A stretch of DNA of 64,000 nt from assembly GCA_903944135.1 (NCBI GenBank), contig CAJAQL010000029.1, forward strand, positions 1,487-65,486, read 5' to 3'. Below the pieces are notes generated by a model. That model was not told the origin of the DNA and made no database searches. It saw nothing but the letters and a program-made list of their open reading frames with translations. The position numbers were made by a program, and so were the translations under genes. How positions within the stretch are numbered: the first letter of the stretch is position 1; the number at the start of each line of letters is the position of its first letter. This stretch comes from an uncultured Parcubacteria group bacterium. Its GTDB lineage: Bacteria > Patescibacteriota > Minisyncoccia > UBA6257 > 2-01-FULL-56-20. Shown one piece after another: positions 1-64,000 of this stretch.

Positions 1-234
1 TGGGGAATGTCTTACTTCTCTGGATGGCCTCTCGGCGGTATGGGCGGCAATGGCGGCGGCAATGCCTTAGGCGGCGGCGGTTCGGGAGGTACCTGGGCCA
101 ATACGAATGGTTATGCAGGAACGGCCGGCAGTGCTTTTGGCGGTGGCGGAGGAGGAGGAAGCGGTTCGTCCTCGAGCGGTACTGGCGGTGCTGGCTCTGC
201 TGGCGGCCCGGGCGGCGTGATCATTGAATGGTAA
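1..234 (+). CDS. Glycine-rich protein, C-terminal fragment (ORF open at window start)
   Basis: The frame is open from nt 1. Translation is GGxGG-rich (GGNGGGNALGGGGSGG...GGGGGGGSGSSSSGTGGAGSAGGPGG) and ends VIIEW. A strong hairpin terminator follows. Confidence 0.4.
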   Translation, partial: WGMSYFSGWPLGGMGGNGGGNALGGGGSGGTWANTNGYAGTAGSAFGGGGGGGSGSSSSGTGGAGSAGGPGGVIIEW

Positions 235-241
235 CCACAGC

Positions 242-280
242 AAAGACTCGACCCTGATGATTCAGGGTCGAGTCTTTAAA
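242..280. terminator. Rho-independent-like hairpin between convergent genes
   Basis: aaagactcgaccctga-tgat-tcagggtcgagtcttt is a perfect 16-bp stem followed by ttaaatt. Confidence 0.6.
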
Positions 281-310
281 TTATCGAAGTTGAAATTCAA
301 CAAGAGATGA

Positions 311-2533
311 TCACTCGCGGTGGAGATTTTTTTGGAATGCCGCGAGCCGCGCTTTGAGCTGGAGATGGTTCTTGAATGTTGGATCGGTTCGGACGGTTTC
401 CGACGCCGCTTCGCGGCTGGTCTTCACAAGCGCCGGATCGCGGAGGGCTTCGAGCGTCGCGTCCGAGAAACCGCTTTGCACCTCACCAAAGAATTCGCCG
501 GGACCGCGGAGCTTGAGATCTTCTTCGGCGAGCTCGAAACCATTTTTCGCCTTAAGGATCGCCCGCAGGCGGGCTTTCGCTTTTTCGCCCTTCATTTCGG
601 TCATCAGGAAACAGTAGGATTGATATTCGCCGCGCCCAATACGGCCGCGGAATTGGTAGAGCTGGGCAAGGCCGAATCGGTCGGCGCCTTCGATGATCAT
701 GATCGCCGCGTTCGGCACGTCAACGCCCACCTCAATGACGGATGTCGCGACCAGCATGTCGATCTTTCCTTCTTTAAAGTCGCGCATGACAGTTTCCTTT
801 TCTTTCGGTTTCATTTTTCCGTGGAGCATGGCGATCTTGAACTCCGGGAATATTTTTTTACTGAGCTTATCGTATTCTTCTTCGACGGATTTCAGATCCA
901 ACGTCGATGTGGAAAATTTTTTGCTGTCATTCCCGCTCAGGCGGGAATCCAGAGTCTTCTTTTTCTGGGTTCCCGCCTGAGCGGGAACGACAGAGTTAGA
1001 TGAGGCGACATCGGTATCCGGCGTGATGAGCGGGCAGATGACGAATGCCTGCCGCCCCTTTTTGATCTCGCCACGTATGAATTCATAGGTCGCCTGCCGT
1101 TCGATCGGTGACACGATTTTGGTCACGATCGGCTTCCGGCCGGCGGGCAGTTCTGTGATAAGCGAAACGTCGAGATCGCCGAAGACGGTCATCATCAAGG
1201 TGCGCGGGATCGGAGTCGCGGACATACTGAGAAGATGCGGTATGCCTGCCGCGCTCGCGCTGCGCGCCAGCGTTTTCCGCTGATTGACGCCGAAGCGATG
1301 CTGTTCGTCGATGACGACAAGCCCGAGATTGTTGAAACGGGCGGATTTTTCGACAAGTGCGTGGGTGCCGAACACGATAGCGATCTCGCCCGCGGCTGAT
1401 TTTTTCCAGAATTCCGCTTTCGGTGTTTTTGCCGTCAGGTCGTTGTCGTAGAGCATGATCGTACCGCTTCCCGTCGCAAGGCCAACCGTAGGCTGATCTT
1501 CTGGTTTCACATGTTTGAGGAATCTTTGGAAGGTTTCGAAATGCTGGCGGGCGAGGATCTCGGTCGGTGCCATAAAAACGGTCTGGAATCCGTGCTCGGC
1601 GGCGGTGATCGCCGCGATCGCGGCGACGATCGTTTTGCCTGAACCGACATCGCCCTGCAGAAGGCGGTTCATCGGTTTCGGTTTGGCGAGGTCCTGCACG
1701 ATGTCCCAGAGCGACTGCTTCTGCGATTGCGTGAGCGAAAAGGGGAGCGTTGCGAGAATGTGTTTGATGCGTTCAATATCGATCGGTATCACGGGAGCCT
1801 GTTCATGGCTCAGCTTCAGTTTTTGCTGGAGATTGAAAAGCTGAAGGAGGAAAAGATTTTCGAATCGGAATCTCCTCTCTGCGGTGGCGGCGTCTTCGAA
1901 GCGGGCAGGAAGATGGATGTCCTGCAGGGCTTTTTGCAGGTTCGGGAGATCATAACGCGAGAGGATCTCTTGCGGGATCCACTCTGCGAGCGCGGGATTG
2001 TGTCTCATGGCGATGCGGATCGCGAACCGGATGCCGCGCGAGGTGAGCCCCTTGGTTTCCGGATAAACGGGAACAAGCCGTCCGGTATGGATAGCTTCGG
2101 AATCCTGCCTGACTACTTCGTATGTGGGATTGTTGAAATAAAGCTCGTTCTCTTCCGAGATGGAAACCTTTCCGGAAAAGTTCGCGATGCGGCCCGCGTG
2201 GAGCGTGTTTGCGATATAGGGCTGATTGAACCAGACGGCGCGGATGGTCCCCGATTCGTCCGAGAGCATCGCTTCGATGATGGTGAGGCCCCGCCGCGTG
2301 CGGCGCGAAGTCACTTCTTCGATGGCGGCCTGAACCGTGGCGAGTTCGCCGGGTTCAAGATCGTCGATCTTGCAGATCTCCGAGAAATCTTCGTAGCGCG
2401 AGGGAAAATGCCAAAGGAGATCGCGGACGGTCTTTATCCCGATCTTTTCGAATCGCTTTAAGAGGGGAGTGCGAGCACCCAGGATGTCATAGAGCGGCGT
2501 TTCAAGCGAGATTTCCCGCATATGATTGGCCAT
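311..2533 (-). CDS. recG: ATP-dependent DNA helicase RecG
   Basis: Walker A GSGKT, a DEQHRFG box, the helicase C-terminal motif QxxGRxGR (YQFRGRIGRGE), and overall RecG-like domain order. The true start is probably MANHMREIS at 2533; the ORF-track N-terminal extension runs through a repeat element. The gene contains an in-frame palindromic-repeat insertion at 926-995. Confidence 0.85.
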   Translation of the reverse strand: MANHMREISLETPLYDILGARTPLLKRFEKIGIKTVRDLLWHFPSRYEDFSEICKIDDLEPGELATVQAAIEEVTSRRTRRGLTIIEAMLSDESGTIRAVWFNQPYIANTLHAGRIANFSGKVSISEENELYFNNPTYEVVRQDSEAIHTGRLVPVYPETKGLTSRGIRFAIRIAMRHNPALAEWIPQEILSRYDLPNLQKALQDIHLPARFEDAATAERRFRFENLFLLQLFNLQQKLKLSHEQAPVIPIDIERIKHILATLPFSLTQSQKQSLWDIVQDLAKPKPMNRLLQGDVGSGKTIVAAIAAITAAEHGFQTVFMAPTEILARQHFETFQRFLKHVKPEDQPTVGLATGSGTIMLYDNDLTAKTPKAEFWKKSAAGEIAIVFGTHALVEKSARFNNLGLVVIDEQHRFGVNQRKTLARSASAAGIPHLLSMSATPIPRTLMMTVFGDLDVSLITELPAGRKPIVTKIVSPIERQATYEFIRGEIKKGRQAFVICPLITPDTDVASSNSVVPAQAGTQKKKTLDSRLSGNDSKKFSTSTLDLKSVEEEYDKLSKKIFPEFKIAMLHGKMKPKEKETVMRDFKEGKIDMLVATSVIEVGVDVPNAAIMIIEGADRFGLAQLYQFRGRIGRGEYQSYCFLMTEMKGEKAKARLRAILKAKNGFELAEEDLKLRGPGEFFGEVQSGFSDATLEALRDPALVKTSREAASETVRTDPTFKNHLQLKARLAAFQKNLHRE
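926..995. repeat. Composite palindromic repeat (two ~28-bp stem-loop units in inverted orientation around a T-rich spacer), inserted in-frame in recG
   Basis: gtcaTTCCCGCtcagGCGGGAAtccagag tcttctttttctgg gtTCCCGCctgaGCGGGAAcgacagag. On the coding strand this gives ...VVPAQAGTQKKKTLDSRLSGNDS... without breaking the reading frame. Confidence 0.8.
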
Positions 2534-2576
2534 AGTATAGCACAAAAGATGAGTCAAGAGAAACGGGATATTTCTT

Positions 2577-2650
2577 GTCGTTCCCGCGTAGGCGGGGATC
2601 CAGGTTTTCTTTGGTACCATTCTGGATCCCCGCATTCGCGGGGACGACAG
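2577..2650. repeat. Composite palindromic repeat (same family) immediately upstream of the recG start
   Basis: gtcgTTCCCGCgtagGCGGGgatccagg ttttctttggtaccatt ctggatcCCCGCattcGCGGGgacgacag. Two units lie in inverted orientation around a 17-bp spacer resembling the spacer of the copy inside recG. Confidence 0.75.
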
Positions 2651-2706
2651 AAGGGAATTTGGTTGAAATTTTTCAAATAAGATTTTATTATGGATGAGTT
2701 GGTTTT

Positions 2707-2741
2707 GCCCCTATAGCTCAGTTGGTAGAGCAGCTCCCTCT
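2707..2741 (+). other. tRNA-Lys 5' fragment (35 nt identical to the 5' part of the tRNA-Lys at 2814)
   Basis: gcccctatagctcagttggtagagcagctccctct is identical to the 5' part of the full tRNA, then diverges into a GCGAAAT-aaga-ATTTCGC hairpin. Confidence 0.6.
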
Positions 2742-2813
2742 GCGAAATAAGAATTTCGCCCGTTGGTTCGCTCATTGAAAACGAAAGAAGGAAAAATGCA
2801 TTGCGATCAGCGT

Positions 2814-2886
2814 GCCCCTATAGCTCAGTTGGTAGAGCAGCTCCCTCTTAAGGAGATGGTCCCAGGTTCAAATCCTGGTGGGGGCA
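2814..2886 (+). tRNA. tRNA-Lys (anticodon CTT)
   Basis: Hand-folded cloverleaf: acceptor GCCCCTA/TGGGGGC, D-arm GCTC-AGTTGGTA-GAGC, anticodon loop CTCTTAA (CTT), T-arm CCAGG-TTCAAAT-CCTGG. No encoded CCA. Confidence 0.8.
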
Positions 2887-2936
2887 CACCGCTCGAAATT
2901 CTTTCCTTCTTTCGTTTTCACTTCGCTGCCAACGGG

Positions 2937-2979
2937 AAGGAGATGGTCCCAGGTTCAAATCCTGGTGGGGGCACACCGC
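2937..2979 (+). repeat. Direct repeat of the tRNA-Lys 3' half (43 bp)
   Basis: aaggagatggtcccaggttcaaatcctggtgggggcacaccgc occurs identically at 2850-2892 and 2937-2979. Confidence 0.7.
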
Positions 2980-3116
2980 GTAGAATTTTTTAATTCTTTT
3001 TCGCGAGCGAACCGATAGCCGATTCTTTTTTCGGGTCATTGGTTTCGCCCTAGAGGTACAGAGGGTGAAATTGATTTTTAATTTATGGCATAATAAACAA
3101 ATGGGCGGGGCGGTGT

Positions 3117-4817
3117 ATGAATCGTCTATTCTCCATGATGGCGCATCAGGGTACTATCAAAATGACATGGCGAGGGAAAACGTTCCTTGTTCTGTTTTTA
3201 TTGCTTATTTTTCTTCTCTCTTTCCATCAGATATGGGATTCTGACACGTTTTACCATATTAAAACCGGTCAAGTTATCCTGAGCAGCGGACGCGTGCCCA
3301 CGGCGGATATTTTTTCCTATACCGCGCCAGGAGCTCTTTGGGTGACCCACGAATGGCTCGTGGAAGTGATTTTTTATCTGGTCACCGCGGGTTTCGGCCT
3401 TTGGGGATTGATCGGATTCGCGGCTTTTTGCATTACGCTCAGTTATTTCCTTGTCGTAAGGTCGGCGCTTCAGAAAAAGGCGAATATTTATATCGCGCTT
3501 ATTTTCGGCTTCATCATAGCTTGCCCGCTCGTCATTCATTCCGTGTCGACCAGCGCCGCGGCGATGGCAGCGCTTGCTTTTTCCTTCCTCATTTACTGTC
3601 TGGAAAAATATCGGACGGCCCCACGGGTCTTTTATTTGGCATTATCGGTCCTGGTCATATGGCTTTGGGCGAACATGCACGCGAGTTTTTTACTTGGATT
3701 GGTGGTCATCACTTTTTACGCGATCGCTCTGAGAGCTCAAATGAAATTTCCCCGTTGGTTCGGAAAGGCGCGTATCGATGCCCGACGGGCCAATTATCTC
3801 TCCGTGGCGGCGCTTGTCTCATGGGGAGCGGCTTTTCTTAATCCGAACACGTACCGGATCTTCTTTTATATTTCTTACGTGCAGGAGCTTGCGAGAGTTC
3901 TTAATATAACCGAATACCACTCCGTCCTTTCCTTGCTCGGCAATCCGATCGCGCAGGCTTTTTTGGTGGAAGTCATCTTGTCGGGGTTGTTCCTTGTCTG
4001 GCATTATGGCATCAAAGAGGAGGGTCGTGATGCGGTGACGCTCGGCTTGTTCTGCGGAGTCTCCATCCTTCCGTTCATTTCCATAGCTTATACGATCTTT
4101 TGGCCGTTCGTCGTGATCGCGCCACTTGCCGTGGCGGCGTCATCCATTCTGGACCGCGGAACAAAAAAAATATCTTGGGGGATTCTCTTTGGGTTGTTTG
4201 CGGCGCTTGGTCTTCTTGCGCTTGTCGCTGCGATCATTTCGTTGCCGAGGAGTCCCGTAAGCGACACCGCGCTTCCCGTGAAAGCGGTTGATTTTATCAA
4301 GCAAAATAATATCCATGGCCCGCTTTTTAATACCTATGATGATGGCGGATATCTGATATGGGCACTTTGGCCCCAAGAGAAGGTCGCCATTGATATGCGT
4401 TCGGAAGTTTTCAGGGGCCGGCCCGTGCAGGAATATTTGGATGTTATGAACGCCGAGAGCGATTGGAAACAGATCGTCGATCAGGAATACGGCATTAATT
4501 ATTTTGTTTTGCATTACTGGAAGCAATCCATCAGTTCTGGTTATGCTCCTCTTTTTGAGGCGTTGTCCAATGATAATTTCAGAATGGTCTATTGGGACGA
4601 TAATGCCGTCATCATGGTGCGTGCGACGCCGGAGAATGAGCATCTGATAAAAGAATACGGGACAAGCCATGTTGATCCGTTCGTGCTGCCGGAGGATATT
4701 TCGACCAATGTCAGCCAGACCGAGGCCGAGCTGAAGGCGCTTGCAGCGCGCTTCCCTGGTGTCCAGGATATACAGTATTTCTTGGCGCGCTTCCTGCAGA
4801 CGCATGGCCTGCAGTAG
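3117..4817 (+). CDS. Polytopic membrane protein with a C-terminal soluble domain; possibly a GT-C-like glycosyltransferase (ArnT/PMT-like)
   Basis: 566 aa with more than 10 predicted hydrophobic helices followed by a ~180-aa hydrophilic C-terminal domain. Start codon uncertain. Confidence 0.35.
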   Translation: MNRLFSMMAHQGTIKMTWRGKTFLVLFLLLIFLLSFHQIWDSDTFYHIKTGQVILSSGRVPTADIFSYTAPGALWVTHEWLVEVIFYLVTAGFGLWGLIGFAAFCITLSYFLVVRSALQKKANIYIALIFGFIIACPLVIHSVSTSAAAMAALAFSFLIYCLEKYRTAPRVFYLALSVLVIWLWANMHASFLLGLVVITFYAIALRAQMKFPRWFGKARIDARRANYLSVAALVSWGAAFLNPNTYRIFFYISYVQELARVLNITEYHSVLSLLGNPIAQAFLVEVILSGLFLVWHYGIKEEGRDAVTLGLFCGVSILPFISIAYTIFWPFVVIAPLAVAASSILDRGTKKISWGILFGLFAALGLLALVAAIISLPRSPVSDTALPVKAVDFIKQNNIHGPLFNTYDDGGYLIWALWPQEKVAIDMRSEVFRGRPVQEYLDVMNAESDWKQIVDQEYGINYFVLHYWKQSISSGYAPLFEALSNDNFRMVYWDDNAVIMVRATPENEHLIKEYGTSHVDPFVLPEDISTNVSQTEAELKALAARFPGVQDIQYFLARFLQTHGLQ

Positions 4818-5046
4818 GGGATCATCGCGGAACATCGCTCTGGCGGCAAGAATGAAAAAAGCCGATGTCGGGATCAGCCCTTTGCATTTCCATGCGGGAC
4901 ACATGCTCGCCGCCGCTCGCATTTGATCTGGGCGCCGCCTCGCTGAATTTTTCTGCTGAAAAATTCATTTCCGGCGTTCGATTTCCTTGATGTCAGGGCA
5001 TGAAAAAACTGCAGCGAGCAAAGTCGCTGCAGTTTCTTCATGCGAG

Positions 5047-5118
5047 TGCCCCCGGAGGGAATCGAACCCCCAAATCGAGCTTCGAAGGCTCGCGTTTTAT
5101 CCGTTAGACTACGAGGGC
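5047..5118 (-). tRNA. tRNA-Arg (anticodon TCG)
   Basis: The reverse complement folds as acceptor GCCCTCG/CGGGGGC, anticodon arm CGAGC-CTTCGAA-GCTCG (TCG), T-arm GGGGG-TTCGATT-CCCTC. The D-arm is non-canonical or short. Confidence 0.65.
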
Positions 5119-5193
5119 AGAAAGTTTGAACGTTGCAATGTCGTTTTCGCGGCAACACTAGAACATCCGCTTTCTTATGTTATAATTATCCGC

Positions 5194-5829
5194 ATGAATA
5201 TTGCAATGACGGTATTCGAATTTATCGTCCTGCTGTTTTCCGCGATACTCCACGAGATCGCGCATGGTTTTATGGCGGAAAAATTAGGTGATGATACGGC
5301 GAAGCGCGCAGGGCGGCTGACTTTGAACCCTTTGGTGCATCTCGATCTGTTCGGATCCATCATCATGCCGATCGCGCTTTTTGTCGCGAGCGGCGGGACG
5401 TTCTTTTTTGCTGCCGCAAAACCGGTGCCGTATGATCCCCGGAACCTGAAAAATCCGCGGAGCGGCAGTGCGGAGATCGCGCTCGCAGGACCGTGCACCA
5501 ATCTTCTTCTTGCAATCGTTTTTGGCGTTGCGGTGCGCGTCGGTATTCTGTTCTCAGCTCCGGATATCTTCATTTCGCTTCTCGCGGTCATCGTATATCT
5601 GAACATCGCGCTTGCGATCTTCAATCTGATCCCGATCCCGCCGCTCGACGGATCGCGCGTGCTTTTCGCGGCACTGCCGCCGAGCCGCACGACGTTCCGT
5701 GTGGCATATTTCCTGGAGCGGTATGGCATCATCCTCGTTCTGGCGTTCGCGATCTTCGGTTTCAGTTTATTGATGCCGTTCATGGGATATCTTTTTGGGA
5801 TCTTCACCGGTCAGCCGTCGCCGTTCTAA
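5194..5829 (+). CDS. Site-2 protease family (peptidase M50) membrane metalloprotease
   Basis: An HEIAH zinc motif in TM1, an LDG motif (IPIPPLDGSRV) and multiple TM helices. Start chosen at MNIAMTV, downstream of the tRNA. Confidence 0.75.
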   Translation: MNIAMTVFEFIVLLFSAILHEIAHGFMAEKLGDDTAKRAGRLTLNPLVHLDLFGSIIMPIALFVASGGTFFFAAAKPVPYDPRNLKNPRSGSAEIALAGPCTNLLLAIVFGVAVRVGILFSAPDIFISLLAVIVYLNIALAIFNLIPIPPLDGSRVLFAALPPSRTTFRVAYFLERYGIILVLAFAIFGFSLLMPFMGYLFGIFTGQPSPF

Positions 5830-5857
5830 AAAACAAAAATAAAATCTATCAAAATTC

Positions 5858-7012
5858 ATGCCGAGTTTTTTCTTTCTCAAGAAAAAGAAAAAAGCAGATG
5901 ATCGCACCGTAGGGAAGATATCCCTCTTTTTTGTAAGTATTTTGGCGCTTCAGTTCATGCTGTTCATGTTGCATTTCATGATCTATGAGACGCTTGCGTC
6001 GATCTTCGGTTTTGACAGTCTTTTCCTTGCGGTCGTGCTGGGTCTTTTGTCGCTCACGTTCATGTCGTCGTCGTTCCTTGCGGCGAAGGCGGACAATCTC
6101 TTCGTTCGGATTTACTACGAGTTCGCGGCGGTCTGGTTCTCCTTCGTTGCGCCTTTCTGCGCCGCATGCGCGGCCTTCGTGATCATTGAAAATCTGTCGC
6201 CATCCGCAGTATGGAGGATCACGCCGTTCACGGTCGGTATGTTCTGTTTCGGCGCCGCGATCGTCGTATCGCTCTACGGCATCTGGAACAGTTGCCGTGT
6301 CCGCGTGACGCACGTCGCGATGTCCCTGCCGAACGTTCCCGATGCGTGGCACGGAAAGCGATTGGTCTTTTTTTCTGATGTTCATCTCGGCAACATCCGC
6401 AGGCAGGGCTTTGCGCGGCGCATCGTGAAAAAGGTGCAGACGCTTGATCCGGCGCTCGTTGCGATCTGCGGCGACCTCTTTGACGGTCCGAAGTGCGATG
6501 CCGAAAAATTACTTGCTCCGTTCAGGGATCTGCGACCGTCGCGGGGATTTTATTACGTGAGCGGCAATCATGAATATATCCGCGACCAGAATGTTTTCTT
6601 CGACGCCATTCAAGATGCGGGCATCAGGATCCTGCGGAACGAAAAAGTGGATGTGGATGGCATCGATCTCGTCGGTGTCGATTGGAAAGATACTGCTCAG
6701 AAGGGGAACTTCGCGGCGATTCTTGACGGCATGCATATCTCGTCATCGCGGCCGAGCATTCTTCTGAAACATGTTCCGAAGGATCTCGACGTCGCGGAAC
6801 GTGCCGGCATTTCGCTCCAGCTTTCGGGTCATACGCATCGCGGACAATTCTGGCCGCTTTCGATCGCTACGCATTATATTTACGGTGGATTCGATTATGG
6901 ATTTCATGAACTAGGAAAGATGTTCGTTTATATTTCGAGCGGTGTCGGCACGGCGATGCTGCCGTTCCGGCTCGGCACAAAAGCCGAGATCGTATCTATT
7001 GAATTCAAGTAG
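5858..7012 (+). CDS. Membrane-anchored calcineurin-like metallophosphoesterase
   Basis: An N-terminal region of 4-5 TM helices, then the motifs FFSDVHLG, CGDLFDG, SGNHE and GHTHRGQ. Paralog of 22714..23814. Confidence 0.75.
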   Translation: MPSFFFLKKKKKADDRTVGKISLFFVSILALQFMLFMLHFMIYETLASIFGFDSLFLAVVLGLLSLTFMSSSFLAAKADNLFVRIYYEFAAVWFSFVAPFCAACAAFVIIENLSPSAVWRITPFTVGMFCFGAAIVVSLYGIWNSCRVRVTHVAMSLPNVPDAWHGKRLVFFSDVHLGNIRRQGFARRIVKKVQTLDPALVAICGDLFDGPKCDAEKLLAPFRDLRPSRGFYYVSGNHEYIRDQNVFFDAIQDAGIRILRNEKVDVDGIDLVGVDWKDTAQKGNFAAILDGMHISSSRPSILLKHVPKDLDVAERAGISLQLSGHTHRGQFWPLSIATHYIYGGFDYGFHELGKMFVYISSGVGTAMLPFRLGTKAEIVSIEFK

Positions 7013-7095
7013 AAGGATGGACCACTGTTTTTTCGTCCCCGTCCCTCGAGAGACTCGGGATAAACTCCGGCGGGGACTCAGAAAAGAAGACAACA

Positions 7096-7125
7096 TGGAT
7101 TCCCGCCTTTGCGGGAACGACAGAG
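7096..7125. repeat. Single palindromic repeat unit
   Basis: tggaTTCCCGCctttGCGGGAAcgacagag, 80 nt after the metallophosphoesterase stop. Confidence 0.75.
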
Positions 7126-7209
7126 GTTTTTTCTTGCCCCACCCAAGCGTATGAGCGAACTGCATTCCGCGAGCTGGAGCGGGTTGCTCAAAAAGAAAAA
7201 CCGGAGCCG

Positions 7210-7239
7210 TTGACAAAAAGCATCGTTTTAGACTACAAT
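7210..7239 (+). promoter_or_regulatory. Sigma70-like promoter upstream of tuf
   Basis: TTGACA (7210-7215), an 18-nt spacer, TACAAT (7234-7239). Confidence 0.5.
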
Positions 7240-7369
7240 TTCTTAGTAAATCTTCCCCGGGCAACATCGGGTCGATTGGTTGACGGTTGCCACAACTCTC
7301 ACGGGCTTTTGGAGAGTTGTTTTCAAGAGGGGATGATGCCGGTAAAAAATAAAATAATTTTAAATCACT

Positions 7370-8569
7370 ATGGCAGAAAAAGAAAAATACACCCGAACAA
7401 AGCCGCATGTGAACATCGGCACGATCGGACATGTTGATCACGGAAAAACGACTTTGACCGCCGCGATCACGCATATCTTGCATATGAAAGGTTTGGCGAA
7501 GAAAGAGGAAGGAGTCGATCAGATCGATAATGCTCCGGAAGAAAAAGCGCGCGGTATCACCATTGCGTTGCATCATTCCGAGTACGAGTCGGACACGCGC
7601 CATTATGCGCACGTGGACGCTCCGGGACACGCTGATTACATCAAGAACATGATCACGGGTGCCGCCCAGATGGACGGTGCGATCTTGGTCGTCGCCGCAA
7701 CGGATGGTCCGATGCCGCAGACGCGTGAGCACATTCTCTTGGCGCACCAGGTCGGTGTTCCGAAGATCGTGGTGTTCTTGAACAAGTGCGATATGGTGGA
7801 CGATCCGGAACTCATTGACCTCGTTGAGTCCGAAGTCCGCGAGCTTTTGAAGAAATATGAGTTCGATGGCGATAATGCGCCGGTCATCCGCGGTTCCGCA
7901 TTGAAGGCGCTCGCCGCTACGTCGCTTGACGATCCGGCCGCGAAGCCTATTCTCGACCTCATCAAAGCGGTCGATGAATACATCCCGACCCCTGAGCGCG
8001 CTCTCGATAAACCGTTCCTTATGCCGATCGAAGATATCTTCTCAATTGAAGGTCGCGGCACCGTGGTGACGGGTCGTATCGAACGTGGCAGAGTAAAGGT
8101 GAACGATGAAATCGAATTGGTCGGTCTCCGCCCGACGGCGAAGACGGTCGTCACCGGCATTGAAATGTTCCAGAAGACGCTCGATGAAGGCCAGGCTGGC
8201 GATAACGTCGGCGTCCTGCTCCGCGGTCTCAAGAAAGAGGATGTGGAGCGCGGTCAGGTGCTCGCAAAGCCGGGCAGCGTGACCCCGCATTCCGAATTCG
8301 AAGCGCAGGTCTACGTGCTTTCGAAAGAAGAAGGCGGTCGCCATTCGCCGTTCTTCAAGGGTTACAAGCCGCAGTTCTACATCCGCACCACGGACGTGAC
8401 GGGCGAAGTGACGCTTCCTGAAGGTATGGAAATGGTGATGCCGGGCGATACGGTGAGCCTTTCGGTCAAACTGATCACCCCGGTCGCACTTGAAGAGAAG
8501 CAGCGTTTCGCCATCCGCGAGGGCGGCAAGACGGTCGGTGCCGGTTCGGTCTCGAAGATCATTAAATAA
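7370..8569 (+). CDS. tuf: Elongation factor Tu
   Basis: [34 protein letters not shown]..., [12 protein letters not shown]. Full-length at 399 aa. Confidence 0.97.
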
Positions 8570-8649
8570 GTTGTGATGTTTGCATGGTGCGGTGCGCTCA
8601 AACGAGCTGCATTGCACCATGCGACACTGCGACCTTAAAACAATTTATC

Positions 8650-8979
8650 ATGGCAAAAAAAGAATCGGGTCTTCCCCAAAAAGTCAGATTGCGGATCAAA
8701 TCGTACGATTATAAATTGATCGATACTTCCGCGCGGCGCATTATTGAAGCGGCTGAACGGAACGACGCCGAGGTGGTCGGCCCGATTCCTTTGCCAACCG
8801 AGATAAAGCGTTACACGGTGAATCGTTCGACCTTCATCGACAAAGATTCCCGCGAGCAGTTCGAGCTCCGGATCCATAAGCGCTTGGTTGAGATATTGAA
8901 TCCCAATCCGCGCATCGTGGAATCCCTTTCGAACCTGAACTTGCCCGCCGGAGTTGAAGTCGAGATCAAGATGGTATAG
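8650..8979 (+). CDS. rpsJ: 30S ribosomal protein S10
   Basis: [51 protein letters not shown]...HKRLVEI matches S10 along its whole length. It sits 80 nt downstream of tuf. Confidence 0.9.
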
Positions 8980-8996
8980 TCTCCGTCATTCCAAAC

Positions 8997-9026
8997 AAAA
9001 GCCGCCCGAAAGGGCGGTTTTTGTTT
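8997..9026 (+). terminator. Rho-independent terminator after rpsJ
   Basis: aaaaGCCGCCCgaaaGGGCGGtttttgttt. Confidence 0.75.
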
Positions 9027-9038
9027 AGTCATTTTTTT

Positions 9039-9066
9039 GTCATTCCCGCGTAGGCGGGAATCCATG
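9039..9066. repeat. Single palindromic repeat unit (same family as in recG)
   Basis: gtcaTTCCCGCgtagGCGGGAAtccatg. Confidence 0.75.
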
Positions 9067-9191
9067 CTTTGAAAAAGAACAGAAGGAGCATGGACCCTCG
9101 CCGGAGTTCATCCCGGGTCCGTCGAGGGGCGAGAGCAACCCAGAAAAGAAGCACATGTCCGATGTCCGCTTTTAAGCGGGCATCGGACATT

Positions 9192-9220
9192 AATTTGGTT
9201 TACAACGAAAACTTCAAGCC
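9192..9220 (+). promoter_or_regulatory. Sigma70-like promoter for the 9263 gene
   Basis: TTTACA, a 17-nt spacer, TACAAT. An AAGGAG RBS lies 8 nt before the ATG at 9263. Confidence 0.45.
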
Positions 9221-9262
9221 ATACAATACAAGAAGTTCCCGGGGGCAAGGAGACCCCAAAAA

Positions 9263-9823
9263 ATGCAGAGAAAAATCTGGCTTCTCGTCGGGGCAGTACT
9301 CTTTGCCCTGATTGTTCTTGTGGTTCGTTGCGAACCGCACCCACCAAACTTCGCTCTCGTCGGAGCGTTCGCGCTCTGGGCGGGCGCCTATCTCGGTCGC
9401 CGCGTTGCGCCACTCGTGACCCTGGGAGTCATGCTCCTGGGCGATGCGCTATTCGGCTTCTACGCATGGCAGATCATGGCGGTCGTCTATGCGTGCACGC
9501 TGCTCTATGTCCTTATCGGTCGCCGCGTTGCGCCGAGTCTCGGTTCTCGCAATTGGCTGAGGCGTATCGGTGCACCATTTGCCGGCGTTTGCATCGGCTC
9601 ATCGATGTTCTTCGTTCTCACGAACGGGGCCGTCTGGATGTTCGGCAACATGTATCCGAAGAGCGCCGCGGGTTTTGCGGAGTCTCTCATTGCCGGTCTG
9701 CCTTTCTGGCGGAACGGTTTTCTCGCCGATATGATCGGCACGGCAGGCTTTTTCATCGCTTCCGCGATCCTTGCCGCAATTCTGCGGATCAGGGTGCGGC
9801 GCGCAGAACGGGTCTTGGCCTAA
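9263..9823 (+). CDS. Integral membrane protein (about 6 TM); possibly an ECF-type substrate-binding S component or similar small transporter
   Basis: 186 aa, very hydrophobic, with an internal duplication (GRRVAPLVTLG / GRRVAPSLGSR). No family recognised with confidence. Confidence 0.4.
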   Translation: MQRKIWLLVGAVLFALIVLVVRCEPHPPNFALVGAFALWAGAYLGRRVAPLVTLGVMLLGDALFGFYAWQIMAVVYACTLLYVLIGRRVAPSLGSRNWLRRIGAPFAGVCIGSSMFFVLTNGAVWMFGNMYPKSAAGFAESLIAGLPFWRNGFLADMIGTAGFFIASAILAAILRIRVRRAERVLA

Positions 9824-9938
9824 CTCGCAGTTTACAGTTCCTTGTCGGCGCTCTCCTTGGAGGGCGCCGCATTTTTATAGTTCAATTTTCTGCCATGATC
9901 CGCGGAGGCGGATCATCCGCGCTTTCGAGCGTTTGTTT

Positions 9939-9966
9939 TGTCGTTCCGAGCTTCGCGAGGAATCCC
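9939..9966. repeat. Degenerate variant of the palindromic repeat
   Basis: gtcgTTCCgagcttcgcgaGGAAtcccc shares the cttcgcgagg core with the 21149 variant. Confidence 0.4.
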
Positions 9967-10016
9967 CACGTTGACGAAAAAAGGATTCTTCGCAAGCTCA
10001 GAATGACTGTTGATAA

Positions 10017-10934
10017 TCAGTTATTGATAAGGAATTCTTCAACCATCTTTCCCGCCTCTTCCGGTTTCGCGATCCAGCGGATATTTTTATCTTTCCTGAA
10101 CCAGGTCATCTGGCGTTTGGCATAGTGCCACGTGTTATGTTTTATGATGTCGGTCGCTTGTTCAAGCGATATCTTGCCGTCGAGATAATCCACGATCTCG
10201 CGATAGCCGATGGCGTCGAACGCCGCGCAGGTCTTGCCGTATCTCTTTATGAGATTTTCAACTTCGGTGACGATACCATCCTGAAGCATGAGATCGATGC
10301 GACGATCGATCCGCTCGTGGAGGATCTCAGACGGAAGATCAATGCCGATCTTTAGGGCGGAGAACAACGGTTCGTTCTTTTTCCGCTGCGCCGTGAACGG
10401 TTCGCCCGTCAGGATCGCGACCTCGAGCGCGCGAACGATGCGCCGCGGATTTTTCGGATCGACGACATAAGCCGCATCGGGATCAAGATCTACGAGTTTT
10501 TTAAAGACCGCCACGAGTCCATTTTCTGCGATATCCTTTTCGATCGTTGCGCGCAGTTCGGGATCAGCTTTGATCTTCGGAATTTCGAGATTATCCAGGA
10601 CGGCGTCGATATAAAGTCCCGTACCGCCAACGAGGACCGGTAATCTTTTGTTTTTAAGAACATCCTCTATTGCCGCAATGGCGTCGTGCTTGTAGTCCGC
10701 GGCGGTGTATTCATCGTTTGGATCTTTAATATCAAGAAGATGATGGGGGATGTTCTCGCGCTCGGCAATCGGCGACTTCGCGGTTCCGATGTCCATACCG
10801 CGATAGATCTGGCGGGAATCGGCGGAGACGATCTCGCCGTGATATTTTTTTGCGAGCGAGATCGACAATGTCGTCTTGCCGCTTGCCGTCGGACCGACGA
10901 TCGCGATGATCTTTGGTTTTTCTTGGATGTTCAT
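10017..10934 (-). CDS. miaA: tRNA dimethylallyltransferase
   Basis: A P-loop IIAIVGPTASGKTTLSISLA, then ...SADSRQIYRGMDIGTAK, typical MiaA. Confidence 0.9.
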   Translation of the reverse strand: MNIQEKPKIIAIVGPTASGKTTLSISLAKKYHGEIVSADSRQIYRGMDIGTAKSPIAERENIPHHLLDIKDPNDEYTAADYKHDAIAAIEDVLKNKRLPVLVGGTGLYIDAVLDNLEIPKIKADPELRATIEKDIAENGLVAVFKKLVDLDPDAAYVVDPKNPRRIVRALEVAILTGEPFTAQRKKNEPLFSALKIGIDLPSEILHERIDRRIDLMLQDGIVTEVENLIKRYGKTCAAFDAIGYREIVDYLDGKISLEQATDIIKHNTWHYAKRQMTWFRKDKNIRWIAKPEEAGKMVEEFLINN

Positions 10935-11002
10935 ATTTTAAATTTACATAACTTATATTTCTCGATCTGAAGCGGGTTGTGGAAAATGTGAACCCAGAGT
11001 CA

Positions 11003-11031
11003 TTGCCACGGGATAACGTTTATAGTATAAT
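11003..11031 (+). promoter_or_regulatory. Promoter for rnpB
   Basis: TTGCCA, a 17-nt spacer, TATAAT. The predicted TSS coincides with the start of the P1 helix at 11039. Confidence 0.5.
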
Positions 11032-11038
11032 AGATTTT

Positions 11039-11422
11039 GGCAATTCAGGCGATTACTCTTCCCGCCTTCGGGCGAGAGGGGAGGAAAGTCCGGACGCTCT
11101 CCCTGCGCAAGCCGGGATAAAAAGGTAGCGGCTAACAGCCGCCATTCATAAGAACAGAGGTGCGAGCAGTGACGTCCCGAGGCGAAAGCCGAGGGAGTAC
11201 CCCATCCCAACGTTGAAGGTATAATTCTGCTATAGGGACAAAAAGGCAGAAGTGAAACGGCAAAATCCTTATCGAGCGCAAGGCCGTGTCCCGCGAAGCT
11301 CCGCAAGGAGCGTAGTGGGAAGTGCTGCATGAACCCGCGAGCAATCAAGGGTCAAGATAAATGATCGCCTCCGTATATCGCGCAAGCGAACTACGTAGAC
11401 AGAATCCGGCTTACCAATTGCC
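11039..11422 (+). ncRNA. rnpB: RNase P RNA (bacterial type)
   Basis: The universally conserved GGAAAGTCCGGAC segment (here GAGGAAAGTCCGGACGCTC). The 3' conserved ACAGAATCCGGCTTACC. A P1 helix pairing ggcaatt (5') with aattgcc (3'). An intrinsic terminator immediately follows. Confidence 0.85.
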
Positions 11423-11425
11423 AAC

Positions 11426-11453
11426 AAAAATCCCCGAGAAATCGGGGATTTTT
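11426..11453 (+). terminator. Terminator after rnpB
   Basis: aaaaATCCCCGagaaaTCGGGGATtttt. Confidence 0.7.
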
Positions 11454-11760
11454 GATTTCAACAGACAGAATTCGCAATACCTCTTGCGAGAAGGAATACC
11501 ATTGAAAAACGGGAATTCATGTCTTGCGTCAAAAAAATTCATCTTTAAGAACAAGACGATAACACTGGAAAAGTGAGGAAAAAACGCACGCACTAATCTA
11601 TTTTGGAATAGGATCAGCCCTACGGCCCGGAGTTCGTAGCGGCAGTTTCGCATAGGGAATTCGACGATCAGGCATTGAAAGTCAGGATCCTTGAGGTGAA
11701 ATCTGATTTCGGGAAAATGGCGGAGATCAAGAAGCTCATCGAGACAAGTCCCGGGCGCTA

Positions 11761-12387
11761 TCAATGATCTGTTTTGATCGCCGCAATGCCGCCCCGCAGG
11801 AAAAGCATGCTTTGATCGGCTATGGCAATGAGTTCATTGGCGGTTTTCTTATTGATCGGATTTTTTCGCGCGTAATCGTAGGCTATCTCGAGAGCCGCGC
11901 GCGACGCCGAAGCCGTTATTGCGGGAATGAGATTATTTTCTTTAACTCCCAGATCCCGGGCGATCTCGCGTTTAAGAAGTGCTTCGATCTGACTGAAATA
12001 GAACTTCTCCCGTGCCTGCAGGGATACTTGGGATATGATGATCTTGCGCCGCAACTGATGGATATATGCATCCTGCCTGGTGAATTGCTGCACTTGCGCA
12101 ATGATCCACGCGTGCAGGACATCAAGCGCGGTATCGGAAGATTTCCGATTCCGAAGCGATGCCTCAAGGTCCCGATCAATGTCCGATATTTCAACGAACA
12201 GAACATCTTCTTTTGATGAGAAATAGGAAAAAAAGGTGCGTGGCGCGATATTCGCGGCTTTGGCGATTTCGGCGACCGTTGCTTTTGCGTAGCCGTTTTT
12301 CTTAAATAGGGCATAGGCACTCTCAATGATCGCTCTGCGGGTGCGGATCTTCTTGTTCTGGCGGGGAGAAACATCCGATGATTTCAT
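11761..12387 (-). CDS. TetR/AcrR family transcriptional regulator
   Basis: An N-terminal HTH (RTRRAIIESAYALFKKNGYAKATVAEIAKAANIAPRTFFSYFSSKEDVL). Divergent from the oleate hydratase gene. Confidence 0.85.
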   Translation of the reverse strand: MKSSDVSPRQNKKIRTRRAIIESAYALFKKNGYAKATVAEIAKAANIAPRTFFSYFSSKEDVLFVEISDIDRDLEASLRNRKSSDTALDVLHAWIIAQVQQFTRQDAYIHQLRRKIIISQVSLQAREKFYFSQIEALLKREIARDLGVKENNLIPAITASASRAALEIAYDYARKNPINKKTANELIAIADQSMLFLRGGIAAIKTDH

Positions 12388-12489
12388 GCTTGTTACTATA
12401 TCTACTTTATGCACAGAATGCAATTTTGCATCGGTTGCAATATTTTACTATACTGAGAGCAAGGTTGAAGTATAAATACAATATTAATT

Positions 12490-14094
12490 ATGAAAAAAAT
12501 AGTATCTAGCAAAAAGGGCAATGAAAAGAAAGCGTGGCTTGTGGGGGGCGGCATTGCATCGCTCGCAAGTGCGGCATATCTGATCCGCGACGGGCACATG
12601 TCCGGAAAGAATATCCATATTTTCGAGGAATCGGACAAGCAAGGTGGTGCGCTTGATGCGCAGAATTCACCCGAGAAGGGATATGTCATGCGCGGCGGGC
12701 GGATGTTGGAAGAGCATTATGGCTGCACGTATGACCTTTTGTCGTTCATTCCGTCGCTCGATGATCCGGGGAAAAGCGTGACGGACGAAATCACTATTTT
12801 CAACAAGAAAATAAAAACCTATGCGGAGGCCCGCTTGGTGCGTGACGGAAAGAAACTCGACATGAAATCCCTTGGCTTCAGCGAGGAGGATCGGGTCGAT
12901 TTTATCAAATTGATCGCGACTCAAGAAGATGCGCTCGGTACTGAGCGCATCAATGAATGGTTCAAACCTGCGTTCTTTAAAACGAATTTCTGGTTTTTCT
13001 ACTGTACAACGTTCGCTTTTGAGCCGTGGCACAGTCTAGTGGAATTTCGGCGATACCTTCTCCGCTTTATCCATCTTTTCCCGGGTGACGGCCTACGACA
13101 TCTTACCGGCATCTGGCGTACGCCGAAGAATCAATATGAATCGATCGTTTTACCGCTCGTTGCGTGGCTCAAGAAGAAGGGTGTCGTGTTTGAAATGGGT
13201 TCGCGGGTTGCGGGCCTCGATTTCAAATCGAGAAAAACGGGCAAGCGGGTAATAGGTATTCATTATCTTCGTGACGGAAAACAGGAAAAAGTGACGCTCG
13301 GTAGAAACGACTTCGTATTCGTCACGAACGGTTCAATGACGGCCGATTCGACGTACGGAAGCATGATCTCGGCGCCGGTTCTTCAAGAGAAGAAGACTGA
13401 TGGCGCGTGGAAGTTGTGGGAAAGCATTGCGAAGGAAAGTTCGGAGTTTGGGCGCCCCGAAGTATTTGATACGCACATTGCCGAATCGAAGTGGGAATCG
13501 TTCTCGCTCACATTCAAAAGCCCTCTTTTCTTCGATCTGATGGAGAAGTTTACGAGCAACGAAGCGGGAACAGGAGGATTGGTCACCTTCACGGATTCCA
13601 ACTGGCTCATGTCGATTGTTCTTGCGCATCAGCCGCATTTCAATCATCAACCCAAGGGAATATTCGTAGGTTGGGCTTACGGCCTCTTTCCCGACAAAAT
13701 AGGAAATTATGTGAAGAAAAAAATGTCGGATTGTACCGGCGAAGAGTTTCTCATCGAGCTTTGCCATCATCTGAATTTCGACAGGGATATCCCTGAGATC
13801 GTAAAATCGGCGATTATCATCCCATGCATGATGCCGTATATCACGAGCCAGTTCCTGGTGCGTGCGAAAGGCGATCGGCCGCTCGTCGTGCCGAAGAATT
13901 CGGAAAATCTCGCGTTCATCGGACAATATGCCGAAGTACCGGATGATTGCGTATTCACGGTAGAATATTCCGTGCGCACCGCACAGACCGCGGTGTATTC
14001 CCTCCTTCATCTCGATAAAAATCCGACGCCGATCTATAAAGGGCAGTATGACATCAAGGTTCTTTTTGACTCGTTCAAAACAATGCACGAGTGA
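12490..14094 (+). CDS. ohyA: Oleate hydratase (myosin-cross-reactive antigen family, FAD-dependent)
   Basis: N-terminal KAWLVGGGIASLASAAYLIRDG...IHIFEE (Rossmann/FAD motif) and overall MCRA-family architecture at 534 aa. TetR is divergent upstream. Confidence 0.75.
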   Translation: MKKIVSSKKGNEKKAWLVGGGIASLASAAYLIRDGHMSGKNIHIFEESDKQGGALDAQNSPEKGYVMRGGRMLEEHYGCTYDLLSFIPSLDDPGKSVTDEITIFNKKIKTYAEARLVRDGKKLDMKSLGFSEEDRVDFIKLIATQEDALGTERINEWFKPAFFKTNFWFFYCTTFAFEPWHSLVEFRRYLLRFIHLFPGDGLRHLTGIWRTPKNQYESIVLPLVAWLKKKGVVFEMGSRVAGLDFKSRKTGKRVIGIHYLRDGKQEKVTLGRNDFVFVTNGSMTADSTYGSMISAPVLQEKKTDGAWKLWESIAKESSEFGRPEVFDTHIAESKWESFSLTFKSPLFFDLMEKFTSNEAGTGGLVTFTDSNWLMSIVLAHQPHFNHQPKGIFVGWAYGLFPDKIGNYVKKKMSDCTGEEFLIELCHHLNFDRDIPEIVKSAIIIPCMMPYITSQFLVRAKGDRPLVVPKNSENLAFIGQYAEVPDDCVFTVEYSVRTAQTAVYSLLHLDKNPTPIYKGQYDIKVLFDSFKTMHE

Positions 14095-14173
14095 TCAATG
14101 TGCGGAAGAGGATACGACAGAAAACGATGAGGATTGCATTTGATAAAAATAACGTAATGTTAGAATCAACGTA

Positions 14174-14848
14174 ATGAACACAGAAAATAGTTTCGGTACA
14201 TTTTTGCGCGGGGTCTATGCTTGGATGTTCCTTGGTCTTCTTCTTACCGCCATAACGGCCTTCGCAGTATCGACCAGCCAAAGCTTGGCGCAGATCGTCA
14301 TTGGCAATTCGTTCGTCTTCTACGGTTTAATGGTCGTCGAGCTGATATTGGTATTCGTACTTGCCTCCCGCGTGAAGAATATGTCGCCCTCCGCGGCAAC
14401 ATGTCTATTTTTGCTTTATTCCGTTCTGAACGGTGCAACGTTCGCTTCCATCTTCCTCGCATATACCGGCGCTTCCATCGTTCTCGCCTTTGCGGGAACG
14501 GCAGTGATGTTCGGCGTGGTAAGCCTCTATGGCTCTATCACCAAGAAGGATCTGACCGGCCTCGGTCACTTTATGGGTATGGCACTCATTGGATTGATCG
14601 TGGTTTCCCTTATTGATGTTTTTTTTGCCAGCCAGACGCTGGATTGGATAACCTCCTGGGCGGGCATCATCATCTTTACAGCACTCACGGCATATGATAC
14701 GCAAAAGATGAAACGGCTGTACGGTGGCATTGAATCGGATGCCGACGGACGATCATTGTCGATCATGGGAGCTCTCACGCTGTATCTCGACTTCATCAAT
14801 CTGTTTCTGGACCTGCTCCGCATCTTTGGACGTCAAAGGAGCGATTGA
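14174..14848 (+). CDS. Bax inhibitor-1/YccA family membrane protein
   Basis: 7 TM helices and the C-terminal ...GALTLYLDFINLFLDLLRIFG motif typical of the BI-1 family. Confidence 0.75.
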   Translation: MNTENSFGTFLRGVYAWMFLGLLLTAITAFAVSTSQSLAQIVIGNSFVFYGLMVVELILVFVLASRVKNMSPSAATCLFLLYSVLNGATFASIFLAYTGASIVLAFAGTAVMFGVVSLYGSITKKDLTGLGHFMGMALIGLIVVSLIDVFFASQTLDWITSWAGIIIFTALTAYDTQKMKRLYGGIESDADGRSLSIMGALTLYLDFINLFLDLLRIFGRQRSD

Positions 14849-14889
14849 TGGTAAAAGGCCGATAAAATAGTATAAATAAATTTTTAAAT

Positions 14890-15099
14890 ATGGAACAAAT
14901 GGACATTGTTTTGAAATCGATCCGCAGTATGGCATGGACGCTGGCGCTTCAGGGGATCCTTGCGATCATTTTCGGAATTTTGATCTTCATATATCCACTT
15001 CTGTTGAATGCATTTGTCAGTTTTATACTTGTGGTCATCGGCATCATCGGTATCGTCGCGGCAATCAAGATCGGCAAGTACGCAAAGATAAAAGTTTAA
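14890..15099 (+). CDS. Small membrane protein, HdeD/DUF308-like
   Basis: 69 aa with two TM helices and a GILAIIFGILIFIYP motif. Confidence 0.45.
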   Translation: MEQMDIVLKSIRSMAWTLALQGILAIIFGILIFIYPLLLNAFVSFILVVIGIIGIVAAIKIGKYAKIKV

Positions 15100-15482
15100 T
15101 ATTGGAACCGCGGAATAAGGGTATCCGATGTTGGCAAGGGGCATCGGACATTTTGTTCGAGCGGTGATCCGGTATTTGTAGGCCATCTCCTCCGGGCAGA
15201 TTCTGATGTTCTCAAGCAAAGCCTTTATAAATCCTAAGGGTGTCACGCTCTTTAAAAAGACGCTGCGCAGCATCTTTTATTAAGATTAAAAAACTGCAGT
15301 TTCTCTCTTGAAACCTTTCTTTACCTCTTGACTGATATATACATAGCAAGTATAACTTAACCATAGTTCTTTCCCACATGAAAACGTGGTTGTAGCCATA
15401 AGACACTGGAAATGTCGGTGCTTTATGGCTATGACCACGGCACGAACAAAGTGGTTCTCTGGCAGAAAAAGGAGATAATGTC

Positions 15483-16148
15483 ATGGGACGAATCACTGTT
15501 GACCAATCCCATCAAGTCATGGCGACGCTCGCCATTAACACAAAATGGGAAGAGATTGACTTCGAGCAGGCGCAGCTTCAAGAGCTCGTCATCCGCAACC
15601 CCAAGGGCGCGGGCGAGCAGTTCGGGGCCTTCCTCAAAAACGGCGGCCGCGTGATGGTGAACGTGCGAGCCTTTCAAGTCTGGAAAACTATCAAACTCGG
15701 CACGCACAAGGACGCAGCGGCGCTCAAGCAGGCAATCGTGGAGAACGGCCTGCAGATGATCGATCGGGCGTCGGACATCATAGGCAAGCCTGCATTCACT
15801 CTGGCAACGGAGGAAACAACGCTTGACCTTGTGAATGTTTCGGTTGCAGACCTCGGTTTCACCAAGGTGGCACTGCTCAATGACGTGGATATCTATGCTC
15901 GGGCAATCGAACTTGGCCTCTCGCTCTGTCCTGCAGAAGTGGGGCCGCAGCTCCGGCGGCAGTATCTCGATCAACCGAAAGGCGAATGGCTCCGTATCGC
16001 AATGAAAGCTATCGCTGATTCGGGCGGCGACATAAACGTCTTCCGCGTCGGACACGATGAGGTTGGGCGTCGTCTCGGCACATATTGGGTTGGCCCCGGT
16101 AGCGTGCAGAATCCCACCTACCGCTTTGTATTCACTCTTCGTAAGTAG
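15483..16148 (+). CDS. Hypothetical protein
   Basis: An ORF of 221 aa with no recognisable motif. The upstream leader contains an 8-bp stem hairpin (agccataa...ttatggct). Confidence 0.4.
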   Translation: MGRITVDQSHQVMATLAINTKWEEIDFEQAQLQELVIRNPKGAGEQFGAFLKNGGRVMVNVRAFQVWKTIKLGTHKDAAALKQAIVENGLQMIDRASDIIGKPAFTLATEETTLDLVNVSVADLGFTKVALLNDVDIYARAIELGLSLCPAEVGPQLRRQYLDQPKGEWLRIAMKAIADSGGDINVFRVGHDEVGRRLGTYWVGPGSVQNPTYRFVFTLRK

Positions 16149-16221
16149 TTTCGTACCAGTCCTTAGGACTTCGGGAAGGGGGATTAATCTTCCTTTTCTC
16201 CCTTAGCCCACTGGTCTTCGC

Positions 16222-16266
16222 GGCGCATTTTTGAGGTTCACTCCTCGGATGCGCCGTTTTTTTGTT
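16222..16266 (+). terminator. Rho-independent terminator
   Basis: GGCGCAT-ttttgaggttcactcctcgg-ATGCGCC followed by gttttttt. Confidence 0.6.
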
Positions 16267-16425
16267 TAGACGAAGTTGAAACGCCAAAGGGAGTAAAACA
16301 AAGCTCATGAAAATATTCTACGAGGAGGGGTTAAGGAGTGAAAATATAGGCGGAGAAGCCACTGGTGCGGGATGATCAAAAAAGTTCAATCAAATTAAGG
16401 GTTAGCCCTACCCAAATATTCACAA

Positions 16426-16480
16426 TTGACAGATATTTGTCCCGTTTGGTACACTAGAGATAACTTACCGAACGGTAAGT
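16426..16480 (+). promoter_or_regulatory. Promoter plus TetR-type palindromic operator
   Basis: TTGACA (16426-31), an 18-nt spacer, TACACT (16450-55). Downstream is the perfect 18-bp palindrome ACTTACCGAACGGTAAGT (16463-16480), 12 nt before the TetR start. Confidence 0.55.
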
Positions 16481-16491
16481 AAAACCAAAAT

Positions 16492-17079
16492 ATGGAAGTA
16501 ACCTTAAAACAACCCGAGGATGCCATTCAAGATACCAAGCAATATATCATTGATACGGCCCGCCAGCTTTTCTCCGAATACAGCTATTTGGGAGTTTCGA
16601 TGAGCGATATCGCCAAAAAATTGAATATTACCAAGGCGGCGCTCTATTATCATTTCACCGGAAAAGCGGAGGTCTATGAAAAAGTGCTTGATGATGTTTT
16701 TTATGATTTGGATCTTACCATTGCCCAAGCGTTACGAGAGACGACTATTGATAAAAAACTGCATAAGTTGATTAAAAATTATCTCAATTTTGGTTTCGGA
16801 GAAAAGAATCTTATTAAAGCTTTTCTGCTGAAGTTGCCGCCTGCCGACGCGCAAATAACTAAGGACATAGTCCATTTGAAAGAGCGGCTTGCGCATCGCA
16901 TTCGGCCGATCGTCGAAGAAGTGGTGACAGATAAAAAATGGGTGAAAAAAGTAAATAGCCGGCTGCTGACGTCAATGCTTATGAGTATGATGGATGGCTT
17001 GATTTTGGAATATTCGTTCATCGGCAAAAAAGCAAATTCGGCGAAAGTTGCGAATCAGATCATAGCCGTTTTGTTTTAA
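16492..17079 (+). CDS. TetR family transcriptional regulator
   Basis: HTH: TARQLFSEYSYLGVSMSDIAKKLNITKAALYYHFTGKAEVYEKVL. Confidence 0.85.
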   Translation: MEVTLKQPEDAIQDTKQYIIDTARQLFSEYSYLGVSMSDIAKKLNITKAALYYHFTGKAEVYEKVLDDVFYDLDLTIAQALRETTIDKKLHKLIKNYLNFGFGEKNLIKAFLLKLPPADAQITKDIVHLKERLAHRIRPIVEEVVTDKKWVKKVNSRLLTSMLMSMMDGLILEYSFIGKKANSAKVANQIIAVLF

Positions 17080-17118
17080 AGGTCGAGCAGAACAGAAAAA
17101 ATAATCAATTTAAAAAAT

Positions 17119-18156
17119 ATGGCAGACGCAATAAAAAAAACAACTAATAAGGAAATAAGCATCATACAGAAAAAAGCAGAGTTCTATACGCCAGAAGAAA
17201 AACATTTCGCCCTCATGCCGATGTACGGCGAACCGGTAACGGGGCAATGGTGGTTCCATCAAGCCGTCTTTGACAATGGCTGGACCGTTCAGATCAATTT
17301 TATGATCATGAACTGGATACCCGATGTTTGGCTGGAATTACAAAGTCCGGACGGAGCTGTGACTGTAAAGCATTTCCTCCATGCTCCCGAAGATCTTCGT
17401 TATGTGCCGGAAGTGCATGATATCTCCTTCGGCAAGAGCCGTATTCATGGAAAATGGCCGAACTATGAGATGCACGTTGAAGAAGAGGGCTTTGCGTGCG
17501 ATCTGGCATTTGAAGAAGTTACGCAAAGCGTTTTTATGCCGCCGGACGGAGTCTTTGTCGGCCGGATGCAACCTCCCGCCACCCCGGTTTATCTGGGATA
17601 TGCTGTTCACCCGAGAAGTCTGGTGAGCGGAAAAATGATCGTGGAAGGCAAAGAAATTTCCGTCAAGGGAGAGGGATATCACGATCACCAGTGGCAGAAT
17701 ACCCCTCAGTCTCGCTTTCCAGCTACCCAGTGGCATTGGAGCAGCATTAAAATAAAGGATTATACGCTCATGTGGTGGGATATGACGTGCGCCGAGCTGG
17801 GCTACCAGCATTTCAGTTTTTTGTGGTGTCTGAAGGGCAAAGAGGTCATAGAGTTTGAACCACATTGCAACTATTATGTCGTGCCGAGCGACTTTGAAAT
17901 CGATCCGGTCACCATGTTCCCATGCCAAAAGAAAATACAAGTGTTGTTTGATATGCTCACCATCAAGGGCACGATGACGTACAAAAAGAAAAAAGTGCTT
18001 ATATCCTATCCTTTAGGGTCGCTGAAAGAACAAACCGAAAAGGGAAACCCGAACAGAGTCTACCGGCGTCTTTTGGCAGATCTCCACGTTGACCTTGAAA
18101 TATTGGGAGAAAAGGTAGTCGGAGATTCCGTTGAAATCATTGAGTTCGGCCTTTAG
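17119..18156 (+). CDS. CrtC/AttH-like (carotenoid 1,2-hydratase / lipocalin-like) family protein
   Basis: GQWWFHQAVFDNGW and GYHDHQWQN are related to the EWWYFNGH / DHQWAN motifs of the paralog at 18905. Confidence 0.5.
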   Translation: MADAIKKTTNKEISIIQKKAEFYTPEEKHFALMPMYGEPVTGQWWFHQAVFDNGWTVQINFMIMNWIPDVWLELQSPDGAVTVKHFLHAPEDLRYVPEVHDISFGKSRIHGKWPNYEMHVEEEGFACDLAFEEVTQSVFMPPDGVFVGRMQPPATPVYLGYAVHPRSLVSGKMIVEGKEISVKGEGYHDHQWQNTPQSRFPATQWHWSSIKIKDYTLMWWDMTCAELGYQHFSFLWCLKGKEVIEFEPHCNYYVVPSDFEIDPVTMFPCQKKIQVLFDMLTIKGTMTYKKKKVLISYPLGSLKEQTEKGNPNRVYRRLLADLHVDLEILGEKVVGDSVEIIEFGL

Positions 18157-18204
18157 TACAAAGGCAAAATTGACCCATCGCCTGACTATTTGGGTAAAAC
18201 TTAC

Positions 18205-18921
18205 ATGCTCAGTGTTATTATCCCGACTTTTAACGAAGAAAGATTTCTGCCCTGTCTTTTGACGTCCCTTAAAGAGCAGACATTCAATGATTTTGAAGTT
18301 ATTGTGTCCGACAACAATTCAACTGATGCCACGCGTTCAATTGCTTTGAAATCCGGCGCAACGGTGGTCAGGGGTGGATCGCCGGCTCATGGCCGCAATA
18401 ACGGCGCGAAAGTCGCCAAGGGTGAATGGCTGCTCTTTTTGGATGCCGATGTAATCCTGCCGCGTGATTTTCTGGAAATAACTATGGCGGAAATACAAGA
18501 ACATGATTTTTCTGTCGCCACATGTTTAGTTGATCCCCTCAGTGACAGGCGAATTGATAAATTCTTGCACGGAACGGTTAATGTCTACATTCGGGCAACG
18601 AAAGGGTTTTTCCCTCATGCGCCCGGTTTCTGCATCTTCTGCAAGAAAGAAGTTCACGAATCAGTCGGTGGATTTGATGAAAAAATAAAGCTGGCTGAAG
18701 ACCATGATTACGTATTCAGACTAAGCGGGGTTTGTGAGTTCGGCCTATTGAGAGACATTCGCATCCCCGTATCTGTCCGAAGATTGGATAAAGACGGCCG
18801 CTTTATCATTTGCATAAAGTACGTGGCCTGCGAGGCTCACCTCTTTTTCTTAGGGCCGGTTTATTCAGATATTTTTAATTATAAGTTCGGCAATTTTAAT
18901 CAGAATGTTAACCATAAGTAA
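18205..18921 (+). CDS. Family 2 glycosyltransferase
   Basis: MLSVIIPTFNEE...VIVSDNNSTD...FLDADV (DxD), a GT-A fold signature. The ORF track starts at a TTG 15 nt upstream. Confidence 0.8.
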   Translation: MLSVIIPTFNEERFLPCLLTSLKEQTFNDFEVIVSDNNSTDATRSIALKSGATVVRGGSPAHGRNNGAKVAKGEWLLFLDADVILPRDFLEITMAEIQEHDFSVATCLVDPLSDRRIDKFLHGTVNVYIRATKGFFPHAPGFCIFCKKEVHESVGGFDEKIKLAEDHDYVFRLSGVCEFGLLRDIRIPVSVRRLDKDGRFIICIKYVACEAHLFFLGPVYSDIFNYKFGNFNQNVNHK

Positions 18922-19999
18922 AAGACGATTCATGCATAGCTACAAACCAATAAAATTTCCCGAGGACGAATCAGCCCATGATTATACGGTTGAGTGGTGG
19001 TATTTCAACGGCCACTTAAAAGATATCCTTGGCAATGAATATTCTTTTATGAAGTGCCTGTTTAAGGTGGACGTCAAGAAAGTAAAAATACCGTTTTTAA
19101 GCAGGGTGCCGCTCAAAACATCATATTTTTCGCATTCCCTCGTTTCCGATATAACGCATAAGAGCTTTTATCATAAGATCACTCCCTTTTCCGTCATCTC
19201 CGACGATAGCTTTTCCAAGCCCCTACTTTTTATAAATTATCTTAACCCGGAGATCAAAAATGGTTATATCAACTGCGTTATCGAAAAGACCGATGGCTCG
19301 ACATATCACATAAAAAACGAGGATATCGATTTGGCATTGATCTCAACCAAAGAACCCTTACTTGAGGGCGGCAATGGATTCCTTGATCTTCGCTCCAAGA
19401 CGACCTATTACTATTCCTTAACCAACCTAAAAACAGAGGGAAGGATAAGAATAAAAAACAGATGGGTGGATGTTACTGGCAAGTCATGGATGGATCATCA
19501 GTGGGCGAATGCAAGCTATTCGAGGGACAAATGGGATTGGTTTTCGGTGCAATTGAATGATCGTACGGAAATAGTTTGTTGTAGATACGACGATGGTAAG
19601 ACAAAAACTTATTTTGCGGATATTTCTTATCCAAACGGCACCCAGGAACACTTTAAAGAAATCGAAATGATTTCTTTTGGGGAATCTTGGACAAGTCCGA
19701 AAAGCAAAGCGGTATATCCGTTGTCGTGGAAAATTAAAATACCCGCAAAAAATATTCAACTGGATTTAACAACAAGAATCGACGATCAGGAAATGCTCTT
19801 CGGCTCAATCAATTATTGGGAAGGGCCACTTCGTGCGGATGGTCGTTTTAATGGGAAAAAAGTAAGCGGAGTTGGCTTTATGGAACTGGTCGGATACTCG
19901 TCCAACTATAGCAACATAAAATATATTAGAGACGAGATGGGGAGAACGGCAAACCGATTTGTCGCAATCGCAAAAAAAGGAATAATCAGGACAGATTAG
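18905..19999 (+). CDS. AttH/CrtC family protein (hydroxyneurosporene-synthase-like lipocalin domain)
   Basis: FPEDESAHDYTVEWWYFNGHL is the hallmark N-terminal motif; later WMDHQWAN. Overlaps the GT2 stop by 17 nt. Confidence 0.7.
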   Translation: MLTISKRRFMHSYKPIKFPEDESAHDYTVEWWYFNGHLKDILGNEYSFMKCLFKVDVKKVKIPFLSRVPLKTSYFSHSLVSDITHKSFYHKITPFSVISDDSFSKPLLFINYLNPEIKNGYINCVIEKTDGSTYHIKNEDIDLALISTKEPLLEGGNGFLDLRSKTTYYYSLTNLKTEGRIRIKNRWVDVTGKSWMDHQWANASYSRDKWDWFSVQLNDRTEIVCCRYDDGKTKTYFADISYPNGTQEHFKEIEMISFGESWTSPKSKAVYPLSWKIKIPAKNIQLDLTTRIDDQEMLFGSINYWEGPLRADGRFNGKKVSGVGFMELVGYSSNYSNIKYIRDEMGRTANRFVAIAKKGIIRTD

Positions 20000-20003
20000 A
20001 ACT

Positions 20004-20807
20004 ATGACAAAACAAGAGCAGCCAAAGATCGGTCTGGCGCTAGGTAGTGGTGGTCCAAGAGGACTGGCGCACATCGGCGTAATCAAGGTTTTGGAAGAGA
20101 ACAATATCCCGATCGATTTTATCGCCGGTTCAAGTATCGGTGCTATGATCGGTGGATTTTATGCCGCCACAAAAGATATTAAGCAAGTGGAAAAAATAGC
20201 GCTCGGTACTGATTGGAAAGTAATTCTCTCCGTTTTAGACCCTTCCTTCCGGCAGGGATTGCTCGGTGGCGATAAAGCAAAGAACTTTATTGAGAATTAC
20301 ATCGGCAAAACACACTTTGAGGAACTGAAAATCCCTCTTTCGGTGGTAGCGACGAATTTAAAAAACGGCGACGTGGTTGTTCTAGATGAAGGCGAGGTTA
20401 CATCAGCAATTCGGGCGAGTATTTCGTTACCCTTGGTTTTCAAGCCAGTAGAATTAAAAGGTAAATTATTGGCCGACGGCGGATTGTCGCTGCCGGTTCC
20501 GGTTAATGTCGTGAAAAAGATGGGAGCCGACCTGGTTATCGCGGTCAATTTAGACGCCGATTATTTTACGAACGGCGATAATGAAAACAGCACCTACGGT
20601 TTTTATAAAATCGCCGACAATTCAATCGCTCTCTTGCGCCATCACCTTGCGTATTGGAATGTGAGAGATGCAGATATCGTTATTAATCCTCATGTGAGAG
20701 GCGCAACCCTGAGACAAAGTTTCTTTTTGGATGGCAAAGATTTTATCTTGGCCGGTGAAGAAGCAACAAAAAAAATATTGCCGCAATTGAAAAAGTTGAC
20801 GCATTAA
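20004..20807 (+). CDS. Patatin-like phospholipase
   Basis: GLALGSGGPRGLAHIGV (oxyanion Gly-rich loop), GSSIGA (GxSxG nucleophile) and ADGGLS (DGG catalytic Asp). Confidence 0.85.
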   Translation: MTKQEQPKIGLALGSGGPRGLAHIGVIKVLEENNIPIDFIAGSSIGAMIGGFYAATKDIKQVEKIALGTDWKVILSVLDPSFRQGLLGGDKAKNFIENYIGKTHFEELKIPLSVVATNLKNGDVVVLDEGEVTSAIRASISLPLVFKPVELKGKLLADGGLSLPVPVNVVKKMGADLVIAVNLDADYFTNGDNENSTYGFYKIADNSIALLRHHLAYWNVRDADIVINPHVRGATLRQSFFLDGKDFILAGEEATKKILPQLKKLTH

Positions 20808-20987
20808 AAGAGGAAGCGCGGCTTAAAAAGTATTTGGATTTTTTGAAGGAATAAAGATATTGCGATCCGATACCTGAAAGAAAAGAAGCTAGCATAAAAA
20901 TCGAAAGAGACTGACGGGGAATTGTCCCTCGATTAGGATCGATGTCATGAGTTTCATCTTTGTGTTATACTAAAATTACAACTGAAT

Positions 20988-21124
20988 AATTATCGAGAGT
21001 AGCGGGGAGAGTTCTGGCTCAATGATCCGCTCGGCAACTTGCTCAAAGCAAAGTGCCACATCCAGCCCGCAAGGGAGAGATAAAGGTCGAAACGCTCTTC
21101 TTTTCGATGAGCGTTTTTTTATTC
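20988..21124 (+). promoter_or_regulatory. SAM-I-like riboswitch with terminator expression platform, upstream of metK
   Basis: UUAUCGAGAG...GGGGAGAGUUCUGGCUCAAUGAUCCGCUCGGCAACU(hairpin)GUGCCACAUCC...CCCGCAAGGG...GAGAUAA aligns with the SAM-I core (CUGGCCCGAUGA...CCGGCAACC...GGUGCCAAUUCC, P4 hairpin, closing P1). It is followed by aacgctcttcttttcgatgagcgttttttt. Confidence 0.6.
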
Positions 21125-21148
21125 GGTTGCCGAAGGAAGACTGGAAGC

Positions 21149-21177
21149 ATGGATCCTCGCCTTCGCGAGGACGACGG
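21149..21177. repeat. Variant palindromic repeat unit
   Basis: atggatCCTCGCcttcGCGAGGacgacgg has the same architecture with a CCTCGC stem. Confidence 0.5.
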
Positions 21178-21278
21178 AAGAGGCGGTAAATCATGAGAAA
21201 GCAGTCGAGGGGAGGACGACAGGGGAGGAGAAAATAAACCTAGATCCCGTTTTGTAACGGGATGACGCTAAAAACTTT

Positions 21279-22226
21279 ATGAATAAAACTATACGAACAG
21301 CGGAATTCGTTTCACCAAAGCATCCGGATAAGATGTGCGATATCATCGCGGACACGATCCTTGATGCATATCTCGCAGGCGATCCCGCGAGCCGTGTGGC
21401 GGTGGAAGTGATGGGCGGGCATGGCCATGTGTCGGTATCAGGCGAAGTGACGAGTAATGCAGAAGTGGACATCGAGAATATCGTTAAAAATATTGCAGGC
21501 AAAGATCTTGTGGTACACCAGTACCTTACGAAGCAAAGTTCTGAGATCGCACAGGGCGTTGATGCTGGCGGCGCAGGGGATCAGGGCATCATGATCGGCT
21601 ACGCAACGCGGGATGCGGAGAATTTTATGCCGCTCGAATATGAGCTGGCGCGGAAATTGTGTTGGGATATCTTCAAAAAATATCCGTTCGATGGAAAGAC
21701 GCAGGTGACGATCGAGGACGGCAAGGTACGCACCGTCGTGGCAAGTTTCCAGAACTCAAAAACGCCGGACCTCGAAAAATTGGTCCGTTCGCTCATCGTG
21801 TCCGAAGAATATCTTATAAATCCTGCCGGGGAGTGGACGCGGGGTGGTTTCGACGCCGACTCAGGGCTTTCAGGGCGCAAAATAGTCATTGACAATTACG
21901 GACCGGAAACGGGCGTCGGCGGTGGATCGTTCTCCGGCAAGGACTACACGAAAGTGGATCGTTCCGGAGCTTATATGGCGCGCCGCATCGCCGTGGATCA
22001 CCTCGCAAAATATCCGGAAGCCCAGACGGTGCGCGTGAAACTTGCCTATGCTATTGGGAAGCCCTTGCCTGTCATGGCGGTGGCCGAAGTGGATGGCGAA
22101 GAGATCACGATCAATGGCTACGATCTCACGCCGCGAGGGATCTATGCCGCGCTCGCACTCGATAAGGTTCGCTGGGTGGACACGGCGGCATGGGGGCATT
22201 TCGGCAGAGGATTCAGCTGGGGATAA
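21279..22226 (+). CDS. metK: S-adenosylmethionine synthetase (compact, 315 aa)
   Basis: SPKHPDKMCDIIADTILDA, GAGDQGIMIGYA, GGGSFSGKDYTKVDRSGAYMARRIA and a C-terminal WGHFGR. Shorter than the usual ~385 aa, but both termini align with MetK. Confidence 0.85.
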   Translation: MNKTIRTAEFVSPKHPDKMCDIIADTILDAYLAGDPASRVAVEVMGGHGHVSVSGEVTSNAEVDIENIVKNIAGKDLVVHQYLTKQSSEIAQGVDAGGAGDQGIMIGYATRDAENFMPLEYELARKLCWDIFKKYPFDGKTQVTIEDGKVRTVVASFQNSKTPDLEKLVRSLIVSEEYLINPAGEWTRGGFDADSGLSGRKIVIDNYGPETGVGGGSFSGKDYTKVDRSGAYMARRIAVDHLAKYPEAQTVRVKLAYAIGKPLPVMAVAEVDGEEITINGYDLTPRGIYAALALDKVRWVDTAAWGHFGRGFSWG

Positions 22227-22328
22227 GTTGCCGCAGGGGAACTTTCCCGATAAATGTTATGATATTAGTTCAGACGTGAAAGACGCGGTTCGATCGCCGC
22301 GCATAAAAATTTATCTCATTACATATTT

Positions 22329-22709
22329 ATGGATCCTCAAACATATGTTCCCGGGGTCTGCAATATCGGTCCGGCGGAGATCGGTGCCCGCAAGCGCATT
22401 GGTTGGATCGGGCTTGTCGTAACGGTGCTCCTTTGGGCGGCATTCATATTTTTCCGCATAGCAGCGCCATGGCGCTTGTTCCTTTTTATTCCTGCGGCGA
22501 TGTCGGCGACGGGGTTCATTCAGGCATATGCTCATTTTTGCGCCGGATTCGGCATGAAGGGATTGTTCAATTTTGGGACGGAGGTCGGGAAAACGGAAAC
22601 GGTTCAGCAGCAAGAGTTCAGAAAAATGGACAGGCAAAAGGCGTTGCGGATCTTCGGTTATTCTATCGTGCTCGGTGCCGTCGTCGCCCTTTTAGCGTTT
22701 TATCTCTAG
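22329..22709 (+). CDS. Small membrane protein, hypothetical
   Basis: 126 aa with 3 TM helices. Confidence 0.4.
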   Translation: MDPQTYVPGVCNIGPAEIGARKRIGWIGLVVTVLLWAAFIFFRIAAPWRLFLFIPAAMSATGFIQAYAHFCAGFGMKGLFNFGTEVGKTETVQQQEFRKMDRQKALRIFGYSIVLGAVVALLAFYL

Positions 22710-22713
22710 GCGC

Positions 22714-23814
22714 ATGGTCGTACTATTTTTGGCTGCGGCCATAGCGATACTCGCGATCTTGTTCTTAGGGCATCTGGCGGTATATCTATTCTTCCTATCC
22801 GTCTTTCCAGCCATCGGCGGGAACCTACTGGCATTTCAGATCGTCATCGGTATTTTATGGATCAGCTTCGTCGTGGCATCCCTGCTTTCACAGAAAATCA
22901 ATAATGTCGGAACAAGGATGCTCTATAGGGTTTCCGCCGCGTGGCTCGGCTTCTTTGTCTATCTGCTCATCGGGGCGTGCGTGTATGGTGCGGTTTTCGC
23001 GCTTTACCCGGCACCGCAACAAACCATGTCGTGGATAGGGGAAACGCTCATGTTCATTGCCCTTGTTCTGGGCCTCTACGGCATCGTAAATGCCAACCGG
23101 ATACAGATAACTTCCATCAGTGTCGCGGTACCGAACTTGCCGGAGAAATGGAGATCGCGCAAAGCGGTCTTCATGAGCGATCTGCACCTCGGGCAGGTGC
23201 GCGGCGCTTCGTTCGCAAAGCGTATCGTCGCGAAAATACAGGAATTGAAACCCGACATTGTTTTTATCGGCGGCGATCTCTATGACGGCGTGGCCGTGGA
23301 TGCCGAGAGCGTGATCGAGCCGCTTGCGGAACTCAAGATCCCGCTCGGCATCTATTTCGTGACCGGAAATCACGAGGAATTTTCCGACAGTTCAAAATAT
23401 CTGTCGGCCATCCGCGGAATAGGGATTACGGCGCTCATGGACGAAAAGGTCATGATCGACGATCTTCAGCTTATCGGCGTCGACTATGCGCGCACGACCA
23501 AGAAAGCGGCGTTCGATGATGTTTTGCAAAATCTGCATATCGACCGGAAATCACCGAGCATCCTTCTGAAGCATGTGCCGTCCGATCTGGATATCGCGCT
23601 GAAATACGGGATCACGCTGCAACTGTCAGGACATACGCATCGTGCGCAGATTTTTCCATTCACGTTTCTCACGCATTTGATCTTCAAGGGATTCGACTAT
23701 GGGTTGCGCCCGCTTGGCGCGCTGCAAGTGTATACCTCGAGCGGCGTGGGGACGTGGGGTCCGCCGCTCCGCGTGGGAACCCGGTCGGAGATAGTCGAGA
23801 TATTTTTCCGGTAA
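22714..23814 (+). CDS. Membrane-anchored calcineurin-like metallophosphoesterase (paralog of 5858..7012)
   Basis: A TM-rich N-terminus, then FMSDLHLG, GGDLYDG, TGNHE and GHTHRAQ. The domain order is the same as the paralog. Confidence 0.75.
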   Translation: MVVLFLAAAIAILAILFLGHLAVYLFFLSVFPAIGGNLLAFQIVIGILWISFVVASLLSQKINNVGTRMLYRVSAAWLGFFVYLLIGACVYGAVFALYPAPQQTMSWIGETLMFIALVLGLYGIVNANRIQITSISVAVPNLPEKWRSRKAVFMSDLHLGQVRGASFAKRIVAKIQELKPDIVFIGGDLYDGVAVDAESVIEPLAELKIPLGIYFVTGNHEEFSDSSKYLSAIRGIGITALMDEKVMIDDLQLIGVDYARTTKKAAFDDVLQNLHIDRKSPSILLKHVPSDLDIALKYGITLQLSGHTHRAQIFPFTFLTHLIFKGFDYGLRPLGALQVYTSSGVGTWGPPLRVGTRSEIVEIFFR

Positions 23815-23869
23815 CACGTTTTTGAAATGACAGATTTTTTCGGACAGGTTCCGGGTGTATCATGTCTTC

Positions 23870-25012
23870 ATGCGCATCATCGCACATCTCGACATGGACG
23901 CCTTTTTTGCGTCGATAGAGGAACGCGACAATGCACGCTTTGCGGGGCGGCCGATCGTGGTCGGTTCGGATCCTGAGGGCGGGAAGGGCCGTGGCGTGGT
24001 TTCCACCGCGAACTATGCGGCACGGGCATACGGTATCCGCTCTGCCCTGCCGATCTCGACCGCGTGGCGATATTCCGAAGCGGCACGAAAGAAAGGATTG
24101 CCGCCAGCGGTGTTCCTTGAGGTGAACATGCGTAAATACGGCGAGGTGTCGGAACGCATCATGGAGATCGTCCGGGCGCATGTGCCGCCGGACGCGGATG
24201 GCGTCATCCTTGTGGAACAATCGAGCGTGGACGAAGCATCGTTCGAACTGTCCTTCGCCGGTTCATATGAAAAAGCCGAACGCATTGCGCGCGAGATAAA
24301 GAAGGAAATAAAAGAAAAAGAGCGGCTCACGGCAACGATCGGCATCGGGCCGAACAAGCTTATCGCGAAGATTGCGAGCGATCGACAAAAGCCCGACGGG
24401 TTGACCGTGGTCTCCGAGGCGGCCGCCGAAAAATTTCTCGAACCATTGAGCATTCGCACGATCCCCGGCGTCGGTCCGAAAGCGGAAGAGCGATTTTTAG
24501 AGAAGGGGATGCGTACCGTGCGTGACGCGAAGCGGCTGACCAAGGCGGAGCTGACAACGATGATGGGGAAGTGGGGCGCGGAACTCTATGAGAAATTGCG
24601 CGGGCGGAGCGATGCGCCGATCGTTCTCGACTCGGTGCAGAAATCCATCGGCGAGCAGACCACGTTCGACGAGGACATTCCTGTGAATGGAAAGTTGAAA
24701 GACCGGAAATTGCTTGAGGCTGCGCTCGCCGCGCTTGCGGCGGATGTGCACAAGCGCCTGCGGCGGGAGATCGCCGCCGGCGCGCCCTTCAAAGCATTCC
24801 GCAGTATCGGTATTACCGTACGCTTCTCCGACTTCACGACGAAAACGCGGAGCGTGACGCTTAAAGAACCTGTTGCGGCATCCGATACGACGGCGCAGAA
24901 GACGATCCAATTTCAGGCCTTGCGACTTTTCATGCCGTTCATGGATCGGCGCGAGAATCCGTTACATAAAGCGATCCGTCTGCTTGGCGTAAAAGTGGAG
25001 CGGTTCAAGTGA
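23870..25012 (+). CDS. dinB: DNA polymerase IV (Y-family)
   Basis: MRIIAHLDMDAFFASIEERDN..., an SIDEAS-like motif (SVDEAS), and a helix-hairpin-helix GIGPNKLIAKIASD...IPGVGPK. Confidence 0.9.
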   Translation: MRIIAHLDMDAFFASIEERDNARFAGRPIVVGSDPEGGKGRGVVSTANYAARAYGIRSALPISTAWRYSEAARKKGLPPAVFLEVNMRKYGEVSERIMEIVRAHVPPDADGVILVEQSSVDEASFELSFAGSYEKAERIAREIKKEIKEKERLTATIGIGPNKLIAKIASDRQKPDGLTVVSEAAAEKFLEPLSIRTIPGVGPKAEERFLEKGMRTVRDAKRLTKAELTTMMGKWGAELYEKLRGRSDAPIVLDSVQKSIGEQTTFDEDIPVNGKLKDRKLLEAALAALAADVHKRLRREIAAGAPFKAFRSIGITVRFSDFTTKTRSVTLKEPVAASDTTAQKTIQFQALRLFMPFMDRRENPLHKAIRLLGVKVERFK

Positions 25013-25080
25013 TTTGCTCGCGCGGACTGGCATATTTTTGAGATAGGTTCTAATGTGAGGTTAGTTTTGGGAGGTGCCCT

Positions 25081-26463
25081 TTGAAAAAGCTCATAGCCGT
25101 CTTGTGCTCATTGTTATTATTGGTGTCCGCGAAATCGACGGATCTCACAAAGGTCCACTTTCCGAACCCCAAGATCGACCCACCGGCTCTCGCGGAAGCC
25201 CGCAATTTCGGCGTCAAGATGCCGAAAAACGATAATCTCAACCATCCTTTTCCTGACGGATTCATCTGGGGCGTTGCCACATCGGCATTCCAGAATGAAG
25301 GCGGCAACGGAAAGACCGATTGGGATTTATGGGCATCCGAGAAAGGCATCCGGCCCGGCTTCGTCGGCTTCACGAAAACCGACATACTCCTGGCTAAGGA
25401 ATATGGGGTTCATTGCATCAGGACCTCGATCGAATGGGGCCGCGTCGAACCTGCGAAAGGAGTCTGGGACGAACAAGAATTGGATCGTTCATTCCAATTG
25501 GCGAAGTTCGCCAAAAAGAACGGCGTCCAGATGATGATCAACCTGAACCACTTCACGCTGCCTAAATGGGCCGCGGCGAAGGGAGGATGGGAGAACGATG
25601 ATATGCCGGCGCTCTTTGCCGCCTACGCAGAGAAGGTTGCTCAGAAATTCAAGCCGCTCGGCTTCGAATATTGGATGACCTTCAACGAACCCGTCGTGCT
25701 CCTCGCGGAAGGATACCTGAACGGTGCGTTTCCTCCTTTCAGAAACGGAGACCTCCGTGGCGTTATCTCCGCACGGCGGAACATCATCCGCGCCCATCGT
25801 GCCGCCTATGATGTCCTGCACCGCGTCTGCGATACCCGCCATAAAAAGATACGGGTCGGCATCGCGCATTCGACGAGCTACTACGTGCCGGCGAGAGTTG
25901 GGAACGAGGACGATCAAAAGGCAACGACCGTGCTCGATTTCATCATGAACACCGACTTCGTCGATGCCATCGAAGACCGGCTTGACTACATCGGCCTGAA
26001 CTATTATTCCGGATGGCTGATCAAGTTCAATCCGTGGAGCTTTTTCTTCGGCGTTCCCGTTGAATACATGAACACGAAAAAAAGCGATGACAGCGTCTAC
26101 CCGGAAGGCCTCTACCGGATCGTGCGGGAATTCGCACGGTACCGCAAACCGATCATCGTGACGGAAAACGGCGTGGATGACGGCACGGACAGCAAACGCC
26201 CCGTTTTCATCATGAGCCATCTCTTGTGGCTCCAAAAAGCAGCAGCCGAAGCCGGGCCGGACGCGCCGGTCATCGGTTACTTCTATTGGACCCTCTTTGA
26301 TAATTTTGAATGGGTGAAAGGCGACTGCATCACGTCGCACTTCGGCCTGTTCAGCATCGATCCGCACACAAAGGAGAGAATACCGCGGCCATCGGCGACC
26401 GTCTTCCGCGACATCGCCCGCGCGAACGGCCTTACGCGAGAATTGATCGCAAAGGCAAAATGA
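25081..26463 (+). CDS. Glycoside hydrolase family 1 (beta-glucosidase-like), secreted
   Basis: A signal peptide, then FPDGFIWGVATSAFQNEGG, TFNEP (acid/base) and VTENG (nucleophile). Confidence 0.85.
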   Translation: MKKLIAVLCSLLLLVSAKSTDLTKVHFPNPKIDPPALAEARNFGVKMPKNDNLNHPFPDGFIWGVATSAFQNEGGNGKTDWDLWASEKGIRPGFVGFTKTDILLAKEYGVHCIRTSIEWGRVEPAKGVWDEQELDRSFQLAKFAKKNGVQMMINLNHFTLPKWAAAKGGWENDDMPALFAAYAEKVAQKFKPLGFEYWMTFNEPVVLLAEGYLNGAFPPFRNGDLRGVISARRNIIRAHRAAYDVLHRVCDTRHKKIRVGIAHSTSYYVPARVGNEDDQKATTVLDFIMNTDFVDAIEDRLDYIGLNYYSGWLIKFNPWSFFFGVPVEYMNTKKSDDSVYPEGLYRIVREFARYRKPIIVTENGVDDGTDSKRPVFIMSHLLWLQKAAAEAGPDAPVIGYFYWTLFDNFEWVKGDCITSHFGLFSIDPHTKERIPRPSATVFRDIARANGLTRELIAKAK

Positions 26464-26480
26464 GAGCGATGAAGCATCTA

Positions 26481-26512
26481 CGCCAGGATCTACGGGTCCT
26501 GGCGTATTTTGT
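26481..26512. terminator. Hairpin between convergent genes
   Basis: CGCCAGGAtctacgggTCCTGGCG followed by tattttgtt. Confidence 0.55.
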
Positions 26513-26654
26513 TCCAAAACTTCGCCGACGAACTCCGTTCAATACTGCTGAGCGCGGCATTGCGCGTTAACCCGACGTACTGAGCCATGATGCCGTGATT
26601 TTTTTGCGCTCAAATCCGGATTCTTTTGATCCGGGTTTCTCATGCGCACCATCC

Positions 26655-27635
26655 TTACGCGGTGGGCTCTTTTTTGAAAAAGGTCATCTGGAAACGTTTT
26701 TCGAGGATGTTTTGGATATAGGCAACCGTCCGTTGCAGGTTCACGAGGAAGAGCAATCCTTCTTGAGATGGTTTTTGCATGAACTGGAGCTCGGCGCGGG
26801 AGATCTTTTGGACAAGAGGTTCAACCTCCAGCTCGAGACCCACGATGCGTTTGTTGTCCAGCTTCTGGTCCATGGATCCGGCGAATAGTTTTATGATCTC
26901 ATTCGATAATCTTCGGATGGTCTGCGTCGTTTTTTCATCTATGGGCAGGGTCTGCTCCTCGAGAGATAATTTTGCGATGTTCACGGCGCGGTCAGCGACA
27001 CGCTCGATCTGCGCCGCGATATATTCGTATGCCGAGGATTCGAGAAGAGAGCGGCTCTCAAGAGATTCCTGCATCTTGTCCTGGAGCAGGCTTTGGTGAT
27101 TCCTTATGACGAGATGATAGAGCCGGTCGACGTCCACATCCCGTTCGATGACGTCCGCGCCCATTTCTTTGTCACCCGAGAAGAAAGCCTCGACCGCATC
27201 CAGGAACATCGACCGTGCGTTCGTTTCCATGCTCAAAAGGCATTGCTCGAAAGAGAGCGCCTGATCGCTCAGGACGCTTTTCAGAACGATAGCCTGATGG
27301 TTTTCCGAGACGATCTCGAAGCCCATGAGGAACCGCATGATGGCGCGGATGTCCTTTTTGGTGGTCGAGCCGAACTTGCCCTCCACGCGTATCTCGTCCA
27401 CGCCCAGGGAATACAGGCTGATAAGCTCGTTGAGCAGTTCCTTCCTCGATTTTTCCGAAACATCGACCGTGGCCGTGAACGCTTGTTCGTGGTCAAGGCC
27501 ATAGATCGTAAGCGCGCCGGTTGCATGACCCATGATGACGATCTCGCGATCGGCGTGATGGGAAAGAGCCCAATCTTTCGGAAGCACGAAGGAGAAACTG
27601 CCGCCGCCTGTTTTTTGTACTTTTCTTCTTTGCAT
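26655..27635 (-). CDS. PhoU-domain regulator with N-terminal AbrB/SpoVT-like swapped-hairpin domain
   Basis: The N-terminus GGGSFSFVLPKDWALSHHADREIVIMG is AbrB-like. It is followed by two helical PhoU-like repeats. Start chosen at MQRRKV. Confidence 0.55.
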   Translation of the reverse strand: MQRRKVQKTGGGSFSFVLPKDWALSHHADREIVIMGHATGALTIYGLDHEQAFTATVDVSEKSRKELLNELISLYSLGVDEIRVEGKFGSTTKKDIRAIMRFLMGFEIVSENHQAIVLKSVLSDQALSFEQCLLSMETNARSMFLDAVEAFFSGDKEMGADVIERDVDVDRLYHLVIRNHQSLLQDKMQESLESRSLLESSAYEYIAAQIERVADRAVNIAKLSLEEQTLPIDEKTTQTIRRLSNEIIKLFAGSMDQKLDNKRIVGLELEVEPLVQKISRAELQFMQKPSQEGLLFLVNLQRTVAYIQNILEKRFQMTFFKKEPTA

Positions 27636-27833
27636 GGGATAGAGGTATGGAGAAGGATGGAGATGACGGGATAAGGGGGGAGCCATCCGCATTTTTCGGC
27701 TTCTTGCGCACAGCTGCCGGCCAGCGGGAAACATTTTCCTATGAGAAAATAATATCAGGAATATATATTTTTTACAAGAAAATATATATTCGAAGCTTTA
27801 CAACAGAATATGCCATGAGAGGAGAATCAGGCG

Positions 27834-28361
27834 ATGCACATCTTAAGGAAAACGTTGGTGATAGCGCTTCTCGCCCCGTGTCTCCGCGGCTCGCTGTCAG
27901 GACAAACGGTGAAGGAAAATGTCCTGCATGCGCTCGCTCAGTTCAACCTGCAAAATTCGATCGTCGTCGTCTCTGCCGAAAAAAACCACATTGAAGCCCT
28001 TCCTGCGGGCGACGGCACGGATCAACTCGGGTTTGATCTCCGCAACGACAGAAAAAGATGGAAAAGGAACTGGGGGATATGCACGCGGATCGAACATCCG
28101 GGTGGAATCGAAAGTTGGAGGGCGAGAAGGAAATTCTCCCTTCACGTGACGACGCATCGCGCCGATAACGGGTCGCTGTATTACGAGATGCATATCGATC
28201 ACTGGGCGCCATCTTTCTGGAATCCGCCAAGCTCATTCTTCCACTGCTTCGGGGAATACGTTCCCCATAAACTGTTTGGCGAGCATACCAACCAAACGAC
28301 CGTCGCGCGAGGACTTGCGAGAGAAGACTCGCGTGTGCGCCGCGAACATCACCGCTACTGA
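27834..28361 (+). CDS. Hypothetical protein (possibly secreted)
   Basis: AGGAGA RBS 7 nt upstream. A hydrophobic N-terminus LVIALLAPC. Ends 12 nt before the RBS of the next gene. Coding status uncertain. Confidence 0.3.
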   Translation: MHILRKTLVIALLAPCLRGSLSGQTVKENVLHALAQFNLQNSIVVVSAEKNHIEALPAGDGTDQLGFDLRNDRKRWKRNWGICTRIEHPGGIESWRARRKFSLHVTTHRADNGSLYYEMHIDHWAPSFWNPPSSFFHCFGEYVPHKLFGEHTNQTTVARGLAREDSRVRREHHRY

Positions 28362-28373
28362 AAGGAGCCGGTC

Positions 28374-29465
28374 ATGATCTGCAAAAAACATCCGCAGTAC
28401 CAGGGACGCAACAAGCCTACGTCCACCTGTAAGACCTGCTGGGCGCTCTTCGACGAAGTCTCCGCCAAGGTGAAAAAGTTCTCCAAGGCGCAAGACGACA
28501 AGAAGAAGCGTGCCGAGCGCGCTGAAACCACGTCAACCCTCAACGAAGCCCTCAACAAGATAGAGGGGTTGGAGGCCTACGTTACCGCCATCACAACGCT
28601 TCAAAACGCGAATTCCACCACCATCATCGAACCCCGCCAGGGAACCAACACTTCCGAGGCTGTGGCCGTGGCGGTGGCAACGGACTGGCACCTTGGATCC
28701 CGCATCCGTCCCGAACAGGTGAGCGGGCTCAACACATTCGATGTCGCCATCTGCAAGGAGCGCGTCAAGACGTTCTTCGAGCGCATCGTGCGCCTCACCA
28801 AAAAGGAGCGGCAGGATGTCAATATCGACGAGCTGGTTCTTTTTCTGGGAGGCGACCTCATCGACGGGATGCTCCATCTGGATACCATTCAGTCCAATGA
28901 GATCGCTGAGCCCATCCACCAGGCGGTGCTCTGCCAGGAGCTCATCGAGGCAGGGCTCACCTTCCTCCAGAACAACGGCGGCTTCAAACGCATTACGGTT
29001 GCCTGCTGCGACGGAAACCATGGCCGCATCACCCAAAAAATGCACGCAACCTCACGCCAGGGAAACGCGCTCGAGTATTTCATGTACTACAACATCGCTC
29101 ACCGATTTCCCGACATCAATTGGCTGATGGCGGACGGACTGTTCGTCTATCTCGACGTGCTGGGGCACAAGATCCGCTTCCATCACGGCGACACCATCAG
29201 TTTTGGCGGCGTGCAGGGACCGTACATGTATCTGAACCGCCGCATCTACCAATGGGACCAGGCGAATCCTGCGGAATACTCCGTGCAGGGACACCTGCAT
29301 TGCTACACCATCGGTACGCGCCGGTGGCTCATCAACGGATCGCTCGTCGGCTATTCGCCGTACGCCATAACCTTCGGGGGAGAGTTCCAACCCCCCATCC
29401 AGGCGTTCTTCCTGATGGACAAGAAACGCGGCGTCACGGTTCAGATACCGATCCTTCTCGGATAG
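28374..29465 (+). CDS. Zn-ribbon plus calcineurin-like metallophosphoesterase (SbcD/Mre11-like signature)
   Basis: N-terminal CKKHPQ...CKTCW; then ATDWHLG (motif I), GGDLIDG (II), CDGNHG (III), FHHGD and QGHLHC (the His motifs). AAGGAG RBS. Confidence 0.55.
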   Translation: MICKKHPQYQGRNKPTSTCKTCWALFDEVSAKVKKFSKAQDDKKKRAERAETTSTLNEALNKIEGLEAYVTAITTLQNANSTTIIEPRQGTNTSEAVAVAVATDWHLGSRIRPEQVSGLNTFDVAICKERVKTFFERIVRLTKKERQDVNIDELVLFLGGDLIDGMLHLDTIQSNEIAEPIHQAVLCQELIEAGLTFLQNNGGFKRITVACCDGNHGRITQKMHATSRQGNALEYFMYYNIAHRFPDINWLMADGLFVYLDVLGHKIRFHHGDTISFGGVQGPYMYLNRRIYQWDQANPAEYSVQGHLHCYTIGTRRWLINGSLVGYSPYAITFGGEFQPPIQAFFLMDKKRGVTVQIPILLG

Positions 29466-29486
29466 TTCTTTGCATGAACCAACGCT

Positions 29487-29520
29487 GGGTGCCGCACCGA
29501 AAAGCGGCACCCTTTTATTT
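29487..29520 (+). terminator. Rho-independent terminator
   Basis: GGGTGCCGCaccgaaaaGCGGCACCC followed by ttttattt. Confidence 0.7.
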
Positions 29521-29566
29521 CACTCCGAAACAAAATGGACGCGCCTGCTAAAAGGAGGTTGAGGCA

Positions 29567-29719
29567 TGAAACCGAACCTGAAATTTCATTGTCCGCATTG
29601 TCACAAAAAACTGGCATTAAAGGAGTTCAAGTTTTATCCCAAATCGCTCACGGTGATATGGGAATGCAGGTTCTGTAACAATTTTTACCGTTTGAACCTC
29701 AGATCGCCGGGGAGGTAAC
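29567..29719 (+). CDS. Small zinc-ribbon protein (50 aa; below the ORF-track length threshold)
   Basis: MKPNLKFHCPHCHKKLALKEFKFYPKSLTVIWECRFCNNFYRLNLRSPGR has CPHC...CRFC. A strong AAGGAGG RBS lies 7 nt upstream. Confidence 0.5.
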
Positions 29720-29934
29720 AACAGTGCGTCGAAAAAGGAAATGTTCCTTGCGGCCAGCTAAGAGTCCGAATTTGAAAAAAATTCAAAGAGTTGATTTCGG
29801 GGTCGTGCCACCATCGCGGCCCCCTTTCATCTTTTTCTGCGCATCGGTCTGTCTCAGTGCTGGATCAGTATTATTAGTCATGCTTGGGATGCAGTTTCCA
29901 TGCCGAAGGAGAAACCTGTATAATAAACAATAAT

Positions 29935-30678
29935 ATGCTGCTTATAAAAAATCTTTCGAAGCAGTTCGGCGCATTGAAAGCAGTCGATGATATTTCCTTT
30001 GAAGTAAAAGACGGCGAAATTTTTTGCATCATCGGGCCGAATGGGGCAGGGAAGACGACCATTATAAAAACAACGGTCGGACTTCTCGCCCCCGACAAAG
30101 GAACGATAACGGTTGGCGGCAAGGATGTCGTTTTGTTCCCCCAGGCAACAAAATCGATCATCGGATATATTCCCGACGATCCCTCCGTGTGGCCGGGAAT
30201 GACAGGGGAGGAATTTCTGCATTTCGTGGGAACGCTTTTCGGCGTCCCCGAACAGGAACGGATGGAGCGCGTTAAAAAGCTTCTTTCAATCTTCGAGCTC
30301 GAGGGCATCGAAAAGAATTACTTCGAAACCTACTCGCGCGGCAATAAGCAAAAGTTTTCGATCCTTGCGGCGCTGCTCCATAAGCCAAAGCTTCTGCTTG
30401 TCGATGAGCCGGTCGTCGGCCTTGATCCATTGAGCGTACGGCGCGCGAAGGATCTTTTTGTCCGGCTTGCGAAAGATGAGGGCGTCAGCATTTTCATCGC
30501 AACGCATACGCTTTCATTTGCGCAGGAGGTCGCCGACCAGGTCGGCGTCATGGATCACGGGCGTATGATCGCGCGCGGCACGGTCGATGAACTTCGCGCG
30601 AAGGCGAAACTCCATAACGAGACGACCCTTGAAGATATTTATCTTGCCCTGACCGGCAATTCTTTCCCGAGCGCATGA
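29935..30678 (+). CDS. ABC transporter ATP-binding protein
   Basis: Walker A GPNGAGKTT, the signature YSRGNKQKFS, and Walker B LLLVDEP. Confidence 0.9.
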   Translation: MLLIKNLSKQFGALKAVDDISFEVKDGEIFCIIGPNGAGKTTIIKTTVGLLAPDKGTITVGGKDVVLFPQATKSIIGYIPDDPSVWPGMTGEEFLHFVGTLFGVPEQERMERVKKLLSIFELEGIEKNYFETYSRGNKQKFSILAALLHKPKLLLVDEPVVGLDPLSVRRAKDLFVRLAKDEGVSIFIATHTLSFAQEVADQVGVMDHGRMIARGTVDELRAKAKLHNETTLEDIYLALTGNSFPSA

Positions 30679-32369
30679 TCGGATCTTTTCTACGGCTTAG
30701 CATGAAAGGAGTGAAGGGCTATTTCTCGCGGCACACCATTCCAAAGCTCATCACCGTATTTCTTTTTGTTCTTATCGTGATCGGCGTTGCCACCGTAGTA
30801 TTCTGGGGCGTCCGTTTGGGATTCACCTCAATAAAGAACCAAACCTATGGACGCCAGACATTATCTCTTTATGTCTACGAGGAGTTCTTCCTCGTTCTCG
30901 GATATTTGATGTTTGCGAGCGCCATCGTGTCGGGGCTTTTTACGCTCTTTCGCGGAGGCACGGATAATTGGATCGTCGCTTCTCCGCGATATAAATCGGT
31001 GATCCTCCGGGCGGGGTTCGGCATCCTTGATTCCGCCACGGGAACGCTCTTCGTTATCGGCATCCCCGCGGTCCTTGCACTCGCAGGGGTCTATGGCGGC
31101 GGAGCAATATCCATTCCTTCGGCCATCATTGCTCTCTTGCTGCTTACCCTGATCACTTCGGGTTCGGCGATGGTCGTCATTTTGCTTTTTGCGACGGTGC
31201 TCTATTACTTCCGCGGTCCGACGTGGCGTGCGTTGCAGGTGAAATGGCTTGCCGTGCTCTCCGGTCTTTTTATGGCGACGTTCACGTACGTACTTGTGCG
31301 AACGATCGTCGGGATGAATATCTTATCCCTCTTTGTTTCCGGATCGATCACCGCGACCGAGGCGAATATCGACGGTATCGTCGCCGCATTCCGCTGGTTT
31401 CCCACCACCGTCGTCGCCATCATGATGCTCGCGCTGCAGAACCATGCGTGGGCACTGGCATGGTCCTCTATCGGTTGGCTCGCAGCCATGGTCGTTTTTA
31501 TACTGCTCATCATTTATCTTTTCTCCTTCAAATTTCTAAAATTATGGCAGGGCCTTCAGGAGGGAAGTTTCGAGGCGCGCACGTCGACCAATACCATACA
31601 TAAATCTCCTCGCGCATTTCCCCGTTTTCTAAAAACCGATCTCGGCGCTCTCTTCGAGAAGGAAGTGATCGTAAATTTCCGAAGTACCCGCGATTCCCTG
31701 TGGATCGTTTTTATCCTTGGCCTCTGGGTGCTCCAGATGGCGCTCAATGTTTTTCTGCGGAGGAACGGCGCGGATTACGGCACGAGCGAGATAAATATCC
31801 TTGCCGCTATTCAGGCGTTGCAAGTGGTGACCACGGTGTTCTTTACCAGCACATTCGCGTTGCGCTTCGTGCTTCCGTCATTTAGCAGCGATCGTCGCAT
31901 GTCGTGGATCATGGGAACATCGCCGATCACGCCTCGACGGATATTCTTTTCGAAGCTCGGTTTCTATATCATCACTTTTTTGATATTGGGAATCGGCGTG
32001 GGGATCGCCAATGCCTCTCTTCTTGGGATCTCGCTCGTGGCAGAGGGGATGTTCCTGTTGCTCCTTGCGGTCATGATCATTGCAATAACAGCCTTCGCCC
32101 TAAGTGTCGGTGCGCTGTTTCCCGACACTGAATCCGATGATCCGGAGATCGTCAGCACGTCCCTTCCCGGTCTTGGCTTCACGTTCATCGCGCTCGCATA
32201 CGGGGGAGTAGGTGCATGGCTGTATTACATTTTCTTAAAAACATCCCAAGGGGCGGGTGTTTATTCCTTTATCGTCGGTTCCGTGATCCTTGTCATTCTT
32301 ATGGTAATGGCCGCTTCAACTCGATTAAAGACATTCAATCCTTTTAGCGATGAGGTAGGCGGGGCATAG
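30675..32369 (+). CDS. ABC-2 type transporter permease (large, more than 12 TM)
   Basis: 564 aa, polytopic, translationally coupled to the ATPase (ATGA overlap). Confidence 0.6.
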   Translation: MIGSFLRLSMKGVKGYFSRHTIPKLITVFLFVLIVIGVATVVFWGVRLGFTSIKNQTYGRQTLSLYVYEEFFLVLGYLMFASAIVSGLFTLFRGGTDNWIVASPRYKSVILRAGFGILDSATGTLFVIGIPAVLALAGVYGGGAISIPSAIIALLLLTLITSGSAMVVILLFATVLYYFRGPTWRALQVKWLAVLSGLFMATFTYVLVRTIVGMNILSLFVSGSITATEANIDGIVAAFRWFPTTVVAIMMLALQNHAWALAWSSIGWLAAMVVFILLIIYLFSFKFLKLWQGLQEGSFEARTSTNTIHKSPRAFPRFLKTDLGALFEKEVIVNFRSTRDSLWIVFILGLWVLQMALNVFLRRNGADYGTSEINILAAIQALQVVTTVFFTSTFALRFVLPSFSSDRRMSWIMGTSPITPRRIFFSKLGFYIITFLILGIGVGIANASLLGISLVAEGMFLLLLAVMIIAITAFALSVGALFPDTESDDPEIVSTSLPGLGFTFIALAYGGVGAWLYYIFLKTSQGAGVYSFIVGSVILVILMVMAASTRLKTFNPFSDEVGGA

Positions 32370-32525
32370 AAATTCTGGATCAGAGAAGAAATATAAGGCA
32401 CCGCGTTAAGGGTTTATGCAGGAGAAATGGCAGTATGCGTTCAGTGAGCGAAATATCAGACGGTACAGGATACTAATATTAAGGAGACTTTCCAAGGGTT
32501 GCTTTTTTATTTTTCGGCTATACAC

Positions 32526-32609
32526 TAATAATAGTGAGTAATCATTTAGCTGGTAATGAGATCATATTTTATAATGGTTATCTTTAATTGAGGATACTCA
32601 CTATTATTA
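32526..32609. promoter_or_regulatory. Perfect 15-bp inverted repeats flanking a 54-bp -10-bearing segment, upstream of the island's first gene
   Basis: taataatagtgagta (32526-40) ... tactcactattatta (32595-609). The spacer contains ttttataatgg. Confidence 0.5.
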
Positions 32610-32635
32610 TAAAAATTAAAAACCCTAATAAAAAT

Positions 32636-32863
32636 ATGGAGGAAACGTTAGAAGCAATAAAAAAGCGGTTGGATGTTATGGTCCATCTCATGATTCAAAA
32701 AAAAGGGGCCGATTCTGAGGCTCGTTCGCTTAGGGATCAAATTGAGTTGCTGTCTAGTTTTGGATTAAAGCCAAAAGAAATTGCTGAGATTTTAAGTAAG
32801 ACGGGAAAACATGTTAATAAGGAACTCTCCGGAATCCGTAAGATCAAAAAGAGCAAGAAATAA
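32636..32863 (+). CDS. Small HTH protein, paralog 1 of 5 (lysine-rich tail)
   Basis: 75 aa; ...LLSSFGLKPKEIAEILSKTGKHVNKELSGIRKIKKSKK. HTH-like helix-turn-helix pattern. AT-rich codons. Confidence 0.5.
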   Translation: MEETLEAIKKRLDVMVHLMIQKKGADSEARSLRDQIELLSSFGLKPKEIAEILSKTGKHVNKELSGIRKIKKSKK

Positions 32864-32864
32864 A

Positions 32865-33035
32865 ATGCCTATAAAAAAGAAGACAACAGAGGAGTTGCTG
32901 CAAGATTTAATAATTCTTGAATTGGCAAAAGCTGGAGTTTCGCAACCCGAGATTAGAAAAATCATTGGAGTCGATATGTATCGTGTTAATAGAATCGCGC
33001 GCCACTTTAACAAATCAAAGAAAAAGAATACATGA
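32865..33035 (+). CDS. Small HTH protein, paralog 2
   Basis: 56 aa; EELLQDLIILELAKAGVSQPEIRKIIGVDMYRVNRIARHFNKSKKKNT. Starts 2 nt after the paralog 1 stop. Confidence 0.5.
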   Translation: MPIKKKTTEELLQDLIILELAKAGVSQPEIRKIIGVDMYRVNRIARHFNKSKKKNT

Positions 33036-33232
33036 CATCTGATCAAAAAGTTTCATTTGAAAAGTTAGATAGGATTACCGATTCGCTAGAAAGATTAGAA
33101 GTAGTTAATTTATATCTGAATACCGACTTGGATCATCATGCCATAGCTCGGAAATTGGGTATAGGTACTCAACGAGCAACAGGGATTCTTAAGGGTTTTA
33201 AAAAATTAAAAACCAAGAAAGATGGAAAATAA
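33032..33232 (+). CDS. Small HTH protein, paralog 3
   Basis: 66 aa; LERLEVVNLYLNTDLDHHAIARKLGIGTQRATGILKGFKKLKTKKDGK. Start/stop overlap ATGA with paralog 2. Confidence 0.5.
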   Translation: MTSDQKVSFEKLDRITDSLERLEVVNLYLNTDLDHHAIARKLGIGTQRATGILKGFKKLKTKKDGK

Positions 33233-33473
33233 GGGTAATACTCCAAATTCTCTGCTCCGCGAACAACTCAATGTGATTATTGCGTTATTGTTGATTATTA
33301 TCGGAGAGGAAGGTCAAAAAGAATTGCTTAAGAAGAGACGGGCAAATCGGGACTTAATTAAATATCTCCATACGCAGTTTAAATTTAACAATAAAGATCT
33401 CTCTGGAATTTTCAATAGTGCAGAGAATAGTATTGCAAATATGAAGGCGGGTAAAAAAAATAAGAAAAAATAA
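33222..33473 (+). CDS. Small HTH protein, paralog 4
   Basis: 83 aa; ...LIKYLHTQFKFNNKDLSGIFNSAENSIANMKAGKKNKKK. Overlaps paralog 3 by 11 nt. Confidence 0.45.
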   Translation: MENKGNTPNSLLREQLNVIIALLLIIIGEEGQKELLKKRRANRDLIKYLHTQFKFNNKDLSGIFNSAENSIANMKAGKKNKKK

Positions 33474-33474
33474 C

Positions 33475-33675
33475 ATGGATTCAAAAACCGACCGATTATT
33501 GGAAGAGATTAAAAAACTCCTAATTCTCCAGTTGGTAAAGGGTGGGGCGCCTGCTTCAATAGAGGAAGTCGGAGACTCTCTGGGCATTACGGGGAGGACG
33601 GTTCGTAATATCGCTACCTCCTCCAAGAAGCCAAGGAAAAATAATTCCGTACATAAGCAAAAAGGAAGGAAATAG
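33475..33675 (+). CDS. Small HTH protein, paralog 5
   Basis: 66 aa; LLEEIKKLLILQLVKGGAPASIEEVGDSLGITGRTVRNIATSSKKPRKNN. Confidence 0.5.
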   Translation: MDSKTDRLLEEIKKLLILQLVKGGAPASIEEVGDSLGITGRTVRNIATSSKKPRKNNSVHKQKGRK

Positions 33676-33685
33676 CTTTTATAAA

Positions 33686-34408
33686 ATGGCTCGCCCCCGA
33701 ATCCTTGACGAAAAGATAATGTGTAAGATTGCCAAGAAAATTGGTAAGCGTGATGTTGTAGCAATAAATCAAATGGTGAGTAATAAGGCGGCAAAATTAG
33801 GGATCTCAGCAGAAGCCGCCTTAATCTTATTAGCCAAACAGTATGGAGTAGGCTTTTCTACATATCAAAGGAAATTAGATCCAACTAAACAGGCCGAAGT
33901 TAGAGACGCCCTCCCGATAGTTTTTGCGCAAAATATTCGGGGTAAGAGTGGTGTTTTAAGTAAAAGTTCTAAGGTTGTTCAAACTACCACCAAAAGAACT
34001 GCGTTAAAATTCGCTATTGATTATCTGATTCAAGATCAAGAATTAAAAAGCAGATGCACGGATATCCTTCTAGCTTCATCAAATTTTGATAGACCCATTA
34101 ATCAGGCCACGCTTATACTCGAGGATCGAATAAGGAGAAAAGCTCAGCCTAAACAAAAATTGGTTGGAGAAAATTTGGTTGGATATGCATTCAATGAAGA
34201 TTTATCCAAAACAGTATTAGTTGTAGCTAGCAATGACCCCGAAGATCAGCGTGGGTTTACTCAAATTTTACGGGGGATTGTGCCCGCCTTTCGCAATAAA
34301 ACCCATCATCACGTAATAACCAATTTCTCAAGGGAAGATGCGATACGTGTCTGCGGGTTCATTGACGTATTATTACGCGTAGTTGATGGCGCTTCTAAAA
34401 TAAGATAA
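33686..34408 (+). CDS. HEPN-like protein (Ymh/TIGR02391-like C-terminal domain, from memory)
   Basis: 240 aa. The C-terminal ...GFTQILRGIVPAFRNKTHHHVITNFSREDAIRV has an R-x4-H motif followed by an acidic helix, as in HEPN RNase domains. Confidence 0.5.
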   Translation: MARPRILDEKIMCKIAKKIGKRDVVAINQMVSNKAAKLGISAEAALILLAKQYGVGFSTYQRKLDPTKQAEVRDALPIVFAQNIRGKSGVLSKSSKVVQTTTKRTALKFAIDYLIQDQELKSRCTDILLASSNFDRPINQATLILEDRIRRKAQPKQKLVGENLVGYAFNEDLSKTVLVVASNDPEDQRGFTQILRGIVPAFRNKTHHHVITNFSREDAIRVCGFIDVLLRVVDGASKIR

Positions 34409-34415
34409 TAAATCT

Positions 34416-35186
34416 ATGCTAGGGCAAATTGGAAATCGAGGAAATCAGAGACGAGTAGCTTATCGCCTTTCGCCACCTGCTCAATTTTATTCAACTAGTC
34501 TAACTCGCGAAGCGGAGGGGTCAGATTTTTATCCCGAATATAGAATTTTTTTACAGACTATAGAAGCGATAAACAGTTTTAGTTCTCAATATCGGATAGG
34601 GAGAGTCGGCGCGCGTGGTGGTCCAGCGACGCATTCCCAACAAGACCTCTACCGAGCTATGCTTGTTTTTGCGTGCGCCGGTCTAGATTTTCTGGTTAAA
34701 CAATTACTTAAAACCAAATTGACAAGATTAATAGCCACAGATTCAGGAGCAAAGCTAAAGTTCAAGGAATTTGTTCGGCGAGGTCTTGATAAAGATCCCA
34801 GGGAGATTATGAATCTTGCCGCGCTTATATTTACAGAAGAAAGTCCTCGGGATTTACTCTTGAGCGAATATATAAAAAGTTTAACGGGAGATAGTTTACA
34901 ATCCGTTGAACAATTGCTAAAAGTGTCCGGAGCATCTGGTTTAGATCAACAGGCAATTTTTAGCCGTGATAGAATGAATGCCTTAAAAGATGCCTTTATT
35001 GTTAGGAATCAAATTATTCACGAAATGGATATTAATGTTGATGGTCCGAGAGACCAAGGATATAGAACACGGCGACAAAGACGTGCCACGGAGATTGAAG
35101 AATACACAAAAGACATTCTCGATTTAGGGCATGATTTATTTGTTGCGTACAAAGTAAAACTTGGCGTTAGGGGTGGTACCAGATAG
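34416..35186 (+). CDS. Second HEPN-like protein (Rx4H motif), family unassigned
   Basis: 256 aa. C-terminal ...ALKDAFIVRNQIIHEMD (R-N-x3-H-E). No similarity to the preceding protein outside the motif. Confidence 0.45.
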   Translation: MLGQIGNRGNQRRVAYRLSPPAQFYSTSLTREAEGSDFYPEYRIFLQTIEAINSFSSQYRIGRVGARGGPATHSQQDLYRAMLVFACAGLDFLVKQLLKTKLTRLIATDSGAKLKFKEFVRRGLDKDPREIMNLAALIFTEESPRDLLLSEYIKSLTGDSLQSVEQLLKVSGASGLDQQAIFSRDRMNALKDAFIVRNQIIHEMDINVDGPRDQGYRTRRQRRATEIEEYTKDILDLGHDLFVAYKVKLGVRGGTR

Positions 35187-35425
35187 GAGTTTGGCGAACC
35201 CAATAGACTTACGTGAGGGATAGCGCTGTGGTCCGAATGTCATCTAAAGAGCCCACGGGGATTTACCATTCCCCCTATTACGGAATCAGACTCATTCATC
35301 TCTGGGTATGCTGGGTTCGTAAAAAGTACGATTTCATTTAGTCATTTACACCTATTTAACGATGGTATAAGTTATCGAGTTATGCACAGTTGTTGTCGCT
35401 GATATAATAAAGACGCCAATCTAAT

Positions 35426-35498
35426 GGGCCCGTCGTATAGCGGTCTATTATTCGTGGTTGTCATCCACAGGACTCGGGTTCGAATCCCGACGGGTCCA
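35426..35498 (+). tRNA. tRNA-Asp (anticodon GTC)
   Basis: Acceptor GGGCCCG/CGGGTCC, D-loop AGCGGT, anticodon loop TTGTCAT, T-arm TCGGG-TTCGAAT-CCCGA. Confidence 0.75.
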
Positions 35499-35659
35499 CT
35501 ATTTGGCTCAAGGGATACCCCTTGAATCAGTGTTGCTATGTTTGTTATACTGTATAGCGGATGACAACCCAATTTGGTACCTTTGTTTGAGGTTTGTTTT
35601 ACTTCAAGAAGTCATGTCCCTTGAAGTGGTTAGTTTTACCCAAATAAGGGTGTCAACTG

Positions 35660-35687
35660 AAAACCGCCAGCGATGGCGGTTTTTTGG
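35660..35687 (+). terminator. Rho-independent terminator about 160 nt downstream of tRNA-Asp
   Basis: aaaaCCGCCAgcgaTGGCGGttttttgg. Confidence 0.7.
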
Positions 35688-35845
35688 TCTCAGAAAAGAA
35701 AAAGCAAATACATCCAACATCGGAAGGATTAATATATTTTCCTATATAACAGAACTGGTCACTCATGTTTGGTGATTGTACGGAAAAGCAGCGGAAGTAT
35801 TATGTTTTGTTATAGAATAATAATGATAGAGGAGCGTGAAGAAGC

Positions 35846-36721
35846 ATGAAAAATCTTCCCAGGTATTTCATTATTTCGGCGATCATGGCTGGTATTATTC
35901 TCGCATCGCTTGGCGGAGTTTATTTTTTGCGGAAACAGGGTTCCGTGAAGCCGAAGAAAACTGAAGAAACGGCGGCGATCATTTTGGATAGAAAGATAAC
36001 AATAAATACGGCGAGAATAAATCCTGTATCGATGTCGTCCGAAACGATAGCATCGACATCATTGCCGACGGCGTCATCATCTGCCGATATTTTTTCGGAG
36101 AAATTCGAGCTTTTGGGGCAGACAAGCACCATGACGTTCGGGGAAGCGTTGGCTCTCGCCGATGCTGTCGCGAGCACGACAAAGATCCGGCCGGCCTTTT
36201 TGTTGGCCATCTTGCAGGAGGAACTGGGTTTGGAGAAAACCGATCTTTGCTATCTGACGGATCTTGAAACGGGAGAGGGGATCAGGGCGGATGACGGCGC
36301 AAGCACATCGAAGACCATGGATCCCGCAAGAGATATTCCTGATTTTCTGACCATAACCAAGGCGCTCGGAAGGGATCCCTTGAAAACTTTGGTGACCTGT
36401 CCTATGAGCTTTGGCTGGGGCGGTGCGATGGGGCCCGCCGATTTCATTCCTTCCACATGGATGTCATACGGAAGTCGCGTCGCAAAGATCACCGGTGCGC
36501 CGGCCGATCCATGGAACACGAAGGATGCTTTTCTTGCCGCGGGACTGTTCCTCTCGGATTCCGGCGCATCATCCATGACGCGTACCGGAGAATGGAATGC
36601 GGCGATGATCTATTTTTCCGGTTCGGCCGATTCGGGTTATGATTTTTATGCCAATGGAGCGTTGACGATCGAGGATGAGATCGCGAAGGAGATCAAAGCG
36701 GTGCAGAACATCCGTCATTAG
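35846..36721 (+). CDS. Secreted/membrane-anchored protein, possibly transglycosylase (SLT)-like
   Basis: N-terminal TM/signal; ...FLLAILQEELGLEK... loosely resembles the SLT catalytic-Glu region. Low-complexity Ser/Thr linker. Confidence 0.3.
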   Translation: MKNLPRYFIISAIMAGIILASLGGVYFLRKQGSVKPKKTEETAAIILDRKITINTARINPVSMSSETIASTSLPTASSSADIFSEKFELLGQTSTMTFGEALALADAVASTTKIRPAFLLAILQEELGLEKTDLCYLTDLETGEGIRADDGASTSKTMDPARDIPDFLTITKALGRDPLKTLVTCPMSFGWGGAMGPADFIPSTWMSYGSRVAKITGAPADPWNTKDAFLAAGLFLSDSGASSMTRTGEWNAAMIYFSGSADSGYDFYANGALTIEDEIAKEIKAVQNIRH

Positions 36722-36932
36722 TGCGCGCCGTAGAGTAGAAATGAGGGAAGATGAAAGATAGGCTCCGTATTACCCTTTGGCCTACATGACAGAAGTCGTT
36801 CAGAATTGTCCTATTGAACTTACCGTCAGTCCTCAATCGCCGAATTGGAACTCATGTATGCGATTCACAGAAAACAAAGAGGCATGCCGTCGTGAAACGT
36901 CATGCCTCGCCAGGACCCGGTCTGTTTTTTAG

Positions 36933-37106
36933 TTAGTGATGAATGAGTACGAGCCAAATCCCGAACAGGATGCCGGAGACGAAGGCGGGGGCATCGTAGA
37001 ACCAGAAGGCAAGTCCCTTTGGTCGAATTCCTGTGATCGCCTTTACGATCGGGTTGCCGATGGCATACACCACAACAGAAAGAAGGAACAATCCATAATT
37101 GTGCAT
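36933..37106 (-). CDS. Small membrane protein (57 aa), not in the ORF track
   Basis: MHNYGLFLLSVVVYAIGNPIVKAITGIRPKGLAFWFYDAPAFVSGILFGIWLVLIHH. A GGAGGTG RBS 6 nt upstream. Divergent from the merR-like gene. Confidence 0.4.
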   Translation of the reverse strand: MHNYGLFLLSVVVYAIGNPIVKAITGIRPKGLAFWFYDAPAFVSGILFGIWLVLIHH

Positions 37107-37210
37107 TTCGCACCTCCGATAATGTTATGATTCATTTTTTATAAATTGTCAAATTCGTTCGATTCTCGCACTGAAATGCTTATTTTTTCCGAGAGCAGCG
37201 CCCGCCGCTT

Positions 37211-37230
37211 GACTTAAAGTACTTTAAGTC
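37211..37230. promoter_or_regulatory. Perfect 20-bp palindrome (candidate MerR-family operator) overlapping a TTGACT -35 element
   Basis: GACTTAAAGTACTTTAAGTC, 15 nt upstream of the MerR-family gene start. TTGACT at 37209-37214. Confidence 0.55.
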
Positions 37231-37245
37231 TCTAACCTTACTTAT

Positions 37246-37710
37246 ATGGTAACTAAGAAAGATGGACGATACGCGATCAAGGAAGCCGCCAGGCTGAGCG
37301 GGCTTCCGGAGAGCACGCTGCGGTATTACGAGACGATAGGATTGATCGATGCCATCGGCCGCGATCCGAGCAGCGGACATCGGGTATACAGCGATGACGA
37401 TATCAATCTTGTGATATCCGTTGCCTGCCTCAATACCACGGGAATGTCGATCGAGGACATGCGGAAATATCTCGAGAACTGGGATAAGGGCGCCGCCGGA
37501 GCCGGAGAACAGATCGGATTGTTGGAGACCCAGAAACATCGGCTTGCCGACGAGGAGCATTATCTGAAGTTGCGGCGACGGTACGTCGACATGAAGATCG
37601 CCTATTGGCACGCGGTTGTTGCTGGAAAGAAAAAAGAAGCAGAGGCGATTGCAAAACGTGCACGCGAGATCGCAAAGGGACTGAAGTTGCCGAAAGAAGG
37701 TCGAAAATAA
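37246..37710 (+). CDS. MerR family transcriptional regulator
   Basis: N-terminal HTH YAIKEAARLSGLPESTLRYYETIGLI with a coiled-coil dimerisation region. Confidence 0.85.
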   Translation: MVTKKDGRYAIKEAARLSGLPESTLRYYETIGLIDAIGRDPSSGHRVYSDDDINLVISVACLNTTGMSIEDMRKYLENWDKGAAGAGEQIGLLETQKHRLADEEHYLKLRRRYVDMKIAYWHAVVAGKKKEAEAIAKRAREIAKGLKLPKEGRK

Positions 37711-37741
37711 TGGGTTAATATCAATAAATAAAAATAATGTC

Positions 37742-38335
37742 ATGAAAATACTTCTCATAAATTCACATCTCAATTATCCAGGCTGGTCCGAAGGCGGTTT
37801 GAATCTTGCCATGACGAACCTCGCGAAGGCTTTTTTCCTTGAGCACGGGCACGAGGTTCTCGAAACCTTCATAGAACGAGGGTATAAACCGGAAGAGGAG
37901 GTTGAAAAGCATTTGACCGCGGATGTGGTCGTGCTCCAGACGCCCGTCAACTGGTTCTCCGCGCCGTGGATCTATAAAAAATATGCAGATGAGGTCTTCA
38001 ACGTGGGCATACATGAAAAGACGCTGCTTGACGGCGATGGCCGCACGCGCAAAGATCCCAACCGCCAGTATGGTACGGGCGGCAAGATGCAGGGGAAGAA
38101 ATTCATGATCTCCGCGACCTGGAACGCCCCAAGGGAAACGTTCGATAATCCTGATAGTGTGTTATTCGGCGGCAAAGGAACAGCTGATCTGTTCCTCAGC
38201 ATCACCTCGAATTACAAATTTTTAGGTTTCGATATCCTTCCGAGCTACGGGGTGTTCGACATCTTCAAAGAGGGCGCCGATATCCCGGCCGCGATGGAAA
38301 AATATAAGCATCACTTGGAGCAATATTGTCTCTGA
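37742..38335 (+). CDS. mdaB: NADPH:quinone oxidoreductase MdaB (modulator of drug activity B)
   Basis: Near co-linear with E. coli MdaB: ADVVVLQTPVNWFSAPWIYKKYADEVF, DGRTRKDPNRQYGTGGKMQGKKFMISATWNAP. Confidence 0.8.
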   Translation: MKILLINSHLNYPGWSEGGLNLAMTNLAKAFFLEHGHEVLETFIERGYKPEEEVEKHLTADVVVLQTPVNWFSAPWIYKKYADEVFNVGIHEKTLLDGDGRTRKDPNRQYGTGGKMQGKKFMISATWNAPRETFDNPDSVLFGGKGTADLFLSITSNYKFLGFDILPSYGVFDIFKEGADIPAAMEKYKHHLEQYCL

Positions 38336-38383
38336 ACGCGCAAGATAATGATAAATAACAAAGTCGTTAAATAATTAAAAAAT

Positions 38384-39421
38384 ATGAAAGCAGCTATTTT
38401 TCAGGGAAAGGGGAAGATCGAAGTGCAGGAAGTTTCCGATCCGGTGATCCAGAAACCGGATGATGCCATAGTCAGGATCACGCATTCTTGCATCTGCGGT
38501 TCCGATCTTTGGTATTATCGCGGCCTCTCGCCGCGCAAGGCCGGTTCACGTATCGGTCATGAATCGATGGGTATCGTGGAGGCGGTCGGCACCGAAGTGA
38601 AGAGCGCCAGGGTCGGCGACTTGGTCGTCATGCCGTTCTTTATCTCGGATGGTACCTGTCCCGAATGCCTGGCTGGCATGCCTGCGGCCTGCAGGAATCG
38701 TATGAGTTGGGGCGATGCCGGAGTCGACGGTGGTCAAGGTGAGAGGGTACGGGTTCCCTTGGCGAACGGAACGCTCTTTGTCATTCCGAAAGACAAAGTG
38801 ACCGATCGGATGATGCCGGCGCTTTTACCGCTCTCCGATGTGCTGTGCACCGGACATCACGCGGCGGTATGTGCAGAGGTAAAGCAGGGTTCTACGGTCG
38901 TTGTTGTCGGCGATGGTGCGGTTGGTCTTTGCGCGGTCGCCGCGAGCAAGCGCCTCGGCGCATCGAGAATATTCCTCGTGAGCACGCATGAGGATCGTGC
39001 GGCGATCGGCAGGAAGTTCGGCGCTACCGATATCGTCGCAGAGCGCGGCGATGATGCCGTTGAGCAGATCAGAAAAGCTACGGATAACTTAGGGGTGGAC
39101 AGCGCCCTTGAATGTGTCGGTACTGCCGAATCATGGAATACCGCGTTCGGCGTCGTCCGTGCGGGCGGCAATATCGGTGCAGTCGGTGTTCCTCATGAAG
39201 TGCCCGATATCCCCATTGTAAAATTCTTCTGGTTCAACATCGGCGTGAAGGGCGGCCCTGCGCCGGTCGCTCATTACATTCCGGAACTGATGCCGGACGT
39301 GTTGTCCGGAAAACTGGATGTGTCGGCGATCTTTACGAAGACCGTTCCGCTTTCGGACATTGCCGAAGGATACAAAGCGATGGATGAACGGAAAGAGATA
39401 AAGGTCTTGGTAAAACCATAA
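38384..39421 (+). CDS. Zinc-dependent alcohol dehydrogenase family oxidoreductase
   Basis: CICGSDLW, GHESMG (catalytic Zn), CPECLAG...C (structural Zn), and the Rossmann VVGDGAVG. Confidence 0.8.
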   Translation: MKAAIFQGKGKIEVQEVSDPVIQKPDDAIVRITHSCICGSDLWYYRGLSPRKAGSRIGHESMGIVEAVGTEVKSARVGDLVVMPFFISDGTCPECLAGMPAACRNRMSWGDAGVDGGQGERVRVPLANGTLFVIPKDKVTDRMMPALLPLSDVLCTGHHAAVCAEVKQGSTVVVVGDGAVGLCAVAASKRLGASRIFLVSTHEDRAAIGRKFGATDIVAERGDDAVEQIRKATDNLGVDSALECVGTAESWNTAFGVVRAGGNIGAVGVPHEVPDIPIVKFFWFNIGVKGGPAPVAHYIPELMPDVLSGKLDVSAIFTKTVPLSDIAEGYKAMDERKEIKVLVKP

Positions 39422-39426
39422 AAAGG

Positions 39427-39918
39427 ATGAAAAAAATTCTTTTAGCCTATTTCTCACGCACCGGCAACACGCGTAGCGTCGCCACTCAAATTCAAAAGGT
39501 GACCGGCGGTGATATCTTTGAAATCAAACTTGTTGATCCATATCCCGATGATTATGATGAGGCCGTGAAACGGGCGGGTGAAGAATTGAAAACAAATTAT
39601 AAACCGGAGCTGAAAACGCGGATCGATAATATCAAGGATTATGACGTGATATTCATCGGTCATCCCATCTGGTGGAGCACGTTTCCTGCTCCGATCCGAT
39701 CATTCTTATCTGACTATGATCTCGCAGGGAAAACCATCATTCCATTTTGCACGCACGAAGGAAGCAAGTCGGGTAACAGTGTTGCGGACATCTCGAAATT
39801 GTGTCCGAGATCAACGATTTTGGAGGGTTTGGCGATACGGCATGGCGAAGACGCCAAAAAGTTGGAAAGCGAAATATCGGAGTGGTTGAGCAAGATCAAA
39901 GTCGAGAAACTGGCCTAA
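39427..39918 (+). CDS. Flavodoxin family protein
   Basis: MKKILLAYFSRTGNTRSVA (FMN phosphate-binding loop), 163 aa. Confidence 0.75.
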   Translation: MKKILLAYFSRTGNTRSVATQIQKVTGGDIFEIKLVDPYPDDYDEAVKRAGEELKTNYKPELKTRIDNIKDYDVIFIGHPIWWSTFPAPIRSFLSDYDLAGKTIIPFCTHEGSKSGNSVADISKLCPRSTILEGLAIRHGEDAKKLESEISEWLSKIKVEKLA

Positions 39919-39969
39919 TGTTTTAGTGCTGGAGTGAGTCGTTTGAATCCTGCTTTGCGCACTAAATAA

Positions 39970-40006
39970 GAGGCTCCGATATCCTGGAGCCTCTTTGTGT
40001 TTTTTA
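39970..40006 (+). terminator. Rho-independent terminator after the flavodoxin gene
   Basis: GAGGCTCCgatatccTGGAGCCTC followed by tttgtgtttttt. Confidence 0.7.
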
Positions 40007-40417
40007 GTTGTCGAATGTTATCCAACCCTTTCGATCGCCACTGCTATAGGAAGCACTGAACGATAGATTTTCAAGGAAATGGATGTAGCTACAATTCGAA
40101 CAGTGTCCGCTTATTCTCCAATTGTTTGCGAGCGAAGCGTTGTTATCGGGGGGATCGTTCAAGGCTTTTGATTCTGAGAGTGACGGGAAATGCGTCATTC
40201 GGGTTCAAATAGCCTAGCCGAATTCTCCTACCGTATCACTGAATGTAATCCTGAAGCGGAGAGAGATTTTCCTTGGGCGAGACCGGCCAATAAGAGATTC
40301 CATACGTCAAGAAAGATCGACAAGAATTGCTCAAAATTCGTCCACTTCTGCACAAAAAGCGAAATAGAAAAGCCCCGCGAACAGATTGGCGTAAGCCTTT
40401 CTATCCGTGGGGCCGGA

Positions 40418-41089
40418 TTACTTAATGTTCTTCTTTTTAGGCGCGATACTTGCCCGCAGAGCTTCGAATTCTTTGCGCTTTCCCTCGAGCTCACGACTCC
40501 TTTCGAACGGTGTGAACCGGTGAAACTCATCGGAAGAACTCACGCCACGATGCTCCTCGTCGAAGGCCTTTTCAAATGCCGCCCATGTCCTCCATTCTGC
40601 GGTGTCGGTCGCCGATGAATTCATCCATATTGGATAGATGTCAATCTTCTGGCCATTGACCACGACCGGATCGCCGGAATATGCTTCTCCGGAGCCACGG
40701 AAGGGAACCCAGTAATTCTGCTGAATGTACTCACCGTCATAGAGACCCTGAAATGTCGAAGGCATAAAAAGGCCGAGCCATCCGTCACCCTTCTCGTCAA
40801 AGACGATGAGGCGGTTGTATCGATTGCCGAAAGTGCGAGGCTCTCCCTTGGTAAAATTCGTTACTCTTGCAGGGATCTTGAGAAGATATCTCGTGCTCAG
40901 TTTGGGAAGGCTCGCAACACGTTCGTCTTCCTTCTTGATCGCCTCGATCGTCGCTCTTTTTTTCTTCCGGTCTTTGAGGGCAGGAATGATGAAGGTAACG
41001 ATGGTAATGCCAAGCACCAATCCGGCGATTATCGCCGCGAAATTTCCAGGCGTAAGGGTGAAATTGTCAAAGTTCATTTTTCTCTCCAT
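40418..41089 (-). CDS. Membrane-anchored hypothetical protein
   Basis: Start at MERKMNFD; one TM helix (AAIIAGLVLGITIVTFIIPAL), then a soluble domain. The upstream part of the ORF-track call is probably not translated. Confidence 0.45.
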   Translation of the reverse strand: MERKMNFDNFTLTPGNFAAIIAGLVLGITIVTFIIPALKDRKKKRATIEAIKKEDERVASLPKLSTRYLLKIPARVTNFTKGEPRTFGNRYNRLIVFDEKGDGWLGLFMPSTFQGLYDGEYIQQNYWVPFRGSGEAYSGDPVVVNGQKIDIYPIWMNSSATDTAEWRTWAAFEKAFDEEHRGVSSSDEFHRFTPFERSRELEGKRKEFEALRASIAPKKKNIK

Positions 41090-41307
41090 AGAGATCCGGT
41101 TGCCGTAGCAGCCAGAGTACAGCAGATGCCAGCCGTAAGATTTAAGGCGTATGCCACTGGCTACTGAAGTGTTGTTATGGTAACACATAAACAGATGATC
41201 TGTCAAGCCGCCGATTACTCCTCTTCGATTCAAATAATTCGAATGTTGTATAAAAAATGCAGAGGTACTACATGGGAGGGCTTTTGCGGATATGCTATGA
41301 TCAAACA

Positions 41308-41922
41308 ATGGATAAAAATAAAAAAGGATTCTCAATGCTCGCGGTCATTGTGGTTTTGGTTATCGTATTGGTGCTTATAGCAGGAGTTTGGTATTACGAA
41401 ACACGCCAAACGACATCACCTCAATCATCCGGGATTCCACTCGGTGCCGTTGCGACAACGACAATTTCATCATCGACCGCCACATCTTCGGCTCCGGTCG
41501 GCCAGACGACTGCTTCAACCTCGGTGGTCTACCAAAACAGCCAGTACGGGTTCAATTTTCTTTTGCCTGCGGATTGGCAGGGATATTCCATCGTAAACAA
41601 GACGTGGAGCGGATCGGGCACTTCGGAACAGGGGATCATCGCGACCGGAACGGAACTTCTCGTCAGGAATCCGAACTGGACGACCGCCGATCGCTACGAA
41701 GATATTCCCGTCATGATTTTTACCCTGGCTCAATGGAATGCATATAACGCAGGAAACGGCACCTTCGAAGTTTCCGCCGCGCCGATCCCGGCTTCGGAGA
41801 TAGGGCGCAACAATCGGTATGTCTTTGCCATTCCTCCCCGATGGGATTTTGACTACAGCACGGGATATCAGGAGGCGGATGCTATCGTGAGCGGAAACCC
41901 GCTGAAGCCTTTCAACTTGTAG
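41308..41922 (+). CDS. Membrane-anchored secreted protein with Ser/Thr-rich linker; possible pilin-like N-terminus
   Basis: MDKNKKGFSMLAVIVVLVIVLVLIAG is a prepilin-like G-F motif, but it lacks the conserved Glu at position +5. Confidence 0.35.
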   Translation: MDKNKKGFSMLAVIVVLVIVLVLIAGVWYYETRQTTSPQSSGIPLGAVATTTISSSTATSSAPVGQTTASTSVVYQNSQYGFNFLLPADWQGYSIVNKTWSGSGTSEQGIIATGTELLVRNPNWTTADRYEDIPVMIFTLAQWNAYNAGNGTFEVSAAPIPASEIGRNNRYVFAIPPRWDFDYSTGYQEADAIVSGNPLKPFNL

Positions 41923-41995
41923 CATTGCAAGCGAATGGCCATGGTTTGACAAAAGAGAGGCCAGGACATGTCACGCGAAGCATAGACGAAAGAAA

Positions 41996-42556
41996 TCACC
42001 GCATCTTCGACGGAAGCTTGATCGTCCTTCCTGCAACCATGAAAATACCGTTGCCCATATGATGGATGGTCCGCGGATTTTTCCTTGCGGGATCGATCCA
42101 TGCTTTCTGAACCTCAAGAACGAAGAAATTATATTTGTTCACCATGGCTGCGTCGACGACTTTGCATTCGAGATTGGCATAGCATTCCTTGATGAGCGGC
42201 GCTTGGACGCATGCAGCAGGCAGGGTTGTAAGGCCAAATTTTTTGAACTTATCAGTGCCGCCGCGACCGGAACTGTTTCCTACTTCAACGGTTTTTTTCG
42301 CGATCTCCACGGTCGGGATCGCGATGACGCATTCCTTGGTCTTTCTCAGGATTTCGAACGTATAATCCCGGTTGCTCACCACGCATCCGATGAGCGGTGG
42401 CTCGAAATCGAGCATGGTGTGCCACGACATCGTCATCACGTTCGCTTTGCCGTCGCGTGAGGTCGTGAGCATCACGACGGGGCCCGTTTCCAAAAGGCCA
42501 TAGACCTTCGATAGCGGAAACGATTTCATTTTTGTCAGTGGAAGCCGTCGTGCCAT
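41996..42556 (-). CDS. Flavin reductase-like FMN-binding protein
   Basis: ...GPVVMLTTSRDGKANVMTMSWHT... is the Flavin_Reduct domain signature. Confidence 0.7.
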   Translation of the reverse strand: MARRLPLTKMKSFPLSKVYGLLETGPVVMLTTSRDGKANVMTMSWHTMLDFEPPLIGCVVSNRDYTFEILRKTKECVIAIPTVEIAKKTVEVGNSSGRGGTDKFKKFGLTTLPAACVQAPLIKECYANLECKVVDAAMVNKYNFFVLEVQKAWIDPARKNPRTIHHMGNGIFMVAGRTIKLPSKMR

Positions 42557-42687
42557 ATTTTCATGATATCATTTTTGTATAATAAAGGCGTTGGATTCCC
42601 GCTTGGGGCTTGTCGGCCTGGTTCGGCAACGCCGCGCCGCGTATGTTACCTTATCTGGGGTTCTTCGTAATATTCATCACGTGAGGC

Positions 42688-43251
42688 ATGCAGGAACAAA
42701 CTATTATCGCCCAGGTGAAAGCCGGAGACGCCGAAGGGTTCGGCGTGCTTTATGACGCCTATTTTGAAAAGATCTATAGCTATCTGTTTTATCGGATCCG
42801 TGACAAAGGAATCACGGAGGACCTCGTGAGCACCACTTTTTTCAAGGCGATCAGCGGATTGGATGGATTCGACGAGCGCAAGGGGAATTTTTCGGCGTGG
42901 CTGTACCGCATCGCGCGGAACTCGCTGTACGATCATTTCCGGACCCAAAAAATCACCTCTTCGATCGAGGCTGCGGAGACGGTGACTGACGGATCGGACG
43001 TCGAGGCTGCGGCGATCGGCCGTGAGCTTTCCGAAAAAGCCAGAAAGTTGCTCGAGGTATTGAATCCGGTTCAGCGCGAAATCGTGACGATGCGGGTTTG
43101 GGACGATATGAGCTACAAGGAGATCGCGGCGATAACCGGAAAGAGCGAGGCAAGTTGCAAGGTCGGTTTTCATCGGGCGATGGCGAAACTGAAAGAAGTG
43201 GCGCCGCTCGCCATTCTGCTGCTGGTCTTTTCCTGCACCATCTCATCGTAA
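42688..43251 (+). CDS. RNA polymerase sigma factor, ECF subfamily
   Basis: Region 2 ...FSAWLYRIARN... and a region 4 HTH ...MSYKEIAAITGKSEASCKVGFHRAMAKL. Confidence 0.85.
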   Translation: MQEQTIIAQVKAGDAEGFGVLYDAYFEKIYSYLFYRIRDKGITEDLVSTTFFKAISGLDGFDERKGNFSAWLYRIARNSLYDHFRTQKITSSIEAAETVTDGSDVEAAAIGRELSEKARKLLEVLNPVQREIVTMRVWDDMSYKEIAAITGKSEASCKVGFHRAMAKLKEVAPLAILLLVFSCTISS

Positions 43252-43263
43252 TCATCACGCATC

Positions 43264-44616
43264 ATGAACGAAGAAAACATCAAGAAAATAGTTGAAGAAT
43301 TATGCGCGGCAGATGGGACGCTGCGGGGGAAGGAGCGGGAACTTACCGCTCTCGTCCGGGAACTTGTCATGAGACCCAGCATGAAGCCCGATCCCGATTT
43401 CGAGCGCGCCTTGCGGGTACAGCTGATCGCCGAGTTATCCCGAAGGAAGGTTGTCGATCGGGGCGTCGGACGTCTCGTTCCGCATTTCGGGAATTTCATT
43501 CTTTCGGGGATCGCTGTGATCGCAGTGGCGTTCGCTGCGTGGTTCGGCTTTTCCGCACTTCATCCGCAGAAGGAGAACAATAACGTCGTTGCCCTGCTTC
43601 CGGCCGTGACGATCACAAGAGTCGGTGATCATGCCTTCGGAACGATTGCCATCGCGCCTTCCCCGCATCCGGTTTCTGTCCCGAAAGCCGAGAATGTCCA
43701 GGTTCTCATGCAATCGATTGCGGGACCTGCCGCTCCGTCGACGGAGGAGCCCAGCGCCACCTCGTCGGAAAAAATGAATGCGAGAATGCAAATCATGAGC
43801 TTATCTCCGACGTCTACTGCGCCTTCATCGCCGCTTCCGGCCGCGATCGGCTATGTCTATCGAGGAGAGGCATTTTCCCAGAGCGATGCCACGGTTGATG
43901 TTCTTAAGAGGACGACCGGCGCGTTCTCGCTGGGTGGTGTCGCTGCGATCTTGGAAAAGGCGGGTTTCGGCTATGCCGGCACGTCTTCTTTCGGCAATGC
44001 GGCGGTTACCAATTTAACCTTCGTGCAGGACGAGGGTTTCGGCTATTCGGTGACAGTCGATCTTTTGGGTGGGGATGTTTCCATTGATCCCGCTCCCGGC
44101 CGGTGGCCATCAGCCGGGAACGCCGTATCGGAATCGCTTTCGTCGAGTTCCACACTGAGCATTGCAAATCAATTTTTGGAGGATCACGGGATCAATGCGG
44201 CAGGCTACGGCAAGGCGGAAGTGCTTAGCAATGGTGGTGCGGTAAGCGTGTTCTATCCGGAAGTCGTGAACGGCAGGGAGGTCTATACAATGGATGGCGA
44301 AAAAATCGGACTTACAGTGGAGGTGGATGCGCAATATGGGCGCGTGAAGAGCGTTCATGGATTGAGCGTGCAGAATTATGAAGCCTCTTCATATGGCGCG
44401 ATCGTCGATACGGCCAAGATCATTTCTCTTGCGGAACAGGAAGCGGGAAGCGCAGTCGCACCGGCGGGAACAGGGATCCGGGAATTAGGGTTGGGAACGC
44501 CGATTCGGGTGTATGTCGATGAGGGTAAGGGGTTGCTCGTGCCGGCTTTCGCGTTCCCGATTCAGGGTCAGGGTTCAGCTGCGCCAAGCATCATTGTGCC
44601 GTTGGTGGAGGACTGA
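43264..44616 (+). CDS. Putative anti-sigma factor (single-pass membrane protein)
   Basis: Immediately follows the ECF sigma. A cytoplasmic N-terminal helix region, one TM (ILSGIAVIAVAFAAWFGF), and a large extracytoplasmic domain. Confidence 0.5.
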   Translation: MNEENIKKIVEELCAADGTLRGKERELTALVRELVMRPSMKPDPDFERALRVQLIAELSRRKVVDRGVGRLVPHFGNFILSGIAVIAVAFAAWFGFSALHPQKENNNVVALLPAVTITRVGDHAFGTIAIAPSPHPVSVPKAENVQVLMQSIAGPAAPSTEEPSATSSEKMNARMQIMSLSPTSTAPSSPLPAAIGYVYRGEAFSQSDATVDVLKRTTGAFSLGGVAAILEKAGFGYAGTSSFGNAAVTNLTFVQDEGFGYSVTVDLLGGDVSIDPAPGRWPSAGNAVSESLSSSSTLSIANQFLEDHGINAAGYGKAEVLSNGGAVSVFYPEVVNGREVYTMDGEKIGLTVEVDAQYGRVKSVHGLSVQNYEASSYGAIVDTAKIISLAEQEAGSAVAPAGTGIRELGLGTPIRVYVDEGKGLLVPAFAFPIQGQGSAAPSIIVPLVED

Positions 44617-44693
44617 CGTTACCTTTTTTCCGCACTATCGTAGTACATGGGACAGGGCAGGGAAGTCCTGATAATAAATAAAAGGATCCAATC

Positions 44694-45530
44694 ATGAATC
44701 AAAAATTAAAGAACATTTTGGGGATTGTGGTGGGAGTCGTGGTGCTCACGCTTGGCTATGCAGCCGTCAGTTATGCCGTTTCGTACGGGAAGTCGATACC
44801 GCCGTCATCGTTCAGGAGCTTTTCGGTGTCCGGGGAGGGCAAGGCGACGGCGGTTCCCGATGTCGCCGAGTTCAGCTTCGAGGTTACCACGGAGGGCGGC
44901 AATGGCATCGCGGCATTGCAGGCGGCGAACACCGACGCCGTGAATAAGGCGATCGCGTTCGTGAAATCGGATGGCATTGCCGATAAAGATATCAAGACCG
45001 AATCGTATGATATCGAACCGCGTTATCAGACCTATAATTGCAGTCCCGTCCCCGTGGTTTATCATGAGCCGATGATGCCGGTCGGCGATGTTGTATCCTC
45101 TGTGTCTTCGGAACCCACGGTCTGCCCGCCGGCTTCGATCGTCGGCTACACCGTTACCCAGTCCGTCGACGTCAAGATCCGCGATTTCAGCAAGATCGGC
45201 GATATCATGAATGGGGTCGTGAAGAACGGGGCGAACAGTGTCAGTTCATTGAACTTTACGCTCGACGATCCGACAGCGGTTCAAAACGAGGCGCGTGCCG
45301 ATGCGATAACGAAAGCCAAGGCGCAGGCACAGGCCGTTGCGCAGGAGTCCGGGTTTAAGATCGGACGCCTGCTCTCCGTGCAGGAAGACGATGGCAATCA
45401 ATCGGTTATGTACAATTTGGCGCAAAGCTCCGTAGCGATGAAAACCTCCGAGGCTGCCGCTGCGCCCGTCATTCAGCCCGGCTCGCAGGAAGTGGGCATC
45501 ACGATGACCTTGCAGTACGAGATCGATTAG
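44694..45530 (+). CDS. SIMPL domain (DUF541) periplasmic protein
   Basis: Signal anchor, then ...RSFSVSGEGKATAVPDVAEFSFEVTTEG... and C-terminal ...GSQEVGITMTLQYEID, typical of the SIMPL/26-kDa periplasmic immunogenic protein family. Confidence 0.7.
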   Translation: MNQKLKNILGIVVGVVVLTLGYAAVSYAVSYGKSIPPSSFRSFSVSGEGKATAVPDVAEFSFEVTTEGGNGIAALQAANTDAVNKAIAFVKSDGIADKDIKTESYDIEPRYQTYNCSPVPVVYHEPMMPVGDVVSSVSSEPTVCPPASIVGYTVTQSVDVKIRDFSKIGDIMNGVVKNGANSVSSLNFTLDDPTAVQNEARADAITKAKAQAQAVAQESGFKIGRLLSVQEDDGNQSVMYNLAQSSVAMKTSEAAAAPVIQPGSQEVGITMTLQYEID

Positions 45531-45627
45531 GAAAATAAAACTTTTTTGCGCTCCGCTATTCATGCATGTTCGATCCATTATTTTGAAGGTTTCCCGCGCC
45601 GAGTTGCTTTTGTGGTAAAATAAAAAA

Positions 45628-45975
45628 ATGGATAATAAAACAGTTGAACATGCGATGGTGACGACGGCATTCGAGTTGGATGATTATCGCATTGTAAAAA
45701 ATCTGGGGATTGCACGCGGCATCATTGTCCGTTCACGCAACATTTTCGGCTCTATCGGCGCAGGATTGCAGACCCTGGTTGGAGGTAATATTTCTCTTTT
45801 CACCAAACTGTGCGAAAAGACACGCGAGGATGCATTCGACCTCATGCTCGAGCATGCGGGAGAGATGGGTGCAAATGCCGTGATCGGCGCCCGTTATGAT
45901 GCGACCGAGATCACGCGCGGGGTTACCGAGGTGCTTGCTTATGGCACCGCGGTCATTGTGGAGCCGAAAAAATAA
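45628..45975 (+). CDS. YbjQ/UPF0145 (DUF74) family protein
   Basis: ...[15 protein letters not shown]...AYGTAVIVE, a compact family signature at 115 aa. Confidence 0.8.
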
Positions 45976-45994
45976 AAAAATTTAATAATAAAAT

Positions 45995-47101
45995 ATGATC
46001 AAAAGATCCGTGTTTGCTCTAGCGAGTGCGGTGATGCTCGCGATTCCTCTTTTTTCTTCGGCCGTAGTCATGAATAGCGGCGTGTCTGCGGCAGTGAGTC
46101 CGTCGGTCGTCAGTTCCTCAACTCCGCGCATCCTGATAGGCGACAACAAACCACCGACAGCGATTGCTCCGTGGTGCGTGGATTACACCGAGAACCTCGG
46201 CATCGGAAGCCGTGGCGATGATGTGCTGGCGCTTCAAAAAGAGCTGACGCTTGATGGCGAAACGGTGCCGGCAACGGGATATTTCGGATCTATGACGTCT
46301 GCCGCCGTCACAGTATTCCAGGAAAAGAATGCGGCTGATGTTTTGGCGCCGCTTGGTCTTTCGCGGGGTACCGGATATTTCGGCTCTTCCACCAAGGCGA
46401 TGCTGAATTCTCTCGGAGAATCCCATTGTACTGTTCCGAACGGAGGTAATAGCAGCAGCACGCAGACAACGCAGAGTTTTTCAGCCGATCCGCAATCCGG
46501 CAGTGAGCCTCTCACTGTGCAATTCGTTGCGACCGCGCCGCAGGGAAGTGCCCTCGGGAACGCAGTTAATTTTGGTGATGGTACGACGGGGAATCTTGGT
46601 GTCGTACCGGTTTGCTCAAGCTGCAACGCGGAAGGCATGGTTTCGCATACCTATGTTGCCACAGGCACCTACACGGCAAGTCTCACGAGCGGCACCTGCA
46701 GTTGTCCGGCGAATGGCGTTTGCAGTTGCCCCGCTATCCTTATCCTCGCGACGACGACGGTGGTCGTCGGCCCGGCGGGCACCATGGCTACTTCAAGCAT
46801 CCAGCAATTGAATGCGCCCGGAAGCGTGACGCTGAACGTGGGCGGCATCGGGGAGATCCGCAATAAAAGCGCCTATATCACCCTGCAAAACATCGCATCA
46901 TCAACGGCAACGATCCAGATCACCCCGGTTGGTTGCTGGAATTCGTTCCCGTCCGATCCCAAACCGAAGATCGTCTGCATGCTTGCGCAGATCCCGATTC
47001 CGCCCCAGACTCTTGCGGTCGGCCAGGCATATGATTCCGCCAATTATTCCATTACGCTTACGCAGCTCAATAGTAGTACGGCGACGTTTGACGTGCAGTA
47101 G
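45995..47101 (+). CDS. Secreted protein with a peptidoglycan-binding (PG_binding_1) domain and a PKD-like domain
   Basis: Signal peptide; LALQKEL...GYFGSMTSAAVTVFQ (PG_binding_1); ...VNFGDGTTG... (PKD signature). Confidence 0.55.
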   Translation: MIKRSVFALASAVMLAIPLFSSAVVMNSGVSAAVSPSVVSSSTPRILIGDNKPPTAIAPWCVDYTENLGIGSRGDDVLALQKELTLDGETVPATGYFGSMTSAAVTVFQEKNAADVLAPLGLSRGTGYFGSSTKAMLNSLGESHCTVPNGGNSSSTQTTQSFSADPQSGSEPLTVQFVATAPQGSALGNAVNFGDGTTGNLGVVPVCSSCNAEGMVSHTYVATGTYTASLTSGTCSCPANGVCSCPAILILATTTVVVGPAGTMATSSIQQLNAPGSVTLNVGGIGEIRNKSAYITLQNIASSTATIQITPVGCWNSFPSDPKPKIVCMLAQIPIPPQTLAVGQAYDSANYSITLTQLNSSTATFDVQ

Positions 47102-47256
47102 CGAAGGCCCGTCCTATGATTGTCCGTACAAGACGCAGGATGCCGCTTTATTAAAGAGAACCTTATCGCTTCGAGCATATCGGAACTTTTATTTGAAAAC
47201 CGCCTTTTTATTGTGGGTTTTCTCTGATAAGATAACTGAACAAGTGCAATAAGGTC

Positions 47257-48228
47257 ATGCCCCTCATAGAAATAAAAAATCTGACAAAAAAATTCGACGA
47301 CTTTACGGCCGTGGATGATTTGTCTTTAGAGATAAACGAAGGGGAGATTTTCGGGCTTTTGGGTCCGAATGGTGCGGGAAAGACAACTACGCTTTCGATG
47401 CTGGCCACGCTTTTGCCACCAACCAGCGGGAATGCGGTGATCAACGGTTTTGACGTCGCAAAACATCCGACGCAGGTTCGACGCTCCATAGGATTTGTTT
47501 TCCAAGACCCAAGCTCGGACGACCTTCTGACGGGGAGGGAGAACCTTTATCTTCATGCTTTGATGTATGGAGTTAAAGACAGCGAGATAGACAAAAAAAT
47601 TGATGAAGGGCTGAAATTGGTTGATTTGACCGACAAGCAGAACATAAGAATGAGGAAATATTCGGGCGGCATGCGAAGGAGGCTTGAACTTGCCCGGGGT
47701 TTTCTGCATAGTCCCAAAATATTGTTCTTGGATGAGCCGACCTTGGGGCTCGATCCCCAGACGAGGGAAAATCTTTGGGAATACATCAAAAGATTATCAA
47801 CGGAAAATAAAATAACCATTATTTTAACCACGCATTATATGGAAGAGGCGGATGAGCTTTGTGACAGGATCGCGATCATCGATCATGGCAAGCTGGTCGC
47901 ATTAGATACTCCGGTTAATTTCAAGAAAAGTCTCGGAGGAGATTTGGTTACGATAAAAACGAAAAAACCGGACTTACCCGAGATACAGAAAATGGATTAC
48001 GTCAAACATGTGCAATATAAAGGTGATGTGCTGAGTTTGACCGTAAACGATGCCGGTTCTCATTTGCAGAAAATTCTTGAGAACGTCGGCGAGGCGGAAA
48101 ATGTCGAGCTCCATTCTCCGACATTGCAGGATGTATTTTTGAAACTGACCGGCAGGCAAATAAGGGAGGGCTCGGACGAAGGTGAGGGCGGCTGGATGAC
48201 CAGGACCATGCATTCAGAAAGCAGATAA
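47257..48228 (+). CDS. ABC transporter ATP-binding protein (ABC-2/DrrA-like)
   Basis: GPNGAGKTT, YSGGMRRRL, ILFLDEP. Confidence 0.9.
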   Translation: MPLIEIKNLTKKFDDFTAVDDLSLEINEGEIFGLLGPNGAGKTTTLSMLATLLPPTSGNAVINGFDVAKHPTQVRRSIGFVFQDPSSDDLLTGRENLYLHALMYGVKDSEIDKKIDEGLKLVDLTDKQNIRMRKYSGGMRRRLELARGFLHSPKILFLDEPTLGLDPQTRENLWEYIKRLSTENKITIILTTHYMEEADELCDRIAIIDHGKLVALDTPVNFKKSLGGDLVTIKTKKPDLPEIQKMDYVKHVQYKGDVLSLTVNDAGSHLQKILENVGEAENVELHSPTLQDVFLKLTGRQIREGSDEGEGGWMTRTMHSESR

Positions 48229-48246
48229 TTGTTTTTTTTATAAAGC

Positions 48247-49020
48247 ATGTTAAACATAAATTCAGAACTAAAGGGGCTCTACGCGATCTGGTATCGGGAA
48301 CTCCTTGTTTTCATGAGAGAGCCGTCGAGACTGATCGGGGCGATCATCCAGCCGCTTTTATGGCTGGTCATTTTCGGGACCGGATTGGGATCGATAATCG
48401 AGCCGGGCGCCGTAAGCGGCACCAATTATCAGCAATTTTTATTTCCCGGAATTCTCGTGATGACCGTTCTTTTCGGCTCGTTATTTTTTGGATTGTATAT
48501 CATATTGGATAAGCGCATAGACTTTTTAAAAGAAGTCTTGGTCGCCCCATTGAATAAAAGCACGATGTTCTTCGGGAAAGCTTTGGGGGGTTCAACGGAC
48601 GGCTTGCTGCAAATAATCATCTTGATGATACTCGGCGCGATATTCTTCGGGATCCACTTCAGCCTCTTAACGATCATTTTAACTTTTGTCATTATCATCC
48701 TGCTTTTGATCGCGGTGACCAGCCTTGGACTCGCGATCGGTTCGATCATGGAAAGCCCGGAGGGATTCGGATTGATCTCAAGCTTCGTTATCTTCCCGTT
48801 GTTTTTCCTGAGCGGCGCGCTGTTTCCGGTCACCAATCTGCCGACCTGGTTGAGGGTCATCGTGACGATAAACCCGGTTTCTTATGCCGTTGACGCATTG
48901 AGGTCGGTTATTTTGGGTATAACAAGTTATGGTCTGCCGCTCGATTTTACGGTGTTGATCGCATTTACTGTTATAATGGTAATGGTCGGAACTTGGGCGT
49001 TCAAAAGGATAAAGCTCTAA
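48247..49020 (+). CDS. ABC-2 type transporter permease
   Basis: 6 TM helices, the ABC-2 family pattern, and adjacency to the ATPase. Confidence 0.8.
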   Translation: MLNINSELKGLYAIWYRELLVFMREPSRLIGAIIQPLLWLVIFGTGLGSIIEPGAVSGTNYQQFLFPGILVMTVLFGSLFFGLYIILDKRIDFLKEVLVAPLNKSTMFFGKALGGSTDGLLQIIILMILGAIFFGIHFSLLTIILTFVIIILLLIAVTSLGLAIGSIMESPEGFGLISSFVIFPLFFLSGALFPVTNLPTWLRVIVTINPVSYAVDALRSVILGITSYGLPLDFTVLIAFTVIMVMVGTWAFKRIKL

Positions 49021-49187
49021 AAAATGAATCTCCCTGGACTAAAGTCCTGGGTATCCGCAGGATACCCACGCAATGCGTCTCGGGAGATTCTCCACCCTCC
49101 GCTTCGCTCCGGGCTTGGCTCATCCCTGTTGCCAAAGCGCAGGATGTTCGCCTAAGGTATAATAAATTTATCATTAATCAAAAAAAT

Positions 49188-49601
49188 ATGATGGGATTAA
49201 ATTATGTCGCGATAAGGGTCAACGATCTTGAAAAATCCTTGAAATTCTATACCGAGGATCTGGGTTTAAAGATCATCGAAAAGCGCAGTTATATGCCCGG
49301 GGAGCAAGTTATCAGTTTGCTTGATGAAGGAACCGGACAGAAATTGAACCTTATGTATTATGCGGAGGATTGCAAATTGTACACCCCATGGAAGATGGAC
49401 GGGGTCGAATTGGATCACTTGATGTTCGTGGTGAAAGACGCCAAGAAAACTTTTCAAGAGTTCGTACAAAAGGGAGCGCCGGTCGCCATGGAATTGATGG
49501 AAAGAAAGACTGATGACGGAGAATTTGCGATGGGGTTCGTTAAAGATCCAAATGGCATATGGATAGGCTTTAGAAGCCAATCCAACACCGGAAAGGAGTG
49601 A
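49188..49601 (+). CDS. Glyoxalase/bleomycin-resistance (VOC) family protein
   Basis: LNYVAIRVNDLEKSLKFYTEDLGLKII is the betaalphabetabetabeta module signature. Confidence 0.7.
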   Translation: MMGLNYVAIRVNDLEKSLKFYTEDLGLKIIEKRSYMPGEQVISLLDEGTGQKLNLMYYAEDCKLYTPWKMDGVELDHLMFVVKDAKKTFQEFVQKGAPVAMELMERKTDDGEFAMGFVKDPNGIWIGFRSQSNTGKE

Positions 49602-49670
49602 TTCCGCGGCGGATGCCATCCAGGGTTTTCCTTATAGCCATCGTTACGGTGTCGGGGGTTTGGTGGTATT

Positions 49671-50597
49671 ATGGACACATCCATGAATAAAAACAGTTCC
49701 ACGGTTTTCTTCACGACCGATATCAGCGTCAAGGGGCTCACGGAAATATATTCCCGCATCAACCAAGGGATGACCGGCAAAGTGGGCATCAAACTGCATA
49801 CTGGCGAACCGCATGGTCCGAACCTTCTGCCGCTCGAGCTCATCAAGGGTCTGCAGGCGGAGATCCCGGACAGTACCATCGTCGAATGCAATGTGCTGTA
49901 CCCCAGCCCGCGCTATGAGACGGCCGGCCATCGCGAAGTATTGAAAACGAACGGTTTTGATTTCTGCCCCGTCGATATCATGGACGAGGAGGGCGACGTC
50001 ATGCTGCCGGTGCCGGGCATGAAGGAATTTCTCGCCCAAGGGAAGGATTATACTCCGGGCGATCACCTGACCGAGGTTGCGGTCGGCAAGCATCTTTTGA
50101 ATTACGATTCGCTCTTGGTCTATACGCATTTCAAGGGCCATGCCATGGGCGGGTTCGGCGGATCACTGAAGAACATCGGTATCGGTATCGCTTCCGGCCA
50201 TATCGGGAAAGCCATGGTGCACGGCATGAAGGAGTTCGGTCCCGATGCCATGAGCCATATCGGTCCGGGATTCCTCGAAAGAATGGTCGAATCAGGGAAG
50301 GCTACCATCGATCATTTCAAGGGCCATATCACATATATCAATGTGCTGAAAAATATTTCGGTCGATTGTGACTGTGATGCGCATGGTGCTGCGCCGAAAT
50401 GCGCGGACATCGGCATTCTCGGCTCGACCGATATCGTGGCGATCGACAAGGCGTCGCTCGATCTTGTCTATGGTCTTCCCGCAGAACAAAAGCACGACAT
50501 TGTCGAACGCATCGAGTCCCGCAGCGGACCCCATCAGATCGAATATATGAAAACGCTCGGCATGGGCAATACCGACTATGATCTTATACGGTTGTGA
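49671..50597 (+). CDS. DUF362 domain protein (putative Fe-S/metal-binding, COG2006-like)
   Basis: ...YTHFKGHAMGGFGGSLKNIGIGIASG... and the Cys/His-rich VDCDCDAHG. Confidence 0.5.
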   Translation: MDTSMNKNSSTVFFTTDISVKGLTEIYSRINQGMTGKVGIKLHTGEPHGPNLLPLELIKGLQAEIPDSTIVECNVLYPSPRYETAGHREVLKTNGFDFCPVDIMDEEGDVMLPVPGMKEFLAQGKDYTPGDHLTEVAVGKHLLNYDSLLVYTHFKGHAMGGFGGSLKNIGIGIASGHIGKAMVHGMKEFGPDAMSHIGPGFLERMVESGKATIDHFKGHITYINVLKNISVDCDCDAHGAAPKCADIGILGSTDIVAIDKASLDLVYGLPAEQKHDIVERIESRSGPHQIEYMKTLGMGNTDYDLIRL

Positions 50598-50605
50598 GCC
50601 ATCAA

Positions 50606-50634
50606 TAAAAATCCCTGCGAAAGCAGGGATTTTG
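50606..50634 (+). terminator. Rho-independent terminator
   Basis: aaaaATCCCTGCgaaaGCAGGGATtttg. Confidence 0.7.
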
Positions 50635-50744
50635 ATCTGCATTATCGCAGGGGATTTCTATATTCCCAAAAAAGGACTGCAGTGATAAGGTGAAGACAGA
50701 GCAATTCCAGCACCTTAACGCTTTCATGCAAGGAGGAAACGTCC

Positions 50745-51653
50745 ATGAAGGTTTCCATGCTGTTGGTCATGCTGTTCGCCGCGCTCATCGTGCCGCCGTT
50801 CACGGATGCCGCTCCGCGTACGAAGCGGGCGGTTCCTGCCAGGCACACCGTCAGATTCGATCCTGTTGTGCGGGAAAAACTGGTCATCGCGCATATCAAA
50901 CAGCGGCTCGGATCGTACGGAAACGCTATCGTGACCGATCCTCGTTTTGCGATCGATCCGGCTATGTTCGTCCGTCCGCTGAATCAAAAACCTGCCGTTC
51001 CGCGCCAAAGGCCCAGACGGTATAACTATGACTATGTCTTCAGCCTGTGGTCAAAGGAACAGGGGCGGAGATTTTTGGAGAATAACGTCATTGCGTTCAA
51101 CTATGAGGAGAGGGAATTCGGCGTGCCGCGCGAGGTCATCGACGGCGTGCTGAACATAGAAACGCAATGGGGTCAGAGCATGGGAAAGCGGCCGGTCGTT
51201 ACGACGCTTTACACGCTTGCTGTCATGCGGCCGGATCTCGTCCAGCCGGGATGGTCCGAGAAGCAACTCATCGCTTTTCTCTCCATTTTCGAAGACAGCG
51301 ACACCGATCTCTTTTCTATCAAGGGATCGTCCACTGGAGCGTTCGGTCTGCCGCAGTTTGAGCCGACCTCCTATCCTGTTCTTGCCGTCAATTGCCATAG
51401 CGACGATGATGATGATCCTCCGGATCTTTTCGATAATGGCGATGCGATCTGCAGTATCGGCAAGTATCTTGCCCATGCGGGATGGGGTTTAAGTGAGGCG
51501 TCGCACCGGCAGGCGCTCTTTGCCTATAACCATGACACGTTCTATGTGGGGGCGATCCTCGATTATGCCGACTGGCTTGCGGGAAAATCATCGGAACACC
51601 CGCGCTATCAGTTGTTTCACCCGAAGAAAACGGAAGGGGCCGCTCGCAAATAG
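50745..51653 (+). CDS. Lytic murein transglycosylase (MltB/SLT_2 family), secreted
   Basis: Signal peptide; ...NIETQWGQSMGKRPV... and ...GSSTGAFGLPQFEPTSY... conserved blocks of the SLT_2 family. Confidence 0.7.
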   Translation: MKVSMLLVMLFAALIVPPFTDAAPRTKRAVPARHTVRFDPVVREKLVIAHIKQRLGSYGNAIVTDPRFAIDPAMFVRPLNQKPAVPRQRPRRYNYDYVFSLWSKEQGRRFLENNVIAFNYEEREFGVPREVIDGVLNIETQWGQSMGKRPVVTTLYTLAVMRPDLVQPGWSEKQLIAFLSIFEDSDTDLFSIKGSSTGAFGLPQFEPTSYPVLAVNCHSDDDDDPPDLFDNGDAICSIGKYLAHAGWGLSEASHRQALFAYNHDTFYVGAILDYADWLAGKSSEHPRYQLFHPKKTEGAARK

Positions 51654-51680
51654 CGGCCCCTTTAATAGCTATTTGTTATA

Positions 51681-52130
51681 ATGAAAAGCATGGAAAAGAA
51701 AGAAAATGAAACTCCACATCTCCGCATTGAAGAAAGAGCGAAAGAGGGGGTTCATCTTACGAAGAATGAACATGTCGGATTCAATGGCCGTTTGGCAGTA
51801 TTCATAACAAGCGCCGTAGGTACCATGTGGTGCGCCTATCTCTTCGCTGTTATCGCACTGATAAGCCTCCCGGCGGCCATTCGAGGGGGGACGCCCGTTC
51901 TTATCTCATGGATCGCGCAAACGTTTTTGCAGTTAGTTCTCCTCTCGGTGATCATGGTGGGTCAAAAGGTGGCCGCTCTCGCTTCTGACAAACAGGCGGA
52001 ACAAACCTATAAAGATACGGAGGCGCTTCTAAAACTTCAAGACGAAATTCACCAGATGATCGAAATCAATAACAAGCTGACGGAAGAAGTTCACGCGGTT
52101 ATTGTGAAAAAGATGGAACCGCTAAGCTGA
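51681..52130 (+). CDS. DUF1003-like membrane protein
   Basis: 149 aa with two TM helices in the middle and a C-terminal coiled coil. Confidence 0.4.
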   Translation: MKSMEKKENETPHLRIEERAKEGVHLTKNEHVGFNGRLAVFITSAVGTMWCAYLFAVIALISLPAAIRGGTPVLISWIAQTFLQLVLLSVIMVGQKVAALASDKQAEQTYKDTEALLKLQDEIHQMIEINNKLTEEVHAVIVKKMEPLS

Positions 52131-52192
52131 CAGAGCGGATCTCCGGAGATTTACATTCTGCGGACGTATTCACGGGGGAACGTGGCGGTCGG

Positions 52193-53011
52193 TCAGGAGA
52201 AAATCACGCTTCGCATACTTACAGAGCCGGCGTCGATACCCTCACTGAAGAAACGGAAACCATCGGTTTTATCCCGAAGGCTTGCGGCGTAGACAAGGGG
52301 AAGATAGTGGTCATTCGTCGGATGGGCCATGTCGGCGAGAGCTCCAAGTTTTTTGTAATCGATCAGCGCTTCCTCATTGCCAGCCTCGATGCTTTTCTTC
52401 ACGAACGCGTCGAATTCCAGCGCCCAGTCATAAGGTTTTGCGTTTTGTTCCCAGCGTATTTTTTGGAGGTTGTGCACCAAGTTGCCGCTCGCAACGATGA
52501 GCACGCCTCTCTGTCGTAAGAAGCCCAGTTCTTTCGCGAGCGCGCGGTGATAGTTCATTGGACGTTCATAGGCGATGCTGAGCTGAAAGATGGGCATGTC
52601 CGCTTCCGGATACATATTGCTTAGAACGGACCATGCGCCATGATCGAGCCCCCGGTCAAGATCGGGACGTATCTCCAGGGATGCGACAGTCGTTCTGACC
52701 GAACCGGCTTCGAGAGGTGCTCCGGGTGCATTGTAGCGCACCTCATAAAGCTCGGGAGGGAAGCCGTAAAAATCGTGGATGGTTTTGGGTCGCTCCGTCA
52801 TCGTGACGGCGGTATCTCTCCCGGTGAGCCAATGTGCGGAGATACAGAGGGTCGCACGCGGTCTCGCGAGATCTTTTCCCAGCTTGATCCAGCTCTCACG
52901 ATAGATATTCTCCGTGATGGCGTTCATTGGATTTCCGTGCCCTACGAATACCACCGGCATTTTTTCGGTCTTCTTGGCGTCGAGATGTTTCGCAAGATCG
53001 TGGATCGTCAT
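52193..53011 (-). CDS. ygiD: 4,5-DOPA dioxygenase extradiol-like (YgiD/LigB class III extradiol dioxygenase)
   Basis: MPVVFVGHGNPMNAI..., ...CISAHW..., a LigB-type His pattern, 272 aa. Confidence 0.8.
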   Translation of the reverse strand: MTIHDLAKHLDAKKTEKMPVVFVGHGNPMNAITENIYRESWIKLGKDLARPRATLCISAHWLTGRDTAVTMTERPKTIHDFYGFPPELYEVRYNAPGAPLEAGSVRTTVASLEIRPDLDRGLDHGAWSVLSNMYPEADMPIFQLSIAYERPMNYHRALAKELGFLRQRGVLIVASGNLVHNLQKIRWEQNAKPYDWALEFDAFVKKSIEAGNEEALIDYKKLGALADMAHPTNDHYLPLVYAASLRDKTDGFRFFSEGIDAGSVSMRSVIFS

Positions 53012-53038
53012 CGGATGAAAGACTGCATGTCCATCTTT

Positions 53039-54958
53039 CTAGGGCGTCGATGATGTTGGTTCAACCGTTCCGAGGAATAAAAAGATTTTTGACTCGAAGT
53101 TGGCGAGATTCGTGTCATCATTGAAGACGTGATTTTCGTCCGGATATTCGACGGTCGTGACCGGCGTGCCGAGCATCGTGAGCGAACGGATGAAATCAAT
53201 GCTCTGCTGGGGCTGGACGTTCGTATCCGATCCTCCATAGGCGACCATCACTTTCTTGCCGGCAAACTGATCGAGCTTGCCGAAGATGTCGGCTTGATCG
53301 TAGAGCGCCTCGTTTGCCGCCGAAGGATAGCCGTTGAAATAGAGCTCGGAGATATCGCCATCGTCCGCAAACAGAGTGGACCAGTCGGTTACGGCGCTTA
53401 TGGCAATGACGCCGTTATAGAGCGATGGATCATCGGCGACCGTTTCGAGACTTAGGTAGCCGCCATAGCTGATGCCCATGACATATGTCGCGGAAGGATG
53501 GTAATTTTTCTGTATCAGTTGCGTGCCGGCAGCAACCGCCGCGACGTCGCTTTTTCCGACATTACCGATCAAACTCCGGAAATACGCCGTGCCATAACCG
53601 AAACTTCCGGGATAATCCATTTTAAGGACCATGAATCCGGCCTGCCGCAGATCCTCAAGCATTTTATCGAAGCGGCCGTAGACCGGCGAAGCGTTGTAGC
53701 CGTCGCTCAGTTCTTCGTACGGGCCGCCGTGCAGCCAGACGATGAGCGGTGGTGTCGAGGAGCTTTGCGTGGAGGTCGTATAGCCCGGAGGCAGATAGAG
53801 GACGCCGTCACCGCCTGCAAACTTAACTGGTGTTCCCGTGGCGATCGCGGGTGTCGTATTCGGCGTTTCGATTGTCGTAGTTCCGGTACCGTCGAGCGTT
53901 GCAAGCATCGCTTCGCCGGCGTGCCGACCAACTGTCTGATACGAGATGAAACTGCCGAGATTCCGTAGCGGTGCGTACCAGGAGACCTGGTCGTCGATTT
54001 TTGCCGACCGGCCGGTCGCATAATCGTAGCGATAGAGCGACCAGACATACGGTGCCGCAACGGTATTGGCGGTATAAAAGAATGAGGTCGGCGTGGCGAA
54101 GATCGCTTCGGCAACCATACTACCGTCATCTTTCACGACCGGCCTGCCGATGTTCGCGAACTCCTGAAAGGTTTGGAGCGGCGGCAGATCAATACTGTAA
54201 ACGGAGTTGAAGCCGGACGTGTCATCGAGATAGATCAGGCGGCTGTCATCCGGCGCAAAGGAGAACACGGAATTCGCTTCGACGAGGAGATCGCGCTCTT
54301 CCGTCGGTTCACCCCATGTGTAGGTGCAGCCGGTTATGAGATCCTGAAGAGTGAATGTCCGTTCGCCGCTCATGATTGAATTCTGCGTGTAGTATGCCAG
54401 ATATCTTCCCCGCGGTGAGAAGGTGAGATAGAACGTGTCCGCCGATGGGGAGGAGACCACATGCAGGATCTGTCCCGTACGGAGGTCGACGACGGCGATC
54501 AGGTCCTGGTCGGTCAGAAATGCCGCTGTCATAGTATTGCTGAGAGCAATATTCGCAGCGTTCATGTGGAACGGCAGGATACCCTGCGAGATCAATTTTC
54601 CGCCCTGTACGGTGTAGACGGTATAGAGCGGCTGGCCGCTCGCGGCATCGGTGTCGATCGTGAGGAACGTGCTGCGATCGGGGGAGACATCGTAATTTTC
54701 GCCCTGAAGTTCAGGATAGACCGCCGGCAGCTTCGCAAGCGCCGTACCGCATCCGCTGCCGCTCAGCGGGCATTCATAATAGGTTGAGGTACCGGTTCCA
54801 CTCGACGTTACGGCGACGGTCGTGGTTCCGTTCGCCGTATCCAGACGCACCGCCTCGTCATATTTCACATCAAATGCTTGTGCGCTTCGTACCCCGCAGC
54901 CGATGACGATGATCGCGCCCGCCATAATCGCCAGTTCCGTTTTTATTCTTTTGTGCAT
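53039..54958 (-). CDS. S9 family serine peptidase (prolyl oligopeptidase/acylaminoacyl-peptidase-like) lipoprotein
   Basis: A lipobox VIGCG, an N-terminal beta-propeller-like region, and a C-terminal alpha/beta hydrolase with GISYGGY (GxSxGG nucleophile). Confidence 0.7.
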   Translation of the reverse strand: MHKRIKTELAIMAGAIIVIGCGVRSAQAFDVKYDEAVRLDTANGTTTVAVTSSGTGTSTYYECPLSGSGCGTALAKLPAVYPELQGENYDVSPDRSTFLTIDTDAASGQPLYTVYTVQGGKLISQGILPFHMNAANIALSNTMTAAFLTDQDLIAVVDLRTGQILHVVSSPSADTFYLTFSPRGRYLAYYTQNSIMSGERTFTLQDLITGCTYTWGEPTEERDLLVEANSVFSFAPDDSRLIYLDDTSGFNSVYSIDLPPLQTFQEFANIGRPVVKDDGSMVAEAIFATPTSFFYTANTVAAPYVWSLYRYDYATGRSAKIDDQVSWYAPLRNLGSFISYQTVGRHAGEAMLATLDGTGTTTIETPNTTPAIATGTPVKFAGGDGVLYLPPGYTTSTQSSSTPPLIVWLHGGPYEELSDGYNASPVYGRFDKMLEDLRQAGFMVLKMDYPGSFGYGTAYFRSLIGNVGKSDVAAVAAGTQLIQKNYHPSATYVMGISYGGYLSLETVADDPSLYNGVIAISAVTDWSTLFADDGDISELYFNGYPSAANEALYDQADIFGKLDQFAGKKVMVAYGGSDTNVQPQQSIDFIRSLTMLGTPVTTVEYPDENHVFNDDTNLANFESKIFLFLGTVEPTSSTP

Positions 54959-55153
54959 ACCTTCATCATATACTTTTTGTTCCCTTCGGGAAATCGCTAT
55001 CTTAACTTACGCGGATTTTTTTGAAGAGCACGAGCGATGCCAAAAATACCAACCACAGCGAGTGTCCTCGGTGTTCTTCCGATGGCGGTTCAAAAGTTAT
55101 CCGTTCCGCGAGCTTCCGTCGCCGAATTCATTGAGAATCTACCCCGATAGGTT

Positions 55154-55519
55154 CTAAGGTTCCAGCTTTTTCCTTATCTTTTCGATCACATCACCGATGG
55201 GACATTGCTGCTTGATGAAATAATCCTCGATTTTCATCTGTGCGATCCGGTTCAGGTTTTCGTCATCATCCATGTCGGAAAGGATAAAAATCGGGATATC
55301 TTTAAGGTCCGGGTGCTGTTTCAGCATGGTCATGATATAAAAATCATTGCGGGAGGCGAGAACGAGATCAAGAAGAATGACGTTTGGTTTTTCATCTTCT
55401 GCCATCTTCCATCCTTCTCCATCGTTTTTGGCGGAAAACGTTTCAAAACCGCATCCCTGAAATCTATCCTGAAGAATTTTTCTCTCTGCTGGATTTTCGA
55501 CTACGATCAATACTTTCAT
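55154..55519 (-). CDS. Single-domain response-regulator receiver (REC) protein
   Basis: MKVLIVVEN..., ILLDLVL (phospho-acceptor Asp), ...IFILSD..., ...YFIKQ. The acidic pair is E-N rather than D-D. Confidence 0.6.
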   Translation of the reverse strand: MKVLIVVENPAERKILQDRFQGCGFETFSAKNDGEGWKMAEDEKPNVILLDLVLASRNDFYIMTMLKQHPDLKDIPIFILSDMDDDENLNRIAQMKIEDYFIKQQCPIGDVIEKIRKKLEP

Positions 55520-55739
55520 GTTTTTTATGCGCTATTCTATTTTTCCAAAACTCTTTTGGAGATGCAATATCTTACCATATAACGTTTATCTGTCAACTTT
55601 TCCTGGCATAGTGATTTGCCGAATAGGCTGATGCCGTCTTTATGGATTTAAGGCATAATTTAGGATAAATTTATAGAGGCTCCATGAAGGGTGTATTTGA
55701 GCCGTTCGTCCCGCATCCAATATCCTAAGGAGGTGTACC

Positions 55740-56450
55740 ATGGCACATCCGATCTGGATGTATCTGCTTTTCGGTGTTGCGGTTTCGGAGGGGGCTTCTC
55801 TCTTGACGACCGTGTATCTTCATCGAGGATCGACTCACCGTTCGGTGACATTCAACCCGGTGCTTGAGTTCTTCATGCAACTTGGGCTGTGGTTGACCAC
55901 GGGGATTGATCGCAAAGAATGGGTTGCGGTCCATCTTTGCCATCACGCACACGCTGATCAGATAGGTGACCCGCACAGTCCGCTCCTGCTCGGATTTTGG
56001 AAGGTGCAGTTAGGCAATTTCTTTCTGTACCGCCGCGCAGCCCGCGACCCAAAGGTCCTGTGGTACGGAAGGAATATCATGCCGACATTCGCTGAGCGGA
56101 CCATTTTCCGTTCCGAATTGCTCGGCCTTGTGATCGGAGTGGCGTTTCTGTGGTTCTCATTCGGTTTTTGGCCGATGCTTATCATTGCCGGGACGCACGT
56201 GTTCCTTTACCTGTTCTTCCTGAACAATCTGATCAATGGATGGTGTCATGCGAGGGGATATAAGAACTTCTCTTCGGACGTGGCGTTCAACAATCGTTTC
56301 ATAGCCTGGATCACGATGGGAGAGGGGCTGCACAACAACCACCATCACAAACCGGGAAGACCTTCGCTCAGATATAAATGGAGCGAAGTGGATCCAGGAT
56401 GGATATTCATTAAGATTATGTGTCTTTGCCGTCTCGCAAGGATATCGTAG
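55740..56450 (+). CDS. Fatty acid desaturase (acyl-CoA/acyl-lipid delta-9-like), compact
   Basis: Three His boxes HRGSTHR, HLCHHAHAD, HNNHHH; GEGLHNNHH is like the stearoyl-CoA desaturase third box. Confidence 0.75.
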   Translation: MAHPIWMYLLFGVAVSEGASLLTTVYLHRGSTHRSVTFNPVLEFFMQLGLWLTTGIDRKEWVAVHLCHHAHADQIGDPHSPLLLGFWKVQLGNFFLYRRAARDPKVLWYGRNIMPTFAERTIFRSELLGLVIGVAFLWFSFGFWPMLIIAGTHVFLYLFFLNNLINGWCHARGYKNFSSDVAFNNRFIAWITMGEGLHNNHHHKPGRPSLRYKWSEVDPGWIFIKIMCLCRLARIS

Positions 56451-56467
56451 GCGGTCGATCCCAATAA

Positions 56468-56501
56468 CGAGGCTCCGAACTTTCCGGAGCCTCGCTTTTT
56501 T
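56468..56501 (+). terminator. Rho-independent terminator
   Basis: CGAGGCTCCgaactttcCGGAGCCTCG followed by ctttttt. Confidence 0.7.
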
Positions 56502-56646
56502 GCATGTAGAACTGCGGAAGGTATGGCGTTTGCTCGGCGTATCTGCAGGGTGCTCGATGCAATTTGGGCTGGTTGTTTTTATCGTTATGCAGCGCCGCGG
56601 AATAGTCTGATATGCTAAAATAGCAAGATAAATAAAAAATAAATCT

Positions 56647-58248
56647 ATGCCACGAAAATTTTTATGGGTTGCGGCAATGGCGGTTGTGGTGACGGTCGGT
56701 ATGCTTTCTGCAAACGGCGTTGCCTATGCGGTGGTTCCGACGCTCAGTCAAACGAGCGTTACGGTCGGCATCGGGCAGTCGCTTACGATCACGTCGGAGA
56801 ACAATAATAGCGTGTATGTGGATCTGAATTCCGCACCTACCATTGCCTCTGTCTCGGCGAATGGAACACAGATCACGGTTACGGGACAGGGACTTGGATC
56901 GTCGACCATCACGGTTTGTGCGGTTGGTACGGCTTCGGACTGCACCGTCTTCGCCGTCACGGTACAGGCCACAAGTGCATCGAAGATATCATTCAGTCAA
57001 AATAATTTTTCTTTATCAGTGAACAGCAACCAATCGGTGACCCTTTCTGGCGGCAATGGCGCTTATACGATATCGAGCAATTCCAATACAAGCGCCGTTT
57101 CACTGGGTCTGTCGGGTACTGCACTTACCGTTTCCGGATTGGCCGCCGGCAGCGCCACGATAACGGTCTGCGACACATCAAATACCAATACCTGCGGTAC
57201 GCTTTCGGTCACGGTCATTTCTTCCGGTTCTTCCAGCTCATCCAGTCTTTCTTTCAGTGAGAACAATATTTCTTTGGTGGCGGGCAATAGCCAGTCAGTG
57301 GTCATCTCCGGTGGAAACGGGACGTACCAGATATCCAGCATTTCCAATCCGAGCGTTGTTTCCGCGGGTATGTCCGGCAGTAATATCACCGCAGCCGCCA
57401 CTGCCGCCGGCAGCGCCACGATAACGGTCTGCGATACATCGAATACCAATACCTGCGGTACGCTTTCGGTCACGGTGACGGGGTCATCGTCAACATCAAA
57501 CCAGATAATCGTATTCAGCGTGACAAATCCCACACTTGCGGTCGGACAGAGCCTGAACGTAAATATTTCTGGTTCTGCGCCGAGCTATTTCATTTTTTCG
57601 AATGCGAATGCGGGCGTCGCACAGGGAAACATGGCAACCGGCAACACGCTTTCACTTTCCGGCGTGAGCGCCGGAACGGATTCGATTTCGATATGTGCTA
57701 CGGGCGGCGCCGGGTGTCTTCCTCTTTCCGTGACGGTAACGGGTCCCGTGAGCACGCCTGTCGTTGCAACTGCTCCTGCGGTCACACCATCAACCACGCC
57801 AACCACGCCAACGACACCGACGGTGTCTGCGGGAACATCAGTCGCGAATACCGCGCTCCTTGCCGAGATCCAGACGCTCCAAACCGCAGTGACGCAGGTT
57901 TTAACCCAGATCCAATCGATCCAGACACAGATCAATCAGCTTGAGGCACAGGTGAACGCCGGCAGTGGGAGCGGCATCAGCACGAATGTGAGTGCGAGCA
58001 CCGCGACGAACATTTCATCAGGAACGTCAGGTGGTTTCACGGAACTTTTAACAGTAGGATCCCAGGATGCGCAGGTGACCGCGCTTCAGAATAAGCTTGC
58101 TGCGCTTGGATTCTTTTCCGGTTCCATAACCGGTTACTATGGAACGCTGACCCAGGAGGCGGTCATGAAATATCAGACCGCGCACGGCATCTCCGCAACC
58201 GGATCCGTTGGCCCGAGCACCCGCGCGGCGCTGAATGCAGGGGAATAG
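56647..58248 (+). CDS. Secreted repeat protein: three Ig-like (Big_2-type) repeats, TP-rich linker, coiled coil, C-terminal PG_binding_1 domain
   Basis: A ~60-aa unit (SGGNGAYTISS...ATITVCDTSNTNTCGTLSVTV) occurs three times, with a TPSTTPTTPTTPT linker. The C-terminus ...AQVTALQNKLAALGFF...GYYGTLTQEAVMKYQ is the PG-binding motif. Confidence 0.55.
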   Translation: MPRKFLWVAAMAVVVTVGMLSANGVAYAVVPTLSQTSVTVGIGQSLTITSENNNSVYVDLNSAPTIASVSANGTQITVTGQGLGSSTITVCAVGTASDCTVFAVTVQATSASKISFSQNNFSLSVNSNQSVTLSGGNGAYTISSNSNTSAVSLGLSGTALTVSGLAAGSATITVCDTSNTNTCGTLSVTVISSGSSSSSSLSFSENNISLVAGNSQSVVISGGNGTYQISSISNPSVVSAGMSGSNITAAATAAGSATITVCDTSNTNTCGTLSVTVTGSSSTSNQIIVFSVTNPTLAVGQSLNVNISGSAPSYFIFSNANAGVAQGNMATGNTLSLSGVSAGTDSISICATGGAGCLPLSVTVTGPVSTPVVATAPAVTPSTTPTTPTTPTVSAGTSVANTALLAEIQTLQTAVTQVLTQIQSIQTQINQLEAQVNAGSGSGISTNVSASTATNISSGTSGGFTELLTVGSQDAQVTALQNKLAALGFFSGSITGYYGTLTQEAVMKYQTAHGISATGSVGPSTRAALNAGE

Positions 58249-58369
58249 TCACGCAGAATTTGCAATAAAGGAAAATCATCGCCTGCTTTTGATGTTCAGG
58301 AATCCTTTCTCCATCTTCAGATTTTCGCTACGTGCAGAGCTCGCGGAATTGAATGGGGATGAAAAATGA

Positions 58370-59494
58370 TTATTGATATTGTATATAGCTTGGCTCCGGA
58401 CTTATCTTGAGCACTTCATCGGGCGTCATGAGATGGCCGGCAGCGACATCGTTTACGTAAAACAGTTTAAAACCTGTGAATTGCACAGGTTGGCTTTGGA
58501 TGAAGTTTTTATAGGTGCTCAACTTTTCCGCAGGGGTTCCAAAGCCATCCATATCCATCACGATCTGCACTTCGGGGAGCGGCGTGATGTTTTCGGCATT
58601 CGTCACCATGGCCTGCGTGAAACGATGGACGACGAGGATTTTCGGCGGCAGGTTGTTTTCCCTTACGATGTTCGCCAGATAGTTCGCCGCGTAATTGACG
58701 TCGGACGCATCCAGCATTCCGACCGCGGTTCCCGGTCTCTCTCCGTTGTGCATGGCGAATTCCGGATCTAGTGCAAGATGGACCTGCGGTAATTTAAGAT
58801 AGGGTTCAAGGAGGGGAAGCTCCGTCTGTACGTTACTGAGCCCAACCTGCAGATCAAGAAATACGATGCCATTGACCTGCGAAGCCATCTGGATGACCTG
58901 ATTGATCTGATCATCCGGCATGCGTGAACGGTAGTTGCCGTCGAATCCTGGAGTTCCCTGGGCGGAAACCGCGATATAGTCGAGCGCAGGGATCACGGGC
59001 GTCGCCGGGTCCGCCACCTGCCAATCCTTCACAGTATCCGAGAGCATCTGCAAGACCTGCGCTTGGGGATATTTGCCGAGCACACCCATCTGCGTTGAAT
59101 AGAGATTGCCATAGTAGGCAACGATGCGATTGAAGGGGAGAAGCGCTCCTGCATTGGGATAGACGGTCTTAACAGGCCAGCCGACCGGAGTTGTCGAAGT
59201 TGTTATGATGGTCGAGGTTGGCGTTGATGCGGTTCCTTTAACGATTTTTGTACTGGTGACCGTGGTGAGGTTCGCTATCTGGAGCAGTTTTGCATCGTAT
59301 GCCGCAGTATCTAGCCGCCCTGCCGTTGAAGCAGTGAGTTTCGATATCGATGTCGTTGCCTGTGTGGCGGGATCCGCGCTCTGAACCAAGATCGCGCGCG
59401 GTATTTTAACCAGCGCAACTATGCCAAGAGCGCAAAGGAAAACAAAACTTACTATGAATGAGGATTTGTTTTTTTTATCCATCTGTATCAGCAT
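58370..59494 (-). CDS. Secreted hypothetical protein (possibly a TIM-barrel glycoside-hydrolase-like domain)
   Basis: N-terminal signal anchor; no motif assigned with confidence. Confidence 0.3.
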   Translation of the reverse strand: MLIQMDKKNKSSFIVSFVFLCALGIVALVKIPRAILVQSADPATQATTSISKLTASTAGRLDTAAYDAKLLQIANLTTVTSTKIVKGTASTPTSTIITTSTTPVGWPVKTVYPNAGALLPFNRIVAYYGNLYSTQMGVLGKYPQAQVLQMLSDTVKDWQVADPATPVIPALDYIAVSAQGTPGFDGNYRSRMPDDQINQVIQMASQVNGIVFLDLQVGLSNVQTELPLLEPYLKLPQVHLALDPEFAMHNGERPGTAVGMLDASDVNYAANYLANIVRENNLPPKILVVHRFTQAMVTNAENITPLPEVQIVMDMDGFGTPAEKLSTYKNFIQSQPVQFTGFKLFYVNDVAAGHLMTPDEVLKISPEPSYIQYQ

Positions 59495-59631
59495 TTTCCA
59501 CTATTTTCGTTTTTTTTGCCAATAATTATCTTCTTGTTCCGGACTTTTGTGTAAAAAAAGCCCGCCGTTCGCATTTTGCTACTAAGGCGGGCTTTGTTTG
59601 CCTGTGCGGTCAAGTTTGGTTGGATGCCGGA

Positions 59632-59931
59632 TCAATCGATGATCATGGCGATGATCGCAAAGTCAGAAAATTCCAGGAGCATCACAAGTTCGCTTTCGCT
59701 CATGGTCTTCTGCAGGCCGGCGGCATGGATCTGTTTGCGGATCGCTTCCACATCTTCGGCGGGCAAGTGATTCTCTTTCGCGAGGCTCTTCAGCATGATC
59801 TCCGCAGCCTCCACGGATGCGGTTGGCCAGGGGCACTTTCCCTTCCTGAAATGGTGGAAATAGCCATGGGCTACATCCGGGGTGCAGTTGCATTTCTCGA
59901 ACCAGACTTTCTGTCCTTCTGTATTGGGCAC
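59632..59931 (-). CDS. Hypothetical protein
   Basis: 99 aa, with Cys/His near the N-terminus (CNC...H..HH...C). Confidence 0.3.
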   Translation of the reverse strand: MPNTEGQKVWFEKCNCTPDVAHGYFHHFRKGKCPWPTASVEAAEIMLKSLAKENHLPAEDVEAIRKQIHAAGLQKTMSESELVMLLEFSDFAIIAMIID

Positions 59932-60132
59932 GGGGTTCTCCTTTCAAGTGATCGCGAATCTATCGCGATCCAGCTGTTTGCAGCAAGCTTTTTGCGTAAA
60001 CAACTCTGCGCAAAGAATAATATATAATGTTTTAAGTGTCAAATATCAAAAAAGGCTTGTGTGAGCCGTTTTAAATAAGATAGTTCAATCATGCATTCCT
60101 GACGTTTAAGCGATCTATGCTATGATATTTAT

Positions 60133-60471
60133 ATGTTCGAGAAATTTCGAGAGTCAGAATTTTCAGAAACCGAGCAAGCGCTTATCGTGAAATTACGCGA
60201 GACGGGGCCGGATGATCCTGATGTCCGTGGTGCGCTTCTTTCATGGTGTAAAAATGAGGAAGCGAAAGTCGATGAGATCAACACTTCCCGTGCAAGCATC
60301 GAGTTCAATCTTAAGCGGGCGAAATTTTATCGCGCCGCAGGATATAATGACGATGCCCTGGAGAATCTCGAATCGGTTCGCGAAGCGGCCCACAACGAAG
60401 GCGCTGAAGATTTGTACAGCGAAGCGATGGCGATCATGAACGAGATCGATAACGAAAAACCGGAGAAATAG
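60133..60471 (+). CDS. Hypothetical acidic protein
   Basis: 112 aa; no motif. Confidence 0.35.
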   Translation: MFEKFRESEFSETEQALIVKLRETGPDDPDVRGALLSWCKNEEAKVDEINTSRASIEFNLKRAKFYRAAGYNDDALENLESVREAAHNEGAEDLYSEAMAIMNEIDNEKPEK

Positions 60472-60493
60472 ATCATGAGCGCAATTTTAAGAT

Positions 60494-61138
60494 ATGCCGC
60501 TTGAGCTTCTGTGTCTTTTGGTGATTTTTCTGGGGATTCCAACCCTCATTCGACTCAATATCATTTCCGTGGAATACCGACTGTTCTTTTTGTTCGGCGT
60601 CTTTGTGGTCATGGTCTTTTGGGGATTTTTCACGCTGACGCCTTTTGCCATGGGATTCACGAACGATAATTTCATTCACGGCTTGGTGCCATGGGGAGTG
60701 GCGACGTTTTTCATGCTTGCGTGCGCAGGAATCGCCGCGACATTCTTGAAGCATCGCCACGCTGAGGATCCTTTCCGCGACCCTCACTTCCTGTTTTTGT
60801 TCATACCGATCAGCATCGTCCAGCAATTTATGTATCAATCAGTTCTCCTTCAGAAGCTGTTGCAGGGGATCGGTCCATGGTTTGCCATTGCGATCTGTGC
60901 CTTGTGTTTTGGCTATATGCACACCGTCTTTCCGCGGCCAGGGCGCAATTTTGTGCTTGCAACGCTCGGCGGTGCACTATTCTCTTCGCTATTCTATCTT
61001 TATCCGAACTTTTTGCTTGCCAGCTTATCTCATATGGTTTTGAACTTTATCACGGTCTATCTGGGATTTTTCACGCTGCTTACGCCTGAAGGGAGACCGC
61101 GGGCTACAAAATTTCGTCCGATACGCCCGGAAAAGTAA
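60494..61138 (+). CDS. CPBP family intramembrane metalloprotease (CAAX protease/Abi-like)
   Basis: ...FGYMH... (FxxxH) and ...SHMVLN... (HxxxN) in TM helices. The upstream acidic motif is degenerate (QQ). Confidence 0.6.
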   Translation: MPLELLCLLVIFLGIPTLIRLNIISVEYRLFFLFGVFVVMVFWGFFTLTPFAMGFTNDNFIHGLVPWGVATFFMLACAGIAATFLKHRHAEDPFRDPHFLFLFIPISIVQQFMYQSVLLQKLLQGIGPWFAIAICALCFGYMHTVFPRPGRNFVLATLGGALFSSLFYLYPNFLLASLSHMVLNFITVYLGFFTLLTPEGRPRATKFRPIRPEK

Positions 61139-61153
61139 TTTCTGAACACTTTC

Positions 61154-61534
61154 ATGAAGTTCTACCGACAGGCAGGTCTTTATTATATCGTTTCCGCGCT
61201 CGCGTTCGTCGTAAATTTACTGATCTATGGATCTCTTATCTATTATTGTCATGTTTACTATCTTTTCGCGGCAATTTTAGGATTCGTCACGCAAAATGTT
61301 TTAGATTATGCAGGTGAACGGATGTGGGTATTCAATAGAACCCGCATACGGCCTGTGGTGGGCTATGCCCGCTCTCTCGGCGTAGCACTGACTATCTTGG
61401 CGTTTGTTCTTGCGTTAACTTATATAGGTTTCCATATTTTAGGATTGAACTATCTTTTTGCGAGAATATTTGCAGGGATCATCGCGGGCCTGATCAACTT
61501 TATCCTCGATAAAAAAATTACCTTTGTAGTCTAG
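61154..61534 (+). CDS. GtrA family membrane protein
   Basis: 126 aa with 4 TM helices and a C-terminal ...FILDKKITF typical of GtrA-like proteins. Confidence 0.7.
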   Translation: MKFYRQAGLYYIVSALAFVVNLLIYGSLIYYCHVYYLFAAILGFVTQNVLDYAGERMWVFNRTRIRPVVGYARSLGVALTILAFVLALTYIGFHILGLNYLFARIFAGIIAGLINFILDKKITFVV

Positions 61535-61782
61535 CGAAGAAGATCCGGCGCTTCCGGTTTTCATTTGACACCTTTCCGGGTTTTGCTACCATAAAATAGC
61601 AACCGAACATTTCATCATGAGCGCAGAGATGCCAAGGGATATGGCCCGATGCTCTGCCCGCAACCAGTCGAATCGTCGATCCGGTGCGAAATCCATCCCT
61701 TCACGGGAAAGATGTCCAACCAGACAGGACAACCGTGCAAGGGCGGTTGTTTTTGTTCTTTACCAATCCATCAGAGAGGAGT

Positions 61783-62121
61783 CGTATCGTGTCGTATGAA
61801 AAATATATCCTTCCGGGAAATCGGCCGCGGAGCTTGATCATCGGCGAGCATGATTTCCTGATCCAGGAGATTTCGGGTGGTGTTTTATTGCACGAGTTCT
61901 GCGACGGGAAGCTCGTTCGGGAAAAAAAGATCAAGGAGATTTCCGACGAAGAGGCTCGAACGCTCAAACGTTTGGGAAGTGCGGCAGGGGACGATCTTCC
62001 TCATTGTCTTTTCTTGGCGAGCAAGAAGTCGAGAGATTTTCTGGATAAGGCGACGGCATATCTGCGCCAATATCCGGAAATGCTCAGTGAGCGGGCAGTG
62101 TTCGACTTCTATGCATCGTGA
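61783..62121 (+). CDS. Hypothetical protein (GTG start assumed)
   Basis: ORF ...VSYEKYILPGNRPRSLIIGEHDFLIQEISGG...; the upstream part of the ORF-track call lacks a plausible start. Confidence 0.3.
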   Translation, partial: RIVSYEKYILPGNRPRSLIIGEHDFLIQEISGGVLLHEFCDGKLVREKKIKEISDEEARTLKRLGSAAGDDLPHCLFLASKKSRDFLDKATAYLRQYPEMLSERAVFDFYAS

Positions 62122-62287
62122 AAAAGAGATATGGTCTAAGGTGCGCGCGGGGAAATTCCTCCCGCGCCCTTTTTTATCCGGAACCTTTCTCAAGATTGCT
62201 CCAGCCTGCGTTGCGGAGTGTTTTGGAGACTGGTTTCAGAAAAAAGCCCCGACATTGCCGGGGCTTTTCAGTGAATTGCGGTACTGT

Positions 62288-62899
62288 TTATTGTTGTGCG
62301 GCGAAGGAATTTTCCGCAGGCGCGACATCGATGCCGATGGCAGGTTTTCGGACAATGAACAGATCGTGCTGTTGCAATTGTTCGATCGCTCGCCGCGCCC
62401 GATCTGCCCATATTGCTTCGTCGTCGGATCGATATTTCAGATAGAGGCGGTAGTGTTGTGCGGCCTTCCGCGCCTCTCCGATCTTCGCATAATCGATACC
62501 GAGATTGAAGTGGGCATTTGCATACTGCGGATCTTCCTGCAGGGCTTGCAGGTAATGTGCCGCGGCCTCCGAAGACATGTTCAACTCATCTAGGACGTTC
62601 CCGAAGTCGTAGTTCGCCAAGACGTTTTTCGGGTTGATGGCGAGCGCTTTGCGATAACATTCTGCCGCCATGGAAAAGTGTTTTTTGCGGAACAGGATCG
62701 TCCCTATGTTGATCCACGCGCTCGCGTTCCCTTGATCGTAGGTCAGCGTTTCATGATAGAGTTGAAGTGCTGACTTCATATCGCCGCTGTTTTCGGCGAA
62801 GACCCCGGAGCTGAAGCAGCATTCCGCGAAAGCTTGATCCGCTGTTCTTGACGACTCGAATTGGTAGAGGTTTCCCGTGACGCGTTCGATATGCCGCAT
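62288..62899 (-). CDS. TPR repeat protein
   Basis: Repeated 34-aa units with AxxYxxA...NP patterns (AAECYRKALAINPKNVLANYDFGNVL..., AAAHYLQALQEDPQYANAHFNLGIDY...). Confidence 0.8.
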   Translation of the reverse strand: MRHIERVTGNLYQFESSRTADQAFAECCFSSGVFAENSGDMKSALQLYHETLTYDQGNASAWINIGTILFRKKHFSMAAECYRKALAINPKNVLANYDFGNVLDELNMSSEAAAHYLQALQEDPQYANAHFNLGIDYAKIGEARKAAQHYRLYLKYRSDDEAIWADRARRAIEQLQQHDLFIVRKPAIGIDVAPAENSFAAQQ

Positions 62900-63142
62900 G
62901 GTTCGTTCCTCCCGTTGCTTTTTTTATCTTATAACCCCTTCGGAAAATATTCCAATTTGTATTGCGCGCCGAATATTCGGGTATGGGCCACATTGATTCG
63001 GGTGGAAATTCTTTGAATGTCGTTCCATCCTGCATACAATGCGTTTCCTTGTACATAGGATTTTTTCATGATAGAACTATGATAGTTTATCAGGCGTGGA
63101 TTGCATCCTGCTTGATCCGGCCAAATTTTTTGGGGGTGCCAT

Positions 63143-63796
63143 ATGCAAAGTCTTCAGGAACGGTGGTATGAACTGTGGGATCGAATCGATAGCCGAGGAG
63201 ATCCAAGCATTCCTTTGGAAGATCTGACAGATCGCTACAACGAACCGTGGCGGGCGCACCATACGCTTGCACATATCGAGGCGATGTTCGCGGATTTCGA
63301 TGAATTCCACAAATCGGAAGAGGCTCGTTCCATGGATGCTGATATTGTCCAGATGGCCATCTTCTATCACGATGCCGTCTACGATCTTAGGGCGAAAGAC
63401 AATGAAGAGAAAAGCATTGAGCTCTTTCGCGTGGTCGCCGAGTGGTCGAACTTCGCCGAAGATTTCACGGAGGGGGTCGCGCGCGCCATCCTTGCAACCA
63501 AGCATACCGAGCTTTCCACCGGCTTCAATTGTCGCGTTCTCTCTGATCTTGATCTTGCCATCCTCGGGAAACCGGAAGCGATATTCGATGAATATGAGCG
63601 GAGGATTCGCGAGGAATACAACTGGGTTTCGGAAGATCGATTCCGTACCGGAAGATTGGCGATCATGGAAGGGTTTCTTGGTCGGCCGTTCGTCTATGGC
63701 ACGCAGTTCTTTCGGGGGAAGTATGGGCGGAAAGCTCGCATGAACCTTCTCCGCTCCATTAAACAGCTTTCCGCTTCTCCGGAATCGGATCGTTGA
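63143..63796 (+). CDS. HD-superfamily-like hypothetical protein (COG4339-like, from memory)
   Basis: ...YNEPWRAHHTLAHIEAM... and ...AIFYHDAVYD... resemble metal-binding His/Asp motifs of predicted HD phosphohydrolases. Confidence 0.4.
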   Translation: MQSLQERWYELWDRIDSRGDPSIPLEDLTDRYNEPWRAHHTLAHIEAMFADFDEFHKSEEARSMDADIVQMAIFYHDAVYDLRAKDNEEKSIELFRVVAEWSNFAEDFTEGVARAILATKHTELSTGFNCRVLSDLDLAILGKPEAIFDEYERRIREEYNWVSEDRFRTGRLAIMEGFLGRPFVYGTQFFRGKYGRKARMNLLRSIKQLSASPESDR

Positions 63797-63901
63797 CAGG
63801 GGAAGATGGATGGGTCCCTATCGGCGGGCGCGACCAAAGGTCACGACCCGCCGTTTCTCTCTATTTTGTGTTCCTGCCCGTTTCTCTGTTAAAATAACAT
63901 C

Positions 63902-64000
63902 ATGAATCAGGGAAGAGAAAGGTTTTACGAAGAACTTTCCGCATTGAACGATGAGGGTGCTGCGCATGAGATGAACAGCGAGCTCAATAGCATGGGGAAG
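63902..64000 (+). CDS. Hypothetical protein, N-terminal fragment (runs off the window)
   Basis: ATG at 63902; open to the window end. Confidence 0.2.
   Translation, partial: MNQGRERFYEELSALNDEGAAHEMNSELNSMGK

Follow-up and report, generated by a model that had tools for sequence, protein, structure and literature searches.

Short palindromic repeats in a 64-kb stretch of Patescibacteria (Paceibacteria) DNA (the whole stretch analysed, hereafter the window) quite probably are CGTC-1-type REPs, the class also called Neisseria dRS3/NTS, SRM and Rickettsia RPE-6, and behave according to a general hairpin-element model; one inverted pair of them is carried in frame within an intact recG. They constitute a genuine dispersed family, far above chance, and are a fresh example of a described class of element, not a new kind.

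Results

We built a covariance model (R1) from 12 units and scored the whole window with filters off, which returned eight strong units (E 2e-11 to 1.3e-7) and four degenerate or long-loop units at six loci, with all palindromic units falling between positions 900 and 21300. Seven strong units, at 923-954(+), 963-994(-), 2574-2605(+), 2620-2651(-), 7093-7124(-), 9036-9067(+) and 21147-21178(-), have E values of 2e-11 to 8e-10; the eighth, 21238-21269(-), has the stem TCCCGTT (E 1.3e-7) and had been overlooked in the initial annotation, all of whose listed units were recovered at or within 3 nt of where they had been placed. A count of the pattern TTCCCGC-N4-GCGGGAA with up to two mismatches gave 8 matches in the window against 0.41 expected, a number reached in none of 100 shuffles. 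Pattern matches at 14481 and 50192 are probably due to chance, and the stretch 14475-14505 (R1 E 0.09), within a membrane-protein ORF, was treated as a chance match. The unit count in the window is thus well above a limit of two copies, in keeping with the dispersed family first proposed. No Rfam family reached its gathering threshold over the units, where only chance microRNA-like matches (E 0.003-0.8) were found.

Each unit opens with (C/T)GTC(A/G) and ends in TCCA; in between, the two arms of a 7-8-bp GC stem enclose a 4-nt loop. Invariant columns of the 12-unit alignment include the tag bases G4, T5 and C6 and, directly 3' of the palindrome, C27; the base before GTC is T or C in most units, and most tails are CCA, with A29 at least 90% conserved. 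The base after GTC is G, and not A or T, in five of the eight strong units. The stem covaries, with 99.6% of cells paired, double changes at seven of the eight pairs and no equally high value in 500 shuffles. Pair 1 is A-U in 26 of 35 units, G-U in 8 and G-C in 1, and pair 2 is U-A in 33 of 35. The loop measures 4 nt in all eight strong window units, and two other units carry a recurrent loop insert of 25-30 nt. Whereas two composite loci had been claimed, inverted dimers whose GTC tags face outwards are present at five of the six loci, the exception being a tandemly oriented pair in the metK leader.

The intragenic dimer lies in recG (311-2533, minus strand; 740 aa), which was identified by the NCBIfam RecG equivalog (801 bits) and the Pfam domains RecG_wedge, DEAD and Helicase_C. 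The element had been described as about 70 bp and 23 residues; it measures 66 bp, or 22 codons (926-991, minus strand), encoding amino acids 515-536, VVPAQAGTQKKKTLDSRLSGND, with ends GTCG...TGAC on the recG strand. Its units, 963-994(-) and 923-954(+), are separated by a 12-nt spacer with their tags outermost (R1 E 6e-10 and 8.4e-10), and together fold into a single hairpin of 29 bp (DNA, -34.6 kcal/mol, z -13; RNA, -58.2 kcal/mol). The essential claim, that an in-frame insertion is tolerated within an intact reading frame, is borne out. It also withstood comparison with distant RecG proteins of solved structure: the T. maritima and E. coli proteins lack these residues and have only 2-4 residues at the insert site, the dimer forming part of a 36-38-aa stretch surplus to the solved structures. 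PDB 1gm5 aligns with the window RecG at E 4e-138, broken between query residues 504 and 543, which places the insert between 1gm5 residues 589 and 592, and AlphaFold2 gives amino acids 506-547 a pLDDT below 50. The dimer is accordingly predicted, as had been expected, to occupy a disordered surface loop, where the second RecA-like domain begins. RecG thereby offers a clean case of a repair helicase that tolerates a perfect 29-bp palindrome within its coding sequence.

A second dimer with tags outermost (2577-2648; units 2574-2605(+) and 2620-2651(-), R1 E 7.4e-10 and 1.2e-10) lies 43 nt ahead of the recG start codon, in the interval between recG and a divergent tRNA-Lys gene, and folds as a single hairpin (-31 kcal/mol, z -8.1). 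A 34-aa N-terminal extension of recG reads through this dimer and is spurious, as first suspected: all homologs match a start at MANHMREISLE (2533) or at MREISLE (Met at 2521). Small ORFs containing MDSRLRGND and IPAQAGIQ were likewise correctly recognized as spurious products of the repeats.

The remaining loci agree with the initial placement of copies near the rpsJ terminator, after the 5858-7012 gene and in the metK leader. At 7035-7124, between this metallophosphoesterase gene and tuf (7370-8569), a long-loop unit (7035-7080(+)) is paired with a short one (7093-7124(-), R1 E 2e-11). The dimer after the rpsJ terminator (9036-9140) joins a short unit (9036-9067(+), R1 E 6e-11) to a long-loop unit (9092-9140(-)). 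A degenerate dimer with tags outermost occupies 9937-10002, between a DUF6580 gene and the convergent miaA, and has stems TTCCGAGC/GCGAGGAA with tandem G-A mismatches. In the metK leader, two units of the same orientation, 21147-21178(-) and 21238-21269(-), with stems TCCTCGC and TCCCGTT (R1 E 1.9e-10 and 1.3e-7), enclose a remnant and sit between a SAM riboswitch with its terminator (20987-21120; Rfam RF00162, 54.7 bits) and the metK start at 21279, metK being identified by its Pfam domains. The two copies initially called degenerate differ accordingly: 21147-21178 is strong, whereas 9937-9969 (first reported as 9939-9966) is weak alone (R1 E 0.68) and folds as one hairpin with its partner 9973-10002 (z -4.2).

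Comparison with relatives shows that the recG element is not unique to this lineage, because an orthologous insert (VIPAxAGIQ...LDSRxxGND) recurs in several relatives whose RecG is 71-78% identical. Other close relatives have an empty site: it is empty in L006 and at least seven other clade members, and L003 and L005 carry orthologous dimers. In the nearest relative, L001, recG is 97% identical outside the insert, yet a different dimer occupies the same site; the recG unit is about 44% identical between window and L001, and four-fold degenerate sites differ by 21.6%. The unit at 7096-7122 differs from its L001 ortholog by three compensatory pair changes. Such orthologous units, changing faster than four-fold sites while remaining perfectly paired, point to structural constraint. 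Across Paceibacteria, the RecG loop spans 14-57 aa over the scored interval. The site orthologous to the 9036-9140 dimer is empty in L001, and filled-versus-empty comparisons revealed no direct duplication flanking either the recG or the rpsJ-site dimer. No transposition event or polymorphic insertion was observed. An exact 26-mer of the family is also widespread: over 120 stretches spread across many phyla contain it, frequently in inverted pairs, as do over 120 stretches of viral contigs.

The class assignment relies on a feature list. One survey (Di Nocera, De Gregorio and Rocco 2013, BMC Genomics 14:522, PMC3733652) defines CGTC-1 REPs by an unpaired terminal CGTC, with TGTC and CCTC variants allowed, an 8-bp stem with complementary A-T at the first and second positions, a 4-nt loop that is atypical in some species, and a 3-nt unpaired tail fitting CCA. 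It describes the dimers as mostly head-to-head, that is with tags outside, reports that CGTC repeats are never associated with tyrosine-transposase genes, and equates CGTC-1 with Neisseria dRS3 and R. conorii RPE-6. The window units share with CGTC-1 the CGTC/TGTC tag, 8-bp stem, 4-nt loop and CCA tail, the mostly tags-outside dimers, homodimers folding to one long hairpin, a location downstream of ORFs, dimers inserted in frame within genes (20-30 aa), particularly DNA-repair genes, and the lack of an adjacent transposase, the Y1_Tnp genes of relatives being flanked by other palindromes. They differ in their host, Patescibacteria being a phylum outside that survey, in a first stem pair that is often G-T instead of A-T (a minor departure), in the recurrent 25-30-nt loop insert of some units and in that recG is not among the repair genes named in the sections of the survey on which we draw.

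Under the names NTS and SRM (Ssn-related motif), the motif is bound and cut by the GIY-YIG single-stranded DNA (ssDNA) nuclease SsnA; the NTS consensus is CGTCATTCCCGCGMAVGCGGGAATCYRG, in which, according to mutagenesis, the three nucleotides (GTC) 5' of the palindrome and the C immediately 3' of it are critical for SsnA cleavage and binding (Chenal et al. 2025, Nat Commun 16:2388). The window units depart from this consensus at 2-6 positions, with three or fewer mismatches in two of the seven units scored, and the literal SRM search pattern matched one unit of eight (0.26 expected by chance), at the 9036-9140 locus. Because the base after GTC and the first loop base are specified too strictly in that pattern for it to serve as a membership test, we relied on the CGTC-1 feature list instead. 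The consensus appears near-identical, the units are directional, and their invariant G4, T5, C6 and C27 match the bases critical for SsnA. On the other side, most units miss the literal pattern, the window has no ssnA-like gene, this lineage lacks the unit-gene-unit architecture, and no association links units to the local GIY-YIG subfamily.

Other classes of palindrome were also considered. Ogata and colleagues, from 2000 onwards, reportedly described Rickettsia palindromic elements inserted in frame in conserved genes. The recG dimer is similar in being an in-frame palindromic repeat in a conserved gene that adds a surface peptide and leaves the protein intact, and differs from classical RPE-1, which is 100-150 bp long with its own consensus. 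Among RPEs, only RPE-6 (with CGTC-1) and RPE-4 (with CGTC-4) are equated with CGTC repeats (PMC3733652); since the window units fit CGTC-1, the RPE-like behaviour noted at the outset is a closer analogy than was claimed, by way of this published equation. The dimers also resemble REPINs, being two inverted REPs with a short spacer that form a hairpin and persist vertically at fixed intergenic sites. In the REPIN/RAYT systems said to have been described by Bertels and Rainey in 2011, REPs with a GTAG-type tag flank a single-copy RAYT gene. The tag here is GTC and no RAYT gene is flanked by these units. Of the MITE or REP-like architecture initially suggested, the REP-like part stands; a strict-sense MITE shares the inverted ends GTCR...YGAC, but no target-site duplication is visible. 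Among the papers listed in a literature search for REPs in Patescibacteria or other members of the candidate phyla radiation, none contained the REP term.

Ssn nucleases are single-domain GIY-YIG proteins (cd10448) whose ssn gene is flanked by, or co-occurs with, the units (Chenal 2025). Regex, tblastn and HMM searches found no GIY-YIG gene encoded in the window, and a possible remnant at 3029-3082(-), an 18-aa tblastn match with an internal stop (E 0.31), was too weak to retain. L001 has a GIY-YIG gene (Pfam GIY-YIG, 57.9 bits) in a 528-nt segment absent from the window; its product aligns with unit-flanked proteobacterial homologs, its C-terminus looks altered, and the gene is not flanked by units. 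The published arrangement, with units flanking a small GIY-YIG gene, is seen in the proteobacterial loci L043, L087 and L127. In 362 kb of metagenomic sequence, comprising 80 loci that encode the Patescibacteria GIY-YIG subfamily, we found only five units in two loci, none within 1.9 kb of the gene, which follows smpB-ssrA or ssrA in several of these loci and in L130; many Patescibacteria GIY-YIG loci have a distinct conserved hairpin, CGACTC-stem-TCGCTC, upstream of the gene. Because units are rare and non-adjacent in its loci and the upstream hairpin is a different one, this subfamily is probably not the partner, and the L001 gene was discounted as a cognate Ssn on the same grounds. A Y1_Tnp gene (228-233 aa) lies directly downstream of recG in L003, L005 and L006; its best NCBIfam match, 'REP-associated tyrosine transposase', scores 41 bits (cutoff 80), and Pfam Y1_Tnp passes (35.7 bits). 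These genes are flanked and internally marked by a ATTATCGAGGCC..GGCCTCGATAAT palindrome in genome-specific variants. Neither a Y1_Tnp homolog nor this palindrome was found in the window, and a RAYT was rejected as partner for these reasons.

Discussion

We propose that each unit would act as a strand-specific hairpin, in which an unpaired (C/T)GTC tag precedes a stem of 8 bp closed by a 4-nt loop and CCA forms the tail, and that an inverted dimer with tags outermost could extrude as one long hairpin or as a cruciform. The units would be non-autonomous and recognised as ssDNA hairpins by a nuclease supplied in trans, for which the best candidate is an SsnA-like single-domain GIY-YIG ssDNA endonuclease; in Neisseria, SsnA uses the C immediately 3' of the palindrome for binding and cleaves close to the GTC tag (Chenal 2025). 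By analogy, an Ssn-type enzyme may be the specific partner in this lineage too, to which we give slightly less than even credence, and both such recognition and any mobility are inferred. Copies would persist intergenically, after terminators and in leaders. One dimer would have landed in, or been inherited in, the disordered RecG surface loop, surviving because its length is a multiple of three, that frame has no stop and it lies outside the fold.

The units could instead be relics, spread in an ancestor or by transfer and now kept solely by selection for what the transcribed hairpins do locally (stabilising mRNA 3' ends, assisting terminators or structuring leaders), with no dedicated enzyme left in the lineage. 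Most copies do sit directly after terminators or in leaders, all are in transcribed or likely transcribed positions, eight of the 35 units have a G-T/G-U first pair, which allows one strand to fold better than the other, several copies are degenerate, and neither a partner gene in the window nor a link of the units with the local GIY-YIG subfamily was seen. We nevertheless consider this account rather unlikely: the unpaired tag and the post-stem C are invariant across genomes though they do not contribute to the hairpin, which indicates a sequence-specific protein reader, orthologous units outpace four-fold sites with pairing kept perfect, and the same 26-mer recurs across phyla.

Mobilisation of the dimers as REP doublets by a domesticated IS200-like tyrosine (Y1) transposase, in the manner of REPIN/RAYT, appears very unlikely. 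The short-spacer inverted dimers look REPIN-like and a Y1_Tnp gene with a RAYT-like, sub-cutoff NCBIfam match adjoins recG in three relatives, but that gene is flanked by a different palindrome family, gene and palindrome are both missing from the window, the tag is not GTAG, L006 has the gene and an empty recG site, and CGTC repeats were never found with tyrosine-transposase genes (PMC3733652). Least credible is that the similarity of the recG segment to the repeat is superficial and that the segment is an ancestral, functional loop of RecG, a reading that we regard as extremely improbable. The variable length of the loop across Paceibacteria RecG and the motif common to several relatives at 71-78% identity would be compatible with it; the recG DNA, however, matches the intergenic units over their full length (R1 E about 1e-9) and forms a perfect 29-bp palindrome inexplicable by protein constraint, the site is empty in L006 and at least seven other clade members, and the segment is predicted to be disordered where solved RecG proteins have 2-4 residues.

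A more speculative and, in our estimate, unlikely extension of the hairpin-element reading is that the partner of the Patescibacteria CGTC/NTS hairpins lies outside the published Ssn arrangement, as suggested by the unlinked local GIY-YIG subfamily and by a Y1 transposase with a palindrome of its own, and that fixed 'landing pads' see turnover of the units through replacement of copies or through strongly selected compensatory change. Such turnover is suggested because recG loop dimers differ between genomes that are 97% identical in recG outside the insert, because an orthologous intergenic unit shows three compensatory swaps and because some units carry a recurrent loop-nested module.

These repeats open no new category; they extend a cross-phylum palindrome class to Patescibacteria. 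In Patescibacteria annotations they give rise to artefactual small ORFs and to erroneous N-terminal extensions, such as the 34 aa of recG, and inflate apparent protein novelty. Patescibacteria are thought to depend on DNA uptake. The only characterised reader of the class modulates natural transformation in Neisseria (Chenal 2025). If the landing-pad reading is true, much of the hypervariable RecG loop of Paceibacteria could consist of decayed REP insertions, and the elements would generate diversity in the protein loops of bacteria that are streamlined and naturally competent.

A genuine family of tagged palindromes

The core pattern TTCCCGC-N4-GCGGGAA, with up to two mismatches, matches the window eight times against 0.41 expected, a count reached in none of 100 shuffles; direct and inverted repeat searches retrieve these copies, with inverted pairs in the majority. 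Scanning the window, filters off, with R1, a covariance model built from 12 aligned units, taken from the window and from two related loci, returned eight strong units (E values of 2e-11 to 1.3e-7), at 923–954, 2574–2605 and 9036–9067 on the forward strand and 963–994, 2620–2651, 7093–7124, 21147–21178 and 21238–21269 on the reverse. A further match at 9937–9969 is weak (E = 0.68), and one at 14475 is probably chance. Two long-loop units (7035–7080 and 9092–9140) carry a loop insert of 25–30 nt and are each paired with a short unit. Every copy lies within the first 21.3 kb. On the core matches and strong units, the dispersed palindromic family described in the initial annotation is genuine, and its interpretation holds.

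In each unit, (C/T)GTC(A/G) precedes a GC-rich hairpin with a 7–8-bp stem and a 4-nt loop, and TCCA(G/T)G follows it. Stem sequences vary among copies with complementarity kept (TTCCCGC, TCCCCGC, TCCTCGC, TCCCGTT, TTCCGGC and others). Across 35 units, some in the window and some in Patescibacteria loci, in an alignment that was fitted to the model, 99.6% of cells are paired, seven of the eight stem pairs show both-sided changes, and no shuffle or slid register came near the observed pairing level. Invariant columns include the unpaired tag G, T and C and the first C 3′ of the stem. Inverted dimers with outermost tags occur at five of six loci, and those in recG (z = −13), upstream of recG (z = −8.1) and at 9937–10002 (z = −4.2) each fold as one long hairpin. 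A recurrent 25-nt module, CCTCGAsrGryyyGGGATrAACTCC, extends the loop of some units from 4 to about 29 nt (window 7044–7068, +, and 9103–9127, −; 9907–9931, −, in L001, the nearest relative) and resembles an insertion nested within the hairpin loop.

An in-frame copy within recG

The recG gene (311–2533, −) encodes 740 aa. The 34-aa extension of its reading frame through the 2577–2648 dimer, already suspected, is spurious, because RecG homologs start at MANHMREISLE or MREISLE. The in-frame insertion proposed initially is likewise borne out: the intragenic element (926–991) spans 66 bp, or 22 codons (aa 515–536), and DNA comparison shows the site to be empty in the related locus L006, with orthologous dimers and a shared 3′ flank in loci L003 and L005. 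Alignment with Thermotoga maritima RecG (1gm5) is broken between query residues 504 and 543, corresponding to chain residues 589 and 592, and E. coli RecG has four residues at the site. In an AlphaFold2 model (62 homologs, mean pLDDT 80), aa 506–547 lack secondary structure, with pLDDT below 50, and are flanked by a strand (495–499) and a helix (550–561). Loop length at this site spreads over 46 residues among 120 Paceibacteria RecG proteins. In the closest RecG clade, the query carries a REP-derived peptide, as do homologs P0001–9, P0010, P0011, P0012, P0014, P0015, P0023 and P0024, and P0013 and P0016–P0022 lack one, a patchy distribution on a rough tree.

Signs of turnover among the units

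With the insert excluded, recG of L001 and the window share 97.4% protein and 92.5% DNA identity and differ at 21.6% of four-fold sites. At the same position, L001 recG carries another dimer, composed of the stem TCCTGCGT and a long-loop unit, and identity over the aligned unit is only about 44%. Three clean compensatory pair changes separate the orthologous units at the tuf-upstream site, which have the same loop, and the rpsJ site is empty in L001. Comparisons at these three sites show the units to be structurally constrained and to change faster than neutral sites; either compensatory evolution or copy replacement could account for the fast change. A near-perfect long hairpin, ATGTCCGATGTCCGC-ttttaa-GCGGGCATCGGACAT (9155–9190), adjoins the rpsJ-site dimer and, like it, is absent from L001; it is not a CGTC unit.

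Several other features lie near the units or elsewhere in the window. Forward-strand tRNA-Lys halves at 2706–2741 (5′) and 2937–2975 (3′) enclose a complete tRNA-Lys(CTT) at 2814–2887. Because the two spacers are mutually reverse-complementary, the 277-nt whole folds as a cloverleaf with a long helix bearing a second cloverleaf at its tip (−116.9 kcal/mol, z = −6.3). In L001 (9400–9780, −), the anticodon loop is interrupted at the same point, but the arms, still complementary, are different and the outer copy is more disrupted, among other things by a GTC-tagged hairpin within the T-loop; relatives at greater distance have only one tRNA-Lys. At 20987–22226, a SAM riboswitch (RF00162, 54.7 bits) lies 5′ of metK, with two REP units between its terminator and the start codon; MetK is unusually short (315 aa) and keeps all three domains. 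A 238-nt tandem duplicate (56978–57476) has two copies at 73% identity.

Candidate partner enzymes

No Y1 transposase gene was found in the window. Three relatives carry a Y1_Tnp (IS200-like) gene of 228–233 aa 3′ of recG (L003 4175–4907, L005 12255–13038 and L006 6158–6965), each with its own genome-specific palindrome flanking and inside it (for example, AAATTATCGAGGCCGGGCCTCGATAATTT); these palindromes were not found in the window. The recG-adjacent gene and its palindromes together form a REPtron/TIRtron-like unit whose synteny is conserved.

Nor was a GIY-YIG gene found in the window. L001 has a single-domain GIY-YIG gene in a 528-nt segment (6997–7524) cleanly missing at window position ~4900–4912; its homologs are common in Patescibacteria and alignable with proteobacterial unit-flanked proteins. 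This subfamily shows no association with units: four loci had no flanking units, and 80 further metagenomic GIY-YIG loci (362 kb) held only five, all of them farther than 1.9 kb from the gene. Window 3029–3082 (−) bears a weak resemblance, 18 aa long and interrupted by a stop codon, to the GIY-YIG N-terminus, which may reflect a decayed remnant or coincidence. At several loci, single-domain GIY-YIG genes lie downstream of ssrA (L130, L295) and of smpB-ssrA (L130). Upstream of the gene, many of loci L253–L332 share a conserved CGACTC-(variable stem-loop)-TCGCTC hairpin; in L130 (3743–3760) and L295 (3858–3899) it lies directly 3′ of tmRNA, followed by CTCGTGG..CCACGAG. This hairpin may be the cognate motif of that subfamily itself.

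Chenal et al. 2025 gave the Neisseria repeat a new definition, the 28-nt NTS, CGTCATTCCCGCGMAVGCGGGAATCYRG, bound and cut by the 94-aa GIY-YIG protein SsnA as ssDNA only and on one strand only; binding depends critically on the C right 3′ of the palindrome and cleavage on the three bases 5′ of it, and such motifs typically lie on both sides of ssnA homologs. Window units differ from the NTS consensus by 2–6 mismatches, and the SsnA-critical bases are among their invariant ones; the literal search pattern for the Ssn-related motif (SRM) is matched by a single unit. The present analysis recovers the unit-GIY-YIG-unit arrangement in Methylotenera (L043), Sphingorhabdus (L087) and L127. From the conserved bases and the literature, we infer that an Ssn-type nuclease would recognise the units in this lineage.

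A described class in a new host phylum

The exact 26-mer GTCRTTCCCGCNNNNGCGGGAATCCA occurs, among the matches listed from one genome per species, in more than 120 stretches, with frequent inverted pairs and hosts including Proteobacteria isolates, Neisseria lactamica, Chloroflexota, Bacteroidota, Planctomycetota, Paceibacteria, Saccharibacteria and others, and, again among the matches listed, in more than 120 viral-contig stretches. CGTC-tagged REPs were defined by Di Nocera et al. 2013 (PMC3733652). Units of their family CGTC-1 bear a tag, CGTC or TGTC, and a CCA tail on either side of a hairpin with a 4-nt loop and an 8-bp stem that starts with A-T pairs; most dimers have their tags outside, copies inserted in frame within genes are found chiefly in those for replication and repair, and no transposase is associated. 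The authors equate the family with Neisseria dRS3 and Rickettsia conorii RPE-6. The window units show these CGTC-1 features. In another genome, a 577-aa protein (L081 962–2695, −; contig binned, possibly wrongly, as a Nanoarchaeota archaeon) has an in-frame CGTC dimer (MDSCFRRND...VIPAQAGIQ) right before a DFFLGSGTT motif, by which, judged by eye, it looks like a DNA methyltransferase.

The palindromic element of the window is a member of this described class, and there is precedent for how it behaves within a repair gene. New here are the host phylum, the position in recG and the signs that units turn over fast with their structure preserved and with no obvious local partner.

Follow-up and report, generated by a model that had tools for sequence, protein, structure and literature searches.

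Ymh-type HEPN proteins have been described as solo forms, as N-terminal fusions (AbiJ-NTD1, AbiTii and paraMORC) and in restriction-modification neighbourhoods (Anantharaman et al. 2013, PMC3710099), and the two-gene PD-lambda-3 system of E. coli has been experimentally shown to be an abortive-infection system (PMC13190303). We analyzed a locus of an uncultured Parcubacteria group bacterium in which five small helix-turn-helix (HTH)-like genes (g1-g5) precede two HEPN genes (g6 and g7), within a 64,000-nucleotide stretch of DNA (GCA_903944135.1 CAJAQL010000029.1:1487-65486), hereafter the window. Both g6 and the B protein of PD-lambda-3 are of the Ymh HEPN type (E 7.2e-8 over g6 residues 65-239); however, the match is confined to the HEPN half of g6, the N-terminal domain is different, and the mini-HTH array is absent from PD-lambda-3. 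No match to the PD-Lambda-3_A model was found among g1-g7, and the locus was not classed as a PD-lambda-3 system, component A being missing and B being matched at the domain level only. In addition, restriction-modification neighbours are common to the Ymh proteins of Anantharaman et al. (2013) and the cassette formed by g1-g6, but the cassette's N-terminal domain lies outside the fusions listed in that study, where an obligatory array of four or five HTH genes is unmentioned.

Other systems offer partial likenesses. Type II toxin-antitoxin systems such as HigBA, MqsRA and Xre-RES have one antitoxin, whereas in the cassette four to five distinct HTH genes follow one another in a fixed order; with five to seven genes in the window, and four small genes plus an effector canonically, assignment to a bicistronic type II pair was rejected. 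Unlike HEPN-MNT and RnlAB/LsoAB, the cassette contains no MNT or RnlB homolog, and its constant N-terminal domain carries different effectors in different loci. The C proteins of restriction-modification systems are encoded by HTH genes of about 80 aa directly 5' of a toxic gene, with four half-sites over the promoter, and ensure delayed, dosage-controlled expression after transfer. The cassette resembles them in its small HTH genes before a putatively toxic gene and in a putative four-half-site operator at the promoter, but C proteins are single genes acting as homodimers, whereas the cassette would need four paralogs with distinct recognition helices; the sequence similarity is negligible, and the PADLOC Control_protein model gave a weak match in 2 of 63 small-protein members. 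As for g7, it shares with the RiboL-PSP-HEPN family (PF18735) the profile over 160 residues, the invariant RNxxxH and the HEPN fold. Some members of that family are fused to endoRNase L-PSP or lie in a ParB operon, contexts that are not strictly defining (PMC3710099), whereas g7 has no L-PSP fusion, other Pfam domain or ParB neighbour in the window, and its relatives pair with an upstream protein of about 110 aa instead.

The AT-rich island

In 400-nt windows, the GC content ranged from 0.34 to 0.44 between 32.4 and 36.0 kb; it was 0.50-0.57 immediately upstream and 0.52-0.55 immediately downstream, and averaged 0.388 for the island versus 0.502 for the whole window. The compositional drop reported in a preliminary description of this DNA is real, but the flanks have about 50-57% GC and not the 55-60% given there. 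Its account of seven tightly packed, co-directional genes in an AT-rich segment beside tRNA-Asp was confirmed by the ORFs, the GC profile and the tRNA position (Table 1). All seven ORFs lie on the + strand, with junctions from g1 to g7 of +1, -4, -11, +1, +10 and +7 nt, and public gene calling on the source contig independently agreed on g6 and all five small genes.

Table 1. Positions of the features in the window
Feature	Position	Strand	Evidence
Putative promoter/operator, perfect 15-nt inverted repeat	32526-32609	+	Repeat search
g1, mini-HTH, family A, first in array, tail KIKKSKK, 75 aa	32636-32863	+	BLAST 1e-15 with position -4 family
g2, mini-HTH, family B, 56 aa	32865-33035	+	Clusters with position -3 family; phmmer E down to 7e-18
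g3, mini-HTH, divergent, family C-related, 66 aa	33032-33232	+	hhalign versus family C 92%, E 6e-7
g4, mini-HTH, divergent, family D-related, 83 aa	33222-33473	+	hhalign versus family D 85%, E 6e-6
g5, extra C-like mini-HTH, 66 aa	33475-33675	+	hhalign versus family C 90%
g6, 240 aa	33686-34408	+	
g6 N-terminal domain, residues 1-81, five helices, system-specific	33686-33928	+	AF2 model, relatives
g6 C-terminal Ymh-type HEPN, residues 118-232	34037-34381	+	
g6 motif R203-N-K-T-H207-H208 (FRNKTHHH)	34292-34309	+	
g7, RiboL-PSP-type HEPN, 256 aa	34416-35186	+	
g7 motif R197-N-Q-I-I-H202 (VRNQIIHEMD)	35004-35021	+	
tRNA-Asp(GTC)	35426-35499	+	

The adjacent tRNA gene had been read as a pointer to an acquired module, which did not hold, since a tRNA lay beside the cassette in none of the 37 cassette loci scanned. 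The seven ORFs are the only ones within 32.4-35.4 kb; neither an integrase nor an att-like repeat was found in the island, and the repeat search revealed no direct repeat derived from the tRNA 3' end there. On these three counts a tRNA-targeted integrative island was rejected, and the tRNA adjacency of the cassette in the window is incidental.

The mini-HTH array and its recurrence

The small proteins of this type (55-85 aa) are predicted to begin with an amphipathic helix, continue with a tri-helical HTH and end in a basic tail. They form four position-specific families, A to D, all of which are inter-related (hhalign 81-98%; A with D 98%, B with C 97%, A with C 95%), and the order in the window is A, B, C-like, D-like and extra C-like. 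Relatives of g1, which is also 75 aa long in the public annotation, occur in more than 60 loci (phmmer E down to 5e-19), and three loci (L103-L105) hold orthologs of the divergent g3 (E 3e-11) and g4 (E 5e-25). The additional gene, g5, follows the D-type gene and precedes the effector, outside the canonical four-gene array; in L119, L121 and L124, g5-like genes lie immediately 5' of the effector. The gene in that position in L144 and L148 resembles g5 by eye and scores C-like.

Across 63 small-protein members, matches to HTH profiles were all sub-threshold (HTH_23 in 14, Sigma70_r4_2 in 9 and GerE in 5). Within the window, g2 and g3 matched Pfam HTH_23 with E-values of 0.0029 and 0.0047, and the best HTH-profile score, that of g5 against Sigma70_r4 (E 1.4e-4), reached 21.7 bits, below the cut-off of 24.1. 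Matches to PDB profiles fell on the HTHs of the Pax6/Pax paired domain, resolvase and sigma region 4 (E 2e-4 to 0.02). Sub-threshold as they are, the family-wide consistency of these matches suggests that the small proteins are HTH-like. The proposal that g1-g5 form a diversified paralog array of this kind is thus borne out by the hhalign relations and the recurring matches, but a free expansion is not, the order being fixed with four position-specific families canonically and five genes in the window.

The g1-g6 cassette recurs in about 90 public loci, and its canonical form consists of A-B-C-D mini-HTH genes and, after them, a gene in which an 80-aa N-terminal domain is joined to a Ymh-HEPN (modal architecture 74, 57, 60 and 78 aa, then a 240-aa protein, with gaps of 1-5 nt). 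Among 80 metagenome loci encoding a g6 homolog (52-74% identity, tblastn), 71 contain ORFs like g1, g2 and g4, and in most of the 71 the array is directly 5' of that homolog on the same strand; it is divergent in L094 and L095, and a gap of 0.5-0.9 kb intervenes in L063, L081, L087, L112 and L113. For eight of the nine g6-homolog loci lacking array ORFs, the contig ends within 400 nt. The Ymh form alone accounts for more than 500 clusters, mostly from candidate-phyla (CPR-type) and other uncultured bacteria. The flanks of the cassette are unrelated between loci; in 47 of 52 loci, in hosts of 34-68% GC, they are less AT-rich than the cassette itself. Among its neighbours are Phd/ParE, RelB/YafQ and DNA methylases, as well as a gene for a type I HsdS, which shares 4 nt with the cassette. 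These unrelated flanks, the AT-richness, the neighbours and PADLOC matches to the effectors substantiate the earlier view of a horizontally acquired, defence- or toxin-like block. No description of the cassette was found in PADLOC v2 or in the searched literature.

It might be argued that the small ORFs are non-genes, or a decayed prophage or transposon regulatory region, with g6 and g7 as the only functional genes. Weak PHROGs matches to phage HTH regulators and small terminases, matches of ISL3 transposase and resolvase HTH models to some members, and a serine recombinase 2 kb from one variant cassette would agree with such an origin, which we nevertheless consider barely credible. In the four families, the first, second and third codon positions showed 0.22-0.26, 0.12-0.16 and 0.53-0.60 differences per site over about 90 loci, and because of this coding-type pattern the small ORFs are regarded as real genes under purifying selection, conserved as proteins. 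Furthermore, family conservation, fixed order and 1-5-nt spacing persist in dozens of unrelated contexts; the phage, plasmid and viral collections yielded no match to the cassette, and no integrase or transposase was a general companion across the contexts read.

The two HEPN proteins and the exchangeable outputs

The N-terminal domain of g6 was modelled by AF2 as helices at residues 9-19, 24-38, 42-52, 58-63 and 66-81, and 12 of 13 members with a domain of this type gave a weak DUF2240-like signal. Its C-terminal half matched PF09509 with 55.3 bits (cut-off 25, E 7.6e-15) and TIGR02391 with 36.8 bits, just below the cut-off of 39.45. Residues R203, T206, H207 and H208 of the motif are invariant, and N204 nearly so, in 24 sequences of 65-75% identity, and the fold is the all-alpha HEPN fold. 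The predicted HEPN with a conserved Rx4H was therefore upheld by profile, motif and fold, and g6 is assigned to the Ymh family as a presumptive RNase.

The same expectation for g7, namely an HEPN different from that of g6, proved correct: R197, N198 and H202 are invariant in 34 sequences and the HEPN fold is present. Its score against PF18735 was 26.7 bits (cut-off 28.4, E 6.2e-6, profile positions 23-181 of 191), and most homologs of 47-62% identity carry a precomputed PF18735 match. The public annotation uses an internal start, giving 175 aa; the 256-aa form is right, because residues 24-81 are conserved among homologs. An own upstream partner of about 110 aa was found in 43 of 54 g7-homolog loci; in most phyla it is a 4-fold beta-flower protein (PF21784), and candidate-phyla (CPR-type) genomes encode an unannotated protein in its place. 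This partner is missing from the window. Judged by its relatives, g7 is a second HEPN protein, presumably also an RNase, that comes from another two-gene module (small partner plus RiboL-PSP-HEPN) whose partner was lost here. The g7 gene itself is intact in the window despite the missing partner.

The preliminary description had taken g6 and g7 as a pair, with the five HTH proteins as diversified antitoxins or sensors, so that all seven genes would be one system with a composite heterodimeric active site. The two genes are indeed 7 nt apart, co-directional and similar in composition, both Rx4H motifs are intact and conserved, HEPN RNases are dimeric (Anantharaman 2013, PMC3710099), and the gene after the Ymh gene encodes an RNxxxH-like motif in two other loci (RNALAH in L060/L136, RNSSVH in L116; no Pfam match). 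However, a g7 homolog was found near g6 homologs in none of the 80 metagenome loci nor in the further g6-type contexts read, and neither g6 nor the array was found near g7 homologs in any of 54 loci, so that co-occurrence is zero in about 135 loci. The gene 3' of g6 homologs varies among loci, the HEPN domains of g6 and g7 are of different families, and the g7 family comes with a conserved partner of its own. The pair as a unit is not sustained, a heterodimeric active site is unlikely, and we regard the one-system reading as very improbable; a tempting two-HEPN idea is thereby corrected as unsupported. The HEPN-HEPN juxtaposition is unique to this window and probably reflects island stacking.

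Comparison of 83 representative relatives of the N-terminal domain revealed Ymh, Swt1-HEPN, pP_pnuc_1 (PIWI-associated nuclease), CAP12-type TIR, GGDEF or unknown C-termini. Seven alternative-effector loci were looked up, several of them on short contigs and one without flanking sequence, and mini-HTH genes were present in all six that have upstream sequence. At the GGDEF locus, a canonical A-B-C-D array precedes the output protein (A, B and C with E 1e-27 to 1e-31; the D-type ORF was picked by eye, unscored). PADLOC matches (PD-Lambda-3_B, PDC-M34B, Aga_Nuclease and PDC-S35/PycTIR) are confined to the effector halves. As far as these domain comparisons indicate, the output is exchangeable behind a constant N-terminal domain.

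The operator and possible control of the cassette

The arms of the inverted repeat upstream of g1 (TAATAATAGTGAGTA at 32526-32540 and TACTCACTATTATTA at 32595-32609) are separated by 54 nt, and the repeat ends 27 nt before the g1 start. In canonical cassettes, the blocks AAATAAgAT-N9-GGTAAT ... ATTACCTT-N8-TATTATT straddle TTGACA and TATTAT-like hexamers, and 20 of the 36 distinct upstream regions carry this four-half-site palindrome (0.09 expected from shuffles), an excess that is inflated because conservation was measured among related sequences. The canonical palindrome is analogous in place to the repeat in the window, with a different spacing; the canonical motif is absent from the window's own upstream region and from the variant cassettes L100, L116, L122, L144 and L145. 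We propose the palindromic region as a putative operator over the cassette promoter.

We consider it somewhat better than an even chance that g1-g6, next to a g7 from a separate module, represent a copy of a conflict cassette of abortive-infection or toxin-antitoxin-like type that is widespread and moves horizontally, and the most likely function of the cassette is that of a self-repressed module of either kind. The mini-HTH proteins would form a hetero-oligomer on a multi-half-site palindromic operator overlapping the promoter and repress transcription, and they would probably also keep the output protein inactive via its N-terminal domain. A trigger, possibly phage infection or the decay of small proteins that are no longer expressed, would free the output protein, and the freed HEPN domains would then dimerise and cleave RNA, leading to growth arrest. 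The sequence comparisons themselves establish which genes are present, their paralogy and conservation, the modular outputs, the folds and the conserved motifs; repression, neutralisation of the effector, its trigger and its RNase activity are inferred.

A pure addiction module, that is, a multi-component type II toxin-antitoxin system stabilising islands without phage defence, with labile HTH proteins as antitoxins and autorepressors, appears rather unlikely. It would account for the small DNA-binding genes 5' of a toxin gene, their tight coupling, the palindromic promoter region, the other toxin-antitoxin pairs as neighbours, and the scattered, AT-rich occurrence. Nevertheless, four to five fixed-order antitoxin-like genes match no type II system, the effector halves match the defence effectors PycTIR, Argonaute-associated nuclease and PD-Lambda-3_B, restriction-modification genes are associated with some loci, and GGDEF outputs are not toxins. 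A toxin-antitoxin role and one in abortive infection do not preclude each other.

As the GGDEF output is not a toxin, a signalling reading fits it as well as a defence reading does. The HTH array and N-terminal domain could thus be a DNA-bound sensor whose output (RNase, NADase, nuclease or c-di-GMP cyclase) tunes physiology. However, the outputs are mostly classic suicide effectors, and the cassette shares its patchy occurrence, AT-richness and variable position with defence genes, so a regulatory device of this kind seems improbable to us. GGDEF/Cas10-palm domains act in defence signalling too.

Tentatively, and at somewhat less than even chances, g1-g6 may belong to an undescribed, widespread and modular immune family, in which a stoichiometric hetero-oligomer of four position-specific mini-HTH paralogs on a four-half-site operator would act through an 80-aa adaptor to control interchangeable outputs; if true, DNA-tethered effector sequestration would be a new control logic. 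If the conflict-cassette reading is right, uncultured bacteria very commonly carry a defence or toxin module that is compact, at about 1.5 kb, and still lacks a name; among them are candidate phyla, whose small genomes have few known defence systems. The control layer would then be unusual in that four paralogous mini-regulators in fixed order are combined with an adaptor domain accepting at least five output domains. The cassette would be a natural experiment in effector swapping behind a constant sensor or regulator, a testable case of hetero-oligomeric operator recognition, and a candidate entry for PADLOC and DefenseFinder.

Two HEPN Genes of Different Families

Over 32.4–36.0 kb of the window, GC content in 400-nt windows falls to 0.34–0.44, against 0.50–0.57 just upstream and 0.52–0.55 downstream, and the island averages 0.388 vs. 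0.502 for the whole window; the drop in GC content reported in the preliminary description was thus confirmed, whereas its flanks lie nearer 50–57% than the 55–60% given there. The ORF map and the tRNA call also agree with its seven tightly packed, co-directional genes beside tRNA-Asp: seven plus-strand ORFs fill the core of the segment with junctions of +1, -4, -11, +1, +10 and +7 nt, and the public gene calls of the source contig contain five small genes (g1–g5; 75, 56, 66, 83 and 66 aa) plus g6. A promoter and terminator scan gave counts equal to the shuffle expectation. The hairpin and T run about 160 nt 3' of tRNA-Asp, unflagged by the simple terminator scan, are likely a terminator closing the AT-rich segment. 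Elsewhere in the window, a tRNA-Gly(TCC) call, unusually long at 85 nt (ARAGORN), falls in the region spanned by a 366-aa ORF; either the call is spurious or the tRNA is an odd one.

The sixth gene product, g6, scored 55.3 bits against Pfam Hypoth_Ymh (PF09509; cut-off 25), it matched the Ymh half of the PADLOC model PD-Lambda-3_B (E 7e-8), and R203, T206, H207 and H208 of its FRNKTHHH motif are invariant in 24 relatives. The seventh, g7, scored 26.7 bits against HEPN_RiboL-PSP (PF18735), slightly below the cut-off of 28.4; most of its 47–62%-identical homologs carry PF18735, R197, N198 and H202 do not vary across 34 sequences, and its predicted model (pLDDT 87.4, pTM 0.82) matches the HEPN proteins AbiA, AF0298, the SO_3166 toxin, sacsin and Csm6. 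NCBIfam and PHROGs searches with the seven proteins returned just a TIGR02391 near-match and weak HTH matches. g6 and g7 are HEPN proteins of different families, and the earlier assignment stands, as neither non-HEPN folds nor an unconserved R-x4-H motif was found.

The same description had read g6 and g7 as a HEPN–HEPN pair, possibly a heterodimer. Relatives of g1–g6 occur in none of the 54 loci with a g7 relative (one genome scanned per species), and the 80 metagenome loci that carry a g6 relative all lack relatives of g7. In addition, the g7 family has a partner of its own: at 43 of the 54 loci, the HEPN gene begins at, or within, the end of an ORF of about 105–130 aa. The partner is an unannotated protein of about 112 aa (MAxYFKTN..TWSYD.DGDFTH) in eight candidate-phyla (CPR-type) genomes and a GYPGYPG-repeat protein in the 35 genomes from other phyla; when two of the latter were scanned against the 4-fold beta-flower family (PF21784), one scored above the cut-off and the other just below. 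Since g6 and g7 relatives do not co-occur and g7 relatives have this partner, the HEPN–HEPN juxtaposition is taken to be unique to this genome, a dedicated g6–g7 heterodimer is very unlikely, and the pair reading was given up. From gene order, the partner of about 110 aa and the RiboL-PSP-type HEPN look like a widespread two-gene module, which would supply a functional context for the beta-flower fold, which has no known function. A tblastn search of the whole window with ten partner proteins of both types found no partner for g7 (best E 0.25); that g7 is intact without one suggests either that the partner serves as sensor or activator and not as antitoxin, or that g7 is now otherwise controlled.

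Directly after, or 44 nt past, the Ymh gene of two unrelated loci lie genes for proteins of 174–186 aa with an RNxxxH-like motif and no Pfam match, which may represent additional, cryptic HEPN-like proteins stacked after the cassette.

A Mini-HTH Array and Its Outputs

The g6 family is large and tightly conserved, with 514 clusters, the best 120 of which show 65–77% identity over the full length. A word-indexed homolog search with g1 gave 3 matches only. By phmmer, g1-, g2- or g4-like ORFs lie near the g6 homolog in 71 of the 80 metagenome loci; eight of the nine array-negative loci are contigs ending <400 nt from the g6 homolog. L133, the sole g6-homolog locus with >1 kb upstream and no g1–g5-like ORF by phmmer, may hold a very divergent array, or none. 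The array is mostly directly upstream of the g6 homolog on the same strand, with seven exceptions: at L063, L081, L087, L112 and L113 it lies 0.5–0.9 kb away, and at L094 and L095 it diverges from the Ymh gene.

In the commonest layout, small genes of about 74, 57, 60 and 78 aa, spaced 1–5 nt apart, precede the 240-aa protein. BLAST clustering resolved four position-specific families, A–D, whose profile-profile scores (A–D 98%, B–C 97%, A–C 95%, A–B 84%, C–D 81%) indicate that they are mutually homologous. In the window, g1 belongs to A and g2 to B. The C-like genes are g3 (92%) and the additional g5 (90%), and g4 is of the D-like type (85%); three relatives' loci (L103–L105) have the divergent C and D types of the window, yet just four small genes. 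Codon-position divergence is far greater at third than at first positions and lowest at second positions, so that the small ORFs evolve as proteins. Matches to HTH_23, Sigma70_r4_2, GerE and resolvase/ISL3 HTH models are sub-threshold but consistent, and PDB profile matches are to the HTHs of Pax, resolvase and sigma region 4. These matches indicate that the small proteins would consist of an N-terminal amphipathic helix, a simple tri-helical HTH and a basic tail; together with the family assignments, they support the paralogous HTH-like array seen at the outset. By these comparisons, g1–g6 are a conserved cassette.

Residues 1–85 of g6 form a five-helix domain. Homology of this domain to the mini-HTH proteins was rejected (hhalign probability <4%); it only weakly resembles DUF2240, a helical domain that forms the N-terminus of archaeal Rpa1, and has no significant match among PDB sequences. 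Three long proteins with repeated HTH-like units, P0316 (492 aa), P0307 (1290 aa) and P0309 (1599 aa), weakly match g6 residues 34–78, which hints at an HTH-like unit within the domain, although its hhalign probability against P0316 is only 24%.

Among 1.84 billion representative proteins, the N-terminal domain has 83 matches, and the full-length ones carry different C-termini (see table), to which the PADLOC models PDC-M34B, Aga_Nuclease, PDC-S35/PycTIR and PD-Lambda-3_B are confined, matching C-terminal halves only. Mini-HTH genes of families A–D adjoin the output gene in all six alternative-output loci with upstream sequence. Because they persist across different outputs, the conserved unit is the array plus the N-terminal domain, and the effector is swappable cargo, the usual signature of conflict systems. 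The mini-HTH genes that follow the L144 nuclease could represent either a second cassette in tandem or an array in a downstream position. At L146, on a 631-kb contig, the cassette adjoins an N6/N4 DNA methyltransferase gene.

Features of the window, of relatives' loci (L) and of relatives' proteins (P)
Source	Coordinates	Feature	Remark
Window	22714-23814	366-aa ORF	+ strand
Window	23317-23401	tRNA-Gly(TCC) call	- strand
Window	32526-32540 / 32595-32609	Arms of perfect 15-nt inverted repeat	
Window	32636-35186	Seven ORFs (g1-g7)	+ strand
Window	35426-35499	tRNA-Asp(GTC)	After the seven ORFs
Window	35655-35690	GC-rich hairpin, then T run	AAAACCGCCAGCGATGGCGGTTTTTTGG
L094	1696-3259	A, B, D-like array	Strand opposite to Ymh gene
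L095	640-2203	A, B, D-like array	Strand opposite to Ymh gene
L133	1-1316	g6-homolog locus	
L143		TIR output	One mini-HTH (C-type, E 1.6e-22), then contig end
L144	1522-3475	Nuclease output	One C-like mini-HTH upstream; A, B, D, A-like downstream to contig end
L145		Swt1-HEPN output	Four mini-HTH upstream
L146	2194-3789	GGDEF / Cas10-palm-like output	Canonical A, B, C (E 1e-27 to 1e-31)
L146	~2763-3000	Uncalled ORF	Resembles family D by eye, unscored
L147		Swt1-HEPN output	Two mini-HTH, then contig end
L148		Nuclease output	Two mini-HTH upstream
L136 (same gene in L060)	8773-9297 (6773-7297)	Gene directly after Ymh gene	RNALAH
L116		Gene 44 nt past Ymh gene	RNSSVH
L016	7627-8630	RiboL-PSP-type HEPN + upstream partner	Example among L002-L055
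L027	7696-8687	RiboL-PSP-type HEPN + upstream partner	Example among L002-L055
L002	7603-8735	RiboL-PSP-type HEPN + upstream partner	Example among L002-L055
P0265, P0269, P0287, P0289, P0305		Ymh-HEPN C-terminus	
P0276, P0298, P0318		Swt1-like HEPN C-terminus	
P0303, P0317		Predicted pPIWI-associated nuclease C-terminus	
P0256		CAP12/Pycsar-type TIR C-terminus	
P0266		GGDEF C-terminus	
Five proteins		C-terminus without Pfam match	

Upstream Region and Mobility

Alignment of 36 distinct upstream regions revealed conserved blocks between diverged spacers, with the consensus cTTGACA ... aTaAATAAgAT-N9-gGTAATa ... (TTGACA) ... AtTACCTt-N8-tATTATT ... ATG, in which four half-sites, an outer and an inner pair, form a pseudo-palindrome superimposed on two promoter-like elements. 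The full half-site arrangement was observed in 20 of the 36 regions vs. 0.09 expected from dinucleotide shuffles, a contrast inflated by shared ancestry. The canonical motif was not found in the window or in L103, L116, L122, L100, L097, L144 and L145; at the same place the window has a different, perfect inverted repeat, in keeping with the divergence of its C- and D-type proteins. We infer that the palindromic region is a putative operator bound by the array proteins; that the half-sites and the paralogs both number four is no more than suggestive of a correspondence.

The flanks of the cassette are unrelated between loci, with shared genes in near-identical genomes only. In Candidatus Wolfebacteria its neighbours include NYN, PIF1, Phd/ParE, MazG-like, DNA methylase, DUF4357 and RelB/YafQ genes, and in one further genome it is flanked by housekeeping genes. 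At two loci (L119 and L128), a type I HsdS gene overlaps the end of the Ymh gene by 4 nt, beginning ahead of its stop codon, so that translation of the cassette is coupled there to that of a restriction-modification gene. Across hosts with GC contents from 34 to 68%, 47 of 52 loci have a cassette richer in AT than the DNA flanking it. Unrelated flanks, this composition and swappable outputs favour the horizontally acquired module proposed earlier. The suggested link to the tRNA gene did not survive: none of the 37 other cassette loci has an adjacent tRNA, and neither an integrase in the window island nor att-like repeats around it, including direct repeats of the tRNA-Asp 3' end, were detected. 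Searches of viral contigs, phage records and plasmid records for g6 or the cassette gave no match.

A Proposed Mode of Action

As far as sequences can show it, the cassette is mobile, combines four or five paralogous mini-HTH proteins with an N-terminal-domain–HEPN protein retaining intact catalytic residues, and has a conserved palindromic promoter region and defence-type interchangeable outputs. We propose that the mini-HTH proteins would form a hetero-oligomeric repressor on the operator, and that, probably, they also keep the output protein tethered or neutralised through its N-terminal domain. The HEPN domains might then be set free, either by infection or because the small proteins decay, and would dimerise and cleave RNA, leading to abortive-infection or toxin-antitoxin-like arrest. 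PD-lambda-3, whose B protein has the Ymh domain in common with g6, has been experimentally characterised and acts by abortive infection (PMC13190303).

Ymh domains have been described as solos, in fusions (AbiJ-NTD1, AbiTii, paraMORC) and in restriction-modification operons, and neither an HTH array nor a g6-type N-terminal domain is among these contexts (Anantharaman et al., 2013; PMC3710099). Neither the small proteins nor the g6 N-terminal domain is covered by a model in PADLOC v2. Full-text searches of openly accessible literature on Ymh, TIGR02391, PF09509, PD-lambda-3, HEPN-HTH in candidate phyla, beta-flower and DUF2240 likewise yielded no description of the cassette. Overall, what the preliminary description observed has held, and its interpretation has held in part; the entity of interest is the mini-HTH array with its adaptor-output cassette rather than a HEPN–HEPN pair. 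We rate the cassette as one of the modular defence or toxin-antitoxin kind with swappable effectors, and its control architecture as apparently new.
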